64,000 bases of DNA from Verrucomicrobiota bacterium (GCA_039815375.1 JBCBZJ010000003.1:64001-128000); one strand, 5' to 3'. Shown: positions 1 to 64,000, counted from the stretch's first letter. Notes: generated from the letters alone by a model not told the origin. Program-made: numbers and translations.

Positions 1-202
1 TGCCTGCCTAGCCAGCGGTCACCTATGTTTACCCTTACTGAGCCTTCAGTTGGCTAGCACCTTACTCATCCTATCGTGTAACCCGAAATGGACTCGACGT
101 TCTCTCCAGAAATACTCATCTTAGGGAGTAGTGTGCAATTTTGGCACAAATTAGCCTCGGGTCCTTCTATTTTACGCTTAATATCGAAAAATAGCATTGA
201 TC

Positions 203-217
203 TGGCATATGAATGGC
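203..217 (+). promoter_or_regulatory. Putative sigma54 (-24/-12) promoter for the porin gene
   Basis: TGGCATATGAATGGC has GG-N10-GC spacing and lies ~53 nt upstream of the ATG at 270. Confidence 0.55.
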
Positions 218-269
218 TTATTCAGTCAACCCGCCGAATAGGCATAAACAAACAAATAACTACAAACTA

Positions 270-1190
270 ATGAAAAACAAGACTACATATATCCTCGCTG
301 GTGCTGTCTTCGCGGCATCTACAGCAAGTGCCGAGATTCCTCTTACAGATGATCTTAGCGCATATGGTTACATCGACGTTGTTGGTATTGCCGGTGACGA
401 CGAGTTTACCTCGATCGACAACGCTCTTGTAGCGGAATTCGAACTCGGATTCTCCTTCACCCCGGTTGATAGCCAATGGTCCGCCGTTGCTGAGCTTTCC
501 TTTAACGGAACAGACAACAACTTCGGTGCAGATAACTTTGATTTCGAAACTGTAACAATTACTTATGCTTACAGTGACGAGCTCTCCTTCACTGTTGGTA
601 ACATCCTCAGCTACCAGGGCTTCGAAACTTTCGATGCGACCGGTCTTTACCAGTTCAGCTACCTTGGTGTCTTTGGTAATCCCGTTTACACTGCAGGTTA
701 CTGGGTTGGCGCTTCTATTGACTACGTAACTGATGCTTATGCAGCTGGTGTCTGGGTTGGTGATAACAACGCCGAAGATGCAAGCTGGGAAATCTTCCTC
801 CAGTATACTGGCATAGAAGGTCTTACCGCATCGTTCATCTATGCAGATGATCCAGATTACGAAACCATCAACCCATGGATCAGCTACGAGATCGACGCAT
901 TTACTTTCGCAGTTGAGTATGTCGACAATGAATTCTCGAATGGTGTGGAGCAAGATTTCCTCATGCTTCTTGCATACTACTCCTTCGGTGATGCAGGTAT
1001 TACAGTCCGCTTCACCGATGGTGACAACGGTGGCGTCAGTGGTGTTGATGACTTCAAGCGCTACACGATCTCTCCAAGCTATTCATTCTCTGACAATGTA
1101 CTTGGTCTCCTTGAATATTCCGTCGACGATATCGATGGATCTTTGGGTACGGTCGACCAATACGCAGCAGAACTCATCTTCACCTTCTAA
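270..1190 (+). CDS. Outer-membrane beta-barrel porin (putative urea/amide porin)
   Basis: Signal peptide (MKNKTTYILAGAVFAASTASA), alternating aromatic beta-strands, C-terminal Phe (ELIFTF); upstream of the urt operon; start taken at ATG 270 rather than 213. Confidence 0.8.
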   Translation: MKNKTTYILAGAVFAASTASAEIPLTDDLSAYGYIDVVGIAGDDEFTSIDNALVAEFELGFSFTPVDSQWSAVAELSFNGTDNNFGADNFDFETVTITYAYSDELSFTVGNILSYQGFETFDATGLYQFSYLGVFGNPVYTAGYWVGASIDYVTDAYAAGVWVGDNNAEDASWEIFLQYTGIEGLTASFIYADDPDYETINPWISYEIDAFTFAVEYVDNEFSNGVEQDFLMLLAYYSFGDAGITVRFTDGDNGGVSGVDDFKRYTISPSYSFSDNVLGLLEYSVDDIDGSLGTVDQYAAELIFTF

Positions 1191-1221
1191 GTTAAAAACT
1201 TAGTATTGCATTTCAATCTCT

Positions 1222-1250
1222 GGGAGCCCTTATAAGGGGCTCCCTTTTTT
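1222..1250 (+). terminator. Rho-independent terminator
   Basis: gggagccc(t)-tataag-gggctccc stem-loop followed by a T run. Confidence 0.8.
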
Positions 1251-1263
1251 ATATAGAAGCACG

Positions 1264-1779
1264 ATGAAACGACTCTTACTGATCCTACCGCTTAGCATGA
1301 TCGCCTCATTGTCCTCTTTAGCACAAGAGGTCACTCGAGAGGAGTTCAATACTTTACTACAACGGATTGATGCGCTCGAAAGAGGATTGAGCAGCGCACG
1401 TAATCTTCAGATGGAATCTCTCGCGACGGAGGCCATTAGCCAGATGCCGGAGAGTCAGGTTGCAGGCGAGAGCCGCGAATCGCTTATTGAAGAAGTGGTC
1501 ACCCGCATCCAGAAGCGTGAGGAAAGCGTCAACTATCCCTGGATGGAGCTGACGCAATGGGACGGCGTCCGCAAGCGCATGTCCTCCGAACAGGTGATTG
1601 AAATTCTGGGCCCTCCGACCCTTGACGAGCCTTCGCTTCACAAACGCAAGGACCGAGTCTTTACCTGGCAAGGGCGCCGCGTGGCTACAGGTGAGAGAGT
1701 CGAGGCGATTATTCGTTTCTATAAGAACAAAGTCATCGAAATCGAGCCGCCCGGGGACAAGAAACCATTTGTTTTCTAA
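1264..1779 (+). CDS. Secreted hypothetical protein with coiled coil and SmpA/BamE-like C-terminal motif
   Basis: Signal peptide; VRKRMSSEQVIEILGPP resembles the SmpA/OmlA GM(S/T)xxQVxxILGxP motif. Confidence 0.6.
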   Translation: MKRLLLILPLSMIASLSSLAQEVTREEFNTLLQRIDALERGLSSARNLQMESLATEAISQMPESQVAGESRESLIEEVVTRIQKREESVNYPWMELTQWDGVRKRMSSEQVIEILGPPTLDEPSLHKRKDRVFTWQGRRVATGERVEAIIRFYKNKVIEIEPPGDKKPFVF

Positions 1780-1802
1780 TTCTCGCCGATTATCTTTTGT
1801 CG

Positions 1803-1829
1803 AAGCCCTCAGGAAACTGAGGGCTTTTT
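1803..1829 (+). terminator. Rho-independent terminator
   Basis: aagccctcag-gaaa-ctgagggctt then TTT. Confidence 0.8.
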
Positions 1830-1845
1830 CGTGTAATTGGCGGCC

Positions 1846-1861
1846 TTGGCATGAAAGCTGC
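1846..1861 (+). promoter_or_regulatory. Putative sigma54 promoter of the urt-ure operon
   Basis: TTGGCATGAAAGCTGC closely matches the TGGCAY-N5-YTGC consensus, ~62 nt before urtA. Confidence 0.7.
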
Positions 1862-1923
1862 CTCATACTCCGTTGGGTAATATCCCCAATAACAACAACA
1901 ATCATAAAAAACTAGCTATCTAA

Positions 1924-3183
<1,260 letters not shown>

Positions 3184-3237
3184 GTCTGGAAACCTCTGGT
3201 TTTCAGGATAATTTAAACAATATCGTTTTGTTGAAGC

Positions 3238-3277
3238 GTGCTCGTAGGGAGTTTCTTCCCTGCGAGCACCATTTTTT
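3238..3277 (+). terminator. Stem-loop/terminator after urtA
   Basis: gtgctcgtagggag-tttc-ttccctgcgagcac followed by cattttttt; may tune SBP versus permease stoichiometry. Confidence 0.65.
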
Positions 3278-3362
3278 AGGCGATTGATTTCAGCCTTATT
3301 ACCGATTGGAGTTGGATCCCTCCTATCGGGTGGTCTGATGCAATCAGTGATCTATCACAGTT

Positions 3363-4994
3363 ATGTATCTACGCATTTGCCTCCTTCTACTTTTGTTCAG
3401 TATCGCAGGTTCGCCAATATGGGCGGAGCGGGATGCCCGCGCGGTGTTTGCAGATATAATTATGGCAGAGAAGGAGGATCAGGAGGCACTTGTCGAAGAA
3501 TTGGGTCAGTTTGGTGATGATTACATCAAGGATATTTATGAGGCATGGCGAACTGGCGGAGTCTATTCCATATCGAGAGCAGACCAAACCTTGGTTCTCC
3601 AGTTTACTGAAGAGCAGCAGTGGCAGAGCGTGCGTAGCGGTGAAATTATTCAGCTAACTGAGGAAGAAGCGGCTGCGGCAGAAAAAGAAAGACCAGCTCG
3701 ATCCCTGCGTCGCATGATGAAGAGCATTATCGATACTCTCGGCCTGAAGTCCGACGATTCCGCAGTTCGTATTGACTCTGCAATTAAAATGGGGCGCAGC
3801 CAGGACGCTGATTTCCTGTCTGCACTGAAGGGCCGGCTCGAAGTCGAGGATTCCAAGGATGTGAAGTTGGCCTTGCGCGAGGCGATTGCGATTAGCTTGC
3901 TGGCTAATGGCAGTGAAGAAGAAATTCTGGCATCCATCGCTGAGCTTGAGGAACTCAAGTCGATACCTTCCCGGGCGTTTCTTGAAAAGGTTCTAGAAAG
4001 TGAGGTAGCTGCTGAACGTGCCGAAAGTCCTCTCGCCAGTGCATGCAAAGAAGCACTGGTAACCATTGAGAGCCATATCAAGCGTTTGGAATTTTTCGGT
4101 AGCTTTTTCCGCGGGATGAGCACCGGCTCGGTTCTATTGATCGTTTCTTTTGGGCTGGCGATCACCTTTGGTTTGATGGGGATCATCAATATGGCCCACG
4201 GAGAGTTTGTCGCGATCGGTGGCTACACCACTTTTATGGTGCAGCAGTTTTTCATTAATACTTTTGGTCTGACGAGTTCTACCTTTGGCTGGTATTTTAT
4301 TGTCTCGTTGCCGCTCAGTTTTCTGGTTGCAGCTGGCTTGGGTCTGATTCTTGAGAAGTCCGTTATTCGTTTCCTCTATCGACGTCCATTGGAGTCCTTA
4401 TTGTGCACTTGGGGGATTTCAATGGTGATGCAGCAATCTTTTCGTCTGATTTTCGGAGCAGCGAATGTTCAGGTGAATAATCCGACTTGGCTGATGGGTA
4501 ATCTTAGCTTTGGCGGTTTTCAGATGAGCTACACCCGCTTGTTTATTTTGTTGTTGGCGATCGTGGTGGTCATTCTCACTTGGCTCCTTCTTCGTCGAAC
4601 GAATCTGGGCTTGCACATTCGTGCGGTCATGCAGAACCGAAGTATGGCGAGTAGTCTGGGTATACCCGTTGCGCGGGTAAATTCGATGACTTTTGCGTTG
4701 GGTTGCGGTTTGGCCGCCTTGGGTGGTGCTGCACTTTCTCAAATCGGGAACGTAGGCCCATCAATGGGCCAGGCGTATATCGTCGATTGCTTTATGGTCG
4801 TCGTGATCGGGAGCGTGGGGAACTTGCTGGGCGCAGGTCTTTCGGCCATGGGTATCGGTCTTTCGGATCAACTTCTCCAACCTTATTTGGGGCCGGTTAT
4901 GGGTAAGATAACTGTCTTCGCGATTATCATTCTTTTCCTACAATGGCGACCTGGCGGGATCTTTCCGACCAAGTCACGCAGCCTTGAAGATTAA
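3363..4994 (+). CDS. urtB: Urea ABC transporter permease UrtB
   Basis: Periplasmic N-domain plus [28 protein letters not shown] and [10 protein letters not shown] motifs. Confidence 0.95.
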
Positions 4995-5018
4995 TGCCTT
5001 TATTCCCGGGGTTCACGT

Positions 5019-6128
5019 ATGCTTAATGCTGAAAACAAAAAAGAGGTAGGCATCTTCGGTCTGGTTTTAGGCCTGCTGATGTTGCTCCCCGTCTTCAATG
5101 CATGGGGTCCTGATGAAGGCTTGGGTTCGGTCAGCTCCTTCCAGGTCTCCCTCTGGGGTAAATATCTGACCTTCGCTATTTTGGCGATGAGCCTGAATTT
5201 ACTTTGGGGCTACACTGGACTGCTTTGCCTTTGCCAAAGTCTCTTCTTTGCCTTGGGTGGCTATGCAATGGGCATGTATTTGATGCTCATGATTGGAACT
5301 CGTGGAGCCTATAAGAGCGAGCTCCCCGATTTCATGGTCTTTCTTGGCTACCAGGATCTCCCGCCTCATTGGGGGCCTTTCAATAACTTCTGGTTCGCCT
5401 CCGGTGCGGTGCTTTGGGTGCCCGGAGTCGTTGCCTTCATTTTTGGATTTCTTGCCTTCCGCTCGCGAATCAAAGGAGTCTACTTTTCAATTTTGACGCA
5501 GGCACTGACCTATGCCGCCTGTCTCATGTTTTTTCGGAACGACTTTACCTTCGGTGGCAATAACGGGTTTACCGATTTTAAAGATATCCTCGGCTATGAT
5601 TTGAACGCCGAAGGGACCACTCGGGGCTTGTTTATCGCGACTGTCATTTTACTGGGAATCACGTATTGGATTACTTCCGGTTTACTGTCTTCAAAACTCG
5701 GTAAAGTTCAGCAAGCCATTCGCGACTCTGAGAATCGGGTGCTTTTCTCCGGCTACTCTACAACAAGCTACAAACTGGTTATTTTCGTATTGTCTGCGAT
5801 GATTGCCGGTGCAGCGGGAGCGCTCTATGTGCCTCAAGTCGGAGGCATTAACCCCAGCCTCATGGACGCAACAAAATCCCTCGAGGTCGTCGTCTGGGTT
5901 GCTGTCGGGGGTCGCGGCACGAAATGGGGACCAGTTATCGGAGCGGTTTTAGTCAACTATCTCAAGAGCTACACGACTCAAGCCTTCCCGGATTACTGGC
6001 TTATCATGATGGGCGGAATGTTCGTCTTCGTCGTGCTTTTCATGCCGGATGGTATTGTTGGTGTATTCAAGCAAGCCAAGGCCTACATTGCGCAGAAGCG
6101 GTCACTTCAAACTTCAGCAGCTGCCTAG
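5019..6128 (+). CDS. urtC: Urea ABC transporter permease UrtC
   Basis: [33 protein letters not shown] and WVAVGGRGT motifs. Confidence 0.95.
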
Positions 6129-6132
6129 AACG

Positions 6133-6942
6133 ATGACGACTCAGCATCACGACCCACTCTACCGCGATACCCCGCTCATCCTCTCTGTTAGTGGTGTGAC
6201 GAAGGCTTTTGACGGCTTCAAGGCGATCGACGATCTCAACTTCTACCTCGAGGAGGGTGAGCTGCGCACGATCATTGGCCCCAACGGTGCCGGCAAGAGT
6301 ACGTTCATGGATATTATCACCGGCCGGACGCGTCCGGACGTGGGCTCTGTCACGCTCCATGAAGGGGACGGTCACGATGTGAATCTCGCCAAGCTGAAGG
6401 AGTATGAAATTAACCGGCTTGGGATCGGCCGTAAGTTCCAGACGCCATCCATCTACAAGTCTCACACCGTTTACGACAATATTGTCCTTTCCCTGAACAA
6501 GGACCGTGGTGTTTTCAAAACGCTTTTCTACCGTGAGTCTCAAGAAGACCGTGATCGCATTATGGAAGTGCTCAAGACTGTCCGCCTGGATGGGCGAGCC
6601 AAGGATCTGGCAGGGATGCTCTCCCATGGACAAAAGCAGTGGCTCGAAATTGCCATGCTCCTTGCCCAAGATCCTCGTATTCTCCTAATTGATGAGCCTG
6701 CCGCCGGCATGAGTGACGAAGAGACGGAGCGGACCGGGGAGTTGCTTCTCAGCCTCGAAAAGAAGCACAGCCTTATCGTGATTGAGCATGATATGGAGTT
6801 TATCCGCCAGATCGCTCGCAAGGTTACGGTTTTGCATCAGGGCCATGTTCTCAAGGATGGCAGTTTCGAGCACGTCAAGGCCGACCCGGAAGTCATTGAA
6901 GTCTATCTGGGGCGCCAAGGTAAAAAGACTGAAAACAACTAG
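6133..6942 (+). CDS. urtD: Urea ABC transporter ATP-binding protein UrtD
   Basis: Walker A GPNGAGKS, GIGRKFQ, LSHGQKQWLEI; start at ATG 6133 just after the urtC stop. Confidence 0.93.
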   Translation: MTTQHHDPLYRDTPLILSVSGVTKAFDGFKAIDDLNFYLEEGELRTIIGPNGAGKSTFMDIITGRTRPDVGSVTLHEGDGHDVNLAKLKEYEINRLGIGRKFQTPSIYKSHTVYDNIVLSLNKDRGVFKTLFYRESQEDRDRIMEVLKTVRLDGRAKDLAGMLSHGQKQWLEIAMLLAQDPRILLIDEPAAGMSDEETERTGELLLSLEKKHSLIVIEHDMEFIRQIARKVTVLHQGHVLKDGSFEHVKADPEVIEVYLGRQGKKTENN

Positions 6943-6952
6943 ATTGCCTGAC

Positions 6953-7684
6953 ATGATTTCTGAAGCTGAAGCGCCCAAATCTGATCCTCTACTCTCCGTA
7001 GAAGGGCTCAAGGCGAGCTATGACGAGTCTATCATTCTTCGTAGCATCGATATGATCGTGCCGAAGAACTCGGTGGTGGCACTACTCGGTCGCAATGGAG
7101 TCGGTAAGACCTCCTTGCTACGCAGCATCATGGGCTTAATGCCGCGGACGGAGGGAGTCATATCCTTTGAAGGAAAGCCCATCGAATCCCTACGCTCTGA
7201 CCAGCGTGCACGGATGGGACTCGGCTACGTGCCCCAGGGGCGCGATATTTTTCCTAACTTAACGGTGCGGGAAAACCTCGAAGTCAGCCTCAGCATTGCA
7301 GGTAAGGCAGGGAAAGAACGCCTTGAACAAGTGTATGAACTTTTTCCCGTTGTTAAGGAAATGCTGGGCCGCAAAGGCGGCGTGCTTTCCGGCGGCCAGC
7401 AACAACAGCTTGCAATTGGACGTGCGCTTCTGACTAATCCTAAGTTGCTCATCCTGGATGAACCAACAGAGGGTATCCAGCCTTCGATTATCGACCAGAT
7501 CGAAGATGCAATTCACGCCCTCAAAAAAGAAGGTGACTTGAGTATTATATTGGTTGAGCAATACCTCGATTTCGCCAAGGCTGCGAGTGATACCTATTAC
7601 ATCCTTGATCGCGGTAGTGTAGTCCAGTCCGGAGAATCGGAGAACCTAACCGCCGAGATTATCGAAAAATACCTTACCGTTTAA
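6953..7684 (+). CDS. urtE: Urea ABC transporter ATP-binding protein UrtE
   Basis: GRNGVGKT, YVPQGRDIFP, LSGGQQQQ and LDEPTEGIQPSII; start at ATG 6953. Confidence 0.93.
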   Translation: MISEAEAPKSDPLLSVEGLKASYDESIILRSIDMIVPKNSVVALLGRNGVGKTSLLRSIMGLMPRTEGVISFEGKPIESLRSDQRARMGLGYVPQGRDIFPNLTVRENLEVSLSIAGKAGKERLEQVYELFPVVKEMLGRKGGVLSGGQQQQLAIGRALLTNPKLLILDEPTEGIQPSIIDQIEDAIHALKKEGDLSIILVEQYLDFAKAASDTYYILDRGSVVQSGESENLTAEIIEKYLTV

Positions 7685-7695
7685 TCTGAGCTACC

Positions 7696-7998
7696 ATGCA
7701 ACTCACCCCGCGCGAACGAGATAAACTGATGATTGTGGTCGCGGCCGACTTGGCGCGTCGCCGCCAGGCACGTGGCGTAAAGCTGAACCACCCTGAATCA
7801 ATTGCCATCATCACTTACGAGCTTCTAGAGGGTATTCGTGATGGTAAGTCCGTGGCCGACCTGATGAGTTTCGGCACCAGTATTTTAAAGAAAGATGACG
7901 TGATGGAAGGCGTGCCTGAAATGATTCACGAAGTGCAAGTCGAAGGCACCTTTCCCGACGGCACGAAACTAGTCACCGTTCATAATCCAATTCGATGA
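7696..7998 (+). CDS. ureA: Urease subunit gamma
   Basis: [11 protein letters not shown]...[17 protein letters not shown]. Confidence 0.98.
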
Positions 7999-8306
7999 TT
8001 CCCGGCGAATACAAATACTCCGATCCGAATGCCATGATCGCGGCCAATTCCGGGCTTGAGACGATAGTTCTGAAAGTTGCTAACACGGGTGACCGTCCGG
8101 TTCAAATTGGCAGCCATTTTCATTTCTACGAAGTAAATACTGCTCTCAACTTTGACCGTGATGCGGCAAAAGGCTTTCGCTTGAATATCGCTGCAGGCAC
8201 CGCGGTTCGTTTCGAGCCGGGCGACGTCCGTGAGGTTGAGTTAGTCGCCCTCGCCGGCGCTCGCCAGGTCTATGGCTTGAATAACCGTGTTGATGGCTCG
8301 CTCTAG
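7995..8306 (+). CDS. ureB: Urease subunit beta
   Basis: MIPGE...[19 protein letters not shown]...GTAVRFEPG. Confidence 0.98.
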
Positions 8307-8339
8307 TCTTTAATCCTATACCATAACCCATTTTTCCTT

Positions 8340-10073
8340 ATGAGCCTAGAATTTACCCACCGGCAGTATGCGGAAATGTTTGGCCCGACCGTGGGTGACC
8401 AGGTTCGCCTGGCGGATACAGAACTCTTTATTGAAATTGAGAAAGACCTTATCGCTGAAGGAGGAGGCTACGGCAACGAAGTGAAGTTCGGCGGCGGAAA
8501 AGTCATTCGCGACGGCATGGGGCAGTCCCCTCTGGCGACTGGTTCGGATTGCCTCGATCTGGTTTTAACCAACGCAACCATTATCGACCCGATCCTCGGG
8601 GTGATCAAAGCCGACATTGGCGTGAAGGATGGTCGTATTGCCGGTGTTGGCCATGCCGGTAACCCCTTAATTCAAGACGGCATCGCGGAGGGCATGGTTA
8701 TTGGCGCAGGCACCGAGGTTATCGCGGCCGAAGGGCACATTGTCACAGCAGGTGGCTTTGACTCACATATTCACTTTATTTGCCCGCAACAGATTGAAGA
8801 AGCGCTAACAAGTGGAGTCACGACCATGACCGGTGGAGGGACAGGCCCAGCCACTGGAACGAATGCGACGACCTGCACGCCGGGTGCATGGAACATCGCT
8901 AGGATGCTGGAAGCGGCGGAGCAGTTTCCCATGAACCTTGGTTTCATGGGTAAGGGGAATGCTTCGAACCTGGAGGCTCTTCGGGAGCAGGTCGATGCCG
9001 GTGCGATGGGGCTAAAGTTGCATGAGGACTGGGGCACCACGCCGAGCGCGATTGATCACTGTCTTACCGTGGCTGACGAGCTGGATGTTCAAGTGGCGAT
9101 CCATACGGATACGCTAAACGAATCCGGGTTTGTTGAAACCACGATTGGTGCCTTTAAGGATCGTGTGATCCACACATTCCACTCGGAAGGTGCGGGTGGT
9201 GGCCACGCTCCCGATATCATGAAGGTTTGCAGTCTTCCTAATGTGCTGCCGTCTTCCACAAATCCTACACGACCTTTCACGGTGAATACGATCGATGAGC
9301 ATCTTGATATGCTCATGGTCTGCCACCACCTTGATTCCAAGATTCCTGAAGACGTCGCTTTCGCGGAATCACGTATCCGCCCACAGACGATTGCTGCAGA
9401 AGACATTCTTCATGACCGCGGAGCAATCTCGATTATGTCGAGCGACAGTCAGGCGATGGGGCGGGTTGGTGAAGTACTCATTCGCACCTGGCAAACCGCT
9501 GATAAGATGAAACGTCAGTTCGGTAAACTGGAATCGGAGTCGCATCCTGCTGCGGACAACTTTCGCGTGCTGCGCTACATTGCCAAGTATACGATCAATC
9601 CGGCAATCGCTTGCGGCTGTGCTGCTGAAGTGGGTAGCCTGGAAGTCGGCAAGTTAGCGGATATAGTTCTCTTCAAGCCTGCAATGTTTGGCGTGAAGCC
9701 CGAGCTCGTTGTGAAAGGCGGGTTTATTGCAACGGCCAATATGGGCGATCCGAATGCATCCATCCCAACGCCACAGCCCACTTATTACAGGCCTCAGTTT
9801 GCCTCTTTCGGCGCTGCGCCTGCCAAGACCTCCATTACTTTTGTCAGCAAGTCCGCTTACGAAAGCGGCCTCGGCGAAAAGCTTGGTTTGAAGAAGATGG
9901 TGAAGCCTGTTTCGAACACTCGAACGATTTCAAAGCACGATATGGTCCTCAACGATTCGATGCCCGAGATCGAGATCGACCCGGAAACCTACACGGTGAC
10001 TGCTGATGGTGAGGTCCTTGCCTGTGAGCCTGCGACTGAACTGCCGATGGCACAGCGTTACTTCCTCTTCTAG
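8340..10073 (+). CDS. ureC: Urease subunit alpha
   Basis: [30 protein letters not shown] and SSDSQAMGR Ni-site motifs; ends QRYFLF. Confidence 0.99.
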
Positions 10074-10082
10074 TTACTGATC

Positions 10083-10532
10083 ATGCAATTGGTGACGGAG
10101 AGTCTGCCGCAGGTTTCGGACGATCTTGAGCGTGTCCTGTTGATTGTGGATCGGCATAAGTTGGCTCGTAAAAGATGGCGTGGCGTAGCCGAAGATGGAA
10201 CAGATTTTGGGTTCGATGTGATCGAAGCCTTGTCGCATGGTGATTGTATCCATATTTCGGATACGAAAGCCTATTTTTTAGAGCAATCGCCGGAGGCCTG
10301 TTTTCTGATTGGTCTTACTGAAGCGAAACATGCGGCCTGGCTGGGCTGGATGATTGGCAATCTGCATTTTAAAGCAGCATTCTCGGATGAAGGGGTCCTT
10401 GTCCAGGACGATCTCGCAGTTGAGCAAATGCTGGAACGAGAACATATTCACTACCATCGGGTGGAGCGTATCTTCAGGCCAAGTAAACAGGGTGGCCATT
10501 CACATAATCATCACCACGACCATAGCCACTAA
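10083..10532 (+). CDS. ureE: Urease accessory protein UreE
   Basis: IGNLH Ni-binding motif; His-rich C-terminus HSHNHHHDHSH. Confidence 0.9.
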   Translation: MQLVTESLPQVSDDLERVLLIVDRHKLARKRWRGVAEDGTDFGFDVIEALSHGDCIHISDTKAYFLEQSPEACFLIGLTEAKHAAWLGWMIGNLHFKAAFSDEGVLVQDDLAVEQMLEREHIHYHRVERIFRPSKQGGHSHNHHHDHSH

Positions 10533-10533
10533 G

Positions 10534-11241
10534 ATGAGTGAACGTACTTGTGACGAGAGCTGGGTGCCTGCGCTGCTTCAAATCTCAGACCCGCTCTTCC
10601 CGACAGGTGCCTATGCCCACTCAATGGGCCTGGAGCAATGGGCTGCAACTTGTGGCTACCGTTCAGGCGAAGATCTGACCGCTTTTTTTAAAACACATGC
10701 GGGGCCTTCCTTGGCTCGCTTGGAACTTCCCTATCTGCGAGAGCTCCGCAGAGCAGCTTCTGATGGCTTATGGGAGCAGGTCTTCGAACTGGAGTCCATG
10801 GTCGACGCGTGGAAGTGGTCGGCAGAGCTTCGTGAGGCGAGTGTCGCTCAAGGCCGTGGAAGATTGAGATTGCTGAAGAAAATCTGGCCGGAATCGATGG
10901 CGTTGGAACGCTATAGCAAGGCTCGCTCGGAGGGGCTTGTTCCAGGGCACCATCTGACGGTGTCGGCTATTCAGTTTGATCTCCTCAATGTTCCCGAGAG
11001 GGAAAGTTTTATGGCCTATGGGTATCAGAGTCTGGCAAATTTCGTTTCTGCTTCTGTGAAGCTCTTGAGAATTAGTCCGGAATCAGCCCAGTTGGCATTA
11101 CATGCGGGGCTGGCGGAGCTACCAGAGTGGGTGCGCCTTTCCGAAGAAGTAGAGCTGGCCGACGCTGGCTGGTTTGCACCGGCCTTCGATATTGCCTCGG
11201 CTAGACATGCAACGGCATTTTCGAGACTCTTTATATCATGA
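10534..11241 (+). CDS. ureF: Urease accessory protein UreF
   Basis: [20 protein letters not shown] and C-terminal SRLFIS; start at ATG 10534. Confidence 0.92.
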
Positions 11242-11867
11242 TTGATAGACCTACTCCACGTCCTGTTCGAATTGGTATCGGAGGTCCAGTCGGCTCCGGT
11301 AAGACGATGCTTCTCCTGCGACTCATTGAGAAGCTTCATGAGAAATACTCTCTCGTTGCCATCACCAACGATATTTATACGAAGGAAGATGAACAGTTTC
11401 TTGTTAATAACAGCTCGCTCGAGTCGGGGCGTGTCTTAGGAGTAGAGACTGGCGGTTGTCCGCATACGGCAATTCGCGACGATACGAGTATGAACGAGGT
11501 GGCAGTCGAAGACTTGGTTACCAACTATCCCGATACTCAGGTTGTTCTCATCGAGAGCGGTGGCGATAATCTTTCAGCGACATTTTCGCCGGATTTGGTG
11601 GATGCCTTTATCTATGTGATTGATGTGGCGGAAGGTGATAAGATTCCTCGCAAGGGCGGCCCGGCAATCAGATTTTCTGATCTGATGATCATCAATAAGA
11701 CCGACCTTGCCCCACTGGTTGGTGCAGACCTTTCTGTGATGGAGCGGGACTCCAAGCTAATGCGAGAAGAGCGCCCATTTGTTTTTTGTGACCTTAAGAG
11801 CTACAAAGGTCTGGATGATGTTGTTGCCTGGTTGGAGAAAGAGTGCTTTTTCGCCATAGGAACCTGA
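11238..11867 (+). CDS. ureG: Urease accessory GTPase UreG
   Basis: [25 protein letters not shown] and NKTD motifs. Confidence 0.97.
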
Positions 11868-12715
11868 TGTTGACTGATGAGACAGTTCGCGACGCGGTTC
11901 GTGGTGGCCTTCGCCTTCGGTATGAGGTAAGTGGGGAGGCCGAAACAAATCTTGCTCAACAATGGGTTCGTCCCCCGATGCACCTGGCTAAGGTTTACCA
12001 TGAAGACGGCTGGGCGACGAATCTCCTGACCAGTCCGACTGCAGGCCTTCTCTCAGGAGACCTATTGGAAGTGGACGTTGAACTTGGTCCCGATACCAGG
12101 GTTGCACTAATCAGTCCTGCCGCCTGCAGGGTCCACACCATGGAAACAGGTCACGCTGAAGTCGTCCAGCATTACAGTGTCGGGGAAAACGCGACGCTCG
12201 ATGTTTGGCCGGCTCCAATCATGCTTCAGGCTGGGGCTTCTTTAAAGCAAACGACCCGCTTGGATGTTGCCGCTTCAGCGCAGGTTTTATTCTGTGAAAT
12301 CGTCTCGCCGGGCCGTGCGGCACATGGCGAAAGCTTTGCTTTTGAGAGCTGGCGTTCCCGATTCGAGATTTATTGTGGGGGCAAACTCAGTAACTTGGAA
12401 AATTTTGATTGTAGACCTGCATTCGGTGATGCCGAGAACTGGAAGAAACTTTATCCCAACGCCAGTTATGCCTGTATCTACCTCTTGGCGGAGGACTGTT
12501 CAGAACAAATCGTTCATCTGGCTCACAAGCTGGAAACACCAGATGCAGCACTTGGTGCGAGTATGCTCAATCGCGGTGGAGTCAGTTTTAAAGTCCTCGC
12601 AGGCGATGGTATCGCTCTGCGCAAATGCATTTTTCAGTTGCGCGAACTCGCTGCGCGCGAGCTGGAAATTTCCTTGCCAAGAACTGTCAGGCGCGCCCAG
12701 ACCTTCTTTTACTAG
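11867..12715 (+). CDS. ureD: Urease accessory protein UreD
   Basis: SPTAGLLSGD and GRAAHGESF motifs; last gene of the ure operon, overlapping the ureG stop. Confidence 0.88.
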   Translation: MLTDETVRDAVRGGLRLRYEVSGEAETNLAQQWVRPPMHLAKVYHEDGWATNLLTSPTAGLLSGDLLEVDVELGPDTRVALISPAACRVHTMETGHAEVVQHYSVGENATLDVWPAPIMLQAGASLKQTTRLDVAASAQVLFCEIVSPGRAAHGESFAFESWRSRFEIYCGGKLSNLENFDCRPAFGDAENWKKLYPNASYACIYLLAEDCSEQIVHLAHKLETPDAALGASMLNRGGVSFKVLAGDGIALRKCIFQLRELAARELEISLPRTVRRAQTFFY

Positions 12716-12748
12716 CTGAGGAGTGAGACTTGCCAGATAATCGGAAAT

Positions 12749-12782
12749 AAAGCATTTAACTTGACATCAAGCTAAATGCTTT
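12749..12782. promoter_or_regulatory. 34-bp near-perfect palindrome (MarR/MhqR-like operator) containing a TTGACA -35 box
   Basis: aaagcatttaacttga-ca-tcaagctaaatgcttt (one mismatch), 13 nt upstream of the MarR ATG. Confidence 0.65.
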
Positions 12783-12795
12783 CACTTTGTGACCT

Positions 12796-13242
12796 ATGGC
12801 TAAGATATACAAGCACTCCGGCACGCATCTTTTCCTTCTTTTTTGGAAAGCTTCGCATGCGGTGATGCGTTACGATCAAAGCAGTATCAGCGCTTCTGGT
12901 TTTAGCTCGCTATCCGACTTCGCGGTTCTGGAAGTGCTTCTTCACAAGGGCTCGTTACCCGTTAACACAATCGGCGAGAAGGTCCTGCTAACGAGTGGTT
13001 CGATTACGACAGCAGTTCAACGTCTCGAGAAAAAGGGACTTGTTCGCAGGGAGAAGAGTGATGCTGATGCCCGAGTTGTGCTCGTCCATCTGACCGCAGA
13101 GGGTCGCAGCTTAATCGAAGAAGCATTTCTTGAACATACGTCTAATCTCGATCGTCTTTTTGCGGTCTTGGACGATGAGGAACGCGAGCAGTTTGCCAAT
13201 CTCATACGCAAAATCGGCACTCATGCAGAAAAGCTGAAATAA
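12796..13242 (+). CDS. MarR-family regulator (MhqR-like)
   Basis: DFAVLEVLLHKG...IGEKVLLTSGSIT...LEKKGLVRR...D winged-helix pattern resembling Bacillus MhqR. Confidence 0.85.
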   Translation: MAKIYKHSGTHLFLLFWKASHAVMRYDQSSISASGFSSLSDFAVLEVLLHKGSLPVNTIGEKVLLTSGSITTAVQRLEKKGLVRREKSDADARVVLVHLTAEGRSLIEEAFLEHTSNLDRLFAVLDDEEREQFANLIRKIGTHAEKLK

Positions 13243-13254
13243 AATTTACACAAA

Positions 13255-13272
13255 TATCTCTATATCAAGATA
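13255..13272. promoter_or_regulatory. Second MhqR-like operator upstream of the pirin gene
   Basis: TATCTCTATATCAAGATA imperfect palindrome sharing the ATCAAG half-site with the 12749 box. Confidence 0.55.
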
Positions 13273-13293
13273 AATAGTTTAGAAGGACACATC

Positions 13294-14010
13294 ATGAATA
13301 CAAACAAGCAGATTACGCGTGCCGACGAGCGCATGCACACCAAGATCGACTGGCTTGACAGTCGGCACAGCTTCTCTTTCGGCGGGCATTACGATCCCGA
13401 GCGGATGGGTTTTGGGCCACTGCGTGTGGTCAATGAAGACCATGTTGCACCTGGTGGTGGCTTTCCCGCACACCCGCATAGTGACATGGAGATCATCAGC
13501 ATCGTTCTCGATGGTCAACTTGAGCACAAAGACAGCTTGGGCAATGGCCGGACTATCGAAACCGGCGATATCCAATACATGAGTGCCGGAAGCGGCGTCG
13601 TCCACAGCGAGTTCAATCCTTCGGATGAGAACCCGGTCCACTTCATGCAGATATGGATTCAGCCTAATGCGATGGGCCTCGAGCCACGCTATGCCGATCA
13701 GCCGATCATCGGTGAAGTCGAAAATGCGTGGAAACTCATTCTTTCACCCGATGGGCGCGATGGTTCGATGGCAATTCGGCAGGATGTCGAGCTACGCACT
13801 GTTCAACTGAGCCAAGGCGCATCGATCGAATACGAAACGGATCAGTCTGGGCGTGGCTTCTGGCTTTTCGTGATCGAAGGCGAAGTTGAGGTCGACAGCA
13901 ATCAGCTGGCGACAGGCGATTCGATTGCGACTCAGGGATTTGAGAGTCTCAAGATGATGAATCGATTGAATCCGACTGCAAAAATCATGTTATTTGATCT
14001 GCCTCTGTAG
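13294..14010 (+). CDS. Pirin family protein (YhhW-like)
   Basis: WLDSRHSFSF, HPHSDMEI, HKDSLGN, MSAGSGVVHSE and QIWIQP motifs. Confidence 0.92.
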   Translation: MNTNKQITRADERMHTKIDWLDSRHSFSFGGHYDPERMGFGPLRVVNEDHVAPGGGFPAHPHSDMEIISIVLDGQLEHKDSLGNGRTIETGDIQYMSAGSGVVHSEFNPSDENPVHFMQIWIQPNAMGLEPRYADQPIIGEVENAWKLILSPDGRDGSMAIRQDVELRTVQLSQGASIEYETDQSGRGFWLFVIEGEVEVDSNQLATGDSIATQGFESLKMMNRLNPTAKIMLFDLPL

Positions 14011-14054
14011 TTTTATGAGCTCGAACGCGTTTCATCAGCAAAACCAAAATACCA

Positions 14055-14963
14055 ATGCTACCAGATCCAGATACCTTGATTTCAACCGCAGCGGAAGATG
14101 TTGATTCTTTCGATGGCGTTCTCGTCGATGTCCGTATACCCGAAGCGTTTGGCGAAGCCCACATTCGAGGAGCCGTCAATTTTCCAGTCTATCAAGTGGA
14201 CTTTCTTAAGAATTTCCCGGCAGCCTATCCTGATAAGTCGACCAGGATCTTGGTTTATGGTGATGGTGGCCCTTACAAGGCCGATATGGCTGCGGTTGGC
14301 CGCCTTGAGTATCTCGGCTATTCCAATGTGAGTGTGCTTGAAGGTGGGCTCGACGGATGGAAAGCCGATGGTCGATCTATAGAAGGCTCAGGCATTGCGG
14401 AAGTGGACTTCGCATCAGGAAGATTTGGGCTCGACGTCGAACGCACCAAAGTTCGTTGGGTCGGACGCAATCTCATGAATCAGCATGATGGCGAGGTGGC
14501 CGCAAGCGGAGGCTTCGTGGAAGTCGACGAGAGCGGAGTGCCGGTTGCAGGCAAGGTTACGGTGAACATGAAAGAGATGACCTGTCACGACTTGGAAGAT
14601 AAGTCGCTGGCTGCAGGACTAATTAGCCATCTGTCAAATGCAGATTTCTTTGATGTCGAGAATCACCCGGAGGCGTCGATTGAACTGACGGATGCTGAGG
14701 CAATCGAGGGCGCGAGCTATGGTCTATCGAACTTCAAAGTCTCCGGCTTACTTTCGGCACGTGGACGCTCCGTAAAGATAACTTTCGACGCCTTGGTTCA
14801 ACCGATCGAAGGTGGCTATGTCTTTCAAGCGAACTTCGACTTCGACCGCACGCAGCTCGGTGCGCTTTACGGTTCGGGCCGTATCTTCGAACGCCTCGGC
14901 ATGCACATCGTCAACGACATGGTTAGCATGGATATAACCGCGTTCTTCACTGTATCCGAATAA
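14055..14963 (+). CDS. Rhodanese-like domain fused to YceI (polyisoprenoid-binding) domain
   Basis: LVDVR...HIRGA...LEGGLDGW (rhodanese) followed by VRWVGR...HDG...HLSNADFFDVENHP...DRTQ (YceI). Confidence 0.8.
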   Translation: MLPDPDTLISTAAEDVDSFDGVLVDVRIPEAFGEAHIRGAVNFPVYQVDFLKNFPAAYPDKSTRILVYGDGGPYKADMAAVGRLEYLGYSNVSVLEGGLDGWKADGRSIEGSGIAEVDFASGRFGLDVERTKVRWVGRNLMNQHDGEVAASGGFVEVDESGVPVAGKVTVNMKEMTCHDLEDKSLAAGLISHLSNADFFDVENHPEASIELTDAEAIEGASYGLSNFKVSGLLSARGRSVKITFDALVQPIEGGYVFQANFDFDRTQLGALYGSGRIFERLGMHIVNDMVSMDITAFFTVSE

Positions 14964-15099
14964 CCACTACATGAAGCTTTATTAGGATTACGCCCTTAGC
15001 TTTATGATTCCATTCGTCAAGCAAGCTGAGCTTGTTTGCAGTAACAGTGCACGTCGTTCGGGTTACAACTTGGTCACTTACGGCGTGTTCTAAGTATTC

Positions 15100-15681
15100 T
15101 CGAAGGTTCATGCGGTCGGGGACCGACCTGCGCTACCAGGTTTAGTAGATTCCCGTTGTTTGGTGTAGTTCGGAATCTGTTATAGGTAGCGCGGCCCCGT
15201 CCCGGGGCGCATATCCGTCGTGCTGGCTGGTCGTTTCGAAGGTTCATGCGGTCGGGGACCGACCTGCGCTACCAAGTTTAGTAGATTCTCGTTGTTTGGT
15301 GCACTTTGGAATCTGTTATGGGTAGCGCGGCCCCGTCCCGGGGCGCAGATGCGTTGTGCTGGCCGGTCGTTTCGAAGTTTCGTGCGGTCGGGGACCGACC
15401 TGCGCTACCAAGTTTAGTAGATTCCCGTTGTTTGGTGCAGTTTGGAATCTGTTATGGGTAGCGCGGCCCCGTCCCGGGGCGCACATGCGTCGTGCTGGCC
15501 GGTCGTTTCGAAAGTGCGTGCGGTCGGGGACCGACCTGCGCTACCAGGTTTAGTAGATTCCCGTTGTTTGGTGTAGTTCGGAATCTGTTATGGGTAGCGC
15601 GGCCCCGTCCCGGGGCGCATATCCGTCGTGCTGGCCGGTCGTTTCGAAATTTCATGCGGTCGGGGACCGACCTGCGCTACC
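15100..15681. repeat. BIME/REPIN-like tandem array, 136-bp period, of two inverted REP hairpins
   Basis: REP-A GGTAGCGCGGCCCCGTCCCGGGGCGC (+) at 15185, 15321, 15457, 15593; REP-B GGTAGCGCAGGTCGGTCCCCGACCGC (-) at 15112-15137, 15248-15273, 15384-15409, 15520-15545, 15656-15681. Confidence 0.92.
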
Positions 15682-16135
15682 TTTCGAACTCGGTTGCGTT
15701 CCAAGTGTATGGCCAATCCTCGGGCCTTTGAGTAAGGTTGGCTCTGACCGGGTTCTGTCTGAGGTAGTTTTCTTTTTCTTCAAGCGATGATTGATCCCGG
15801 ATACGGTGTTCAAAAAATCCATCCTGCCACTCGATTCCAGCGGATCGATTTAGAAAGCGCTTCCATGGTGAGATGATCTCTCGAATTGAGTAGGTCGCTG
15901 TGTTCAGCGAAAGTAAACCGTGGATATGATCAGGCATTAAAACGACGAGTTGAGGCCACCATTTGTTGTTTTTTGTATAGTGCCGAACAGCTTCTTTGAT
16001 CACTGAGGCATTGCCGTTTCGAATCAGCGAATCGACATTTCGTGTTTTTGCATTGATTGTAATGAAGTAGGTTGCTCCGTCTCGAACCCAAGTAGGCATA
16101 CTGTGTTCCAGGCGTGCTCGGTGAAACTGAGGCAT
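15677..16135 (-). mobile_element. REP-associated tyrosine transposase (RAYT/TnpA-REP, IS200-like Y1 HUH)
   Basis: TYFIT, MPDHIH (HUH), WQDGFFEHRIR and Y-LRQNPVRA...WPY motifs; flanked on both sides by GTAG-headed REPs. Confidence 0.9.
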
Positions 16136-16188
16136 ACGAAAATAACGTGAGCTTCCAGTCGCGCGTGTCAGCCATATTTTAGATTATG

Positions 16189-16277
16189 GGTAGCGCGGCC
16201 CCGTCCCGGGGCGCACATGCGTCGTGCTGGCCGGTCGTTTCAAAGGTTCGTGCAGTCGGGGACCGACCTGCGCTACC
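16189..16277. repeat. Single REP-A/REP-B doublet on the 5' side of the RAYT
   Basis: REP-A at 16189-16214; REP-B (one mismatch) at 16252-16277; inner spacer similar to that of the array. Confidence 0.9.
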
Positions 16278-16306
16278 AGCTGGAACTCATGTCAATATGG
16301 ATCGCC

Positions 16307-17704
16307 TCAATCAGAGGCGGTGCTCTCCGAATATTTGGGCTTCATTGTCATCCATGATTTTGTGGATGGCTTGTTCTTGTTTTTCGATATGGGAAAGCAA
16401 GCTTCGGTTCGGCGCAGGAAGTAGGCGCAGGCGACAAAGCACAGGCCGACGGCCACGCCGAACAGCAGGACAACAAAAAGCTTATCGGCCGTTGTCGTCT
16501 CGGTGAGTCCCATCTCTACCCCGGAGATCTGTAGTGCGCCGCCGATGACGACGAAGGCGACGGCGCGGGCAATTTTGACACCGGACTTCTGGAGTGCGAA
16601 GAAAAGGCTCTCTTTGCGCTTACCTGTCTTCGCTTCATCTTGGTCGATCAGGTCGGTAATCATCGAGTCGACGAGGAAGACCGATCCGCAGAGCACACCC
16701 CCAAAAGCCGAAATGAGAATCGGCGGCCATATTTGACCGGCGGGAAGTAATGGATATGCAATGATCCCCATGATTCCGAGCAGGCCGACGGAGACCCATG
16801 CGGGACGTGCCTTGCCATAGCGCTTTGAGAGTTTCACCCACAGCGGGATCGAGAGAACGATACAGAGCGTGAAAATCGGAAATATGATACGAGTGACGTC
16901 TTCCTCGCTTAGGTTAAGAACAAGGCGATAGTAAAGTAGAGCCAGAGCTGCATTTACAGTCCGTCCGATTGCAGCGATGATCGATGCTGTCATGATGCGG
17001 CGGAAGAACTTTTCTTTTAAAACGGCTAGTGCCTCTCGAAAGCTAGGCAGTTCGACTTGACGGCCTGCAGCACTGGCGTGGTCGACCTTTCGCAAGCCGA
17101 TGAATGTAATGATCGATGCAAAGACGACCATTGCTGCCAGGACGTAGCCGCCGATTGTTCTGGATCGTGCGGCCGCTTCGATACTTTCGCCTCCGAGAAA
17201 GAAGCCGGGGATGGTGCTACCGATAATCAAGCCAAGGATTCCGAGCCCAAGTCGTGATGCGAGCAGCTTGTTGCGCTCGTCCGACTTGTGGCTCAGCTCT
17301 GCGCTCATGCTGGTTTGCGGCAGGTCAATCAAGGTCATTCCTGTATTCACCAGAGAGTAGGCAATAAGCAGATGCAGAAAGAGGGAGAGCTCACTTTGAG
17401 CTGCATTGGCGGAAAAGAGATAGGCAATTGAGCCGCCGAGAATGACTCCGCCTCCAAGAACGAAGCTGGTATAGAGAACGCCTTTCTGGCGGGCTTTAAA
17501 TAGGCACACGGAAACAACGAGATCACTGATCGCATCCCAGAGTATTGCGATCGCGAATGCGGTGCCTGCCAAGGCTGGGGATAGCCCCAAGAGCCGGGTG
17601 AAAAAATCAAAGAGATACAGCTGTAGCATCATCTCGATCGCAACCTTGCCGGTGCTGGCGCTCCCGTAGGTGACGAAGTGATGAAACTTCAAGACTCTCA
17701 CCAT
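16307..17704 (-). CDS. MFS transporter, glycoside-pentoside-hexuronide (MelB/GPH-like) family
   Basis: ~12 TM helices; WDAISD, LPQTSMSAELS..ER and DLIDQDE...KRKE motifs; start taken at ATG 17704. Confidence 0.8.
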   Translation of the reverse strand: MVRVLKFHHFVTYGSASTGKVAIEMMLQLYLFDFFTRLLGLSPALAGTAFAIAILWDAISDLVVSVCLFKARQKGVLYTSFVLGGGVILGGSIAYLFSANAAQSELSLFLHLLIAYSLVNTGMTLIDLPQTSMSAELSHKSDERNKLLASRLGLGILGLIIGSTIPGFFLGGESIEAAARSRTIGGYVLAAMVVFASIITFIGLRKVDHASAAGRQVELPSFREALAVLKEKFFRRIMTASIIAAIGRTVNAALALLYYRLVLNLSEEDVTRIIFPIFTLCIVLSIPLWVKLSKRYGKARPAWVSVGLLGIMGIIAYPLLPAGQIWPPILISAFGGVLCGSVFLVDSMITDLIDQDEAKTGKRKESLFFALQKSGVKIARAVAFVVIGGALQISGVEMGLTETTTADKLFVVLLFGVAVGLCFVACAYFLRRTEACFPISKNKNKPSTKSWMTMKPKYSESTASD

Positions 17705-17723
17705 CTTAAAATTAATTAGCTGA

Positions 17724-18599
17724 TTAGCGGCTACGGCGTAGTCTTGGAAAAAGTGAAGGCGTGCTATCCTTATATGCCTGATAGGCTTCAAGGTGGCCCC
17801 ACTTCGCATCAGCACGTTTCTCCAGCATCGGGACGCCGCTCACATAATTGAGCAATGCAAACTTAAACAGAGGCGAGGCGAGTGCTAGGAATTGCCAGCC
17901 GACCAAGGTTGGACTGGCGATGATTGCAATTCCGACCCAAAGCGTTATCTCACCGAAGTAGTTCGGGTGCCTGGAGTGCGCCCAGAGGCCCGTAGCGATA
18001 AACCGGCCCTCATTTTCTGGGTCTTTTTTGAAGCGGGTCTTTTGCATATCTGCGATCGTTTCAAATCCGTAGCCAAAGAACCAAATCGCGGCCCCAGCGA
18101 ATAAAAAGCCGTCAACGCTTCCCGTTGGCTGCAAAAGGGCAACAATCACAGGAGCAAGAGCAAACGCCACCCAAAGTCCTTGTGCGGTCCATGCAAAAAG
18201 AAAACGCGGGAACGACTTTTTTATCTCATCGAAGCGTTGGTCTTTGCCAGACCGTCGGACGCGGCGAAACAAAAAGAACGACAGACGCCCTCCCCAGAGC
18301 ACAACCATCGCAAATAAAGTGATAGAGCGAAAGTCCACGGACGGTCCAAGAGCCAAACAGAACGCGGTCACTGCCATGAAACTCGAGCCTCCAACTAAGT
18401 CGTAAAAATGCTCTGTTTGCTTGAACCAGGCGGGAATAAAAGCCATCCACTGGATGCCGAATGCAAGTCCGATAACTGCAGCGATAATGTTGCGCGAGGC
18501 TGCAGTTTCGCTGTCACGCCCAAGCGCAAGTATTAGGACTACCCCAATGCTCACGGCAATGGTGGTTCCTAGGATTGCAGTTCTGGTGGCGGAATTCAT
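17724..18599 (-). CDS. DUF1295 / steroid 5-alpha-reductase-like membrane protein
   Basis: WGGRLS, DQRF, ETIADMQK, GLWAHSRHPNYFGE and SGVPMLE motifs; start taken at ATG 18599. Confidence 0.85.
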   Translation of the reverse strand: MNSATRTAILGTTIAVSIGVVLILALGRDSETAASRNIIAAVIGLAFGIQWMAFIPAWFKQTEHFYDLVGGSSFMAVTAFCLALGPSVDFRSITLFAMVVLWGGRLSFFLFRRVRRSGKDQRFDEIKKSFPRFLFAWTAQGLWVAFALAPVIVALLQPTGSVDGFLFAGAAIWFFGYGFETIADMQKTRFKKDPENEGRFIATGLWAHSRHPNYFGEITLWVGIAIIASPTLVGWQFLALASPLFKFALLNYVSGVPMLEKRADAKWGHLEAYQAYKDSTPSLFPRLRRSR

Positions 18600-18814
18600 T
18601 TTTTTTGAGTCTGGCTTTTCAGCTGCGCACAATGAGCAGTAATATAAAATCGAAGTTATCGCCAGTAACATACAGTTTTGTCGTTTTCTCTTGAAAAAGC
18701 GCAGATGCCTGCCGAGTGGACTTGAATAGTTGAGAAGTTGAACAGATGGCATAACCTCCTGATGAGAAATGAGCTTGTGCTCGCATTTCGCACTTCTTTA
18801 GCTAGGATTCCGGA

Positions 18815-19597
18815 GTGCAAGTAAATCGAATTCACCTTTCAACCTGCCTCATTCTGACTTTTGGGTTCACCTATCAGTTGGTAGCCGAGTCGTCCTGGGC
18901 CAGCAAAGCCTTCTCTCTCTTCAAGTCGAACGAAGAGGCGATTGTGGAAAGCGATCTTTTTAAAGATGCGGACGAATTGGCAAAGGCTCTTCGGGAGACT
19001 CTGGCAGTCTCGGCAGAAAGAGCCTTAACGGATCTCGCGCGTGAGGGTGGCTTTTCAAGTTCAACGAATGCGATTTCGCTGCCGGCCAGTGTGGAGAAGC
19101 TGCGCAAGCCTCTTGCTTTGGTGAAGCAGGATCACTTACTGGACGATGCCGAGGCGACGATGAATCGGGCAGCCGAACTCGGGGTTGCCGCAGCTCCAGG
19201 TATCGTTAAAAATGCAATTAACAGCCTCACACTCAAAGATCTCGAGACGCTTTGGAAAGGAGAGGACGACGCGGTGACTCGCTTTTTAGAATCGAAGTCC
19301 CGTTCCGCACTCTCCGAAAAAACGCTACCTCTGATTTCTAAAGCCACAGAGCAGAGTGGAGCCACCAAGACTTACAAGGAGCTCATCGCGGCAGTTCCCG
19401 ATACCAAAGGCGGACTTTTTTCGAAGATACAATCTTTTACCGGTATCGGTGCTTCCAGTTTCGATCTCGACGAATACATCAACGATCAGGCGCTTGATGC
19501 TCTCTTTGCCACGATGGCCGCTGAGGAAAAACAAATTCGTGAAAATCCAGCGGCGCAGACGACCGACCTCTTAAAGCGACTTTTTAGTAGTAATTGA
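18815..19597 (+). CDS. DUF4197 family secreted protein
   Basis: ALRETL..SAERA..L..EGGF, MNRAAE, ALDALF..MAAEE..IRENP...TTDLLKRLF pattern. Confidence 0.8.
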   Translation: MQVNRIHLSTCLILTFGFTYQLVAESSWASKAFSLFKSNEEAIVESDLFKDADELAKALRETLAVSAERALTDLAREGGFSSSTNAISLPASVEKLRKPLALVKQDHLLDDAEATMNRAAELGVAAAPGIVKNAINSLTLKDLETLWKGEDDAVTRFLESKSRSALSEKTLPLISKATEQSGATKTYKELIAAVPDTKGGLFSKIQSFTGIGASSFDLDEYINDQALDALFATMAAEEKQIRENPAAQTTDLLKRLFSSN

Positions 19598-19853
19598 ATC
19601 GCGCAGGAATATAGCGTTTTGAGGAAGAGCGTAGCTCTGTTCCAGGGCGCGCCGCATCATGTTGACTGGGTGTTTTCGAATTTCTTAGCTGAGAAGCGCA
19701 CATCGCTGTCCGTCAGAGCTGCAGTCACGTAGGATTGCGACGCGCGGATCTAAAATCGGTGGTTCTTTGGTTTCTAAAATGACCAATAGTTATCTCGAAA
19801 TTTGCATTTTTATTTTGTATGATTACTGCTGAATTTTAGGAGTTCTTTAGTCC

Positions 19854-21230
19854 ATGAATCAGTTAATTACATACTCTACGTGTATTTTTTTAATAGTATC
19901 ATCTGGCCATGCGCTCGACCCATCGGGCTCTTGGAAATCAGGTGATTTTGAGCAAAGTTTTTTGACGACAACAGACCCTTTCAGTGTCAACTGGAGCAGT
20001 AGTGATATTGCAATTGAGGACATAACAATTGGATCAAACCGAGAGATCACGGATTCAGATTCAACAGGCCTTTGGTTCTTTTCGGATAATTTATTCAATG
20101 CAGTCGATGCTTCGAATGATACTGCTTGTGTGCCAATTACCGAAAATTTGGATGTCTTCTCATTTGTGTCCAATGAGTTTTTTTCGGACGAAAGTGGCTT
20201 GTTTGAGGAAGTTGACTTTGAAATTGGAGTCCGATTGCCGGAAACAGACTTCACCGCAGCAGATGTTGCAGGCACCTGGCACCTTTTCCGTCAGACTGAC
20301 GTAACTTTTGAGAGCAACGAGTCAGACGATTCCGGGTATGCAGTGATTTTCCACGCGAGAGACGAACTCGTCTTGAATAGTAATGGGACCTTCACTTTGA
20401 CTGAAATTGAAACGACAGACCCTTCAGGAGTGGACAGTCCTTTCAGCGGAACGTGGAATACTGCAAATCGGCAAATCAACCTCATGGTTGGAAACGATAG
20501 CCTGAATATAGCGAACATCTCTTCCGGCTTGGACACCTTTATAAATCACCGGCTGGAAACTTTTAATAATGCTACTTTCACTAACTTCGACCGATCCATT
20601 GAGGTTGCGATCAAGGAGCCCTCAACTCTAAGTAGCACTGACGTTTTGGGCCTATGGGCATTGACTGAGTTTACGACTGACGTCGACACAAGCGGAGGGG
20701 CAACGAACTTCCTTTTCAGCGATGCCTATTACGGGATGGGTTATGTCACTTTCAAGGCCGATGGAACAGGGACACTTGAGATCTTTGAAACGAGCAATGC
20801 ATCCGAATTCATTAGTGGGAGTTTTTTGTGGGTAGTTGTAGGAAACAAGATCCGGATCATAGATTCAGAACTCGATTCAATTGAATTTTTTGTTTCGGCA
20901 GAAAAAGACTTTGGAGTCAGCTTGTATATCCAGAATGAATCTGGCGGAGACAATGAATTGTATAACTTTGCGACGCTCTGCAAACTACCTGATGCGCCAG
21001 GGTTCAGCGCATCTCAGTCTAATATCATCCTTGGCGCTAGTCCCGATATTAGCGTCGAAACTGAAAGTGGCCTTTTTTATCAACTGCAGCGTAGCGTCAA
21101 CTTAGAAGCATGGTCTGATGTTGGAGAGCCGATTGCGGGCGATGGCACTGTCCAGAATGCACAGGATCTTTCTGCGCCAAATGATCGCGCATTTTATCGC
21201 TGGACGATTGTCGTGCCCGCTCAAGATTGA
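19854..21230 (+). CDS. Secreted acidic beta-rich repeat protein with verrucomicrobial-type C-terminal domain
   Basis: Signal peptide; three ~125-aa modules starting GSW/GTW/GLW; C-terminal YQLQRSVNLEAW...RAFYR. Confidence 0.7.
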   Translation: MNQLITYSTCIFLIVSSGHALDPSGSWKSGDFEQSFLTTTDPFSVNWSSSDIAIEDITIGSNREITDSDSTGLWFFSDNLFNAVDASNDTACVPITENLDVFSFVSNEFFSDESGLFEEVDFEIGVRLPETDFTAADVAGTWHLFRQTDVTFESNESDDSGYAVIFHARDELVLNSNGTFTLTEIETTDPSGVDSPFSGTWNTANRQINLMVGNDSLNIANISSGLDTFINHRLETFNNATFTNFDRSIEVAIKEPSTLSSTDVLGLWALTEFTTDVDTSGGATNFLFSDAYYGMGYVTFKADGTGTLEIFETSNASEFISGSFLWVVVGNKIRIIDSELDSIEFFVSAEKDFGVSLYIQNESGGDNELYNFATLCKLPDAPGFSASQSNIILGASPDISVETESGLFYQLQRSVNLEAWSDVGEPIAGDGTVQNAQDLSAPNDRAFYRWTIVVPAQD

Positions 21231-21309
21231 TGGGCTGGATTTATTACCAATTTCGGCTATGCGGGGGCTTTGCCACCTCATGTAAAAGGCGTTTCTAAGC
21301 GGAACTGCT

Positions 21310-22002
21310 CTAGCATCCGGTAGCCGGAATGACTTGCTTCGGTGCGATGGCAAATGCTTTGCAGTCCGTCTTGGATTCGATCTTTTTCCCTCCTGTAAAT
21401 TCCGAGAATGCAGGCAGAATCGCGTATCTTTTACCGAAGTAGAAGCAGGGAAGCGTGATCGAATCGTTACGACTGTGCATAGAAAGCAGCGGGTGTATAT
21501 GTCCGCCGATCGTGTAGTTTTCTGTTGTTTCGTTGGGGTCGTGGACGAGGTCGAAGGGCCCAACTCGAATTGAAGCAGAAGTCTTCTCGATGTCCCATTT
21601 TTCTGGTAGATCCGGGAAATGCCGGTCGTGGTTGCCGGGAATAAGTTGCATCTCAATAGGGTTTTGTATCCGCCATTTGGATACTTCTTGGATGACCTCT
21701 TCGCTCATGCCATCTCGATTGTGGATCAGATCGCCAAGAACATAGACCCGTTCAGCGGGTCGGCTGTTGATGCAACTCGCGAGGCGAGCAAGATCAGATC
21801 CCAAAACGCCGTGTGGCAAACTTCTGCCCCGGACGCGGAAGGCTTCGTCTTTACCCCAGTGAAGGTCTGCGACGAGGAGGGCACACTGGCTAGGCCAGTA
21901 GATCGCTCGTTGGTGAAGCAGCTCGAGCCGTTCGCCGAGAAGCTCAATCAGACAGCTGCCGTTAGGATTGTTTTGTTGAAGGAGCGTTGCTACCGGAGCC
22001 AT
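21310..22002 (-). CDS. pdeM: Ligase-associated DNA damage response metallophosphoesterase
   Basis: ADLHWGK, LGDLIH, GNHD, GHIHP and LPAFSEFTGG motifs; coupled to the Lhr-like helicase. Confidence 0.88.
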   Translation of the reverse strand: MAPVATLLQQNNPNGSCLIELLGERLELLHQRAIYWPSQCALLVADLHWGKDEAFRVRGRSLPHGVLGSDLARLASCINSRPAERVYVLGDLIHNRDGMSEEVIQEVSKWRIQNPIEMQLIPGNHDRHFPDLPEKWDIEKTSASIRVGPFDLVHDPNETTENYTIGGHIHPLLSMHSRNDSITLPCFYFGKRYAILPAFSEFTGGKKIESKTDCKAFAIAPKQVIPATGC

Positions 22003-24401
22003 TGTTTTTGAATGCGTGCGATACGGTCTTCGAGAGACTCGGTGGAGATTTTGCTCGTTAAGCGGTCTGCGATGAGGGGAAGTGACAGTGGTGTAGGTCT
22101 TGGCGTTTCTTTGAAAATATGGCGGCTCGATTGCAGGCGCTTAAGTGTCTGCCTTAAGCGGGCCTCTTCAAATTGATTTTCGAGCACCTCTTCTTGTGCT
22201 TGCTGAATGAGAAGGTTTTCGGGGTCATATTTCGAGAAGACATCGTAAAGTAATCCTGAGGAGGCTTGTAATTGTTTGCCTGATTTTCTTGAGCCGGGGT
22301 AGCCGTCAAATGTGAGGCCAGCGATGCGTGCGATGCCGCGGAATTGGCGCTTCGCCATTTCGCCGACGTTGATGCTTTCGAGGGTGTCTTCAAGTAGGTT
22401 CTCCAAGCTGAAAAGTTCAGGTTTTTTCGTGATGATGTCCTGAAAGGGAAATGGTTCCGGGCAAAGCCACTCGATACCGTAGTCGCTGGCGGTCATGGTA
22501 AAGGTAGCTGCTTGAACTTGTCCCATGCGGTAGGCGAGTAGGGCGGCGAGCCCGTCGTTTACGAGACGGCCTTCAAAGGTAAAACAGAACGCGTGGTAGC
22601 CTTCGCGGGTTTTGCAGGTTTCGAAGAGGACTTCGTCGGCTTTTGGAATGTGAGAGAGTTCCTGTTGCGTGCGCAGGACGGGTTCGAGGGTGCGGAGTTC
22701 AGGCGTATCGGGTGCTGCGCTCTTTGCAATTTGATCGAAGCTGCGGCGGAGTGCATTCGCGAGCTGGTTGGACAGTGGCATCTTACCGCCGAGCCATCGC
22801 GGGACACTGGCTTGGCCACCTTTTGCGCGTTTCACAAAGAGTGTCATGTCGCGGAAGCTGTATTGTTGCAGGACCTTGCCACCGAACAAAAATTTCTCGC
22901 GAGGTTTAAGTCGGCTGGCGAAGGATTCCTCGACGTTACCGATGCGGCCGCCGCCAAGGAAGCGGACTTGGACCATGCTGTCCGAAGTAATGGTGCCGAT
23001 CATCATGCGATGGCGCTTGGCTTGTTTGGGTTGCTTGATGGTCCAGTCGCCGAGATCGTTACGCATGAGCTTGCCGTAATCGGGGTAGCTGTTTAAGGTC
23101 TTACCACCGCTGGCAACCAGTTGCAGTGCCCAATTGAATCGATCTTTACTAAGACTTTCGTAGGCTTTGGTGGAAGTGATTTCTTCGAAGAGGCTTTCTT
23201 CGTTGAAGCTTGTTCCGATGGATCGAGTAACAATGTGTTGGCAAAGCACGTCGAGCGGTTCGTGTGGCGCATGGATCGCTTCGATCTCGGACTTCTCAAT
23301 CGCTTCGCGTGCGGCAGCGAACTCTAAAAGATGGAGCACGCTGGCGGGCATACAGAGGAGCTTCGATTTCTCGCCCATGCGGTGATTACTGCGACCGGCA
23401 CGCTGCATGAGGCGGGCGATGCCTTTGGGCGAACCGATCTGCACAACTTGCTCGATCAGGGAAAAATCGACGCCGAGGTCGAGTGATGAAGTCGCCACAA
23501 CAAGGCGGATCTTTCCCGTCTTCAGACCGGATTCGAGGAGCTCGCGTCCATCGCGGTCGAGTGAACCATGGTGGAGGCCAATTTGCTCAATCCACTTGGG
23601 CTTCGCGCGGATGATTGCTTCGTGCCACATCTCGGCCTGGTTGCGCGTGTTTGTAAAAACCAGAGTGGGCCTTGCAGGATCGAGTCTGTCCAGGAGTGCT
23701 TTCGCGGCTCGAAGGCCCATATTGCCTGCCCATGGAAGCGAGGTGATTTCTTCAGGGATTACGCTTTCTAAAACAATTGGGCGTTCTATTGAAGCAGTAA
23801 TGTGAACTGCTTTTGGATCATGGGGGACGAGGTGCGCCATGGCATCGTTTGGGTTCGCGAGTGTCGCGCTCATGCCCCAAGTCTTGAGCCTCGGGTGCCA
23901 CTCGCGGAGGCGAGCGAGAGCAAGCTCGACCTGGGTGCCCCGCTTGCTCGAAAGCAGCTCGTGCCATTCATCGACGATGACTGTGTCGAGCTTTGCGAAA
24001 AGGCGCTCTGCCTCGGGGTAGGTAAGCAGTAGTGTGAGTGACTCTGGTGTCGTCAGCAGGACTTCGGGAAGCTTTCGCTTTTGCCGGGCCTTGACCGAGC
24101 TTGAGGTGTCGCCGGTTCGGGATTCGACCGTAGCAGAGAGTCCGATGTCTTCCAGTGGTTTTGCCAGTGCGAGCTCAAGGTCGCGGGTCATGGCCCTTAG
24201 CGGAGTGAGGTAAAGGATTTTCAGGCCGGTTGATTTAAGATCTTTCAGTTGATCAAGTAAGCCGCCGTAGGCTGCATAGGTCTTGCCCGAGCCGGTGGGC
24301 ACTTGGATCAGTCCCGACTGGCCATTGCGCTGCGCCTTCCAGGTCGCTTTTTGAAATGGGTGGGCCTTCCACCCCTTTTGCTTGAACCATTCTTCGATCA
24401 C
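21990..24401 (-). CDS. Ligase-associated DNA damage response DEXH helicase (Lhr-core)
   Basis: PTGSGKT, DEWHE, SAT, HHGSL, TSSLDLGVD, QRAGRSNH and FRGIARIAGL motifs. Confidence 0.9.
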   Translation of the reverse strand: MIEEWFKQKGWKAHPFQKATWKAQRNGQSGLIQVPTGSGKTYAAYGGLLDQLKDLKSTGLKILYLTPLRAMTRDLELALAKPLEDIGLSATVESRTGDTSSSVKARQKRKLPEVLLTTPESLTLLLTYPEAERLFAKLDTVIVDEWHELLSSKRGTQVELALARLREWHPRLKTWGMSATLANPNDAMAHLVPHDPKAVHITASIERPIVLESVIPEEITSLPWAGNMGLRAAKALLDRLDPARPTLVFTNTRNQAEMWHEAIIRAKPKWIEQIGLHHGSLDRDGRELLESGLKTGKIRLVVATSSLDLGVDFSLIEQVVQIGSPKGIARLMQRAGRSNHRMGEKSKLLCMPASVLHLLEFAAAREAIEKSEIEAIHAPHEPLDVLCQHIVTRSIGTSFNEESLFEEITSTKAYESLSKDRFNWALQLVASGGKTLNSYPDYGKLMRNDLGDWTIKQPKQAKRHRMMIGTITSDSMVQVRFLGGGRIGNVEESFASRLKPREKFLFGGKVLQQYSFRDMTLFVKRAKGGQASVPRWLGGKMPLSNQLANALRRSFDQIAKSAAPDTPELRTLEPVLRTQQELSHIPKADEVLFETCKTREGYHAFCFTFEGRLVNDGLAALLAYRMGQVQAATFTMTASDYGIEWLCPEPFPFQDIITKKPELFSLENLLEDTLESINVGEMAKRQFRGIARIAGLTFDGYPGSRKSGKQLQASSGLLYDVFSKYDPENLLIQQAQEEVLENQFEEARLRQTLKRLQSSRHIFKETPRPTPLSLPLIADRLTSKISTESLEDRIARIQKQWLR

Positions 24402-24467
24402 TTAGGACCAGCAAAGGTTGAATCCACACTTTTGCAAGGTGACCCAAAGAAGACCTGAGGCTCTCCG

Positions 24468-25187
24468 TTAGCGTTCGCCTATAAGAAGCCGGCAGTAATC
24501 ATTAGCCGGGCATGAGGTAACTTCTTGGACTGAGTCGATCTGTTCGAGCTTTCCGGAGCGTAGGATTGCGACGCGTTGGCCAAAATGTCGTGCATCGGCG
24601 GGGTCATGGGTGACGAGAATACCGGTCATCTTTTCTGCGATTAAGATCGAGCGAATTTCCTCCCGGAGTTTGGCGGTCGTTGACACGTCGAGGTTACTGT
24701 AAGGTTCGTCGAGGAGGATGACTTCGGGCTTTGCTGCCAGGGCACGTGCGAGGGCGACGCGTTGCGCTTCGCCGCCGGAGAGCTCGTGCGGGTAGCGGTC
24801 GCCCAGCCCGGGAAGGTGGACGCGTTCCAAGAGATCGGCAGCGGTCTCTTCAATAACATCTTTGCTCGCACGGCCCAGAGCGTAACCGATATTCTGTGTT
24901 GCAGTCATGTGCGGAAATAGCGCTCCCCCTTGGAAGACGAGGCCAACACGCCTCTTTTCTGGCGGTATCCAGTTGTTCTCCCCGGCGAAGCAGCGCTCGC
25001 CGCAGTGAATCGATCCAGAGCTGGGTTTTTCAAGGCCAGCGATTAGACGAAGTATCGTGGTCTTGCCGCTGCCGCTTTCGCCAACGAGGGAAACCAGCTC
25101 GTGCGCTTCGACTGTAAACGAAACTGAGTCGACTGCGGCTCTCTTTCCGTTTTTGAAGCGCTTGGATATGTTGTCGATGCGGAGCAA
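24468..25187 (-). CDS. Fe3+ ABC transporter ATP-binding protein (FbpC-like)
   Basis: GESGSGKT, PPEKRRVGLVFQ, LSGGEAQR and LLDEP motifs; downstream of Fe3+ permease/SBP. Confidence 0.85.
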   Translation of the reverse strand: MLRIDNISKRFKNGKRAAVDSVSFTVEAHELVSLVGESGSGKTTILRLIAGLEKPSSGSIHCGERCFAGENNWIPPEKRRVGLVFQGGALFPHMTATQNIGYALGRASKDVIEETAADLLERVHLPGLGDRYPHELSGGEAQRVALARALAAKPEVILLDEPYSNLDVSTTAKLREEIRSILIAEKMTGILVTHDPADARHFGQRVAILRSGKLEQIDSVQEVTSCPANDYCRLLIGER

Positions 25188-25347
25188 TGTGCTTGGGCGG
25201 ATCGGTTAAATGAATTATTGAGCTAGCGCGGTACCGTCTTCGATGCACACCCGTTTTTTGGGGTGAGCTGTTTCGGGTATAAATGCGATCCGGGACGGAC
25301 CTGTGCTATTATTGTCTTTCGATACGAGACCATTGTGTAGGATGGAT

Positions 25348-26961
25348 CTAAATTTCGGTGTAGCGGTGGATGATGCGCAAGCCCCAAACGCCGAGCAAGA
25401 TGATCATGAGCGAAGGAAATGCGCTGTCATAGATCAGGCCTTCTTTGGCAAATCCGAAGGCGTGAGTGGCGAGTGTCTCGAATCCACTTGGGCGTAGGAT
25501 GAGTGTGAGAGGTAGCTCTTTGGTGAGGTCAATGAACACGAGTGTGCCACCGGCGAGCAGGTTGCCTCGAAGTAGAGGCCAGTAGATCTTCGTCATCGAT
25601 CTCCATCGGCTTTGGCCGAGGCTTTGCGAGACTTCTTGAAGAGAGCCACAAGTTCGTTCGATACCGCTGAGTGCCGGCATATAGGCAACGGTTAAGAAGC
25701 GGACCGTGTAAGCGAAACTAATTGCCGCGACAGACCCGCTTAACGTGAAGGACCAGATCGAGGCTAGTGGAGAGTTATCCAATGCGCCGAGCAGCGTCAT
25801 GACACCGACTCCGGTAACGACGCTGGGGATCGCATAACCAATCGTTGCGCTGTCGGTATAGCGGCGAAAGAGCCCTCCGTGAAGGCGTGTACAGTAAGCG
25901 AGAAAGAAAGCGAGCAGCGCTATCAGGATTGAGATGCCCACGGCAAGCGAAAGACTTGTGCTGACCTGCTTGAGAAACCGTAGGAAGTTGAAGTCCGTCG
26001 AGGCGATGATCGCCCAGTGCGTGAGTTTTGCGACCGGGTAGATGAAACCGATGATAAACGGCACGGCGCAAAGAACATTGGCAAGAATCGCCCGCTTTCG
26101 CGAGAGTGCCAGCCGTTCGTGCGTGTAGGTATTGCTCAGCGCAGGGGCGAAGCGTTTCCGACGTCGCTGCCAACGTTCGAGTGCAAGTATGAAAAAGACG
26201 AGGCAGATCACAACAGCGGCGAGGCGGATGCCAGCAACACGATCGCCCAGACCGAACCAGCTGCGGAAAATACCTTCAGTCAAAGTCGGCACTCCAAAAA
26301 AGTTAACTGCACCGTAGTCGTTGACCACTTCCATCACGATCAGGCTCAAACCTGCAACCAACGCGGGACGTGCAAGCGGAAGCGCGACCCGGCGAAAGAT
26401 GGAGCCGTTGGATTGACCTAACACGCGGCCCGCTTCAAAATAGACGCTCTGTTCCCGAGAAAAAGCGACCCTCAGGCAGGTAAACAGGTAGGGGTAGAGC
26501 ACTGAAGTAAGAAGAATAATAAGCGTGCCGTAACGGATGACGCGCTCGGTCCATTGTGAAGCGTCGAAGCCGAAAAGCTCTCTCACCTTAACGATCAGCG
26601 GTATTGAGAAATTCAATACATCATAGTAGACAAAGGCCGATGTGAACGTCGGCACGGCAAGCGGCATGATAAGGGCCCATTCCCAAAAGCGTCGCCCCGT
26701 AAAGTCAAAGCTGGCCACGAGCCATGCTGTCGGCACGGCAATGGCAACGCTGAGTATGCCAACGCCGAGGACGACGATAAGCGTGTTGGCAATGTAGCCG
26801 GGCAGGACTGTCCCCGCGAGATGACCCCAATACGCACTAGGCTCAAAGAGACCGAAAAAAACCGCAATCAGGGGCGCGAGTAGAACCAACGCACAGATGG
26901 CAACGCTGGTAGACCAGCCATCGATCCCGCGCCAGAAGCTTCTCGCGCCAGAAGCGATCAC
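25348..26961 (-). CDS. Fe3+ ABC transporter permease (FbpB/FutB-like)
   Basis: Duplicated permease; WGHLAGTVLP, LPLARPA, MEVVNDYG and KELPLTLILRP motifs. Confidence 0.88.
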   Translation of the reverse strand: MIASGARSFWRGIDGWSTSVAICALVLLAPLIAVFFGLFEPSAYWGHLAGTVLPGYIANTLIVVLGVGILSVAIAVPTAWLVASFDFTGRRFWEWALIMPLAVPTFTSAFVYYDVLNFSIPLIVKVRELFGFDASQWTERVIRYGTLIILLTSVLYPYLFTCLRVAFSREQSVYFEAGRVLGQSNGSIFRRVALPLARPALVAGLSLIVMEVVNDYGAVNFFGVPTLTEGIFRSWFGLGDRVAGIRLAAVVICLVFFILALERWQRRRKRFAPALSNTYTHERLALSRKRAILANVLCAVPFIIGFIYPVAKLTHWAIIASTDFNFLRFLKQVSTSLSLAVGISILIALLAFFLAYCTRLHGGLFRRYTDSATIGYAIPSVVTGVGVMTLLGALDNSPLASIWSFTLSGSVAAISFAYTVRFLTVAYMPALSGIERTCGSLQEVSQSLGQSRWRSMTKIYWPLLRGNLLAGGTLVFIDLTKELPLTLILRPSGFETLATHAFGFAKEGLIYDSAFPSLMIILLGVWGLRIIHRYTEI

Positions 26962-27962
26962 TCCCAGCCCGATAAGTTGAAGCAGCGTATCGCAGCAGCG
27001 TTGAGCTCACCCACTTTGGAAAGTGCGGTTGTGTCTGCGGTGAATGCGCCCCAGGATTGCTGCAGTGGTGACCATTCGATCCAGGGAACTGCGGGATATT
27101 CAGAAGTTGTTGCGGGGAAGACCTTCTGAGCTTCGTCGGATGCAAGGAACTCAAGGAATTTCTGTGCACCTGCAACATTGTCTGATGTGGCGACGATGCC
27201 GGCTCCGCTCACATTGATGTGCGTGCCCCGGTCGTTCTGATTGGGAAAAAAGAAGGCGAGCTGCGAGGCGACTTTGCGGTCCGCCTCACTATCGGAGTTG
27301 GCGAGCAGTCCGAGATAGTAGGTGTTGACGACCGCTGCATCAGCGAGTCCTGCTACGACGGCTCGCATTTGATCGCGGTCACTGCCCTGCGGAGGACGCG
27401 CCATGTTTTTGCGCACGGCACCAGCCCATGCTATAGCCGTTTTTTCATCTGTGTTGGCAATGATCGAAGCAAGCAGTGACTGGTTATAGATATTGGATGA
27501 TGAGCGCGCAATGACCCGGCCCTTCCACTCCGGCCCAGCGAGAGCTTCATAGGTGCTGAGTTCTTCAGGTTTCACTCGTTCCGGGGCGTATGCGATGACT
27601 CGGGCTCTCTGTGTGAAACCAAACCAAAAGCCCTCCGAATCGCGAAGGTGAGCAGGAATTCTCGCTTCAAGCGTCTCCGAACGGAGCGATTGCAGAACTC
27701 CAGCTTCCTTTGCGAGATGGAGACGACCGGCATCAACTGTTAGCAGGATGTCTGCGGGAGATTTTTCGCCCTCTGATTTAATCCGGTCGATCAGGGTACC
27801 GGCCTTGCTTTTGACGACCTCAAGCTCGATCCCTGTTTTTTCAGTGAATTTTTTGAAGAGTATCTCGTCCGACTCGTAGTGACGATAGGTGTAGACCGTG
27901 AGCGTTTCTGCTTGAGAGGAAGCGATGAACGCCGCAGCGAGGATGCCAAGGAGTATTTTCAT
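26958..27962 (-). CDS. Fe3+ ABC transporter substrate-binding protein (FutA/FbpA-like)
   Basis: YTYRHY, TVDAGRL, RSSSNIYNQSL, NTYY and GTHINVSGAG (Tyr-based Fe ligands). Confidence 0.9.
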   Translation of the reverse strand: MKILLGILAAAFIASSQAETLTVYTYRHYESDEILFKKFTEKTGIELEVVKSKAGTLIDRIKSEGEKSPADILLTVDAGRLHLAKEAGVLQSLRSETLEARIPAHLRDSEGFWFGFTQRARVIAYAPERVKPEELSTYEALAGPEWKGRVIARSSSNIYNQSLLASIIANTDEKTAIAWAGAVRKNMARPPQGSDRDQMRAVVAGLADAAVVNTYYLGLLANSDSEADRKVASQLAFFFPNQNDRGTHINVSGAGIVATSDNVAGAQKFLEFLASDEAQKVFPATTSEYPAVPWIEWSPLQQSWGAFTADTTALSKVGELNAAAIRCFNLSGWE

Positions 27963-28089
27963 AAATAGTAATATTAAATGAGATGGAGTCTCAGAGAGTT
28001 CACGGTTCTACCGTCAACGCAAGTCACTTGGCCAAAACTCTCAATAAATTCATCCGGGCAGCTTAGCCTGAGTTCACTCTCAGGACATT

Positions 28090-28932
28090 TTAGTCTGCAA
28101 CTGGCTCCAAACCCAGTGCATTCCTTTTTTTTGCATCCTGCGGGCGGTTTTCGGACCAGTATTCGCTATTCATGATACGATGGCTTAGCTTTGCAGTGGT
28201 TGTGCCACTGGGACCGATTTCCTTCCAGGCCCGGATGATGTGGGGAAAAGCGGTGTCGAATTCGATTTCCAGCGTGCGGTTGATTGCGGGGTAACGGATG
28301 GCATAAAGTGAGGTCTTACTATCCCGGAAGAGCTTGGCTTCTGCATTTTCAGCTTGGATTGGGCGGTGCGCGAACCTCGTGTAAACGGCGCCCGGCACAG
28401 CTTTGAGTGAGCCGGTCGGGAGCGAGCTGGGATCAAGGCGGAGTCGAGTCCACAGTTCATCTTCGAGCCAGACATTGGAAAGTTTGAAGTTGCGGTCACC
28501 TTCCCGTTGGAAATAAGACCGGAGTTCGCCGCGCCAACCTGAGTCGGTCTTGTTTGTTTGTTGGAAGGCCTGCCCGCACCAATCCTGGACAGAGGTATTG
28601 GTTTTTAGGGCATGCGGATAGGCCGTGAGATCGATGGGCTGGAAAGTGCTGGTCATCGTTCGGTAGGAATAGATGCCTGTGTTGAAGGTGCGGAGGGCAT
28701 TTAGCTTTAGAGTGTCGACCGACTCGCCGCCGCCGTATTCGTTTTTGACCTGTTGGCTGGTGAGGAAGGGTTCGGTCACGAAAATAAACTCAGCGTGCCC
28801 GGGGTGCGCTTTGCCATAGCGCATCTGATTGAGCTCGAAGCTTGAGATTTCAGCCCCCGCAAACCAGAAGTCGCGGACCTTGTCGGCGTGCAGGCTGAAT
28901 AGAAGAGTTATGAATAGTAGTGCGATGCGCAT
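28090..28932 (-). CDS. Conserved secreted hypothetical protein
   Basis: Signal peptide; FWFAGAEISSFEL.Q.RYG...IFVTEPF...LKLN...FNTGIY...QDWCG; function unknown. Confidence 0.65.
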   Translation of the reverse strand: MRIALLFITLLFSLHADKVRDFWFAGAEISSFELNQMRYGKAHPGHAEFIFVTEPFLTSQQVKNEYGGGESVDTLKLNALRTFNTGIYSYRTMTSTFQPIDLTAYPHALKTNTSVQDWCGQAFQQTNKTDSGWRGELRSYFQREGDRNFKLSNVWLEDELWTRLRLDPSSLPTGSLKAVPGAVYTRFAHRPIQAENAEAKLFRDSKTSLYAIRYPAINRTLEIEFDTAFPHIIRAWKEIGPSGTTTAKLSHRIMNSEYWSENRPQDAKKRNALGLEPVAD

Positions 28933-29016
28933 ACTTTATAATGTGCCGAAAATGCGCAAAGTTCAACCGAATCTGCGTAGCCTCCTAAGCTCCAATTCTG
29001 TTATGATCCAGGCTCC

Positions 29017-30381
29017 ATGCAAATCACGGATAGAGATTTGAAGCTGATCGAGAAGTATGACCGTCCGGGGCCCCGTTATACCAGCTACCCCCCTGCAAAT
29101 CACTTTCAGGAATTCAAGGATGTCTCGCCATTGCTTCGTTCTCTTGAGGAAAGCGATGCGCCGCTTTCGCTTTATTTTCATCTGCCTTTTTGCGAGACCC
29201 TTTGCTGGTTCTGTGGTTGCCACCAAATCACAACAACAAATCGTAATCGCGCAGACGATTACCTTGATCTGCTTGAAGCCGAACTAGAGCTTTTTGCGAG
29301 ATATCATCGCCCGGAGCGAGAAGTGGTGCAAATGCACTTCGGCGGCGGCACGCCTAATTTCTTTACTCCTGAACAGCTGGATCGATTGTGGGCAATGATT
29401 GAGATGCGTTTCCGGTTCGCGCCGGAAGCGGAGAAGTCGGTGGAGCTGGATCCGCGTCGCCTCAGCCCAGATCAGGTTCAGGCTTTGGCAAAAATGGGCA
29501 TTACGCGGGCGTCCTTCGGTGTCCAGGATTGTAATCCTGAAGTGCAGAAAGTGATTCATCGAGAGCAGCCTCAGGCAATGAACGAGGCAGCGATGAAGAT
29601 GTTGCGTGCGAACAGCTTTGTATCGGTCAATCTGGACCTGATCTATGGTCTGCCCTCGCAGACGGTTGAGAGCTTCAAAGAGACTATCGATCAAGTGCTG
29701 GCCTTGAAACCGGACCGCTTTGCCGTTTTCAACTACGCACATGTGCCTTGGATGCGGCCCGCTCAGAAGCTGCTGGAATGCGCAGGTTTGCCCGATGCGC
29801 GAACCAAGCTCGAACTCTTGAAGCTGTGTGTCGAGCGACTCTCCGGTGCCGGCTATGAATGTATTGGCATGGACCACTTTGCGTTGCCGAAGGACGAGCT
29901 TGTTGTTGCTCAAAAGCGGGGCACTTTACAGCGAAACTTTCAGGGCTATAGTACGCGGTCGGGTGTTGAGATCTGTGGTTTTGGGATCTCAAGCATTTCG
30001 CAGAGTGCAAATGGATTTCGGCAGAACGTCAAAGATCTCGAAAGCTACCGTGCCCAACTTGAAGAGGGGCAGCTACCAATTGTAAGAGGATATCTTTTAA
30101 CCGACGAAGATCGGATGCGCTCTGATTTGATTATGCGCCTGATGTGTGATCTATCGCTCGACTATATCGCGATGTCTGAAAAGTGGGGTATCGATTTCGA
30201 GACCCACTTTTGGGGCTCCTTGATGCGGCTGCGCGAACCTGCAGAGGATGGCTTGATCGAGTTCTCACCGCGTGGCTTCCGAGTGACCGAAAGCGGGCGG
30301 TTCTTTATTCGAAATCTGGCGATGTGCTTCGATGCTTATCTCGAGCCTGCAGCCGAGAAACGCTACTCGAGGACTGTTTAA
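29017..30381 (+). CDS. hemN: Oxygen-independent coproporphyrinogen III oxidase
   Basis: GPRYTSYP, radical-SAM CETLCWFC, HFGGGTP, GMDHFA and RNFQGYS motifs. Confidence 0.95.
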   Translation: MQITDRDLKLIEKYDRPGPRYTSYPPANHFQEFKDVSPLLRSLEESDAPLSLYFHLPFCETLCWFCGCHQITTTNRNRADDYLDLLEAELELFARYHRPEREVVQMHFGGGTPNFFTPEQLDRLWAMIEMRFRFAPEAEKSVELDPRRLSPDQVQALAKMGITRASFGVQDCNPEVQKVIHREQPQAMNEAAMKMLRANSFVSVNLDLIYGLPSQTVESFKETIDQVLALKPDRFAVFNYAHVPWMRPAQKLLECAGLPDARTKLELLKLCVERLSGAGYECIGMDHFALPKDELVVAQKRGTLQRNFQGYSTRSGVEICGFGISSISQSANGFRQNVKDLESYRAQLEEGQLPIVRGYLLTDEDRMRSDLIMRLMCDLSLDYIAMSEKWGIDFETHFWGSLMRLREPAEDGLIEFSPRGFRVTESGRFFIRNLAMCFDAYLEPAAEKRYSRTV

Positions 30382-31226
30382 GCGGAGAACCCAAGGGCCT
30401 CAGTATCGAACTCCATACTGGCGACGCGCGTGGCAGGTCCGCTCATGCGAATTTCATAGTCGTCGCCGATGACGATACCGATTTTTCCGCCGGGCATGTG
30501 CACGGTGATTTCGCGGTCGCAGAGTCCGATGCGGTGGGCGACTGCTGCCGCAGCGCTGCTGCTGGAGCCGGAGGCAAGCGTGTAACCTGCGCCGCGCTCC
30601 CAGATCTCGATTTGGATGTTGTTTCGATCGAGCGCTTTCAGGAACTGGACGTTGGTGCGATTGGGAAAATCCGGATGCACTTCGATGGCGGCACCGTCTT
30701 TGCAGGCTAGCGTTTCAGAGATTTCAGGGAGGGGCACGACGCAGTGCGGATTGCCGATGTCAGCGATATAGGTGGTATAGGTGGTACCATTGACCGTGAG
30801 TTCGTGGTCAAGGTTGTGGTCGGCCTGCTCTGGGCCATCCACAGGAATGTGGTCGCGTCCGAAGTGGACCTTACCCATATCGACAGTGATGACTTCCGCA
30901 CTCTCGCCGATGGTGCAGGTGACTACGCCGCCAAGTGTATCGACGGTAAAGGCCTCGTTTTTGACCGCGCCGGTGTCGTAAAGGTAGCGCGCGAAGATGC
31001 GGAGGCCGTTGCCGCTCTTTTCGGCTTCGCTGCCGTCCGGGTTCATAATCCGGAGGCCGAAGTCGGCTTTTTCGGTCTCAAGTGGACCGAATAGAATGCC
31101 GTCGGAGCCGAGTCCGAAATTACGATGGCAGATGCGAATGGTATCCGCTTCGTCGGGCAGTTTACCGTCTTTCGGGTCGAGGACGAGGTAGTCGTTACCC
31201 AGTGCATGGTATTTACTGAAAAGCAT
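30378..31226 (-). CDS. dapF: Diaminopimelate epimerase
   Basis: KYHALGND, NPDGSEAEKSGNG, GNPH and WERGAGYTLASGS motifs. Confidence 0.9.
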   Translation of the reverse strand: MLFSKYHALGNDYLVLDPKDGKLPDEADTIRICHRNFGLGSDGILFGPLETEKADFGLRIMNPDGSEAEKSGNGLRIFARYLYDTGAVKNEAFTVDTLGGVVTCTIGESAEVITVDMGKVHFGRDHIPVDGPEQADHNLDHELTVNGTTYTTYIADIGNPHCVVPLPEISETLACKDGAAIEVHPDFPNRTNVQFLKALDRNNIQIEIWERGAGYTLASGSSSSAAAAVAHRIGLCDREITVHMPGGKIGIVIGDDYEIRMSGPATRVASMEFDTEALGFSA

Positions 31227-31271
31227 AAGCTTTTAGCAAAGGCCCTGCGCGAGGTGATGCAACCCCTCGGT

Positions 31272-32378
31272 CTATGATTTTTGAGAGACCCCAACCTCAA
31301 GAGGTCGCGATGGATCTCCGGCGAGATGCAGGGTTTGGGTCGGGAAGGCAAAGTCGATATCTGCCGCATTGAAGCGCTCAAGAATCTGCATGTTCACATT
31401 CTCGCCAAACTCCAGGAAGTCCCAGTAAGCAGCAGGATGATACCAATATATGCAGAACAGGTTAAGGGCACAGTCCTGAAAATTGTTAAAGTAAACTTTT
31501 GGCGGAAAGTCCGGGTCCATCCCTTCGTGATCGGCGAGGATTTCTTCGATGATGGCTTTGGCTTCGCGCACCTTATCCGGTGGGGTATCATAAGTTATGG
31601 TGATATTAAAGAGGCGTCGAATATGGGGACGTTTCGAGATATTCTCAATGGACTTGTTGGCGAGCTCGCCATTTGGAATCGTTACTAAATGTCCAGTTAA
31701 GGTGCGTACGCGGGTTGAGCGCATGCCGACAGTTTCGATGATGCCATCGGTGCCATCGACCACTATGCGCTCGCCGACCTCAAAGGGGCGGTCCGAGAGG
31801 ATAACAAGCGAGCCGAAGAAGTTCTTGATCGTGTCCTGTGCTGCAAGTGCGAAGGCGAGACCGCCGATGCCGAGACCAGCGAGAATGGAAGTGACTTCTT
31901 TACCACTTAGGATCTGGGCGATCTGGACGAAGGTCAGGACAAGGATCGTTGCGGAAAGACTCTTCGCGATGATAGGCGCCAACATGTCGTCGAGTTTGCT
32001 GGGCGTCTTGCTCGCTGCGCGGATCATCCAAACCTTGGGCGCTTCGACAAGGCAATGGGCCGTCCATGCAATAGCCAGAGTCACGAGGATTGAAACCACT
32101 GTATCCACAAGCTCCTCTCCCGTGCCCAACTTGAGGAAGCTGGTGCCTGAGGCGACCCCGATCGAGAAGGTCAGGAAAGTGGCTGCACTTGACAGGCCAC
32201 CAAGCGTAGCCGAGACGACAGGCCGGCTCTCGGAGCACTCTTCTGAGCGTTTGCGCAAAAGGATCCTCAGTAGCTTTCCCGCAACCAGCGCGATCACAAT
32301 TATCAGCAGGAGGCATCCGATGCGCCATAGCTCGTTACCTGCGATCATTTCGAGTTGGAAAAATTCTTTCGCTGACAT
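31272..32378 (-). CDS. mscS: Small-conductance mechanosensitive channel
   Basis: LAGLGIGGLAFALAAQDT, DRPFEVGE, GMRST, IPN and FAFPT motifs; start taken at ATG 32378. Confidence 0.9.
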   Translation of the reverse strand: MSAKEFFQLEMIAGNELWRIGCLLLIIVIALVAGKLLRILLRKRSEECSESRPVVSATLGGLSSAATFLTFSIGVASGTSFLKLGTGEELVDTVVSILVTLAIAWTAHCLVEAPKVWMIRAASKTPSKLDDMLAPIIAKSLSATILVLTFVQIAQILSGKEVTSILAGLGIGGLAFALAAQDTIKNFFGSLVILSDRPFEVGERIVVDGTDGIIETVGMRSTRVRTLTGHLVTIPNGELANKSIENISKRPHIRRLFNITITYDTPPDKVREAKAIIEEILADHEGMDPDFPPKVYFNNFQDCALNLFCIYWYHPAAYWDFLEFGENVNMQILERFNAADIDFAFPTQTLHLAGDPSRPLEVGVSQKS

Positions 32379-32492
32379 GGTTACAGTTGAGCAAGTTGCA
32401 GACCAAAAAACGATGGTGAATTTTAAGGTTTTTTTATGGCGCGAATGCGATGCAGGTGTATTTTCCACCGTTTTCTCTGAACCCAAATCACA

Positions 32493-33917
32493 ATGGAAAG
32501 CATACCAAATATCTTAGCATCACGATATGCTTCGCAGGCGATGCGTAGTGTCTGGAGCGCCGAAGGCCGGATTGCGCTGGAGCGTGATTATTGGATCGCC
32601 GTGCTGCGTGCGCAGAAGGATCTCGGTCTTGATATTCCGCAGGAAGCCGTCGATGCCTACGATAACGTCAAAGGGCAGATCAATCTCGAATCGATTAAGC
32701 AGCGCGAGGCGGTCACGCGGCACGATGTGAAAGCTCGCATCGAAGAGTTTTGTGATCTGGCAGGCCATGAGCATATTCACAAAGGATTAACCAGTCGCGA
32801 TTTAACCGAGAATGTTGAGCAGCTGCAGATCCTGCGAGGACTCGAGATAATTCGCACAAAGGTGCTTGCGGCGTTGTTAAAAATAGCCGATCGCGCTGAG
32901 GAGTGGAAAGAGCTCGTTATCACAGCCCGCACTCATAACGTGCCCGCTCAACCGACGACTTTAGGCAAACGCCTTGCCATGTTTGGCGAGGATCTGCTTT
33001 GCGCAGCTCGCGAGCTTGACCGTATAATAGACAACTATCCGGTCCGTGGTCTGAAGGGGCCGGTCGGTACCCAAATGGACTTGCTCACGCTTTTTGACGG
33101 AGACCATGAAAAGGTCGACCAACTGGAGGGCAAAATCCTGGATCACCTCGGGGTAGGTGCCGCGCTCGATACCGTCGGGCAAGTCTATCCGCGCAGTCTC
33201 GATTTTGAGGTCGTCTCTGTTTTCGTGCGCTTGGCTTCGGGGCCCTCCAGTTTTGCCAAGACACTCCGCATTATGGCCGGCCATGAACTCGCGAGTGAAG
33301 GCTTTGCAAAAGGCCAGGTCGGCTCCTCTGCCATGCCGCACAAAATGAATAGCCGCAGTTGCGAACGTCTCAACGGCTTTGCTGCAATTCTCAAGGGCTA
33401 CCTGACCATGGCGAGCGAGCTTTCCGGAGACCAATGGAATGAAGGTGACGTCTCCTGCTCGGTAGTGCGCCGTGTCTTTCTGCCGGACAGTTTTTACGCC
33501 ATAGACGGTCTGGTCGACACCTTCATTACGATCTTGAACCAGATGGAGGTCTATCCTGCGGTAATTGATCAGGAGAACCAACGTTACGGCCCCTTTCTCG
33601 GCACAACGACTGTTCTGATGGAAGCAGTTAAAGCGGGAGCCGGCCGTGAGGAAGCGCACGAGGCCATAAAGCAGCATGCCGTCGCTACGGTCCGGGACCT
33701 TCGCTCCGGGGCGATTACTCAGAATGATCTGGTTGATCGACTTGCGGCGGACACTCGTCTCGGTTTGACGGCAGATGCACTTGCGACTCTGGTTACTGAG
33801 GCGCAGGCACTTACCGGAACAGCGGCTGAACAGGTTGATAAATTCTGCGAAATTGTTCGTGTAGAAGCTGAGAGTGTTCCAATCGCAGGCACCTACGAGC
33901 CCGGAGCAATCCTTTAA
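32493..33917 (+). CDS. purB: Adenylosuccinate lyase
   Basis: RHDVKA, TSRDLTEN and GSSAMPHKMN motifs. Confidence 0.95.
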   Translation: MESIPNILASRYASQAMRSVWSAEGRIALERDYWIAVLRAQKDLGLDIPQEAVDAYDNVKGQINLESIKQREAVTRHDVKARIEEFCDLAGHEHIHKGLTSRDLTENVEQLQILRGLEIIRTKVLAALLKIADRAEEWKELVITARTHNVPAQPTTLGKRLAMFGEDLLCAARELDRIIDNYPVRGLKGPVGTQMDLLTLFDGDHEKVDQLEGKILDHLGVGAALDTVGQVYPRSLDFEVVSVFVRLASGPSSFAKTLRIMAGHELASEGFAKGQVGSSAMPHKMNSRSCERLNGFAAILKGYLTMASELSGDQWNEGDVSCSVVRRVFLPDSFYAIDGLVDTFITILNQMEVYPAVIDQENQRYGPFLGTTTVLMEAVKAGAGREEAHEAIKQHAVATVRDLRSGAITQNDLVDRLAADTRLGLTADALATLVTEAQALTGTAAEQVDKFCEIVRVEAESVPIAGTYEPGAIL

Positions 33918-33979
33918 AGGTTGCCTTCGGAAAAAGCAACCGACACACAAACACCCTTTAAATTAAACTCCACCAGAAT

Positions 33980-35242
33980 ATGTCAGAAGAACTTGAAGGA
34001 AACTGCCTTGTCGCCCAATCCGGCGGCCCTACATCCGTGATTAACGCTAGCCTCGCCGGAGTAGTCACCGAAGCGCTCAACTACGAGTGTATTGAGGAAA
34101 TCTATGGAGGATTGAACGGCGTGCTCGGTATTCTCAATGAACATATCATCGATCTAGCTGCAGAGTCCCAGCAAAATATCCGCGGTCTTCGCTATACCCC
34201 TGGTGCTGCCCTTGGCACTTGCCGTTACAAGCTCAAGAAGCAATCCGATTTCGACCGCGTGCTTCAGGTCTTTGAGGCGCACAATATCCGTTACTTTTTT
34301 TACGCAGGCGGTAACGATTCTCAGGATACGGCTGACAAGATTTCCAAGCTTGCACAAGAGCGCGGCTATGAACTCCGAGTGATTGGCATTCCTAAAACGA
34401 TCGACAACGATCTCGTTACTACAGACCACACTCCCGGATATGGCAGCGTCATCAAATACATTGCTACGACGGTTAAGGAAATTGCCGCGGACAATGCTGG
34501 CATGGGCCAACACGATCTCGTTCAAATTATCGAAGTAATGGGCCGTAGCGCTGGCTGGATTGCAGCAGGTGCTGCTCTGGCAAAACGACGTGATGAACCC
34601 AACGCCGCCCCACACCTGATCTATCTCCCTGAAGTAGCTTTCTCGGCGGAGAAATTCGTTTCCGATGTGCAGCACGTCCTACAAAAAGAACGTTATTGTA
34701 TCGTCGTTGTTGGCGAAGGCCTGGTCGATGCGGACGGCAACTATGTTTCCACTGACGGTGCGGAGGCTGATGCCTTTGGTCACTCTCAGCTGGGTGGTGC
34801 GGGGGAATACCTCCGCAGCCTTGTTGAGGAAAGTCTCCAGGTCAAAGCACGCTCTGTCAAACTGGGCATGGCTCAGCGCGCCGCAGTGCACTGTTCTTCA
34901 CAGGCCGATAACGACGAAGCGTTCCTTGCAGGCCAAGCTGCTGTTCAGGCTGCGATTGCAGGTGAGACAGACAAAATGGTCACCCTTCTTCGCAGCGAAG
35001 GCGATGGCTACGCGTGCGAAACTGGTCTTGCGCCACTTTCCGAAATTGCCAACGGCGTAAAGAAGCTTCCTGAAAGCTGGATTAACGAGGATGGCGTGAG
35101 CATGAATTATAACTTCTATAAGTACGCACTGCCGCTGATCCAAGGCGAAGTGCAGGTTCCTTATGAAAACGGCGTGCCCGATCTGATCAAACTTCGCATG
35201 GAGAAGATCGAACGTAAGTTGGGTGCGCACAGCTTCGAGTAG
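33980..35242 (+). CDS. pfkA: 6-phosphofructokinase, PfkA family (probably PPi-dependent)
   Basis: QSGGPT, GGNDS, PKTIDND and EVMGR motifs; the Asp in GGND and Lys in PKTIDND are PPi-type residues. Confidence 0.88.
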   Translation: MSEELEGNCLVAQSGGPTSVINASLAGVVTEALNYECIEEIYGGLNGVLGILNEHIIDLAAESQQNIRGLRYTPGAALGTCRYKLKKQSDFDRVLQVFEAHNIRYFFYAGGNDSQDTADKISKLAQERGYELRVIGIPKTIDNDLVTTDHTPGYGSVIKYIATTVKEIAADNAGMGQHDLVQIIEVMGRSAGWIAAGAALAKRRDEPNAAPHLIYLPEVAFSAEKFVSDVQHVLQKERYCIVVVGEGLVDADGNYVSTDGAEADAFGHSQLGGAGEYLRSLVEESLQVKARSVKLGMAQRAAVHCSSQADNDEAFLAGQAAVQAAIAGETDKMVTLLRSEGDGYACETGLAPLSEIANGVKKLPESWINEDGVSMNYNFYKYALPLIQGEVQVPYENGVPDLIKLRMEKIERKLGAHSFE

Positions 35243-35265
35243 TCATTAGACACGCTTCTATTTCT

Positions 35266-35297
35266 AGCCCCCCAGTCCATGCTGAGGGGGCTTTTTT
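35266..35297 (+). terminator. Rho-independent terminator after pfk
   Basis: agcccccc-ag...ctg-a-gggggct stem followed by a T run. Confidence 0.7.
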
Positions 35298-35381
35298 ATG
35301 GGGATAGCGGTCAATTTGCATCAGATTTACGAACAGCTTTTGGTTTGTAGATTTGGTTCCATTCTTGCTAATCATGAAAAT

Positions 35382-36131
35382 ATGAAGCTGTTGAGACAGA
35401 GTGCTCTCTTTTTATTACTAAGTTCCTTATTGTCCCACGCAGAGGGTGATTTCAGGACTTTCACCAGTGTGGATGGTCGTGAAATGGTCGCCAGTCTTTT
35501 GAATGTAAGTGGAGACGATGTGACCATCCGGCGTCAGGCAGACGGCAGAAAAATGACCACCAAGATGTCTGCTTTCTCCAAAAAAGACTGCGAATACATG
35601 ATCTCCTGGGAAGAGGCCCAACGCCTGGCCCGGGATGACTCATTCGATATAAAAATTCGGCGCACCACAGGAGGCAGCGAAAAGAGCAGCACCGCATCGA
35701 CTAGTAACAAATCCTGGATGGAAGGTTATGAAATTACCCTAAGCAATGAGTCTCGAGGGGATATCACTGATTTGGATGTTAAATACATAATCTTCATGTT
35801 TGACGAGAAGGTTGCCGCGACACGTAAGAACCAAGGTGAGTTAAAGCGCGAATTTGGAAATTTTGATTTAGCCCGACTCGAGCCCGATGGCACCACAAAC
35901 CATCTGACCGAGAAGTTCAGGATGCAGAAAAGCCAATTGAAGCAGGGCTGGTATTACATCAACGGTGGCGACTACAAAGCCGAAGATGAGCTGGCAGGTT
36001 GCTGGGTGCGCGTTTACAAGGATGGTGAGATGCTACGCGAAGTGTCTTTACCGGCCTCCGTTGCCCGCAATGAGGAATGGAAATGGCCCAAGGCCAAAAA
36101 GAATCAGAAGAAGAATAAGAAGAAGCAGTAG
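35382..36131 (+). CDS. Secreted protein with N-terminal SHD1-like domain
   Basis: Signal peptide from ATG 35382; RTFTSVDGR..A.L......VTIRR.DG......FS..D.EY motif. Confidence 0.7.
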   Translation: MKLLRQSALFLLLSSLLSHAEGDFRTFTSVDGREMVASLLNVSGDDVTIRRQADGRKMTTKMSAFSKKDCEYMISWEEAQRLARDDSFDIKIRRTTGGSEKSSTASTSNKSWMEGYEITLSNESRGDITDLDVKYIIFMFDEKVAATRKNQGELKREFGNFDLARLEPDGTTNHLTEKFRMQKSQLKQGWYYINGGDYKAEDELAGCWVRVYKDGEMLREVSLPASVARNEEWKWPKAKKNQKKNKKKQ

Positions 36132-36146
36132 TCGCGACTGGTTCAT

Positions 36147-36668
36147 TCATGTGCTGACCAAGCGATCAATTGCCACAATTGCTTCGCCAAAGCGCTGAGA
36201 AGCGTCTCCAGTTAACTCCAGGTAGGGCAGTTCGAGGCGTATAAGGCTTTCTTTGAATTTCTTCTGTAGCTCTGCCCGGACTTCAGGGCTTTCCCGTTGG
36301 CCCGGGTCCGGTTGCCAGTTCACTCCCTCAGGCGAACAGAGAAGATAAATACTGTAGCTCCGGCTAAGAAAGGTCTCGTTGACCCATTCGATTTGCTCAC
36401 CGAAGAAGTAATTAGCGTAGAGAATCGATGAAAGTAGATTTGTATCGTGGAAGATAATGCGCCTGGCCTGGCTGAGTGCTTCATCTTCCTGGGCAAGTTG
36501 GCCCTGAGCAATGGTTTCGAGGTCTTCTCGGATCAATTCTCGGTCCAGTTGGTCGACATAGGTGCGCACAAACTCATTTGTCCAAGGCTCTTCGTAGTAG
36601 CTAGAAAGCCTCGCGGCCAGAGTGCTTTTTCCGGTGCATTCCGCACCGGTTAGGACAACGCGTATCAC
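36147..36668 (-). CDS. NadR-like nicotinamide riboside kinase domain (AAA_28)
   Basis: VLTGAECTGKSTL, E..R.Y, DT and WQPDPGQR motifs; in an operon with pnuC. Confidence 0.8.
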   Translation of the reverse strand: MIRVVLTGAECTGKSTLAARLSSYYEEPWTNEFVRTYVDQLDRELIREDLETIAQGQLAQEDEALSQARRIIFHDTNLLSSILYANYFFGEQIEWVNETFLSRSYSIYLLCSPEGVNWQPDPGQRESPEVRAELQKKFKESLIRLELPYLELTGDASQRFGEAIVAIDRLVST

Positions 36669-37072
36669 TGTTCTAATTCTTTCTTCCGCACGGCTAAATC
36701 CGCATAGCGTTTCTCGTTGCGCTTCCAGCTCGGTAAGCTCGAAGCCAGATTACTGGCGATGGCGATGATCAAGGCAGATGTATAAATTGGTTCATCGGTA
36801 GCGAAGATACCCAAGACTTTGAGGAGTAGAACGAAACCTGTGAGGACGCTTATTCCGAGACAGGTGCGAAGAAAAACTCTCCTGTTGAAGGCTTTCCTGC
36901 CTATGGCGCGTTCTTCTGTCCATTTTTCGAAGAACTTGCACTCAGACTTTGTTAGTGGTCGGCTGGTATTGAAGTGGATGCCTTTACTCGCTGGCTTATA
37001 TCTTTTGTGGTCCTTGTGTTCGGCTTCCGACAAGCTCGGCTCAGGTATGGTCCACTGGAAGGTCTTGCTCAT
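36665..37072 (-). CDS. Hypothetical membrane protein
   Basis: Start at ATG 37072 overlaps the pnuC stop; two hydrophobic segments; overlaps the next gene's start. Confidence 0.55.
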   Translation of the reverse strand: MSKTFQWTIPEPSLSEAEHKDHKRYKPASKGIHFNTSRPLTKSECKFFEKWTEERAIGRKAFNRRVFLRTCLGISVLTGFVLLLKVLGIFATDEPIYTSALIIAIASNLASSLPSWKRNEKRYADLAVRKKELEQ

Positions 37073-37665
37073 GTGTAAGATGATTCTAATTCGAGCTTCC
37101 AGTCTCGCCAGCCTTTTATCGCGAGCCCGATGAAGACTGCGAAGAGCAAGACACTCGGCCAAGCTTGGTTCTGAAAGAAGATTCCGAGGTAAACAAAGTC
37201 CGAGACCAGCCACAGGAGCCAAGTCTCGATCTGTTTACGGCTCAGCATCCATTGAGCAGCGAAGGCGGTAGTTGCCGCGAAGGCGTCCAAATAAGGCAGT
37301 GCGGACTCGCCGCCCTTACCTAGAAAGTAGCCCATAGCGAACGTGAAGCCCACCAGAAACACAGCGATCCGCAGCAATTCGCCGCGTGTCGATTTCCGGA
37401 TTGGTAAAGCCTCGCCTATGGAGACGCGTCCCCAGTTAATCCAACCGTAGGCGGAGACCCCAATAAAGGCCAAATTCATGACCATGAAGGCATGAAGATT
37501 AAAATCTAGGCTGATATAAACGTAGCATCCATAACAGGCGATGAAGAAGGGCCAGGCGGTGACCTTTTCCTTGATGCTGAGCCATACACCTAGAATGCCC
37601 GTGACCATACCGAGCCATTCCACCCAACTGGTTGCCACCAGTTGCTCCACGAATTTCTCCAGCAT
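37069..37665 (-). CDS. pnuC: Nicotinamide riboside transporter PnuC
   Basis: EW.G...G...VWL, YGWINW, PYLDAF, AQWMLSRK.IE.W and GW..W motifs. Confidence 0.88.
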   Translation of the reverse strand: MLEKFVEQLVATSWVEWLGMVTGILGVWLSIKEKVTAWPFFIACYGCYVYISLDFNLHAFMVMNLAFIGVSAYGWINWGRVSIGEALPIRKSTRGELLRIAVFLVGFTFAMGYFLGKGGESALPYLDAFAATTAFAAQWMLSRKQIETWLLWLVSDFVYLGIFFQNQAWPSVLLFAVFIGLAIKGWRDWKLELESSYT

Positions 37666-37672
37666 GACCTAA

Positions 37673-37969
37673 TCAGTCCGCGTCGTAAACTTTCACTTTT
37701 CGCCAGAGCTCCTGATTCTTGAGGAAATCAATGTGAATCGGGTCGATTTGGTAGGCGTCGTGCGCTGCAATATTTTTGAGTATGACCGTCAGGCAAAAAT
37801 CATAGCTCTTGTCGATCACTGGCCGGTCCGGAGTATTTGCAGGTGAACCGATGTAGACGGCCTCGGCATGTTTGATGCCTTTCATGGTTTCCAATGCGAG
37901 TCGGAACTGAGTGATTTGGTCGCCCTGAAGGTCTTTCTTGAGCCAGAAGAGAACGGTGTGAACAAGCAT
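37673..37969 (-). CDS. Dabb (stress-responsive A/B barrel) protein
   Basis: HTVLFWLK...YD...HDAYQIDPIH...VYD. Confidence 0.85.
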   Translation of the reverse strand: MLVHTVLFWLKKDLQGDQITQFRLALETMKGIKHAEAVYIGSPANTPDRPVIDKSYDFCLTVILKNIAAHDAYQIDPIHIDFLKNQELWRKVKVYDAD

Positions 37970-37983
37970 AGTATGAATAATGG

Positions 37984-38583
37984 TTAAAAAATCTTGGCGA
38001 TATTATCCTGTAACTCCGAGTGGTTGGTCGCCACGGCCAGATCTGGACGTTCGTCAATCAGTCTTTGTGGTGGGCAGAACAGGCACTTATGATTGGCAAC
38101 TTCAATCATGCTCAAGTCGTTGTAGGAATCACCTGCTGCAAAGGTCTCGAAGTTCAGTGCCTTGAATGCTTCGACAGCCCTACGCTTATGATCCTTTAAG
38201 CGAAGACGGTAGTCAGCGATCCTGCCTTTCTCATCAATGACGAGATCATGGCAGAAAAGGGTCGGGTTGCCGAGCTTTGCCATCAAAGGTCCGGCAAACT
38301 GGCTGAAGGTGTCGGATAATATAACAAGGCGTGTCTGCGCAGTGACCCAGTTGACGAACTCCACAGCTCCGGGGAGCGGGTCAAGCGTGCCGATAACTTC
38401 TTCAATGTCAGCGAGCTTAAAGCCTTCCTTGTCGAGGATATCCAGACGGTAACGCATTAGCACATCGTAGTCCGGCTCATCGCGCGTGGTGCGTTTTAGA
38501 GCTTCGATGCCGGTCTTCTCAGCAAAAGCGATCCATATTTCAGGAATGAGCACTCCCTCCAGATCAAGGCAGACGATATTCAT
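37984..38583 (-). CDS. thrH: Bifunctional phosphoserine phosphatase/homoserine phosphotransferase
   Basis: CLDLEGVLIPEIW, TTRDEPDYD, ILSDTF and AAGDSYND motifs. Confidence 0.93.
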   Translation of the reverse strand: MNIVCLDLEGVLIPEIWIAFAEKTGIEALKRTTRDEPDYDVLMRYRLDILDKEGFKLADIEEVIGTLDPLPGAVEFVNWVTAQTRLVILSDTFSQFAGPLMAKLGNPTLFCHDLVIDEKGRIADYRLRLKDHKRRAVEAFKALNFETFAAGDSYNDLSMIEVANHKCLFCPPQRLIDERPDLAVATNHSELQDNIAKIF

Positions 38584-38621
38584 GAACGTCTAGACCGCGT
38601 CAAAGAGGGGCAGAGTCAATA

Positions 38622-39173
38622 TCAATTAGTGATGAGCACACTGTCGGGAGGAAATGACTGTAGGATCTCGCTAACAATCTGCTGCACTTCGGCCTCATCA
38701 GGTGCGCTCCAGCCGAGTCGTTTCACATAGGCTCCGCGCCAGACGAGTTCGCTGCTTTCTGAATCAATAACATCGATGATGAAGGTGCCTTCTTCGTATT
38801 GATCGATGTCAAGAAACCGACCGCCGAAGCCGTAGTAGGGGTAGCGCCGAAAGGGTGGTGGCCCGAAATCGTTGATTTCAGTTCTGGTTTTCGTAACTGT
38901 ATTAAAGGTGATTCGAAAGTCCGTATCACTTTTCTTTTGTTGGAAGCCTTTTGCGACCAGTTCCTCGACTATTGCGCGCTCAATCCGGCGCTCAACAATC
39001 GGGCTGAGAACGACATCCTGATAGTCTTTACGCGTTTCCCTGCTATCGATTGCAAAGCTCTGGTAGGTTGCCATTTCTTCGAGAGCGGCTCTGTCGAAAT
39101 CCACCTTCGTCGGCGAGATACAGCCGGAAAGAAAAACCATCACAAAAATCGATGCTAAAGCCGAAAATTTCAT
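38622..39173 (-). CDS. DUF4136 family lipoprotein
   Basis: Lipobox LSGC; YEEGTFIIDVID....LVWRG...FPP motif; start taken at ATG 39173. Confidence 0.8.
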   Translation of the reverse strand: MKFSALASIFVMVFLSGCISPTKVDFDRAALEEMATYQSFAIDSRETRKDYQDVVLSPIVERRIERAIVEELVAKGFQQKKSDTDFRITFNTVTKTRTEINDFGPPPFRRYPYYGFGGRFLDIDQYEEGTFIIDVIDSESSELVWRGAYVKRLGWSAPDEAEVQQIVSEILQSFPPDSVLITN

Positions 39174-39232
39174 AGCAGTATAGTAATAGAAGCCCGAAGT
39201 TCTGCAATATTCCATGAGAAGAAAGAAAAAAC

Positions 39233-39991
39233 CTAAAGTATGCAGGGCTGCTCAATAAAATCCCATTCCAGTCCGAATTTCTCGGCTACCTCGGCGGCCA
39301 ACGCCTTTACACCGAAAACTTCGGTGGCGTAATGGCCACATGGATAGAGGTTAAGGCCTATCTCCTGTGCCATATTGAAGTGATGCTGGCGTAGCTCGCC
39401 TGTGACAAGGGTATCAATTCCGTTTGCCTTCAGGTGGGCCACCGCACTCTGACCGCTCCCAGTCAGTATGCCGATGCGTTCAGGCCATTCGCTTCCATAC
39501 TCAATTCCTTGATAAGTTTTGGGAAAGAGTTCTTGAAGCTTTTTGGAGAGTTCGGACCGGCCGCCTTTTGGGGCTGTAGCTATAGTTGCGATATGGTTGC
39601 CTTCGTAAGGAAGAAACGAGTCGATGCATTCGAGTCCGAGTTCTTGAGCCAAAAGGGCGTTGTTGCCGATTTCCGGATGTGCATCAAGCGGTAGATGGGC
39701 TCCATAGACTGCAAGGTTCCCTTCGATAGCCGTTTTAAGTTTCTTATAGTTTGGCCCTGTAATTGGTGTTGGAGGCGTCCAGAAAAGTCCGTGATGGCAG
39801 ATCAGGAAATCGATACCGGCAGCAATCGCTGCCTCGAAGGGGATTTGCCCTGCATCTACGGCGGCGCCGATTCTGCTGACTGTTCCCATGTTTTCAACCT
39901 GAAGGCCGTTGTAAGCGCCCTCGAAGTCCTTGATCTCTGTTTTGCGAATACGAGTATCACAAAAAGTGACGATTTCGGATAATGCGGGCAT
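39233..39991 (-). CDS. Nif3-like dinuclear metal centre protein
   Basis: NGLQVE, HHGLFW, HLPLDAHPEIGNN and GHYATE motifs. Confidence 0.92.
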   Translation of the reverse strand: MPALSEIVTFCDTRIRKTEIKDFEGAYNGLQVENMGTVSRIGAAVDAGQIPFEAAIAAGIDFLICHHGLFWTPPTPITGPNYKKLKTAIEGNLAVYGAHLPLDAHPEIGNNALLAQELGLECIDSFLPYEGNHIATIATAPKGGRSELSKKLQELFPKTYQGIEYGSEWPERIGILTGSGQSAVAHLKANGIDTLVTGELRQHHFNMAQEIGLNLYPCGHYATEVFGVKALAAEVAEKFGLEWDFIEQPCIL

Positions 39992-40047
39992 TTCGCAAGA
40001 TTGCTAGTTGGCACTCGAATGTGAAGGTTGAAATCTGTTCCTTTGTT

Positions 40048-42009
40048 TCAAGTGCTTCCCGGCCTGGAGGCGAATAAGCTTTTGACGCTGTTGACCGGCT
40101 TTTCCTTCGTTGTGCCCGCTCCGACTTGTTGGAAGGGTAGAACGACTTTGAACTCGCTACCCTTGCCGGGGCTGGAGCGAAGGTATATTTTCGAGCCCAT
40201 TGCTTCACAGATTTGCTTGCAGATGGCCAGTCCCAGGCCGGTGCCTCCGTATTCGCGGGAAGTGGAACTTTCCGCCTGTGTGAAAGGAGTGAACAGCCGT
40301 TTCTGCGTTTCGTCGTCGATGCCGATCCCACTATCGGTCACGGAGAATTCCAATTGGTGTTGGTTGTTCCTTACCCCGTGATATTGTATTTTGACAACAA
40401 CGTGACCCTGAGAGGTGAACTTAATCGCATTGGAGGCCAGATTTGTGAGTAACTGCCTGAGCCTCATCGGGTCGCCGATCAGCTGGTTCGGGACTCCCTC
40501 CGCGATGTCGGATCGGTATTCGAGGCCTTTGTTGCGTGCTGCTTCCTGAGTGATGTTCCATAACTTCTCGATTTCGTCCTCTAGGCTGAACTCTTTTTGT
40601 TCGAGGTGAATTCCGACCGACTCCATTTTTGTGAAATCCAGTATGTCGTTGATTAGGGTGATCATCGTGTCGGAACTATTGGAAGCGGCTTGAAGGAACT
40701 CTTTCTGTTCTTTGTTGAGTTCGGTTGTGTGCAGCAGTTCAAGCATGCCCACCACGCCGTTCATTGGTGTGCGGATTTCATGACTCATGGTTGCCAAAAA
40801 GTCGGTTTTCGCCTGAGCCAGTGCTTCTGCAGCTTCTTTTGCCCGGACCATTTCTGTTTCGCGTTGCTTCTCAAGGCTAACGTCCGACTCAATGGCTATA
40901 TACTTCTGTAGCTGCCCGGTTGGACTGAAAAGTGGCTCAATGTCCAAACGCACCCAATAGGGACGTCCGGATTTATGATAGTTGAGTAAATTGGTCGTGA
41001 TCGGTTTGTTTGCCTTAAGTGCTTTCCCGATTTTCTCGACGGTTTCCGGATCGGTATTTTTGCCTTGGAGTAATCTACCGGGGGTCTTGCCGGCTACTTC
41101 ATCCAGCGTGTAACCAGTCAGTTTTTCGAAGCTTGGGTTAATCCATTGAATCCTGCCATTAGGTCCACAAATCACCACCGCATTGCTCGTGCGCATACTA
41201 ATCTGTGCGAGCTCCTCTGCTTGCTCGAGTGCAATGTTCAAGGCGCGCTGTTTTTCTTCAAGCGACTTGGCATAGTGATGGTGCACCCGAATCAGGGATT
41301 GGACTTCATCCTCTGTTCTGAGAACCTCCATTTCTTCCATCCCGATCAGATGTGCCTCTTCCCGCATCTTATTCTTCAAGCGGCTCAGAGGACTGAGCAC
41401 CTTGCGTATAATGAAGATACTGGCCGTAACGGCGGAGCAAAGAACAAGAAGTATCAATAGGGCTGCTTTGTAAATCAGTTGCTCCCGATATGCCGCTTGG
41501 ATGTGTGAATAGTCCATCGAAACTAGAACTGCTGCGGGCTCCAGATAGGTGGCGTTTCTACCACCAAAGATTCGCGCAGGCAAAACTACTTCGTAAACGG
41601 AGTCTTCTTTTTGCATCGAAGCATGAATATCCATGTGCTTCAGAATATGTAGGGCGGCCGTTTTTTCCTCGAGTCTTGGTAGCGCTTCGACTGGTCGCCC
41701 GATTATCCGATACTTCGAGCTTGCAATGATTTCCTTTGCTTTGCCTGAGACGATATGAATGTCCTCTAGAAAAGGATTAGCAGCAACCATGAGCACATAA
41801 CGTTGGAGTGTATCCAGATCATCGACTGATTCTGCAGTCAGCGCGATTGCCTGTGCGATGGTCGAAGTTTCTCTATGCGCAGTCTTTTTGACGCTTCTTT
41901 CGAACTGCCACAGCTCAAGTCCGACGCCGAGTGCCGAAAAAACAACTCCTACGAACAGCGTGAGGACGATAATCCTGAGTGCAAGGGAGGCTCTGCGAGA
42001 GGTTTTCAC
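40048..42009 (-). CDS. Membrane PAS sensor histidine kinase (no receiver domain)
   Basis: Two TMs around a periplasmic domain, PAS (FEKLTGY...LQG...NYHKSG..YW), H-box MSHEIRTPMNG, NAIKFT, DSGIG and GGTGLGL. Confidence 0.88.
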   Translation of the reverse strand: MKTSRRASLALRIIVLTLFVGVVFSALGVGLELWQFERSVKKTAHRETSTIAQAIALTAESVDDLDTLQRYVLMVAANPFLEDIHIVSGKAKEIIASSKYRIIGRPVEALPRLEEKTAALHILKHMDIHASMQKEDSVYEVVLPARIFGGRNATYLEPAAVLVSMDYSHIQAAYREQLIYKAALLILLVLCSAVTASIFIIRKVLSPLSRLKNKMREEAHLIGMEEMEVLRTEDEVQSLIRVHHHYAKSLEEKQRALNIALEQAEELAQISMRTSNAVVICGPNGRIQWINPSFEKLTGYTLDEVAGKTPGRLLQGKNTDPETVEKIGKALKANKPITTNLLNYHKSGRPYWVRLDIEPLFSPTGQLQKYIAIESDVSLEKQRETEMVRAKEAAEALAQAKTDFLATMSHEIRTPMNGVVGMLELLHTTELNKEQKEFLQAASNSSDTMITLINDILDFTKMESVGIHLEQKEFSLEDEIEKLWNITQEAARNKGLEYRSDIAEGVPNQLIGDPMRLRQLLTNLASNAIKFTSQGHVVVKIQYHGVRNNQHQLEFSVTDSGIGIDDETQKRLFTPFTQAESSTSREYGGTGLGLAICKQICEAMGSKIYLRSSPGKGSEFKVVLPFQQVGAGTTKEKPVNSVKSLFASRPGST

Positions 42010-42012
42010 GAC

Positions 42013-42987
42013 TTACTCCTCTAGTTTCTGTAGGATCGATGGGGTAAACATCGATTTCAGTTTGGCGAAATCAGGATCCAGATTGTAGAGATCAAAGGCT
42101 TTTCGAATGGTTGCAGGAAGCAAGGTGCCACCTTCAAGGAGGAGTATTTGCTTCTCTGGTTCGATCATCGCGATGCCGGACAATGCTTCTTCGAACTCCT
42201 TCGTGCTTAAGCCTGCGTAGTGTGCCATAATTTCAATTGATGGCTTCCGGTTTCTTAGGAAATGCTGGTGTGCTGCCTTGAGCGCTCCGGTAAAGCGAAT
42301 AATCTCTTCCTCGCGTTCAGTTAGGGTCTCAGGCTCGGCAACCAGGACGTCTATGATGACCCCTGGAATTTTGCTGGTATCGAAGATGGAGTGAAGTTCC
42401 GGGTCGTTCTGCAGGAGTTGATTCGAAACCGGTGGATAAGTGACTGCTGCATCGATCTTCCCTTTGGACATCGCTTGAATCATTGCGGTTTGGCGCATCG
42501 GCACGACTTGAACATCGTCGACTTCCATATCGTAGTATTCGAGTGCAGAAAGGAGGTGTATGTAGTCGAGTGCCCCTACATCTGCACCAATTCGTTTTCC
42601 CTTAAGGTCCGACAATTCGGAGCGGTTGTTTTTGGAAATAATGACATCTGCTCCGTTTGAATAGTCGCAGATGTAGAAGACCGCAGGTTCGTTTTCTGAG
42701 TTGATACGGATTTTGACCAGATCGGTCAGCGTGGACCCTGCGATGTCAATGTAGCCGAGTTCGTAGATGCGATTGACTTCGCCATTCGACATCAGGTCAA
42801 CAATCTCGACGTCTACATCGTATTCTTCGAACAGCTTCAGTTCATGAGCCAAATTAATGAGCTGATATCCAGGCCAGGGGTTAAGGCCGATCCGCAGGGG
42901 CTCTTTCTGCTTCTTTCCACAAGAGACTAGCAGGACGCTGATCGCGACGATGAGTAGAAGATTGGGGTGTTTCCGAGAAAGAAACAT
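42013..42987 (-). CDS. NMT1/SsuA-like substrate-binding lipoprotein
   Basis: Lipobox LVSC; WPGY, DYSNGAD, LKGKRIG and IDAAVTYPP motifs. Confidence 0.82.
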   Translation of the reverse strand: MFLSRKHPNLLLIVAISVLLVSCGKKQKEPLRIGLNPWPGYQLINLAHELKLFEEYDVDVEIVDLMSNGEVNRIYELGYIDIAGSTLTDLVKIRINSENEPAVFYICDYSNGADVIISKNNRSELSDLKGKRIGADVGALDYIHLLSALEYYDMEVDDVQVVPMRQTAMIQAMSKGKIDAAVTYPPVSNQLLQNDPELHSIFDTSKIPGVIIDVLVAEPETLTEREEEIIRFTGALKAAHQHFLRNRKPSIEIMAHYAGLSTKEFEEALSGIAMIEPEKQILLLEGGTLLPATIRKAFDLYNLDPDFAKLKSMFTPSILQKLEE

Positions 42988-43131
42988 GAATATTATTCTC
43001 TATATTTTTTAAGCTAATGCCAGCAATTAATTCAAAGTCTGACGATTTCTAGATTTTGAATATCGCTGCACTTTTGATCGAGGTGGAATACCTCTTGCTT
43101 CCGGTCTGGAGGGCGCTCAATTTTCTGAAAG

Positions 43132-44229
43132 ATGCCTGCCAAGCCCTTTACATTTATTTGTGGTGACGACGACTTCCTTGTTTCTGAGCGAGGTAAGGAT
43201 TGGTTTGCGGGGCAGACAAAGGAATTAATGGATGACCTTTCCAGGGAAGTTGTCGACGGTCGTGCGGGCAACATCGCTGAAGTTGAGCAAGCGTTGAGCA
43301 GGTTCACCATTGCGGTGCAGACGCTGTCTCTTTTCGGTGAGCGAAAAGTCGTTTGGTTGAAAGATGTCAATTTCATGGCGGATAGTCAGACTGGCAGGGC
43401 CCAGGGCACTCTTGACTTACTGGAGAACCTCAAGGGACTTCTCGAAGGGCTCAATCCTGAGGCAGTCGGCGTGCTGATTACCGCACAGCCAGTTGATAAG
43501 CGCCGGAGTTTCTTCAAGTGGTGCAAAAAGGCTGCAGACTTTATAGCACTCGAGGGTGCTAAGGACGCTCCGGCTGCCTACGCGCAGCTTGTAAATGAAG
43601 AGTGTGAAAAGGCCGGTGTTTCCATGAGCCGTGACGCGGCCCTGCTACTAATCGGTAAAGTCAATGGCAATACACGCCTAATCGTCGAAGAGACACGCAA
43701 GCTCTGCACCTTCGCTTCAGGTAACGAAGACCCGATTAGTGAGCAACTTGTCAACGAGCTGGTGCCGAACTTCGGGGACGCTGATTTTTTTGAAGCTGGC
43801 GATGCCTTTTTCTCATTGAAGCTGGAATGGACATTGGAAGCTCTGCGCCGTCATTTCTTCACTAACAACGAATCGCGTGGTTTACTGGGCAGCCTACAGT
43901 CGCGCAATCGTCTGTTGATTCAACTTCGCGTCCTGCTCGACGCCGGTGCCATTCGTTTGGGGGGTCGTGGTATTTCGAAGTCAGATTTGGAAGCTGCTGC
44001 GCGCATCTACGGGCATCATTTTGGCGAGGACAGTGAAAAGAGTAATCTTAATGTCTTCACTCAAAATCCCTGGTATCTCGGACGGCTCGCAGAGACCGCA
44101 AACAAGTTGCCGATGAAGAAGCTCATCGCTTTTCAGATTGCTTTTTCAGATGCTTTTGAAGCAATTATCCAACGTCCTAATGAACAGGAGGAGGTGTGCC
44201 GCGAACTTGCTGTGAAATGCCTGAGTTGA
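43132..44229 (+). CDS. holA: DNA polymerase III subunit delta
   Basis: FICGDDDFLV, SLFGERKVV, DKR and E..KL..F pattern. Confidence 0.8.
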   Translation: MPAKPFTFICGDDDFLVSERGKDWFAGQTKELMDDLSREVVDGRAGNIAEVEQALSRFTIAVQTLSLFGERKVVWLKDVNFMADSQTGRAQGTLDLLENLKGLLEGLNPEAVGVLITAQPVDKRRSFFKWCKKAADFIALEGAKDAPAAYAQLVNEECEKAGVSMSRDAALLLIGKVNGNTRLIVEETRKLCTFASGNEDPISEQLVNELVPNFGDADFFEAGDAFFSLKLEWTLEALRRHFFTNNESRGLLGSLQSRNRLLIQLRVLLDAGAIRLGGRGISKSDLEAAARIYGHHFGEDSEKSNLNVFTQNPWYLGRLAETANKLPMKKLIAFQIAFSDAFEAIIQRPNEQEEVCRELAVKCLS

Positions 44230-44241
44230 CCCTTTACTATT

Positions 44242-44676
44242 ATGATTATAAAAGTGCGAGTTATTGCGATCGTCCTGTTGCCACTGGCTTTATTTGCACA
44301 TAGCGAAAAATCCGGCGTTCGAATAGAAGTTCTGGAACAGTCGACACAGATGTGGAACGGAGAGGAATTGCCAGCCTACCCGGATGAAGCAGCGCAGATA
44401 AGTGTGGTTAAAGTAACCGTTCCGCCGCACACAAAGCTGGGTTGGCATAAGCATCCCTGCATTAATGCGGGCTACTTGTTAACGGGTGAGATTCGCGTCA
44501 CAGCGGAAGATGGCAGCACTCGCTTGGTGAAGTCCGGCGAAGGATTGATTGAATTAGTCGATATCTGGCACTACGGTGAGAACGTGAGTGACGAAGTTGC
44601 TGAAATCATTGTGATTTATGTCGGAGCAGAAGGTGTGCCTCTGGCTCTCCCAAAGCCAATCGAGAAATCGCTATAG
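44242..44676 (+). CDS. Secreted cupin domain protein
   Basis: LPAYP, WHKHPCINAGY...GE and E.VDIWHYGEN motifs. Confidence 0.82.
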   Translation: MIIKVRVIAIVLLPLALFAHSEKSGVRIEVLEQSTQMWNGEELPAYPDEAAQISVVKVTVPPHTKLGWHKHPCINAGYLLTGEIRVTAEDGSTRLVKSGEGLIELVDIWHYGENVSDEVAEIIVIYVGAEGVPLALPKPIEKSL

Positions 44677-44715
44677 GCTTGCGGCCTGAGCCTATTTTTC
44701 TGAAACTAAGTAACT

Positions 44716-47103
44716 TTGAAGTCGCTACCCCGACATTCTGATCGCAATCTGCGAGGAGGTTATTTCGCTTACTTTGGAAGGCTCGAAGGCTTGCTCCTTT
44801 ATATAGCCTTAACTTTGGCTCTGGTCCTGTGCTTTCACTTGACGGGCAAATTTGGCGAGAGCGTCTCTCTGCTGGCACCGCTTGCAGTTGGTTTGGCAAT
44901 TATCGCAGGCGTGAGTTTTCGTATTGCCGGGACGGTTGCCTCGGGGCTTGTCGCGGTAACGGTTTTCTGGCTTGCCTATGTCTTGAGGTGGGGGACCTTG
45001 CCGCATCAGGGCGCCTTCTTCGGTGCAGGCTTAGTCTTGCTGATTTGCCTGTTTTCTTTTTCCGCTGCACTTGCGGTGAGTTATCACGTGCGCACAGCTG
45101 ACATCGCGACACAACGCGAAAACATGCTGCATAAAGTATTTGATTCGTTGCCGATTGGTGCCTGGGTGCGCGCGTTGGATGGGCAGACGGTTTTCGTCAA
45201 TGAACGCTGGGCGAGTTTCTCTGATAGGGAAGCCTACGATATCATGCACTCCAGCTCGACGCAGCCGCCGGTCGATCTGGGTGAAGAGTGGGCTGCCGAA
45301 CTAGAGGACTTATTAACTTCAGATAGCGGTGCAGTGCGTTACCGCTCGATCGACCTGGAGGATTGCGACGGTCAAAGCTGCAGCATGACTCTACTTACTC
45401 TGCGACTTTACATTGATCATCTTGATGAGTATGGCACGCTCGCCCTGTTGATTGATGAAACCGCGCTGCGGATGTATGAAAAGCGTATGCAGAAGAGCCA
45501 GGATAGCTTGAGGGTTGCGCTCGACAATGCAGGTATGGGTTTTTGGGACGAGGATGTGGTGCGTAAAAGAGCGACTTGCGATGCGGCATGGTTTGGCCTC
45601 ATGGGCCTCGAATATGATGCTTCGGCGGATCCCCTACAGGTTTGGGAGGAGCGTTTACATCCGGATGATCGCATGCGTGTGGACGCAGCCTACAATGAAT
45701 ACTATAAAAAGGGAGAGGGCAGCCTGCGGATTGATTACCGCATTCGCAAGGCAGACGATAATTATATTTGGGTGCAGGATTGCGTCTGCGTGACCGAGTT
45801 TACCGAGGATGGTGCTCCGAAGCGCTTGATGGGAACGATGCAGGATATCTCTTCGAGTAAGCGAACCGAGATCGATCTCAATTACGCAAAAGAACGTGCA
45901 GAATCGGCAAACGAGGCGAAGGGTCAGTTTATTGCGATGATTTCACATGAGATTCGCACGCCGCTGAATGCAATCATCGGCCTGTCTAGCTTTCTGAGTG
46001 AAGGGGAGCTTGATGAGGAGCAGCTTGATTTGGCGCAGACAATCTACACGAGTGGCAGGAGTTTGCTGCTTTTGGTGAATGACATTTTAGACTTTTCTAA
46101 GATTGAAGCCGGTCATCTCGACTTGGAGATGCAAGAGTTCCCGATACGGATGTGCTTTGAAGACAGTGTAAAACTATTCAAGATGCGTGCTGCAGAAAAA
46201 AAAGTGACGCTGGGTTTGCATCTTGATGAAGAGCTTTCGGAATATGCGATCGGTGACATGGAGCGCCTGCGGCAGATAGTTCAGAACCTTCTTTCGAATG
46301 CTTTGAAGTTTACTGATAGGGGAGATGTCCAGGTCTTCGTGCGCCAAGTGCATGTGATGGATCTGCCCGACCATATCCGACCCGACCAACTTGAGCCGAT
46401 TGGCTATTTGGATCGTCCGGACCACGAATACATTGAGGTGCTTGTTCGCGACTCGGGTATCGGAATACCTGCAGACCAGCAGCATCTGCTCTTTCAGGCA
46501 TTCAGCCAGGTGGATTCTTCCGCGACCCGTAAGTATGAGGGCACAGGTCTTGGGCTTGTCATTTGTAAACGGCTCGTCCACGCGATGGGTGGTCGTATCT
46601 GGGTAGAAAGTAACGAAGGTCAGGGTGCTGTCTTTGGATTTACGGCAAGGACGAAGCTGATTCATGAAAGCTCTGACTTAGTGCCGTTTGAATCTAAGAA
46701 ATCTGAACTGGCAGATAGAATTGCGGAAGACCACCCATGTGATATTCTAATTGTCGGGCCGAAGGGAGTAACCGATCCACTGGTGCTTGCATGTCGGAAG
46801 TTGGGATATGCCCCGCACCATTCGGAAGGATATGACCTAAGCGCAAATGCTTATGGAAGGCGTCACTACAATATTCTGTTTGTCTGGATGGAGGACGAGG
46901 CCGGCTCGCTTGAGATGGCCCGGAAGGTCTGTGCAGCGGGCGGCATTAAGCGCCCCGAGGCTATTGTTGGCTTCATTCCACAGGGCCGGAACATTTCACA
47001 TGAACGCTGCCGACTCAGCGGTATGCAGCGTATTTTAGAAGACGATCCGAAGCCTGAAGTTATCCGTCACACGATTCTGGATGTGCTGAGCACGCACGGT
47101 TGA
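44716..47103 (+). CDS. Membrane PAS-PAS histidine kinase with degenerate C-terminal receiver-like domain
   Basis: N-terminal TMs, PAS (LHPDD), ISHEIRTPLN, NALKFT, DSGIG and GTGLGL; the tail resembles a receiver domain without the acidic residues. Confidence 0.85.
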   Translation: MKSLPRHSDRNLRGGYFAYFGRLEGLLLYIALTLALVLCFHLTGKFGESVSLLAPLAVGLAIIAGVSFRIAGTVASGLVAVTVFWLAYVLRWGTLPHQGAFFGAGLVLLICLFSFSAALAVSYHVRTADIATQRENMLHKVFDSLPIGAWVRALDGQTVFVNERWASFSDREAYDIMHSSSTQPPVDLGEEWAAELEDLLTSDSGAVRYRSIDLEDCDGQSCSMTLLTLRLYIDHLDEYGTLALLIDETALRMYEKRMQKSQDSLRVALDNAGMGFWDEDVVRKRATCDAAWFGLMGLEYDASADPLQVWEERLHPDDRMRVDAAYNEYYKKGEGSLRIDYRIRKADDNYIWVQDCVCVTEFTEDGAPKRLMGTMQDISSSKRTEIDLNYAKERAESANEAKGQFIAMISHEIRTPLNAIIGLSSFLSEGELDEEQLDLAQTIYTSGRSLLLLVNDILDFSKIEAGHLDLEMQEFPIRMCFEDSVKLFKMRAAEKKVTLGLHLDEELSEYAIGDMERLRQIVQNLLSNALKFTDRGDVQVFVRQVHVMDLPDHIRPDQLEPIGYLDRPDHEYIEVLVRDSGIGIPADQQHLLFQAFSQVDSSATRKYEGTGLGLVICKRLVHAMGGRIWVESNEGQGAVFGFTARTKLIHESSDLVPFESKKSELADRIAEDHPCDILIVGPKGVTDPLVLACRKLGYAPHHSEGYDLSANAYGRRHYNILFVWMEDEAGSLEMARKVCAAGGIKRPEAIVGFIPQGRNISHERCRLSGMQRILEDDPKPEVIRHTILDVLSTHG

Positions 47104-48751
47104 ATGCGCTGACCAGAGCCCGCAGCCCGGCCAGCTCAATATTGGGGTCGATCCCGCAGCCGTAAAAGGTCGCGCCATCGTCGTGCTGAATTTCTATGTA
47201 TGCCGCAGCTTCTGTTTTTGAGCCCTTGCCAATCGAGTGTTGGCGATAGTCGGTCAGGGTGAAGTTTTTCCAGCCATTCTGATCGAGTGCGTCAACGAAG
47301 GCGCTGATTGGGCCGTTGCCCCGTCCATCCACCTTCATTGCTTCGCCTCGTATACGGATATCCGCTTCCACGCGCACCTCGCCAGATTTGGAAAAATCTT
47401 CACGTTCGATCGCAAGGATTTCCAGAGGCGCACCAAGATTGACGTAGAGTGTCTTGAATACCTCGTAAACTTCGTCCGGGAGAAGCTCTCGACTATCCTT
47501 ATCTGCGGCATCGTTGACAACCATTCCCACCTCCGGGTGCATCGCTCTCGGTAGATCGAGACCGAAGTCGCGAGATAAGACGTAGGCAACCCCGCCTTTG
47601 CCGCTTTGGCTGTTGATGCGGATGATTGCTTCGTAGGTGCGCCCGATGTCCTGCGGGTCAATCAATAGGTAGGGCACTTGGAAGAGTTCGTCCGCATCCT
47701 TCTCGCGCAGATCCATGCCTTTTTTGATCGCATCCTGATGGGATCCGGAGAATGCGGTAAAGACGAGATCGCCTGCATAGGGGTGCCGTTCATGAACCGT
47801 CATGCGCGTCACGCGCTCGTAGACTTCACGAATGTCCTCAAGCTTGCTGAAGTCGAGACCTGGATCGATGCCTTGCGTGTAAAGATTGAGTGCGACGGTG
47901 ACGATGTCGAGGTTGCCTGTGCGTTCGCCGTTGCCAAAGAGGGTGCCTTCGACACGGTCTGCACCAGCCATCAGGCTGAGTTCGGTGGCGGCAATTCCAG
48001 TCCCGCGATCATTGTGGGTATGCAGGCTAATGATTGCCTTCGTGCGCTCTTTCATATTGCGGCAAAACCATTCGATCTGATCTGCATGCACATTTGGAGT
48101 CGCAACTTCAACGGTTGCCGGAAGGTTAAGAATAATTGGGTCTGCCTCGGTCGGTTGCCAAACGCCCATCACGGCTTCGCAGACTTCCAGAGAGTAGTCG
48201 ACCTCAGTATCGGAGAAGCTCTCGGGTGAGTACTGGAAGCGAACCTTCGTGCTCGGGATCGTCGAGACGAGGCTTTTTACAAGTTTGGTGCCTTCGACGG
48301 CAATGGCCTTGATTTCGTCCTTGCTCTTGCCGAAAGTCACGCGGCGCTGCAAAGGCGAAGTCGAATTGTAAAGGTGCACGATCGCGGTGGGCACGCCTTC
48401 GAGGCTCTCAAAAGTGCGCCGGATAAGGTGGTCTCTCGCTTGAACCAGCACCTGAAGTGTAACGTCTTCGGGAATACGGTTTTCATCGACAAGACGTCGT
48501 ATGAACTGAAACTCAGTGTCGCTTGCGGAGGGAAAGCCCACCTCAATTTCCTTGAAGCCAATGGCGACGAGCATTTCGAAGAGTTCGATCTTTTCCTCGA
48601 CGTTCATGGGAATCGCGAGAGCCTGATTGCCATCTCGCAAGTCGACGCTTGCCCAGATCGGTGCTTGATCAATGACTTGGCTCGGCCACTGCCGATCCGG
48701 CAGATCGATCTGAGGGAAGGGCCTGTATTTCGTGATTGTGCCTTTTTGCAT
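47060..48751 (-). CDS. leuA: 2-isopropylmalate synthase
   Basis: SVDLRDGNQAL, HLYNSTS, YSPESF, HTHNDRG, GNGERTGN and FSGSHQDAI motifs plus the regulatory domain. Confidence 0.96.
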   Translation of the reverse strand: MQKGTITKYRPFPQIDLPDRQWPSQVIDQAPIWASVDLRDGNQALAIPMNVEEKIELFEMLVAIGFKEIEVGFPSASDTEFQFIRRLVDENRIPEDVTLQVLVQARDHLIRRTFESLEGVPTAIVHLYNSTSPLQRRVTFGKSKDEIKAIAVEGTKLVKSLVSTIPSTKVRFQYSPESFSDTEVDYSLEVCEAVMGVWQPTEADPIILNLPATVEVATPNVHADQIEWFCRNMKERTKAIISLHTHNDRGTGIAATELSLMAGADRVEGTLFGNGERTGNLDIVTVALNLYTQGIDPGLDFSKLEDIREVYERVTRMTVHERHPYAGDLVFTAFSGSHQDAIKKGMDLREKDADELFQVPYLLIDPQDIGRTYEAIIRINSQSGKGGVAYVLSRDFGLDLPRAMHPEVGMVVNDAADKDSRELLPDEVYEVFKTLYVNLGAPLEILAIEREDFSKSGEVRVEADIRIRGEAMKVDGRGNGPISAFVDALDQNGWKNFTLTDYRQHSIGKGSKTEAAAYIEIQHDDGATFYGCGIDPNIELAGLRALVSAFNRACSAHPESCDG

Positions 48752-48884
48752 GGCTTATGGAAAAATGGAAATGATGGGTTGGTTGTTCAAAGACAAAGCG
48801 AAAGTCGAGTTCGCTGCGAACAGATGGAACATCTTAGTCCCTAGTGTGGGCCAACAATAGCCCATGATGTATCAGCTGCCTCCC

Positions 48885-48953
48885 CTAGGGGAGTCGTAGA
48901 AGGAGTTGCTCGCATATTGGCTGAGCAAACTGGTTAGGCTGCCGGATTTGCAT
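48885..48953 (-). promoter_or_regulatory. Putative leucine attenuator leader peptide MQIRQPNQFAQPICEQLLLRLP
   Basis: 22-codon ORF ending 133 nt upstream of leuA, with CTC CTT CTA CGA CTC near its end; TTGACA-N16-AATGCT just upstream. Confidence 0.7.
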
Positions 48954-49064
48954 CTTGTCTGAGCATTGCTTCGGTGTGCTTGCTGTCAAGAGTCCTCCTC
49001 GCCGCTTTCGAAGTGAGTGACTTGAGTCTTGTTAGTCCGATAAATTCAGATCAAATTATAAGCT

Positions 49065-49631
49065 GTGGCAGTAAATGAGACACCATTGCAAGGGCGCACG
49101 ATCATACTGGGTGTGACCGGTTCGATTGCCGCGTTTAAATCGGCGGACATCACGAGTCGTTTAACTGAGGCCGGGGCCTCGGTTTTTCCGGTAATGACGG
49201 AGAATGCCACACGCTTTATTACGCCGCTGACCCTACAGACTCTGGCGCGGAATCCAGTCTCAGCAGATCTCTGGATGGAGGAAAAGGACTGGCACCCCGG
49301 TCATATCGATTTGGCAGACCGCGCCGATCTGCTGCTCGTTGCCCCGGCGACTGCACATTGCATCGGGCTCTTTGCGCAAGGACTTGCGCCCGACTTGCTC
49401 TCTTCGCTACACCTGGCGACTGAAGCTCCGGTAATGCTGGCCCCCGCAATGAACGGCAAGATGCTGAGCCACGCTGCGGTCCAGGGCAATATACGCACTT
49501 TGATTAAGCGCGGCTATCATTTCATTGAGCCGGATCATGGCATGCTGGCTTGTGGATATGAGGGGAAGGGTAAACTCGCTTCAGTCGACAGTATTGTAAA
49601 AAATGTGCTAACCTTCTTTAAGGGTAGTTAG
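49065..49631 (+). CDS. coaC: Phosphopantothenoylcysteine decarboxylase (stand-alone CoaC flavoprotein)
   Basis: LGVTGSIAA, HIDLAD, APATA, APAMN and LACGYEGKG motifs; no CoaB domain. Confidence 0.88.
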   Translation: MAVNETPLQGRTIILGVTGSIAAFKSADITSRLTEAGASVFPVMTENATRFITPLTLQTLARNPVSADLWMEEKDWHPGHIDLADRADLLLVAPATAHCIGLFAQGLAPDLLSSLHLATEAPVMLAPAMNGKMLSHAAVQGNIRTLIKRGYHFIEPDHGMLACGYEGKGKLASVDSIVKNVLTFFKGS

Positions 49632-49637
49632 TGCTGA

Positions 49638-52600
49638 ATGGATAACGACGAAGCTAATCCAGAGGAATCCGGGCGAAGCGCGCAGAATCGTGAGGGCCTG
49701 AAGCATCGTATTCTGAAGCCCGGAGATAGCTTTGGGAATTTTCGTGTCGTCAAGTGCATCTGCGCTGGGCTGATCACCAACTACTATCACATGCAGCATA
49801 TCCGTGACTTGCACGATGTGACAGTTGGTATTTTCCATTACCGCGCTGCCAAGGATACCAAATTCTTGAAGCGCCTCGAAGCTCTCCAGAAGAAGGTGAA
49901 AACTCTGGACCACGAGGGCGTGCCGAAGGTTCATGACTACACCGAGATCGACGGGCAGGCCTGTATCTTTCTGGATCCGATTAAAGGGCAGACGCTTAGC
50001 CAGTATTTCGATGCTCACGGAAGTCCAGGAAAGGAAGGTATGGGGGTCGAAATTACTACCCGCATACTTGCGCACTTGCTCGGCCTTCTCGGTTACGCGC
50101 ATTCTCATGGGCTCGATCATCGTGATCTTGATTCGGATCTGATTTTTATTCAGGAAGACGGCTCGGTCCGTGTCTTGGGTTTTGGCATTAAGGCAGCGCT
50201 CTCGATCGAGCTCTTCGAATCAATTGTATCGGCATCAGTTTCGCCTCTCTTCGCGAACAAGACTGTTGGCCGCTTGAACTCGTTCGATATCATGAGTCCC
50301 GAGTATCAGTCAGGTCTGCCCGAAGACACTCGTGTCGATGTCTACTGTGCAGGTGTTATCGGTTACTGGTTGCTCACAGGGCAAAAACCGGAGCATCCGA
50401 ATTTGTTGATGCCGACAGCTCTGGTAGAGGGCGTTCCTTCGCGTTGGGATGCGTTCTTCACGCGGATCCTCGAACGAAATCCGGACTTGCGGTTTCAGTC
50501 GTGTAAGATGGCCTTGCTCGCGCTTAAGGAGACCGACGATGAGCCGGAATCGGAACGCGCGGGGGTTGTCCAGCGACAGATCGACCGCATGCCGGTTCCG
50601 AAGAGTATTCGTGCGCGAGGAGAGCTTGCGACGCGCATCTACCGTTTGACGGTAATCGGTTGCATCGGATTGACGCTGACTGCGTTGGCTTCGTTCTTTC
50701 TGCGCGTTTCGTTCATGGAGGAGAAAGTCTATACTAAAGATGTCGCGCAGCGTATTGTTGAAGGTCAGGACTCAAACCTGCGGATAAAGGTTCAGCCCCC
50801 TGTCGCGAAACTAGTCTTCAAAGGCTTTACCGAGAGCTTTATCGCAAACGAAGGACTCTTGGAACTGCGAGTTGCCCCGGGGAAGTATGAGGTTCGTGCA
50901 ACGGCCCCCCACCATTTCGAAGATGTGCAGACTATAGAAATTGCAGCGGCTGAACCAGGATTTGTCGCTGACCTTGAGTTTGAACTGAAACCGGCATGGA
51001 CAGATATCCAGATACGTTCCGAGCCCGGCGCATCTGTTTCAGTAGTAGACACGCGTGATACTGAAATCGAACTCGGTTTTACCAACGAGGAGGGGATCTT
51101 TTTTCTAAAAAAAGGACTGTTTGCAGGGGTTTATCAAATCGTCGTCAAAAAAGAGGGTTACCAGCCAACTGTTCTGAAAAACCAGGAATTGGATTCTGGC
51201 GAAGTCTCTGTGATTGAGGTAGAGTTAGCACCACTGCCCGCCAGTTTGGCAGTTCGCACCACCCCTACCGGAGCGCGTATCCTGATCAACGATATTGATG
51301 TCGGCCTTTCTCCTGCTACGGTCGACGACATCATACCGAGCGATCAGTATCTCATCGTTGCTCAGTTGGATGACTACCGTGCGATGGATCGCCGAGTGGA
51401 GATTCGTGCCGGGGAAGATATCACTGTCGACTTTGGCGAACTCACCCGACGCTCTGCTGAGCTCAACATCGAAATTGATTTCGCCGGTCTGAGCGCCAGT
51501 GAATCTCGCCTCTTGCATAGCGACACAGTGGTGACGATCGGTGAGCTCCGTTATCCCTATAACTCCGCAGAGCTGAAGTTTATTCCAGAAGGGGAATACA
51601 TGATTCATGTCGAGCATGCCAAATATATTTCTAAAGCGGTCCAGCTTACACTCGAAGACCGGGATGTGAAGAAATTGGAATTCACCCTACTACCTCGTCC
51701 TGCTGAGGTGCAGCTTGTCCTACCCGGTAATCTGGAGCCAGCGATCCGGCTCAACAGGAAACAAATCGAGTTCACAGGTGAAGCTGTCATTATTCCCGCA
51801 AAAGAACCGGTAGAGTTCGAGTTACGTATACAAAATTATCTTACGATGGTCCGGAAATTTGTCTTGGAGCCAAACGAGAAAGTTACCTGGAATGTGACGC
51901 CGGTTCCGATTCCCGGGCCGACCGAAGGGCAAACGTGGACTATGCCTTATTTCGGCTTCAAATTTGCCTGGGTGCCGCCAGGAGAATTTACGATGGGCAG
52001 CCCGATGGTCGAGCAAGGGCGCTTGCCGAATGAAGGCCCGAAAACAAAAGTGACTTTTACCAAGGGCTTTTGGGCGGGCATCTACGAGGTGAGCCAAGCT
52101 GAATTCAGGGAAGTCGTGGGGCGAAATCCGTCTGAATTTAGAGGTGCGGACAAGCCGGTCGATAGCGTCCTGTGGCAGGAAGCGGTAGATTTTTGTAAGA
52201 CACTTACTAGAATGGAACGTGAGGCAGGGCGCTTGCCTGTGGGCTTTGTCTATCGATTACCGACTGAAGCGGAGTGGGAGTATGCGGCTCGTGGCAAGAC
52301 GATTTCACCTTTTCATTTTGGTGAAACGGCCGATGCCACCTCAGGCAATTTCCGTGGGATTTATCCGAGGGAACTCGAAGGAGGGCAACGGGCTAGCCAA
52401 ACCTATGGCAGTGAGTCAGTCGGCAGTTACAGGCCCAACGCATATGGGCTTTACGACGTCCACGGCAATATCAGTGAATGGACATTGGAAGTCTACAACG
52501 GTCGGCTTGATGGCGGCCAGGTGGTGGATCCTGCTCCTCGAACCGGAGGAAAGCGTTTTGCTGTGCGTGGTGGTAGTTGGGAAGATTTTGCGGTCCGTGT

Positions 52601-52685
52601 TCGGTCGGCTGTGCGTGAAGATGTCCGAATGGATACTGAAAGTAACGCAATTGGCTTCCGCGTCTTTATCGCACCCGAGAAGTAA
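49638..52685 (+). CDS. Ser/Thr (pseudo)kinase - TM - PEGA repeats - FGE/sulfatase-modifying-factor domain protein
   Basis: HRDL and MSPE kinase fold; one TM; PEGA-like repeats (SEPGA, TTPTGA); FTMGS, RLPTEAEWEYAARG, NAYGLYDVHGN, RGGSW and IGFR motifs. Confidence 0.85.
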   Translation: MDNDEANPEESGRSAQNREGLKHRILKPGDSFGNFRVVKCICAGLITNYYHMQHIRDLHDVTVGIFHYRAAKDTKFLKRLEALQKKVKTLDHEGVPKVHDYTEIDGQACIFLDPIKGQTLSQYFDAHGSPGKEGMGVEITTRILAHLLGLLGYAHSHGLDHRDLDSDLIFIQEDGSVRVLGFGIKAALSIELFESIVSASVSPLFANKTVGRLNSFDIMSPEYQSGLPEDTRVDVYCAGVIGYWLLTGQKPEHPNLLMPTALVEGVPSRWDAFFTRILERNPDLRFQSCKMALLALKETDDEPESERAGVVQRQIDRMPVPKSIRARGELATRIYRLTVIGCIGLTLTALASFFLRVSFMEEKVYTKDVAQRIVEGQDSNLRIKVQPPVAKLVFKGFTESFIANEGLLELRVAPGKYEVRATAPHHFEDVQTIEIAAAEPGFVADLEFELKPAWTDIQIRSEPGASVSVVDTRDTEIELGFTNEEGIFFLKKGLFAGVYQIVVKKEGYQPTVLKNQELDSGEVSVIEVELAPLPASLAVRTTPTGARILINDIDVGLSPATVDDIIPSDQYLIVAQLDDYRAMDRRVEIRAGEDITVDFGELTRRSAELNIEIDFAGLSASESRLLHSDTVVTIGELRYPYNSAELKFIPEGEYMIHVEHAKYISKAVQLTLEDRDVKKLEFTLLPRPAEVQLVLPGNLEPAIRLNRKQIEFTGEAVIIPAKEPVEFELRIQNYLTMVRKFVLEPNEKVTWNVTPVPIPGPTEGQTWTMPYFGFKFAWVPPGEFTMGSPMVEQGRLPNEGPKTKVTFTKGFWAGIYEVSQAEFREVVGRNPSEFRGADKPVDSVLWQEAVDFCKTLTRMEREAGRLPVGFVYRLPTEAEWEYAARGKTISPFHFGETADATSGNFRGIYPRELEGGQRASQTYGSESVGSYRPNAYGLYDVHGNISEWTLEVYNGRLDGGQVVDPAPRTGGKRFAVRGGSWEDFAVRVRSAVREDVRMDTESNAIGFRVFIAPEK

Positions 52686-52691
52686 TACAAG

Positions 52692-52975
52692 CAAACCAGT
52701 ATTGCCGTCGAATGGTGGGAGCGACTGGAGTCGTTCCGAGGCCGAGGGCCAACAAGACCGGTCCGGCTGGTGTCGGAACCGGACCACCGAAGGTGAGACT
52801 ACAGCTCACAGACAAACCAGTATTGCAGTCTAATGGTGGGAGCGACTGGAGTCGTTCCGAGGCCGAAGGCCGACAAGACCGGTCCGGCTGATGCCGGAAC
52901 CGGACCACCGAAGGTGAGACTACAGCGCACAAACAAGCCAGTATTGCAGTCTAATGGTGGGAGCGACTGGAGTCG
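52692..52975 (-). repeat. tRNA-linked direct repeats (121-bp period), each ending in the 3' 21 nt of tRNA-Val
   Basis: tggtgggagcgactggagtcg occurs at 52713, 52834 and 52955 (the tRNA itself); the intervening 100-bp units are near-identical. Confidence 0.9.
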
Positions 52976-53031
52976 AACCAGCGACCTCATCCATGTCAAG
53001 GATGCGCTCTAACCAACTGAGCTACGCCCCC
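52955..53031 (-). tRNA. tRNA-Val(GAC)
   Basis: GGGGGCGTAGCTCAGTTGGTTAGAGCGCATCCTTGACATGGATGAGGTCGCTGGTTCGACTCCAGTCGCTCCCACCA folds as a cloverleaf with anticodon GAC and encoded CCA. Confidence 0.97.
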
Positions 53032-53045
53032 ATTCCATTACGGAA

Positions 53046-53081
53046 GGGGCGGAATAAAGGTTTACGACACTGCTGAAGCAA
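53046..53081 (-). promoter_or_regulatory. Putative sigma70 promoter of tRNA-Val with GC-rich discriminator
   Basis: TTGCTT-N17-TTTATT followed by CCGCCCC on the minus strand. Confidence 0.5.
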
Positions 53082-53125
53082 GAAAAAATTTGCGCTATCA
53101 CTTCGATACGCGAAGCATGTGAGGC

Positions 53126-53926
53126 ATGAATATCGTCCGCGTCCAAAATACAGATGGCAGTATTTGCTATGGGTGTGAGCATGGCCGGCAGGTTTTACGA
53201 ATCGAGGGTGACGTTTTCGGTGAATTTGCAGTGACGAATGATGTACTGGATCCGGTGAAGCGCTTAGCCCCGATTGAACCGGCTGCGATCTACGCCATCG
53301 GGCTGAACTATCGCGAGCACGCTGCTGAAATGAAGGCGGAGATACCGGACCACCCTGTGGTTTTTACCAAGAGTACCACTTCGTTACTTGATCCTTATGA
53401 TCCGATTTTGCTACCTCGACATCTGCACAGCGATCAGGTCGATTATGAATGTGAGTTGGCCGTAGTGATCGGTAAACGGTGCAAGAACGTTTCCGTTGAA
53501 GACGCGCTCGATTTTGTCCTAGGCTACACCTGTGCCAACGATGTCAGCGCGCGAGACTGGCAAATGTTTCATGGGGGTGGGCAATGGATCAAGGGCAAGA
53601 GCTTCGATACCTTTTGTCCGCTTGGCCCTATGCTTGTGACTGCAGACGATGTGCCGGATCCGCAAATCCTGCCGATTCGAACAATTCTAAATGGACAGAT
53701 CGTGCAGGAGTCTTTCACCGGCGATATGATTTTCCCAGTTGCGGAACTGATTACTTTTCTCAGCGGGAGCATGACTCTGCTCCCTGGAACGGTCATTCTG
53801 ACAGGAACGCCTCCAGGTGTAGGCATGGCGGCTAAACCTCAGCGTTTTCTGAAGCCGGGCGACGAGATTGTGATCGAGATTACCGGTATTGGAATGCTTC
53901 ATAACACAGTTGAAGCTGAAGCTTAA
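53126..53926 (+). CDS. Fumarylacetoacetate hydrolase family protein
   Basis: [39 protein letters not shown] and TGTPPGVG motifs. Confidence 0.92.
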
Positions 53927-54072
53927 CGAACCTCGATTTTCCAAACTCGAAATGGGGCGTGTGGGTGATTTTCCCATCAGCTCGGGAGCTGATTCAACGT
54001 TCAATACCGGGCGTTCGCATTCTTGCCTGCCTTTCTGCTCGACGCACTTTTGGGTCGCACTATTACGAGACT

Positions 54073-54858
54073 ATGTCTGCCACTGTTTTTACAATAGCGA
54101 ACCAGAAGGGCGGGGTTGGTAAGACCACCACGGCGATCAACCTCAGCTATGCTTTGGCTGAAAAAGGTGTGCGCACGGTGCTGGTCGACCTCGATCCGCA
54201 AGCAAATGCAACCAGTGGTCTCGGGTTGGAAAAACTGGAAGGTGGCAGTCTTTACGGTCCGCTTTGCGGAGAGGGTAATGCGTTGGAAAAAGTCCAGCCG
54301 GTGGGTGCGAGTGACTGCCTCTTTGTTATTCCGTCTGAAGTCGATATGGCCGCTATTGAGATCGAGCTTGTTCAGCGCGGGAATTATCTTGTCCAGTTGC
54401 GTGACGTCGTGGCCCCTTTGCGTGAGTCCGGCGATTACGATGCGATCATTCTGGATTGTCCGCCTGCGCTTGGGATGCTGTCGATGAATAGTTTGGCCGC
54501 AGCCGATTACCTGCTTATCGCCCTACAGTGCGAATACCTTGCGATGGAGGGCCTCGGCCAGATTCTCAAAGTCGTTGAGAAGCTACGTGATGCCGGTGTG
54601 AACGATGGCCTTGAGTTGGGTGGGATTCTTATGACTATGTTCGATCAGCGGACGAATCTTGGCCAACAGGTTGTCGGCGAAGTGCGGAACCACTTCGATG
54701 ATTTGGTCTTTCGCACGATGATTCCTCGCTCGGTCCGGTTGAGTGAGGCGCCGAGCTTCGGTCAGTCAATCTTCGAATATGATGCGTCTAGTCGCGGGGC
54801 GCATGCCTACCGTTATTTCGCCGATGAAGTCATTGAACGATTCAACTTGGTGAAGTAG
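54073..54858 (+). CDS. parA: ParA/Soj family ATPase
   Basis: NQKGGVGKTT, DLDPQANAT, DCPP, QCEYLAMEG and RLSEAPSFG motifs; start at ATG 54073. Confidence 0.9.
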   Translation: MSATVFTIANQKGGVGKTTTAINLSYALAEKGVRTVLVDLDPQANATSGLGLEKLEGGSLYGPLCGEGNALEKVQPVGASDCLFVIPSEVDMAAIEIELVQRGNYLVQLRDVVAPLRESGDYDAIILDCPPALGMLSMNSLAAADYLLIALQCEYLAMEGLGQILKVVEKLRDAGVNDGLELGGILMTMFDQRTNLGQQVVGEVRNHFDDLVFRTMIPRSVRLSEAPSFGQSIFEYDASSRGAHAYRYFADEVIERFNLVK

Positions 54859-54925
54859 TAATGCATGCTCTCATGCGTTCGAGATACTTCCAAAGTATTG
54901 CGATTGCGCGCTTCCATCATGAGTC

Positions 54926-55837
54926 ATGTCTGACCTGATTCCTCATCTTGACTCGTTCGTCAGTCACCTTTCGCTGGAGCGACGGGTTTCGGATTACACG
55001 GTCCGAAACTATCGTGCAGCAGTCGAGAGCTTCGTGGAATGGTTGATTGAAACCGGGAAATGGAAGAGTGACTTTGGATCCGTGAGTTCGACCCTGGTCC
55101 GCTCATTCTTGGTCGAGAAGGGTCGGCGGTTGGCGCGTCGAACATTGCACAACCATGTTTCCGGTCTGAGGTCTTTCTATCGCTATCTCCGGGTTCAGGG
55201 TGTCGTGGAGTCGAATCCGTTTACCGGGGTAACCTTGCCGAAACTGGATAAACCCCTGCCGAAGTTTCTAACCGAAGCCCAAATGACGCAGCTGTTGAAT
55301 GCGCCTATTACAGAGTGGAAAGATGGCAAACTCTGTGAGTTTGAAGCCTTTCGCGATAGTCTTGTTCTTGAGCTGCTTTACGGAGGAGGGCTACGCGTTA
55401 GCGAGCTTTGCACATTGACGCATGCCAATGTCGATCTATCTCAAGGGGTGGCTCGCGTTTTCGGCAAGGGGCGGAAAGAGCGCCTTTGTCCACTCGGCCC
55501 GATGGCCACGCAGTGCCTTAAGCTCTTCATCAAACGTTTCGATCTGTGTGCGGATTTGGACGATTATGTGGTTTGCCATCGAAACGGAAAGGCAATGCAG
55601 CCTCGCCAAATCCAGAAGTTATTGAAGACACATCTTGCCGCGGCGGGTCTGCCTCTCGATATGACGCCACACAAGCTGCGCCATTCCTTTGCCACGCACA
55701 TGCTTGATCGCGGTGCCGACCTCCGTGCCGTTCAGGAGCTACTCGGGCATGCGAATCTGTCGACCACCCAAGTCTACACCCACGTTTCGATTGCCCGGCT
55801 GAAGGAGGCGCATAGGCAAGCCCATCCGAGAGCCTAA
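54926..55837 (+). CDS. xerC: Tyrosine recombinase XerC
   Basis: GLRVSEL, GKGRKER, HKLRHSFATH, LRAVQELLGHANLSTTQVYTH and AHPRA motifs. Confidence 0.9.
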   Translation: MSDLIPHLDSFVSHLSLERRVSDYTVRNYRAAVESFVEWLIETGKWKSDFGSVSSTLVRSFLVEKGRRLARRTLHNHVSGLRSFYRYLRVQGVVESNPFTGVTLPKLDKPLPKFLTEAQMTQLLNAPITEWKDGKLCEFEAFRDSLVLELLYGGGLRVSELCTLTHANVDLSQGVARVFGKGRKERLCPLGPMATQCLKLFIKRFDLCADLDDYVVCHRNGKAMQPRQIQKLLKTHLAAAGLPLDMTPHKLRHSFATHMLDRGADLRAVQELLGHANLSTTQVYTHVSIARLKEAHRQAHPRA

Positions 55838-57753
55838 GCCTCGGCTTCTTCTATAACCGGTGTATTCGCAACCAGGATACGTTTTCGTGCCTTGTGATTC
55901 TCTTCGCGGCCGAAGTCACTCCTCCAGTAGCGGTAGGGAGTCAGGACGATCGCAATACAGATCAACTGGCTTAGCCAGAAAGCCATGAGCCAGTAAAAGC
56001 CGCTGTCGGTGAAGCCGTAGCTGTGTAGTCCGACCCCGAGTAAGTTCGTGCCGAACCAGGACCATGCCGTGATGATATTGCCGCAGATCGCGAGTGCCAT
56101 GAGTCCACGTTCCTTGCAGATGCCACCCCAGCGTGCGTGCAGATAGATCGCGCCCATGATGACGATCATCAAAGCACCATTTTCTTTTGGGTCCCAGCCC
56201 CAGAAACGGCCCCAGCTTTGGTCCGCCCAGATGCCGCCGAGAATTGTGCCGACAAGGCTAAACAGAACCCCGAAACAAGTGATGCCATAGACCATCGCGC
56301 TCAAAGAGCGGGCACTCTTTTTATCGAATTTCTTGCCGAATACACCAATAAATCCAAAAACCACACCCAGCGCACCGGCGAGGAACATCGCCGAATAACC
56401 GAAGGTGATGACCGTTACGTGTGTCGCTAGCCAGAAATTCGAGTCGAGCACGGCACGCATCATTTCGAGCGTGTCACCACTCATCGCGAGGTGGTGTGCA
56501 ACAATCAGTGTGGAGAAGCCAACTAAAGAGGCCATGGCTGCACCGATGCCGTTCTTGAAGAACTTTTCAATGATCGCACCGAGGAGGACCGCGCCCCAAC
56601 CAACGAATACCGCTGAGGAGTAAAGATTCGTCACGAAAACGAAGTAGCGTTCCTGGATATACATCCGTGCGACGAGCCCGAAAGTGTGGATGATAAACGA
56701 GAGCACGAGCACCCAAAACGCGGCGAAACTGAGTTCTTTTGGCCAACGCAGCCAACTGATACAGACGATCAGGAAGATTAAAACATAGAGCGCCATCGCA
56801 AGTCCGAAGGGCTGCATGCCATTAAAAACACGCTCGAAATGGACTCGATTGATTTCATCCGGAAAATCGACGATGAACCGCTGGCGAAGCTGGTTTACTG
56901 TTTCGTTGAACGTGGCAGGATCACCGGAGCGGTAGGACATCGTAAGGCTCGCATAGCTGATCACATAGGGGCTGAGGGATCTCGTTTGCACGACGTCTAG
57001 TAGCTCTTGGCCGATATTCTTCCAATTCGCCATCGGGTCGACGGGTGGAGGAGGTGGCACGACCCGTAGCTGGGCGGTCTGGGAGAGACGAAGGTAGTCA
57101 TCACCATAGTCGACGAAGCGCTGTAGCACCTCGTTATCGTAGTCTTCCCCCGCTTGCTGCTTCTGCAGCTCAGCCAAGCCCGGTTGAACGGTTGCCTGAT
57201 AGCTGGCATACTCATCGACAAGGCGGTCGAGGCGTTCTGCATCGCCGATCGGATGTAGCGAATGCATGATGCGGTGGTAAAGAATCAGGCCGTTGTTGAG
57301 GTCAACGATTTGCTGGTCGTAAGCGCTTCGCTTTCGGGGCTCCGGATCTACCTTAGCGTAGAGGCTGAGGATGTCGTTGAAGTGGGGTCGTAGATCATTA
57401 AAGGAGTAATAGCGCTTTGATTTTTCCGCGAGTCCGGGAAGGCCTAGGTCATCCGGAAATTCGATCTTAAAGATGCGGTAGGTGTCGGCGAGCTCTGGCT
57501 TCATCGTGAGATCCATGAACCACTGGATCGGCGTGATGAAATTGCCTTCGGGTGTTTCGACCTTTTGTCGTGCGGAGAGAATGAGCAGCGTATTGCGGGC
57601 AACTGAGTCGAGTGGCTTGATGCGGCCACCGACTTGCACGGGCAGTTCGGAGAAGCTGTCGATGTCGAACTCTGAGGGCTCTCCGGCTGGCCGGAAGTGC
57701 CGTCCAAGTATCAGAAGGACCAGAGCAGCAACGATGATGACGATCTTTTTCAT
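55834..57753 (-). CDS. ccsA: Cytochrome c biogenesis protein CcsA/ResC (system II) with large periplasmic N-domain
   Basis: GRIKPLDS, WLATHV and GGIWADQSWGRFWGWDPKE (WWD domain), GLHSY. Confidence 0.92.
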   Translation of the reverse strand: MKKIVIIVAALVLLILGRHFRPAGEPSEFDIDSFSELPVQVGGRIKPLDSVARNTLLILSARQKVETPEGNFITPIQWFMDLTMKPELADTYRIFKIEFPDDLGLPGLAEKSKRYYSFNDLRPHFNDILSLYAKVDPEPRKRSAYDQQIVDLNNGLILYHRIMHSLHPIGDAERLDRLVDEYASYQATVQPGLAELQKQQAGEDYDNEVLQRFVDYGDDYLRLSQTAQLRVVPPPPPVDPMANWKNIGQELLDVVQTRSLSPYVISYASLTMSYRSGDPATFNETVNQLRQRFIVDFPDEINRVHFERVFNGMQPFGLAMALYVLIFLIVCISWLRWPKELSFAAFWVLVLSFIIHTFGLVARMYIQERYFVFVTNLYSSAVFVGWGAVLLGAIIEKFFKNGIGAAMASLVGFSTLIVAHHLAMSGDTLEMMRAVLDSNFWLATHVTVITFGYSAMFLAGALGVVFGFIGVFGKKFDKKSARSLSAMVYGITCFGVLFSLVGTILGGIWADQSWGRFWGWDPKENGALMIVIMGAIYLHARWGGICKERGLMALAICGNIITAWSWFGTNLLGVGLHSYGFTDSGFYWLMAFWLSQLICIAIVLTPYRYWRSDFGREENHKARKRILVANTPVIEEAEA

Positions 57754-57859
57754 GTTTTATTGGACTCGGACCTAGATGAAGGAAGGCTGATTTTTGGCCG
57801 ATGCAAACGGAATCGGGTGGAAGTCGAACTCCCTGAGAGCGGTCGGGTTTTTCGACGAG

Positions 57860-59203
57860 TTACTTCTCTGCCTCCCTTTTCTCTGCCTTTATTTTCTCCT
57901 CGCGGGCCATTTCCAAGCTGTCGACAAAGGTCGTTGGCATGCCTTGGAAGTTGCGTTTAATCAGCTCGTCGTCTGCTAGAGCATTTAGTGAAAACTGAAG
58001 ACCGTGGCAGTTAATGCACGCGCTGCGGACCATCTTTTCGTTGGGCCGAAGGCTGTTGTTCTGGTTGTGGTCGACTATAGTGAAACTCTCGCCAAACTTG
58101 CTTCGTTCCACTCGGGGCATGTGGCAGGTTGCACAGCTGACGGCTTCACGGTCTGAGCGGAGGCCTTGCTTCGATTGCACAAAGAGTTGGAAGTGCTTTG
58201 AATTCTTGTAGGCGAGAGAGTGCTCGTCGTTGTGACAGTTGAGGCAGGCATCGACTGCTGCATAGTTTGTGCTAAAGCGGTGCGAATCATGGCAGGATGC
58301 GCAGGTCAGTTCGTTGTGGGCGGCTTCAGGCCGCATCGGAATCCTGGCCATACCTGGAGTCATTGGACTGAGTCCGAGTGCGAGGCGCATCCCGTGCTTT
58401 CCTTCGAGGAAGCCTTTGGTCTCGTGCTCGTGGCACTTTTGGCAGGATTCATAGCCGGGGTTGTCGTGCCAGAGCATTTGCCCAGTCGAGGGTTCTTCGA
58501 TCTCATGGCAGCTCGTGCAGTTTACCCCGGCTGCAGCATGTGCTGTGGATGACCAGTCATGCAAAATTTGGCGGGTGTATTCGACCTCGCCGGGCATGTC
58601 GGCGTGGGCTTGTGCGAGTGCTTCGCCTTCGTGATCATTGTAAAAGTCCCGGGCCCGGCTTAGTGCAATCTGCTTGAAATTTGGTTCGTCGAGGTGGTCG
58701 GTTAGGAAGCGTTCGTAAAGACTGCTGTTGTCGTGGAAATTATGGCATCCTGCAGTTGCGCAGGTGTCGAAGCCCATCCCTGCATGAGAAGGACGTTGCT
58801 CTCCGATCTTCTGGTGGCAGTGGTAGCAGTAGTCGGTTGGCAGGGTGACGCCCATATCGCGAGTGATTTCCGACTGGTGTTCACGGTGGCAGGTAATGCA
58901 CTTGGTGGCCTCGATTTTTTCGAGGCGAGAGGCATTGCGCGGGTCTTTAAATTTGATCACCGGGTGCGAGTCGTCGATGCGCTCGAGCTCCTCGGCATGG
59001 CACTTTGTGCAGGCATCCTGTAGAACGCCCATGTTGGGTGTGTGGCACTCGTTGCAGGACATTTCGATTTGGTGGTGTCCATGCGACGTCTCACCCGGGA
59101 TGAACAGGTCTTTCGGGCCAAGGGAGATGGAATAGCCCAAATACGTAATCAGGCCGATTAGCCCAAATATCCAATAGCGGTATTCTAGGAAGGTCTTTTT
59201 CAT
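57860..59203 (-). CDS. Membrane-anchored multiheme cytochrome c (10 CXXCH + 1 CX4CH)
   Basis: CNECH, CTKCH, CITCH, CYHCH, CATAGCH, CTSCH, CQKCH, CASCH, CLNCH, CATCH, CINCH; N-terminal TM; ATG overlaps the upstream TAA. Confidence 0.9.
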   Translation of the reverse strand: MKKTFLEYRYWIFGLIGLITYLGYSISLGPKDLFIPGETSHGHHQIEMSCNECHTPNMGVLQDACTKCHAEELERIDDSHPVIKFKDPRNASRLEKIEATKCITCHREHQSEITRDMGVTLPTDYCYHCHQKIGEQRPSHAGMGFDTCATAGCHNFHDNSSLYERFLTDHLDEPNFKQIALSRARDFYNDHEGEALAQAHADMPGEVEYTRQILHDWSSTAHAAAGVNCTSCHEIEEPSTGQMLWHDNPGYESCQKCHEHETKGFLEGKHGMRLALGLSPMTPGMARIPMRPEAAHNELTCASCHDSHRFSTNYAAVDACLNCHNDEHSLAYKNSKHFQLFVQSKQGLRSDREAVSCATCHMPRVERSKFGESFTIVDHNQNNSLRPNEKMVRSACINCHGLQFSLNALADDELIKRNFQGMPTTFVDSLEMAREEKIKAEKREAEK

Positions 59204-61179
59204 TACCACATGTAGACCTTAGCGATGTGAAACCCGAGAAGGATGGGGTAGGGCAGGAAGAAAATGATATGCAATTTGGTCGCATAGTCGCGCAGCTTAC
59301 GCCCGAGAGGGCCACTGAGCTTTTTTTCGGTTGCCAGTGCAAGGGCGGCAAGCCCGCCGGCGAGATTCATGCCGAGGAAGCAGATCAGCAGCCAGAGGTT
59401 AAGGTTCTCGCCGAAGTTAAGTCCGGTATGCATGAAAATCCCTCCAAGCGTGGCGAGCCCAAGCCAGGAATGAGCCGCGCGCCAAAAGCCGAAGTTGCCG
59501 AAATTGAGCCATTTGAAGCGCTTGCGGGCGGAGAGTAGTAGAGCTATGGCCGAGAGCCCGGCTATGGTGTAGCCCGTGATTTGCTTCGTCACCGTTTCCT
59601 GCCAGATCGTGCTGAAGCGGTAGTAGGCCGATTGCACGGTCTCGGCTACAGGCATGGGTGGCATGGCGATACCCGTCACGATCAGGATAATGGCGATACA
59701 GGCTGCGATTTGGAGAATAAGCCCGCCTTTCTGAGAAGCGACGTCCTTAAAAGAGTCAGCCGATTCGCCGACAAAGCAGGCGATCTGTGGAAGGCAGGAA
59801 CCGCACACGCTTCCAGCCCCGGTTTTTGAAGTCAGTGCGCCGACACTGTCGCAGCCTTCACAGGCTGCGGTGCGCAATACTCCGCAGGATGTCCGGGTGC
59901 AGTTACAAAGGATCGCCTCTTCGGGCCAGTCGAGTGGTGAACTCTCTTTTGAAATCCCTTGCAAGTCGCCACTGCCACGGAAGTCGTTCAGATGCCTCAC
60001 ACTGAATTTGTTCATGGCGCGAACCGCCCGTTCAATCTCAGCAGTTTGCTCCCATGAGCCGATGACAGTTGCACCGATCAGTCGGCCCCGCTTGACGACG
60101 AGGTTTCGATATTCGTTTTCTCCTCGATAGGTGTAGTATTCACCCTCCTGCATGAAGTCGCCGAATACGCTTACTTCGAAGCCTAGGAGCTTGAGGCGGC
60201 AGGACTCGTCACTGCCCCGGTAATAGTATCTTTTTTGACCAGCGAGGCGGTAGGCGAGCACATCTGCCATCTCGTAGCAGGGCGCAACAAGGCCATATGC
60301 TTTACCATGGTGTGAGGCGCATTCGCCGATCGCGTAGATCTGATTGTCGGAAGACTCAAGTCGGTCGTTGACGATGACTCCCCCGTGCACTGCGGTTTTC
60401 AGACCAGCGTCTTGTGCCAATTCATCACGAGGTGTAACGCCGATTGCAATGACGACCATGTCCGCGTCCGCGGTCTCGCCGTCGTGGAAATTCAAGTTCA
60501 GTTTTGAGCCGTTTTCTTTGATCGCCTCAGTTCGAGTTTTGAGGCGGATCTGTAGGTGCCGCTTTGCGAGTTCTTTAAGCAGATAGCCACCGCCGTCTTC
60601 TGTCAGTTGTCGACTCAAGACAGTGTTCGCGGACTGAATGATGCTCGTCTCGACCTGCGACCGGTTGAGAACATCTGCGATTTCTAGCCCTAGAAGTCCA
60701 CCGCCGATGACGACAGCGCGTTTCGCAGTTTTGGCCGCTTCCTGGATGCGTTCGACATCTTGTGTGGTTCGGTAGGTGTAGACCCCGGGAAGATCTGTGC
60801 CCGGGATTTTCGGCATGGTTGGAAGGCTGCCGGTCGCGAGCACGCAGCGTGAGTAAGGCACCTCGTTGCCGTCGGCATCAACTGCCATCGATTGCTTTGG
60901 ATCAAGGCGAGCAATCTTGTTCGCCGTGCGCAGTTCAATGCCGTGCTCTTGATACCAACCTGAGGCAGCGAGCAAAAGTTTTTGTGCATCCTTCCACTCG
61001 AAGTGCTTCGTCAAATTAACGCGATCATAGGCTGGGAGACTTTCTTCTCCGTAGACGACTATGGTTGTCTTCTCATGGACTCCAAGTTTGACGAGCTGTT
61101 GGCAGAAGCGCCAGCTTACCATGCCATTGCCGATGATTAGCAATGGAGCCTCTACTTTGCTGGCCTTTTTTTTGGTCAT
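59203..61179 (-). CDS. NirB-like NAD(P)H/FAD oxidoreductase with BFD-like [2Fe-2S] and C-terminal heme-b-type membrane domain
   Basis: IIGNGMV, AYDRVNLT, LATGS, VIGGGLLGLE, AIGEC, LKLLG; CNC...CGSC; then ~5 TMs with two H-X13-H pairs; no siroheme domain. Confidence 0.85.
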   Translation of the reverse strand: MTKKKASKVEAPLLIIGNGMVSWRFCQQLVKLGVHEKTTIVVYGEESLPAYDRVNLTKHFEWKDAQKLLLAASGWYQEHGIELRTANKIARLDPKQSMAVDADGNEVPYSRCVLATGSLPTMPKIPGTDLPGVYTYRTTQDVERIQEAAKTAKRAVVIGGGLLGLEIADVLNRSQVETSIIQSANTVLSRQLTEDGGGYLLKELAKRHLQIRLKTRTEAIKENGSKLNLNFHDGETADADMVVIAIGVTPRDELAQDAGLKTAVHGGVIVNDRLESSDNQIYAIGECASHHGKAYGLVAPCYEMADVLAYRLAGQKRYYYRGSDESCRLKLLGFEVSVFGDFMQEGEYYTYRGENEYRNLVVKRGRLIGATVIGSWEQTAEIERAVRAMNKFSVRHLNDFRGSGDLQGISKESSPLDWPEEAILCNCTRTSCGVLRTAACEGCDSVGALTSKTGAGSVCGSCLPQIACFVGESADSFKDVASQKGGLILQIAACIAIILIVTGIAMPPMPVAETVQSAYYRFSTIWQETVTKQITGYTIAGLSAIALLLSARKRFKWLNFGNFGFWRAAHSWLGLATLGGIFMHTGLNFGENLNLWLLICFLGMNLAGGLAALALATEKKLSGPLGRKLRDYATKLHIIFFLPYPILLGFHIAKVYMW

Positions 61180-61199
61180 ATCTTTGCGTTGATACGAAA

Positions 61200-61233
61200 G
61201 AGGACGACTAGTTTGTTGAAACCAGTCGCCCTC
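61200..61233 (-). terminator. Intergenic stem-loop after the globin gene
   Basis: On the minus strand gagggcgactgg-N10-ctagtcgtcctc pairs fully with G-U wobbles, followed by TTTCG. Confidence 0.5.
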
Positions 61234-61271
61234 TGGAGAGAATCGCTCTTAACCGTTGGGCTGGATTTGCA

Positions 61272-61643
61272 CTATTCGCGGCCAAGAATTGCTTCGCGCG
61301 TGCTTTCTGCGATTGCAGCTGCTTCACCGATCAGTTCGTCAGGCACACCCAACTCTACAAGTGTTCCTCCCAAGTTTTCCATGACGGCGTCGAAGTGGGT
61401 GTCGTTCAGACCCATTTCGTCAACGAGGCGCTTATGTGCAGCCTTCATGCCGCGGCCGGAGTATTTATTGGGCCGGCCGAAGGCAACTGTTAGGAATTTT
61501 TTTTGATGGTCCTTCAGGGTGACAATTGGGATGCCTTCGAAGAAGTGTTGAATGCGGTCGTCAGCGAGGACCTTTGAATAAAAAAGATCTACGGCCGCAT
61601 CAACGGCGGGTTCTCCGCCGATTTTTTCGTATAGTGTGCTCAT
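61272..61643 (-). CDS. glbN: Group I truncated haemoglobin (trHbN/cyanoglobin-like)
   Basis: LYEKIGG..AV...V..FY..V..D..I..FF, HQ..FL..AFG, Y.GR.M..AH and HFDAV motifs; no signal peptide. Confidence 0.9.
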   Translation of the reverse strand: MSTLYEKIGGEPAVDAAVDLFYSKVLADDRIQHFFEGIPIVTLKDHQKKFLTVAFGRPNKYSGRGMKAAHKRLVDEMGLNDTHFDAVMENLGGTLVELGVPDELIGEAAAIAESTREAILGRE

Positions 61644-61679
61644 TCCTGTTATGTGTTTGTTGTTATGATGGTTTAAGGT

Positions 61680-62084
61680 CTAACGACTGGCATGGACCAT
61701 AAAGTCCACCGCGGCTTTGACCTGTTCGTCTGTCAGATAATCATATCCGCCTTTTGGCGGCATCTGTAGCATAAGCGGGCCGGAGAAACCGTTGATCGCA
61801 TGATCGTGCAATGTCTCCCGCCCCTTTGCGATGCGCGGTGCCCACTCTGCCTTATCAGCAATTAGGGGTGCGCCCCCGAGTCCACTTTTGTGGCAGCCGG
61901 TGCATGTCTTAAGCCAAACTTCGCGACCTTCGATTAAGTTAGCATCCGTTAACTCAATAGACATAGCATCAAACGGCGCAGGCTTGGGCTTTGCGCCGTG
62001 GCCACTGTGTGTGCTCGTTGAGTCCTCGCCGCCGCAACCGCATAGGGCCATGACGACGAGGACGATGAGTGTTACTCGTTTCAA
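61680..62084 (-). CDS. Cytochrome c5-family lipoprotein
   Basis: Lipobox LCGC; CTGCH, GAP...W..R...G...L..HAI.G and MPPKGG motifs; start uncertain (62084 TTG or 62120). Confidence 0.85.
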   Translation of the reverse strand: MKRVTLIVLVVMALCGCGGEDSTSTHSGHGAKPKPAPFDAMSIELTDANLIEGREVWLKTCTGCHKSGLGGAPLIADKAEWAPRIAKGRETLHDHAINGFSGPLMLQMPPKGGYDYLTDEQVKAAVDFMVHASR

Positions 62085-62137
62085 GTCTTTTGGTGTGCTT
62101 GGTAGAAAAGAACCAAGCACGTTTGAGAGTTGAAGCG

Positions 62138-62731
62138 TTAGCTATCCATCGGGATGCGGATAACCACACCACCCATGACATCGCCGAGTTCAAAGTCAGT
62201 CTTAGGACTGTCTTTGTGGTCATTGTGGCATGTCACACAAACAGGTGCGACAGCGACATCAGCGTAAACGGCCGTGAAGTATTTCTTACCTCCAAGCTCT
62301 TCTTCCCCATAGTAGGGAGCGGAGCCACCGTTTTCGGCGACAAACTCCAGTCCTGCTTTTTCAACATCAGTCTGGCCTTCGGCGTTAGACTTGTTGATCG
62401 GCCAGAGGGACTGGAGCGAGTAGCTGAACCAAGCGTCCTTACTTGCTGTCAGCTCAGCGCCCATTCGGAACATCTGTGCTGGAAGCGGAAGGGTTTTATC
62501 TTCGGTCCATTGTTCGCTTGCTTTGATCACCTTCTCCTCTTTTACGAGGCGGTTCACAACCTTCTGTGTGTAAACGGTGCGATCGTTTTCGAGCACCATG
62601 TGAAGCGCGTCAGTGAGTTTCTCGAAAGAAACTCCCGCGGTAGTGGCTTCGCTTTCGCCGCAACCCACAAAAGAGAGGGAAGACGCGGCGATTGCGGCAG
62701 ATGCTGCCACAGCAATAACTGCTTTTTTCAT
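62138..62731 (-). CDS. Tll0287/DUF3365-like c-type heme lipoprotein
   Basis: Lipobox FVGC; LPLPAQMFR, YSLQSLWPIN, YFTAVYAD.AV..CVTCH and GDVMGGVVIRIP motifs. Confidence 0.8.
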   Translation of the reverse strand: MKKAVIAVAASAAIAASSLSFVGCGESEATTAGVSFEKLTDALHMVLENDRTVYTQKVVNRLVKEEKVIKASEQWTEDKTLPLPAQMFRMGAELTASKDAWFSYSLQSLWPINKSNAEGQTDVEKAGLEFVAENGGSAPYYGEEELGGKKYFTAVYADVAVAPVCVTCHNDHKDSPKTDFELGDVMGGVVIRIPMDS

Positions 62732-62792
62732 ATTCGACTGTAATTTTAGGTTCGTCCTGTTCTCATAGAATATAAGAACTGAACCTTAAACA

Positions 62793-62807
62793 GCACTACA
62801 GGTGCCA
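62793..62807 (-). promoter_or_regulatory. Putative sigma54 promoter of the heme/NirB-like operon
   Basis: Minus strand TGGCACCTGTAGTGC has GG-N10-GC spacing, ~62 nt before the ATG at 62731. Confidence 0.65.
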
Positions 62808-62937
62808 CTGCGTGCCAATTGGCTGTATTCATGCAGCTAAAGCGCCATAAATATTTTACGCTAGATCATGAATTTTGTTCATGCGCGGAAATGCTTCCAG
62901 TCGCAGGAAATTCAAGCGCCAGCAAGGCTTTGAGGGC

Positions 62938-63999
62938 TTACGTTTTTCTACTAAGGAATCTCTGGAAGTGCATGCCGAATTGAACACACATGCCAAGCCC
63001 CATTAGAAGCACGCTCACGTAGGGTAGAATCCATCCAGGATTCTTTACCACTTGAAAGATTGATGTTTTATCCTGATTGGCGAAAGACGCCTGATAAAAG
63101 GTGAGACCTTCGTAGCGGAGCGGGTGATTCATGTAGATCAGCGACTTTTGGTTCTTGGTTGAATCAGTGTGATGGATCATCACTTCGCTGGAGAAATTGA
63201 ACGGAATTTCTGTCCCGGGATACTTTTCGTGGCTAAAATCGATCAATTCTAACTCAAAGGGATGGTAGTAGCGCCTGAATCTTAGAGCGATCTCCCAGCT
63301 CTTTTCACCGAGGTTGACCATTTGTGGTGGGAAGCGCTCGTCGATCAAATTGGAGACAAGCCATGTGCCAATGACTCCATCCGGTCCGGACACCTCGATG
63401 TAGGCTGTGGCCGCATTGAATTCACCTTCGGCATAGGTCTTCTGTCGCGGCTCCACGAAAATATTCATCCGGACGGCAGCGCCTCGATTTGCTAAATTCC
63501 GGCTGTCTGGTTGTTGGCCTGTGCCGACGTTTGCGTTCGGGTAGTAGCGAACGGTTCGTATACTCAGTGGAGATTCGGGCACCTCCATCACTTTACCAGG
63601 CTTGAGTAGATCGACAGGAATAGAGTGAACCATGTCATGGTCGGGGTGAGTCCGATCTACAAATACCAGCTCATTGTCGCGAGTTGTCTCGGAGTAGTTG
63701 TTACGCCCCCCTTCGTCAACGGGCATCTGGCTTTCTTCTGAAACGATGTCTGTGAGCAGTTCGCTGACGAGCAGAAGGACGAGGCCGAAGTGAACAAGGA
63801 AGATGCCACTCTTCTTAAAAGTCAGCTTGAAGCGTGTGACATGGGCCGCAATGAGGTTGATGAAGAGAAGGCCGCCGAGCAGATAGCCACCGGGCATCGG
63901 GATACGCAGCCAGAAGAGCTGGTCATACAACGGGAACTCCTGCGGGTAGGACCAGATGACAAGGAAGCTCTCGAAGTAAAGTTTCTGCGTGTGCCAAAT
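62938..63999 (-). CDS. resB: Cytochrome c biogenesis protein ResB/CcsB (5'-truncated by the window edge)
   Basis: Frame is open to the window end; PGG...LL..NL.AAH, GIFLVHFG, YPGT..P.NFSS and MNHPLRYEG.TFYQASF motifs. Confidence 0.85.
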   Translation of the reverse strand: MWHTQKLYFESFLVIWSYPQEFPLYDQLFWLRIPMPGGYLLGGLLFINLIAAHVTRFKLTFKKSGIFLVHFGLVLLLVSELLTDIVSEESQMPVDEGGRNNYSETTRDNELVFVDRTHPDHDMVHSIPVDLLKPGKVMEVPESPLSIRTVRYYPNANVGTGQQPDSRNLANRGAAVRMNIFVEPRQKTYAEGEFNAATAYIEVSGPDGVIGTWLVSNLIDERFPPQMVNLGEKSWEIALRFRRYYHPFELELIDFSHEKYPGTEIPFNFSSEVMIHHTDSTKNQKSLIYMNHPLRYEGLTFYQASFANQDKTSIFQVVKNPGWILPYVSVLLMGLGMCVQFGMHFQRFLSRKT

Positions 64000-64000
64000 A

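Follow-up and report, generated by a model that had tools for sequence, protein, structure and literature searches.

What is the role of an operon that joins a NirB-like membrane flavoprotein to an 11-heme cytochrome, a DUF3365 lipoprotein, a c5-type cytochrome and a globin, and does it replace siroheme nitrite reductase or work beside it? The locus lies in a window of 64,000 nucleotides from a Verrucomicrobiota bacterium (GCA_039815375.1 JBCBZJ010000003.1), and all coordinates given here are positions in that window. The first-pass annotation had described five co-oriented genes behind a sigma54-type promoter, the last two translationally coupled, and each element was recovered: all five ORFs were confirmed on the minus strand, the TAATG stop/start overlap of the last two genes is located at 59203, and the -24/-12 promoter TGGCAC-N5-GTGCT occupies 62792..62807 on the minus strand, starting at 62807. 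This site is one of 8 intergenic consensus matches preceding a gene in a scan of the genome.

Relatives were encoded by 422 stretches in a species-level genome collection, and since their synteny is conserved the gene arrangement is not due to chance; co-conservation across phyla, for which a gene-neighbourhood comparison had been suggested, was thus evident, and the operon occurs in many bacterial groups. Of 81 loci with the 11-heme cytochrome, 76 also have the DUF3365 lipoprotein, 75 the NirB-like membrane fusion and 65 a globin, while the cytochrome c5/c-555-like monoheme protein (61680..62120, minus strand) is an optional component (35/81); these and the other locus, genome and sequence counts include kin, which are not independent. 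Among 8,000 scored candidates, matches fell into 3,166 protein clusters at 90% identity. Carriers made up 22 of 350 genomes in a class-level gammaproteobacterial sample and 7 of 201 Opitutales genomes. No description of the operon was found in the literature searched, and it appears to be a common and unrecognised arm of bacterial nitrate assimilation.

The fusion protein (59203..61179, minus strand) matches the NirB model TIGR02374 over model positions 1-462 of 794, with 369 bits against a cut-off of 578. It has in common with NirB the FAD/NAD(P)H domain and the first BFD [2Fe-2S] domain, whose four cysteines (C425, C427, C459 and C462) are invariant, whereas the siroheme/[4Fe-4S] half of NirB is replaced by a domain of five predicted membrane helices with four invariant histidines. 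These form two pairs, H570/H584 and H637/H651, which lie on predicted helices, the members of each pair 14 residues apart, and do not vary among the 62 aligned sequences, and the membrane domain is accordingly predicted to bind two b hemes. Profile matches to this domain were weak, with DUF4405 in 28 and PF01292 in 9 of 48 sequences; PF01794 (NOX/ferric reductase/MsrQ) appeared weakly in 2 of the 48 (best E 0.0025) and in none over the cut-off. Fold searches of the whole protein were filled by FAD-domain matches, the nearest structures to that domain being NADH-dependent ferredoxin and rubredoxin reductases (Z 36-38). In MsrPQ and the NOX/ferric reductases, reducing power crosses the membrane via two b hemes held on histidine pairs. 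The fusion protein resembles these systems in its predicted di-heme b conduit to an outside acceptor and differs from them in having a glutathione-reductase-type flavoprotein with a [2Fe-2S] cluster and, as acceptor, a c-type multiheme chain. The anatomy of the electron wire proposed at first pass was supported, with the FAD/NAD domain, the four BFD cysteines, the two invariant histidine pairs and a membrane-anchored 11-heme protein.

This 11-heme cytochrome c of 447 aa (57860..59203, minus strand) carries ten CxxCH motifs and one CX4CH, divided between a five-heme N-terminal module and a six-heme module in the C-terminal half, and the latter showed the heme-stacking fold and motif order of HAO. 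HAO-family or IhOCC structures were the top 11 Foldseek matches (best E 6.5e-4, TM about 0.30), the VIA comparison with the HAO fold was middling (Z 7.2, rmsd 4.0, 190 aligned), hhalign against HAO gave 96.2% in local and 97.7% in global mode, and Atlas structure rows 7-10 pointed the same way. The six C-terminal hemes, with their spare histidines, correspond to HAO hemes 2, 3, 5, 6, 7 and 8, and both hhalign modes place a gap at the motif of HAO heme 4; cysteine is absent from the heme 4 segment in all 120 close and all 61 diverse rows. The cytochrome ends 47 residues past its last heme histidine, against about 180 in HAO, and the C-terminal helix region that carries the HAO Tyr cross-link is missing, so that it differs from HAO in lacking both the catalytic heme 4 and the long C-terminal region. 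Spare histidines number 11 for 11 hemes and are kept, and on this count all 11 c hemes appear to be closed by conserved histidines. Only six residues lie between H222 and C229, the interval which we take to be the insertion place, in the N-terminal module, of a five-coordinate heme of the MccA/OTR/cytochrome c554 type (position 4 of PMC9250108), and there appears to be no sequence room for such a site there, the N-terminal half of the model being of low confidence and without structural match.

Heme 4 is given as the catalytic heme of HAO in the available part of PMC8042395. The available text of PMC10716430 describes NrfA and ONR as having five or eight heme sites, the catalytic one being the first (NrfA) or fourth (ONR) and usually CxxCK. 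An assignment of the cytochrome to NrfA/ONR was rejected, based on its 11 sites, the absence of CxxCK from 120 homologs and a PRK11125 score of 18.7 bits against 595. Because HAO heme 4 is lacking and the spare histidines only equal the hemes, the cytochrome probably serves as a wire rather than as an NrfA, the name that it bears in some databases. Of the earlier proposal that the multiheme cytochrome is itself the reductase, the place of the protein in the wire stands, while its catalytic part was weakened, there being no catalytic heme of the fold family and histidines just sufficient for 11 hemes. Within the HAO/NrfA/ONR/OTR/MccA superfamily, as far as it is laid out in the available portions of PMC9250108 and PMC8042395, the protein adds a five-heme N-terminal module and a membrane anchor, and would form a new branch of the HAO/NrfA superfamily that apparently keeps neither catalytic heme. 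The undecahemes OmhA, OccP and UetJ are unrelated to it in context, judged by their partial descriptions. Where databases call it 'NrfA' or 'ammonia-forming nitrite reductase', as some do, surveys based on annotation would overcount nitrate ammonifiers.

The first-pass claim that the system matches neither NirBD, NrfAH nor NOR agreed with our results, as no match over a curated cut-off was obtained to NirBD, NrfA or NOR, but the suggestion that it substitutes for siroheme nitrite reductase failed. The source genome encodes NirA; NirB or NirA scored over the cut-off in 41 of 50 carrier genomes, NirA in 7 of 7 Opitutales carriers (among 201 Opitutales) and NirB in 20 of 22 gammaproteobacterial carriers (class-level sample), and replacement was rejected since most carriers hold both. 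The same counts weigh against the alternative that the operon adds a periplasmic reductase taking nitrite to ammonium, which would draw on NAD(P)H and serve beside NirA/NirB as a backup or low-oxygen route. Members of the HAO/NrfA/ONR superfamily reduce nitrite or NO in vitro according to the accessible part of PMC9250108, His328 of the cytochrome aligns with the conserved Asp-His histidine of HAO, and Met391, conserved in 58 of 61 rows, might act as a heme ligand, leaving one site free. The control by sigma54 and the nas palindrome described below also counts for this alternative, as do the 9 of 50 carriers without NirA or NirB over the cut-off. However, two of these nine, at 1.7-1.8 Mb, are probably incomplete assemblies, and in one a NirA below the threshold adjoins the nitrate reductase. 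With the catalytic heme position deleted, no CxxCK and no histidine in excess of the hemes, we consider this alternative unlikely. In favor of a link to NO, Hmp, Hcp, NorV, NirK and NirS gave no match in the source genome, which is 99.9% complete, and its three COX1-family proteins read as oxidases.

The regulatory evidence links the operon to nitrate metabolism, as had been claimed. A palindromic operator candidate, CATGAA-N5-TTCATG (62867..62883, no strand), common to nitrate-assimilation promoters, precedes the sigma54-type promoter, which lies 75 nt downstream of it. In the source genome the palindrome has two perfect copies, one before the operon, from which the pattern was taken, and one before the nas-cluster porin, together with a one-mismatch copy between lysR and the nas operon. 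Of 17 Verrucomicrobia loci, 12 have it no more than 260 nt ahead of the operon, where 0.065 would be expected, and in 6 of these loci it lies 74-75 nt before the best sigma54 match; it also stands upstream of nitrate-assimilation genes in three genomes, and in the genomes G190 and G116 it marks the nrtS/lysR, nrtA and nirB promoters, the operon of G190 being contiguous with the nas cluster. An exact TGGCA-N7-TGC was present upstream of the fusion gene at 13 of 47 other loci against a background of 2.3%. Of the 81 loci, 30 have nas genes at a distance of 10 kb or less, 44 have either nas genes or a gene for an NsrR-like Rrf2 nearby, and 12 have NasT nearby. The nas-cluster LysR regulator probably binds the palindrome. 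Control of the operon appears to be by nitrogen limitation and nitrate and not by NO, because a near-consensus NsrR box (one mismatch to gATGyAT-N5-ATrCATc, PMC1274295) was found in only 1 of 47 upstream regions and adjacent Rrf2 proteins fall under the NsrR cut-off. An Rrf2 gene is adjacent in 15 of 81 loci, the source genome having none beside the operon, and the two such proteins scored had 119 and 141 bits against the cut-off of 182, and were close to RirA. The operon was present in only 7 of the 38 Opitutales that have NirA, so nitrate assimilation can proceed without it. Both the apparent lack of control by NO and this dispensability count against the scavenging reading preferred below.

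The lipoprotein (62138..62731, minus strand), a stand-alone monoheme protein of 197 aa, matches PF11845 (Tll0287-like/DUF3365, sCache_heme) with 66.3 bits against a cut-off of 24.1 and has a lipobox at Cys24 and one CxxCH, the latter present in 70 of 70 sequences. It is the most conserved component, with 25% of positions nearly invariant (C/H/G/P excluded) against 12%, 5% and 5%, and its subfamily is found in the same 7 of 201 Opitutales genomes as the cytochrome. It shares the Pfam family, the CxxCH and the stand-alone periplasmic form with other stand-alone sCache_heme proteins; unlike Tll0287, with its Cys/His axial ligation, it has no cysteine other than those of the lipobox and CxxCH, and its gene context is fixed. 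Met87, which is invariant, may be the distal heme ligand, and the lipoprotein is likely the reactive site. It may instead be one more carrier ahead of another acceptor, because the one stand-alone sCache_heme protein studied binds NO weakly and is read as an electron carrier in the available part of bioRxiv 10.64898/2026.02.01.703092, where the function of stand-alone members is called an open, challenging question. The operon provides a concrete, testable context for these proteins.

The globin (61272..61643, minus strand) is a group I truncated hemoglobin without signal peptide, with a likeness to cyanoglobin, THB1 and HbN; cyanoglobin was its best PDB match (E 1e-38). A 3/3 single-domain globin takes its place in most other loci, the two structurally different types being swapped (53 vs 12 loci) and never found together. 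NO dioxygenase activity is known for some group I truncated hemoglobins. In Bradyrhizobium, NO arises from nitrate assimilation, which has a globin and a flavoprotein as partners in a NasT-controlled narK-bjgb-flp-nasC operon, in which Flp is proposed to feed NasC, as the accessible text of PMC4724949 has it. Our operon has the same kind of pairing, with a globin at 65 of 81 loci, NasT and the palindrome, and Bjgb-Flp likewise, beside a siroheme NirA, deals with by-product NO through a flavoprotein and a single-domain globin that are regulated together with nitrate assimilation. The available description of Bjgb-Flp differs in that it mentions neither a membrane di-heme module nor a multiheme cytochrome nor a lipoprotein in the periplasm.

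Based on these features, we favor, with about even confidence, the reading that the operon is an accessory electron-export line which draws on NAD(P)H to remove NO or related by-products from the periplasm. Electrons would pass from NAD(P)H through FAD, [2Fe-2S], the two membrane b hemes and the 11-heme wire to the heme of the lipoprotein, where NO (or nitrite or hydroxylamine) would be bound and reduced on the periplasmic side. NO in the cytoplasm would be converted to nitrate by the globin, the whole line working alongside the ordinary nitrite reductase that most carriers hold. Outward flow from NAD(P)H would spend proton-motive force and not conserve it, and we infer that detoxification or nitrogen salvage fits better than respiration. 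The line would offer aerobes a donor of lower potential than ubiquinol, and if NO or hydroxylamine is consumed it would represent a hidden reactive-nitrogen sink in marine and soil aerobes. A bolder version, which we hold to be doubtful, is a split NADH-driven N-oxide reductase in aerobes that bypasses the quinone pool and salvages ammonium: the HAO-fold cytochrome would have lost its catalytic heme and become a multi-electron reservoir, the lipoprotein would supply the catalytic heme in trans, and the flavin/[2Fe-2S]/di-heme b protein would be of a previously undescribed kind. If true, periplasmic NO, nitrite or hydroxylamine would be converted to ammonium in thousands of nitrate-assimilating bacteria.

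The paired-histidine membrane module resembles the hemes of the NOX/ferric reductases, and the line could be a redox valve that passes surplus NAD(P)H to periplasmic O2. The nitrate and nitrite reductases would thereby be protected, the globin would buffer O2, and superoxide might be formed and also quench NO. The carriers of the wire all appear closed, and reduced sCache_heme proteins autoxidise to superoxide according to the part of bioRxiv 10.64898/2026.02.01.703092 available, but the polar residues of the lipoprotein are more conserved than simple autoxidation would lead one to expect, three COX1-family proteins of the source genome read as heme-copper oxidases, and a co-induced second sink is not expected because nitrate assimilation is itself an electron sink, which makes such an O2 sink improbable. 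It is quite improbable that the operon supplies reductant for a housekeeping need raised by growth on nitrate, for example the maturation of c-type cytochromes or the reduction of Fe(III) in iron uptake. The operon is flanked by a resB/ccs1-like (62938..64000, running past the window end) and a ccsA-like gene (55834..57753), both on the minus strand; such system II biogenesis genes, single-copy in the source genome, lie beside or within the operon at 5 of 81 loci, and adjacent Rrf2 scores RirA nearly as well as NsrR. The ccs link, however, does not extend beyond a single Opitutales clade, the annotated subset of neighbour clusters shows no recurrent iron transporter, and the globin would be left unexplained. 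An inward line that oxidises a periplasmic nitrogen compound such as hydroxylamine and delivers electrons to the membrane or cytoplasm, suggested by the oxidative HAO/HDH enzymes as closest folds and by membrane-domain-only versions that could exchange electrons with quinone, is the least credible, since the P460 heme and the Tyr cross-link region are both missing, NAD+ reduction from such donors is uphill and the FAD domain is nearest to the NADH-dependent reductases.

For the preferred scavenging line, the outward flow and the order of carriers are inferred, and a module swap was counted for the direction: in a divergent relative, an FNR-type FAD/NAD module stands in place of the flavoprotein module on the same membrane domain. 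Several loci count against the scavenging line. A divergent relative (G584) has no lipoprotein, globin or nas genes nearby. Three loci (L035, L043 and L046) retain only the membrane domain, the cytochrome and the lipoprotein, and the two of their genomes that were searched (G024 and G031) had no NasA, NirA or NirB match at the thresholds used. At two further loci (L014 and L079) a dedicated Fer2-FAD-NAD reductase comes after the globin.

The five co-oriented genes described by the first-pass annotation were all present on the minus strand at 57860-62731, together with the TAATG overlap of the last two genes and a sigma54-type promoter site at 62807. Their products are a DUF3365/Tll0287-like lipoprotein, a c5-like cytochrome, a group I truncated globin, a fusion protein resembling the N-terminal part of NirB, and a cytochrome with 11 heme sites (10 CxxCH and one CX4CH). 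In this genome (G000) the operon lies between resB and ccsA, each single-copy; these system II cytochrome c biogenesis genes occupy 55834-57753 and 62938-64000, and in three relatives (loci cited: L001, L004, L005, L007) such genes are inserted within the operon. Read by eye, the interval 49638-55837 encodes a kinase-like protein of 1015 aa, which has a membrane span and, at its C-terminus, a sulfatase-modifying-like domain, and it also contains fumarylacetoacetate hydrolase-like, ParA-like and XerC-like recombinase genes. No description of the operon was found in open-access full text, and a search for RNA runs covering the region listed none.

A scan of a species-level genome collection showed relatives of the cytochrome encoded in 422 stretches, with record titles naming Verrucomicrobiota, Pseudomonadota, Planctomycetota, Poribacteria, Dadabacteria, Entotheonella, Myxococcales and others. 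In the best 80 of these 422 stretches plus the G000 locus (81 loci), the expected co-conservation was borne out across phyla: beside the cytochrome, 76 loci encode the lipoprotein, 75 the fusion and 65 a globin; cytochrome c5 occurs in 35, and 15 have an Rrf2 regulator, several of the absences being contig ends. As to the globin, 53 loci have the 3/3 single-domain type and 12 the truncated one, and no locus has both. Cultured carriers include Alcanivorax sp. DSM 26293, Cerasicoccus frondis and Spongiibacter. In three loci from Dadabacteria/Thermodesulfobacteriota records (L035:9463-11943, L043 and L046:9470-11931), the four-His membrane domain is a stand-alone protein of 173-177 aa accompanied by the cytochrome and the lipoprotein; these loci have neither a flavoprotein nor a globin. 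Two other loci (L014:3282-4657 and L079:12314-14086, the latter with two globin copies) carry a truncated globin followed by a Fer2-FAD-NAD reductase, possibly a split flavohemoglobin. In the protein database 8,000 candidates were scored, of which 3,166 clusters reached E<=1e-30, and a 50%-identity library gave 213. Some clusters carry the label 'NrfA- nitrite reduction protein', and in entries P0006, P0052, P0059, P0104 and P0106 the sources label the family as NrfA or formate-dependent nitrite reductase c552, though it is without the catalytic heme.

The AlphaFold model of the fusion (mean pLDDT 92) has five membrane helices following the BFD domain, and its FAD domain resembled NADH-dependent ferredoxin and rubredoxin reductases (Z 36-38, rmsd 2.2-2.7). 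The four BFD cysteines, His570/584 and His637/651 were invariant in all 62 fusion sequences, and the basic loops suggest that one His of each pair is near each membrane face, which would be a transmembrane di-heme b layout. The membrane domain gave no family match over the cut-off, no PDB sequence match and no Atlas feature match >=0.9, and in fold searches with the fusion it was masked by FAD-domain matches. A divergent relative from genome G584 shares this membrane domain and BFD motif and has them joined with an FNR-type FAD/NAD module plus two cNMP domains. At L119:8186-11895 a divergent 11-heme cytochrome follows this cNMP-cNMP-BFD-FNR-membrane-domain fusion, beside a Ser/Thr kinase-like gene, and no lipoprotein, globin or nas (nitrate-assimilation) genes were found near this locus. 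We regard the anatomy of the wire as highly probable, and the line presumably works like the transmembrane conduits of MsrPQ and NOX.

In the model of the cytochrome, the C-terminal half reached a pLDDT of about 90 and the N-terminal half 50-60. The top 11 Foldseek matches were HAO, HDH, HAO-like or IhOCC structures (best E 6.5e-4, TM 0.30), and VIA-align gave a middling Z of 7.2 over residues 200-422. The profile alignment with four HAO sequences (96.2% local, 97.7% global) mapped cytochrome hemes 6-11 to HAO hemes 2, 3, 5, 6, 7 and 8 and left HAO heme 4 in a gap, heme 4 being the catalytic heme of HAO according to an excerpt of PMC8042395. Neither the 120 close homologs nor the 61 diverse rows had a Cys in the heme 4 segment, and CxxCK occurred in 0 of the 120 close homologs. 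For the HAO/NrfA superfamily, the cited portion of PMC9250108 gives two possible catalytic heme positions. The first is deleted in the cytochrome. For the second, the sequence leaves no room at the site where we take it to lie. Spare His are kept at 43, 80, 109, 140 and 157 in the five-heme module and at 222, 270, 308, 328, 337 and 379 in the six-heme module (each in 53-61 of 61 diverse rows), so that 11 spare His for 11 hemes would make a closed wire, the simplest reading, with His-to-heme assignments taken provisionally from the alignment. Alternatively, Met391 (58/61) may ligate one heme and leave His328 beside an open site. The CX4CH heme was dropped as a mark of a catalytic site, since 13 of the 60 full-length diverse relatives have a plain CxxCH there, and H41 and H170, conserved in close relatives but in only 6/61 and 41/61 diverse ones, were rejected as surplus His. 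By their defining tests, the two large proteins fall outside NirB, NrfA/ONR, HAO and the ferric-reductase family. The OccP and Uet clusters and the Ferrigenium nonaheme and hexaheme clusters differ from the operon in the passages that describe them. In purpose the system would resemble Bjgb-Flp.

The lipoprotein is the most conserved part of the operon: its mean pairwise identity is 66%, against values of 63% and 54% in the two modules of the cytochrome and 40% in the FAD and membrane domains. Near-invariant positions (excluding C, H, G and P) make up 25% of it, versus 12%, 5% and 5%. Among 201 Opitutales genomes its subfamily was found in exactly the same 7 as the cytochrome, five further genomes having distant DUF3365 matches only. 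Unlike Tll0287, it is without the Cys ligand and has an invariant Met87; because its profile matched Tll0287 with E 1.3 at best, the distal ligand is not alignable. A stand-alone sCache_heme member is described, in the accessible part of a preprint (bioRxiv 10.64898/2026.02.01.703092), as forming a six-coordinate nitrosyl with fast NO release and autoxidising to yield superoxide, with a potential of 123 mV, and the role of stand-alone members is there called open. This finding cuts both ways, since the heme can react with NO, yet the protein studied looked like a carrier. That the lipoprotein supplies a catalytic heme in trans to the cytochrome seems unlikely to us, although such a split enzyme, if true, would be categorically new; the complex prediction for the two proteins (score 0.29, mark 0.32) weighs neither way.

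The nrtA, nrtB, nasT, nasA, nirA or full-length nirB genes lay within 10 kb in 30 of the 81 loci and in 20 of the 47 with full flanks, and 44 of the 81 had either such genes or Rrf2. The nas cluster of G000 is apart from the operon, spanning the ends of contigs C14 and C43 (C14:69042-79169 and C43:4378-8565; L090, L091); it looks complete, with lysR, an NrtA-like sensor, nrtABCD, nasA, nirA, a CysJ-like flavoprotein and a porin, and the contig break falls inside nirA. The palindrome CATGAA-N5-TTCATG (<=1 mismatch) has six sites genome-wide, a total close to chance expectation, so that placement alone is informative: one lies ahead of the operon (the pattern was derived from this site), one in the interval between lysR and the nas operon, and one before the nas porin. 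Of 17 Verrucomicrobia loci sharing the G000 gene order, 12 have the palindrome no more than 260 nt upstream of the lipoprotein gene (expected 0.065 from random windows), and in 6 of those 12 it stands 74-75 nt before the best sigma54 match. In genome G190 the operon is contiguous with lysR-nrtS-nrtABCD-nirA-nasA, with the palindrome at three promoters, and in G116 the palindrome precedes nrtA and nirB. In loci of other gene order, exact TGGCA-N7-TGC preceded the fusion gene by no more than 300 nt in 13 of 47 against a 2.3% background. The LysR of the nas cluster probably binds the palindrome, and the operon is very probably linked to the nitrate regulon. A second LysR gene and sigma54 site (C37:103102-109243; L092:3103-9244) precede, by eye, an ABC transporter and a cyanase-like gene, and the palindrome is not present there. 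In a Neptuniibacter record, a near-consensus NsrR box lies at L079:7834, upstream of the sigma54 promoter of the operon.

The proposal that the system replaces siroheme nitrite reductase did not hold, as carriers mostly keep that enzyme. NirA is encoded in G000 (its C-terminal 371 residues by themselves scored 557 bits against a cut-off of 523), and in 50 carrier genomes searched from the 80 relative loci, NirB was over the cut-off in 26, NirA in 21 and either in 41, with a NasA-like match in 45, of which a few may be formate-dehydrogenase-like. Among the 201 Opitutales genomes NirA was found in 38, including 7/7 carriers, five of which match genomes of the 50-genome set by coordinates, so the counts overlap. 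Within a sample drawn at class level around G035 (an Alcanivorax record), the cytochrome was found in 22/350 genomes and NirB in 145/351 (including unpublished G437, which touches that base rate only), and 20 of the 22 carriers had NirB; kin are not independent in these counts, and the Fisher values are accordingly given no weight. The operon is thus nested within nitrate assimilators, most of which are without it. An auxiliary nitrite-to-ammonium reductase working beside the retained enzyme is doubtful. Mutual exclusion with flavohemoglobin was uninformative, Hmp being found in 1/50 carriers but also in 0/201 Opitutales, the sole baseline.

We give about an even chance to a reading in which NAD(P)H would feed an export line that terminates at the lipoprotein heme. 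In the periplasm this heme would remove NO or related by-products of nitrate, and the globin would deal with cytoplasmic NO; the wire anatomy and the nitrate-regulon link are each much surer than this substrate. NO is suggested, indirectly, as the target because the globin is swapped between types, because an NsrR-like regulator is found in 15 loci, because nitrate assimilation makes NO in Bradyrhizobium (as stated in an excerpt of PMC4724949), and because G000 gave no match to Hmp, Hcp, NorV, NirK or NirS and its three COX1-family proteins are read, from sequence and context, as oxidases. Against NO, control appears nitrate- and nitrogen-driven, a clear NsrR box occurs once in 47 upstream regions, genomes G024 and G031 retain the core without nas genes or globin, the G584 relative is without the lipoprotein, globin and nas context, and two loci supply the globin with its own reductase. 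An O2 or redox valve is improbable, and a housekeeping supply of reductant still more so. Inward oxidation is the least probable. An outward run of electrons is suggested by the occurrence of one membrane domain with two different NAD(P)H modules.

Elsewhere in G000, a 704-aa protein with 8 CxxCH motifs is encoded at C11:147751-149865, and C37:189861-201487 holds, by eye, an operon resembling alternative complex III with a CcoNO-like oxidase behind it.
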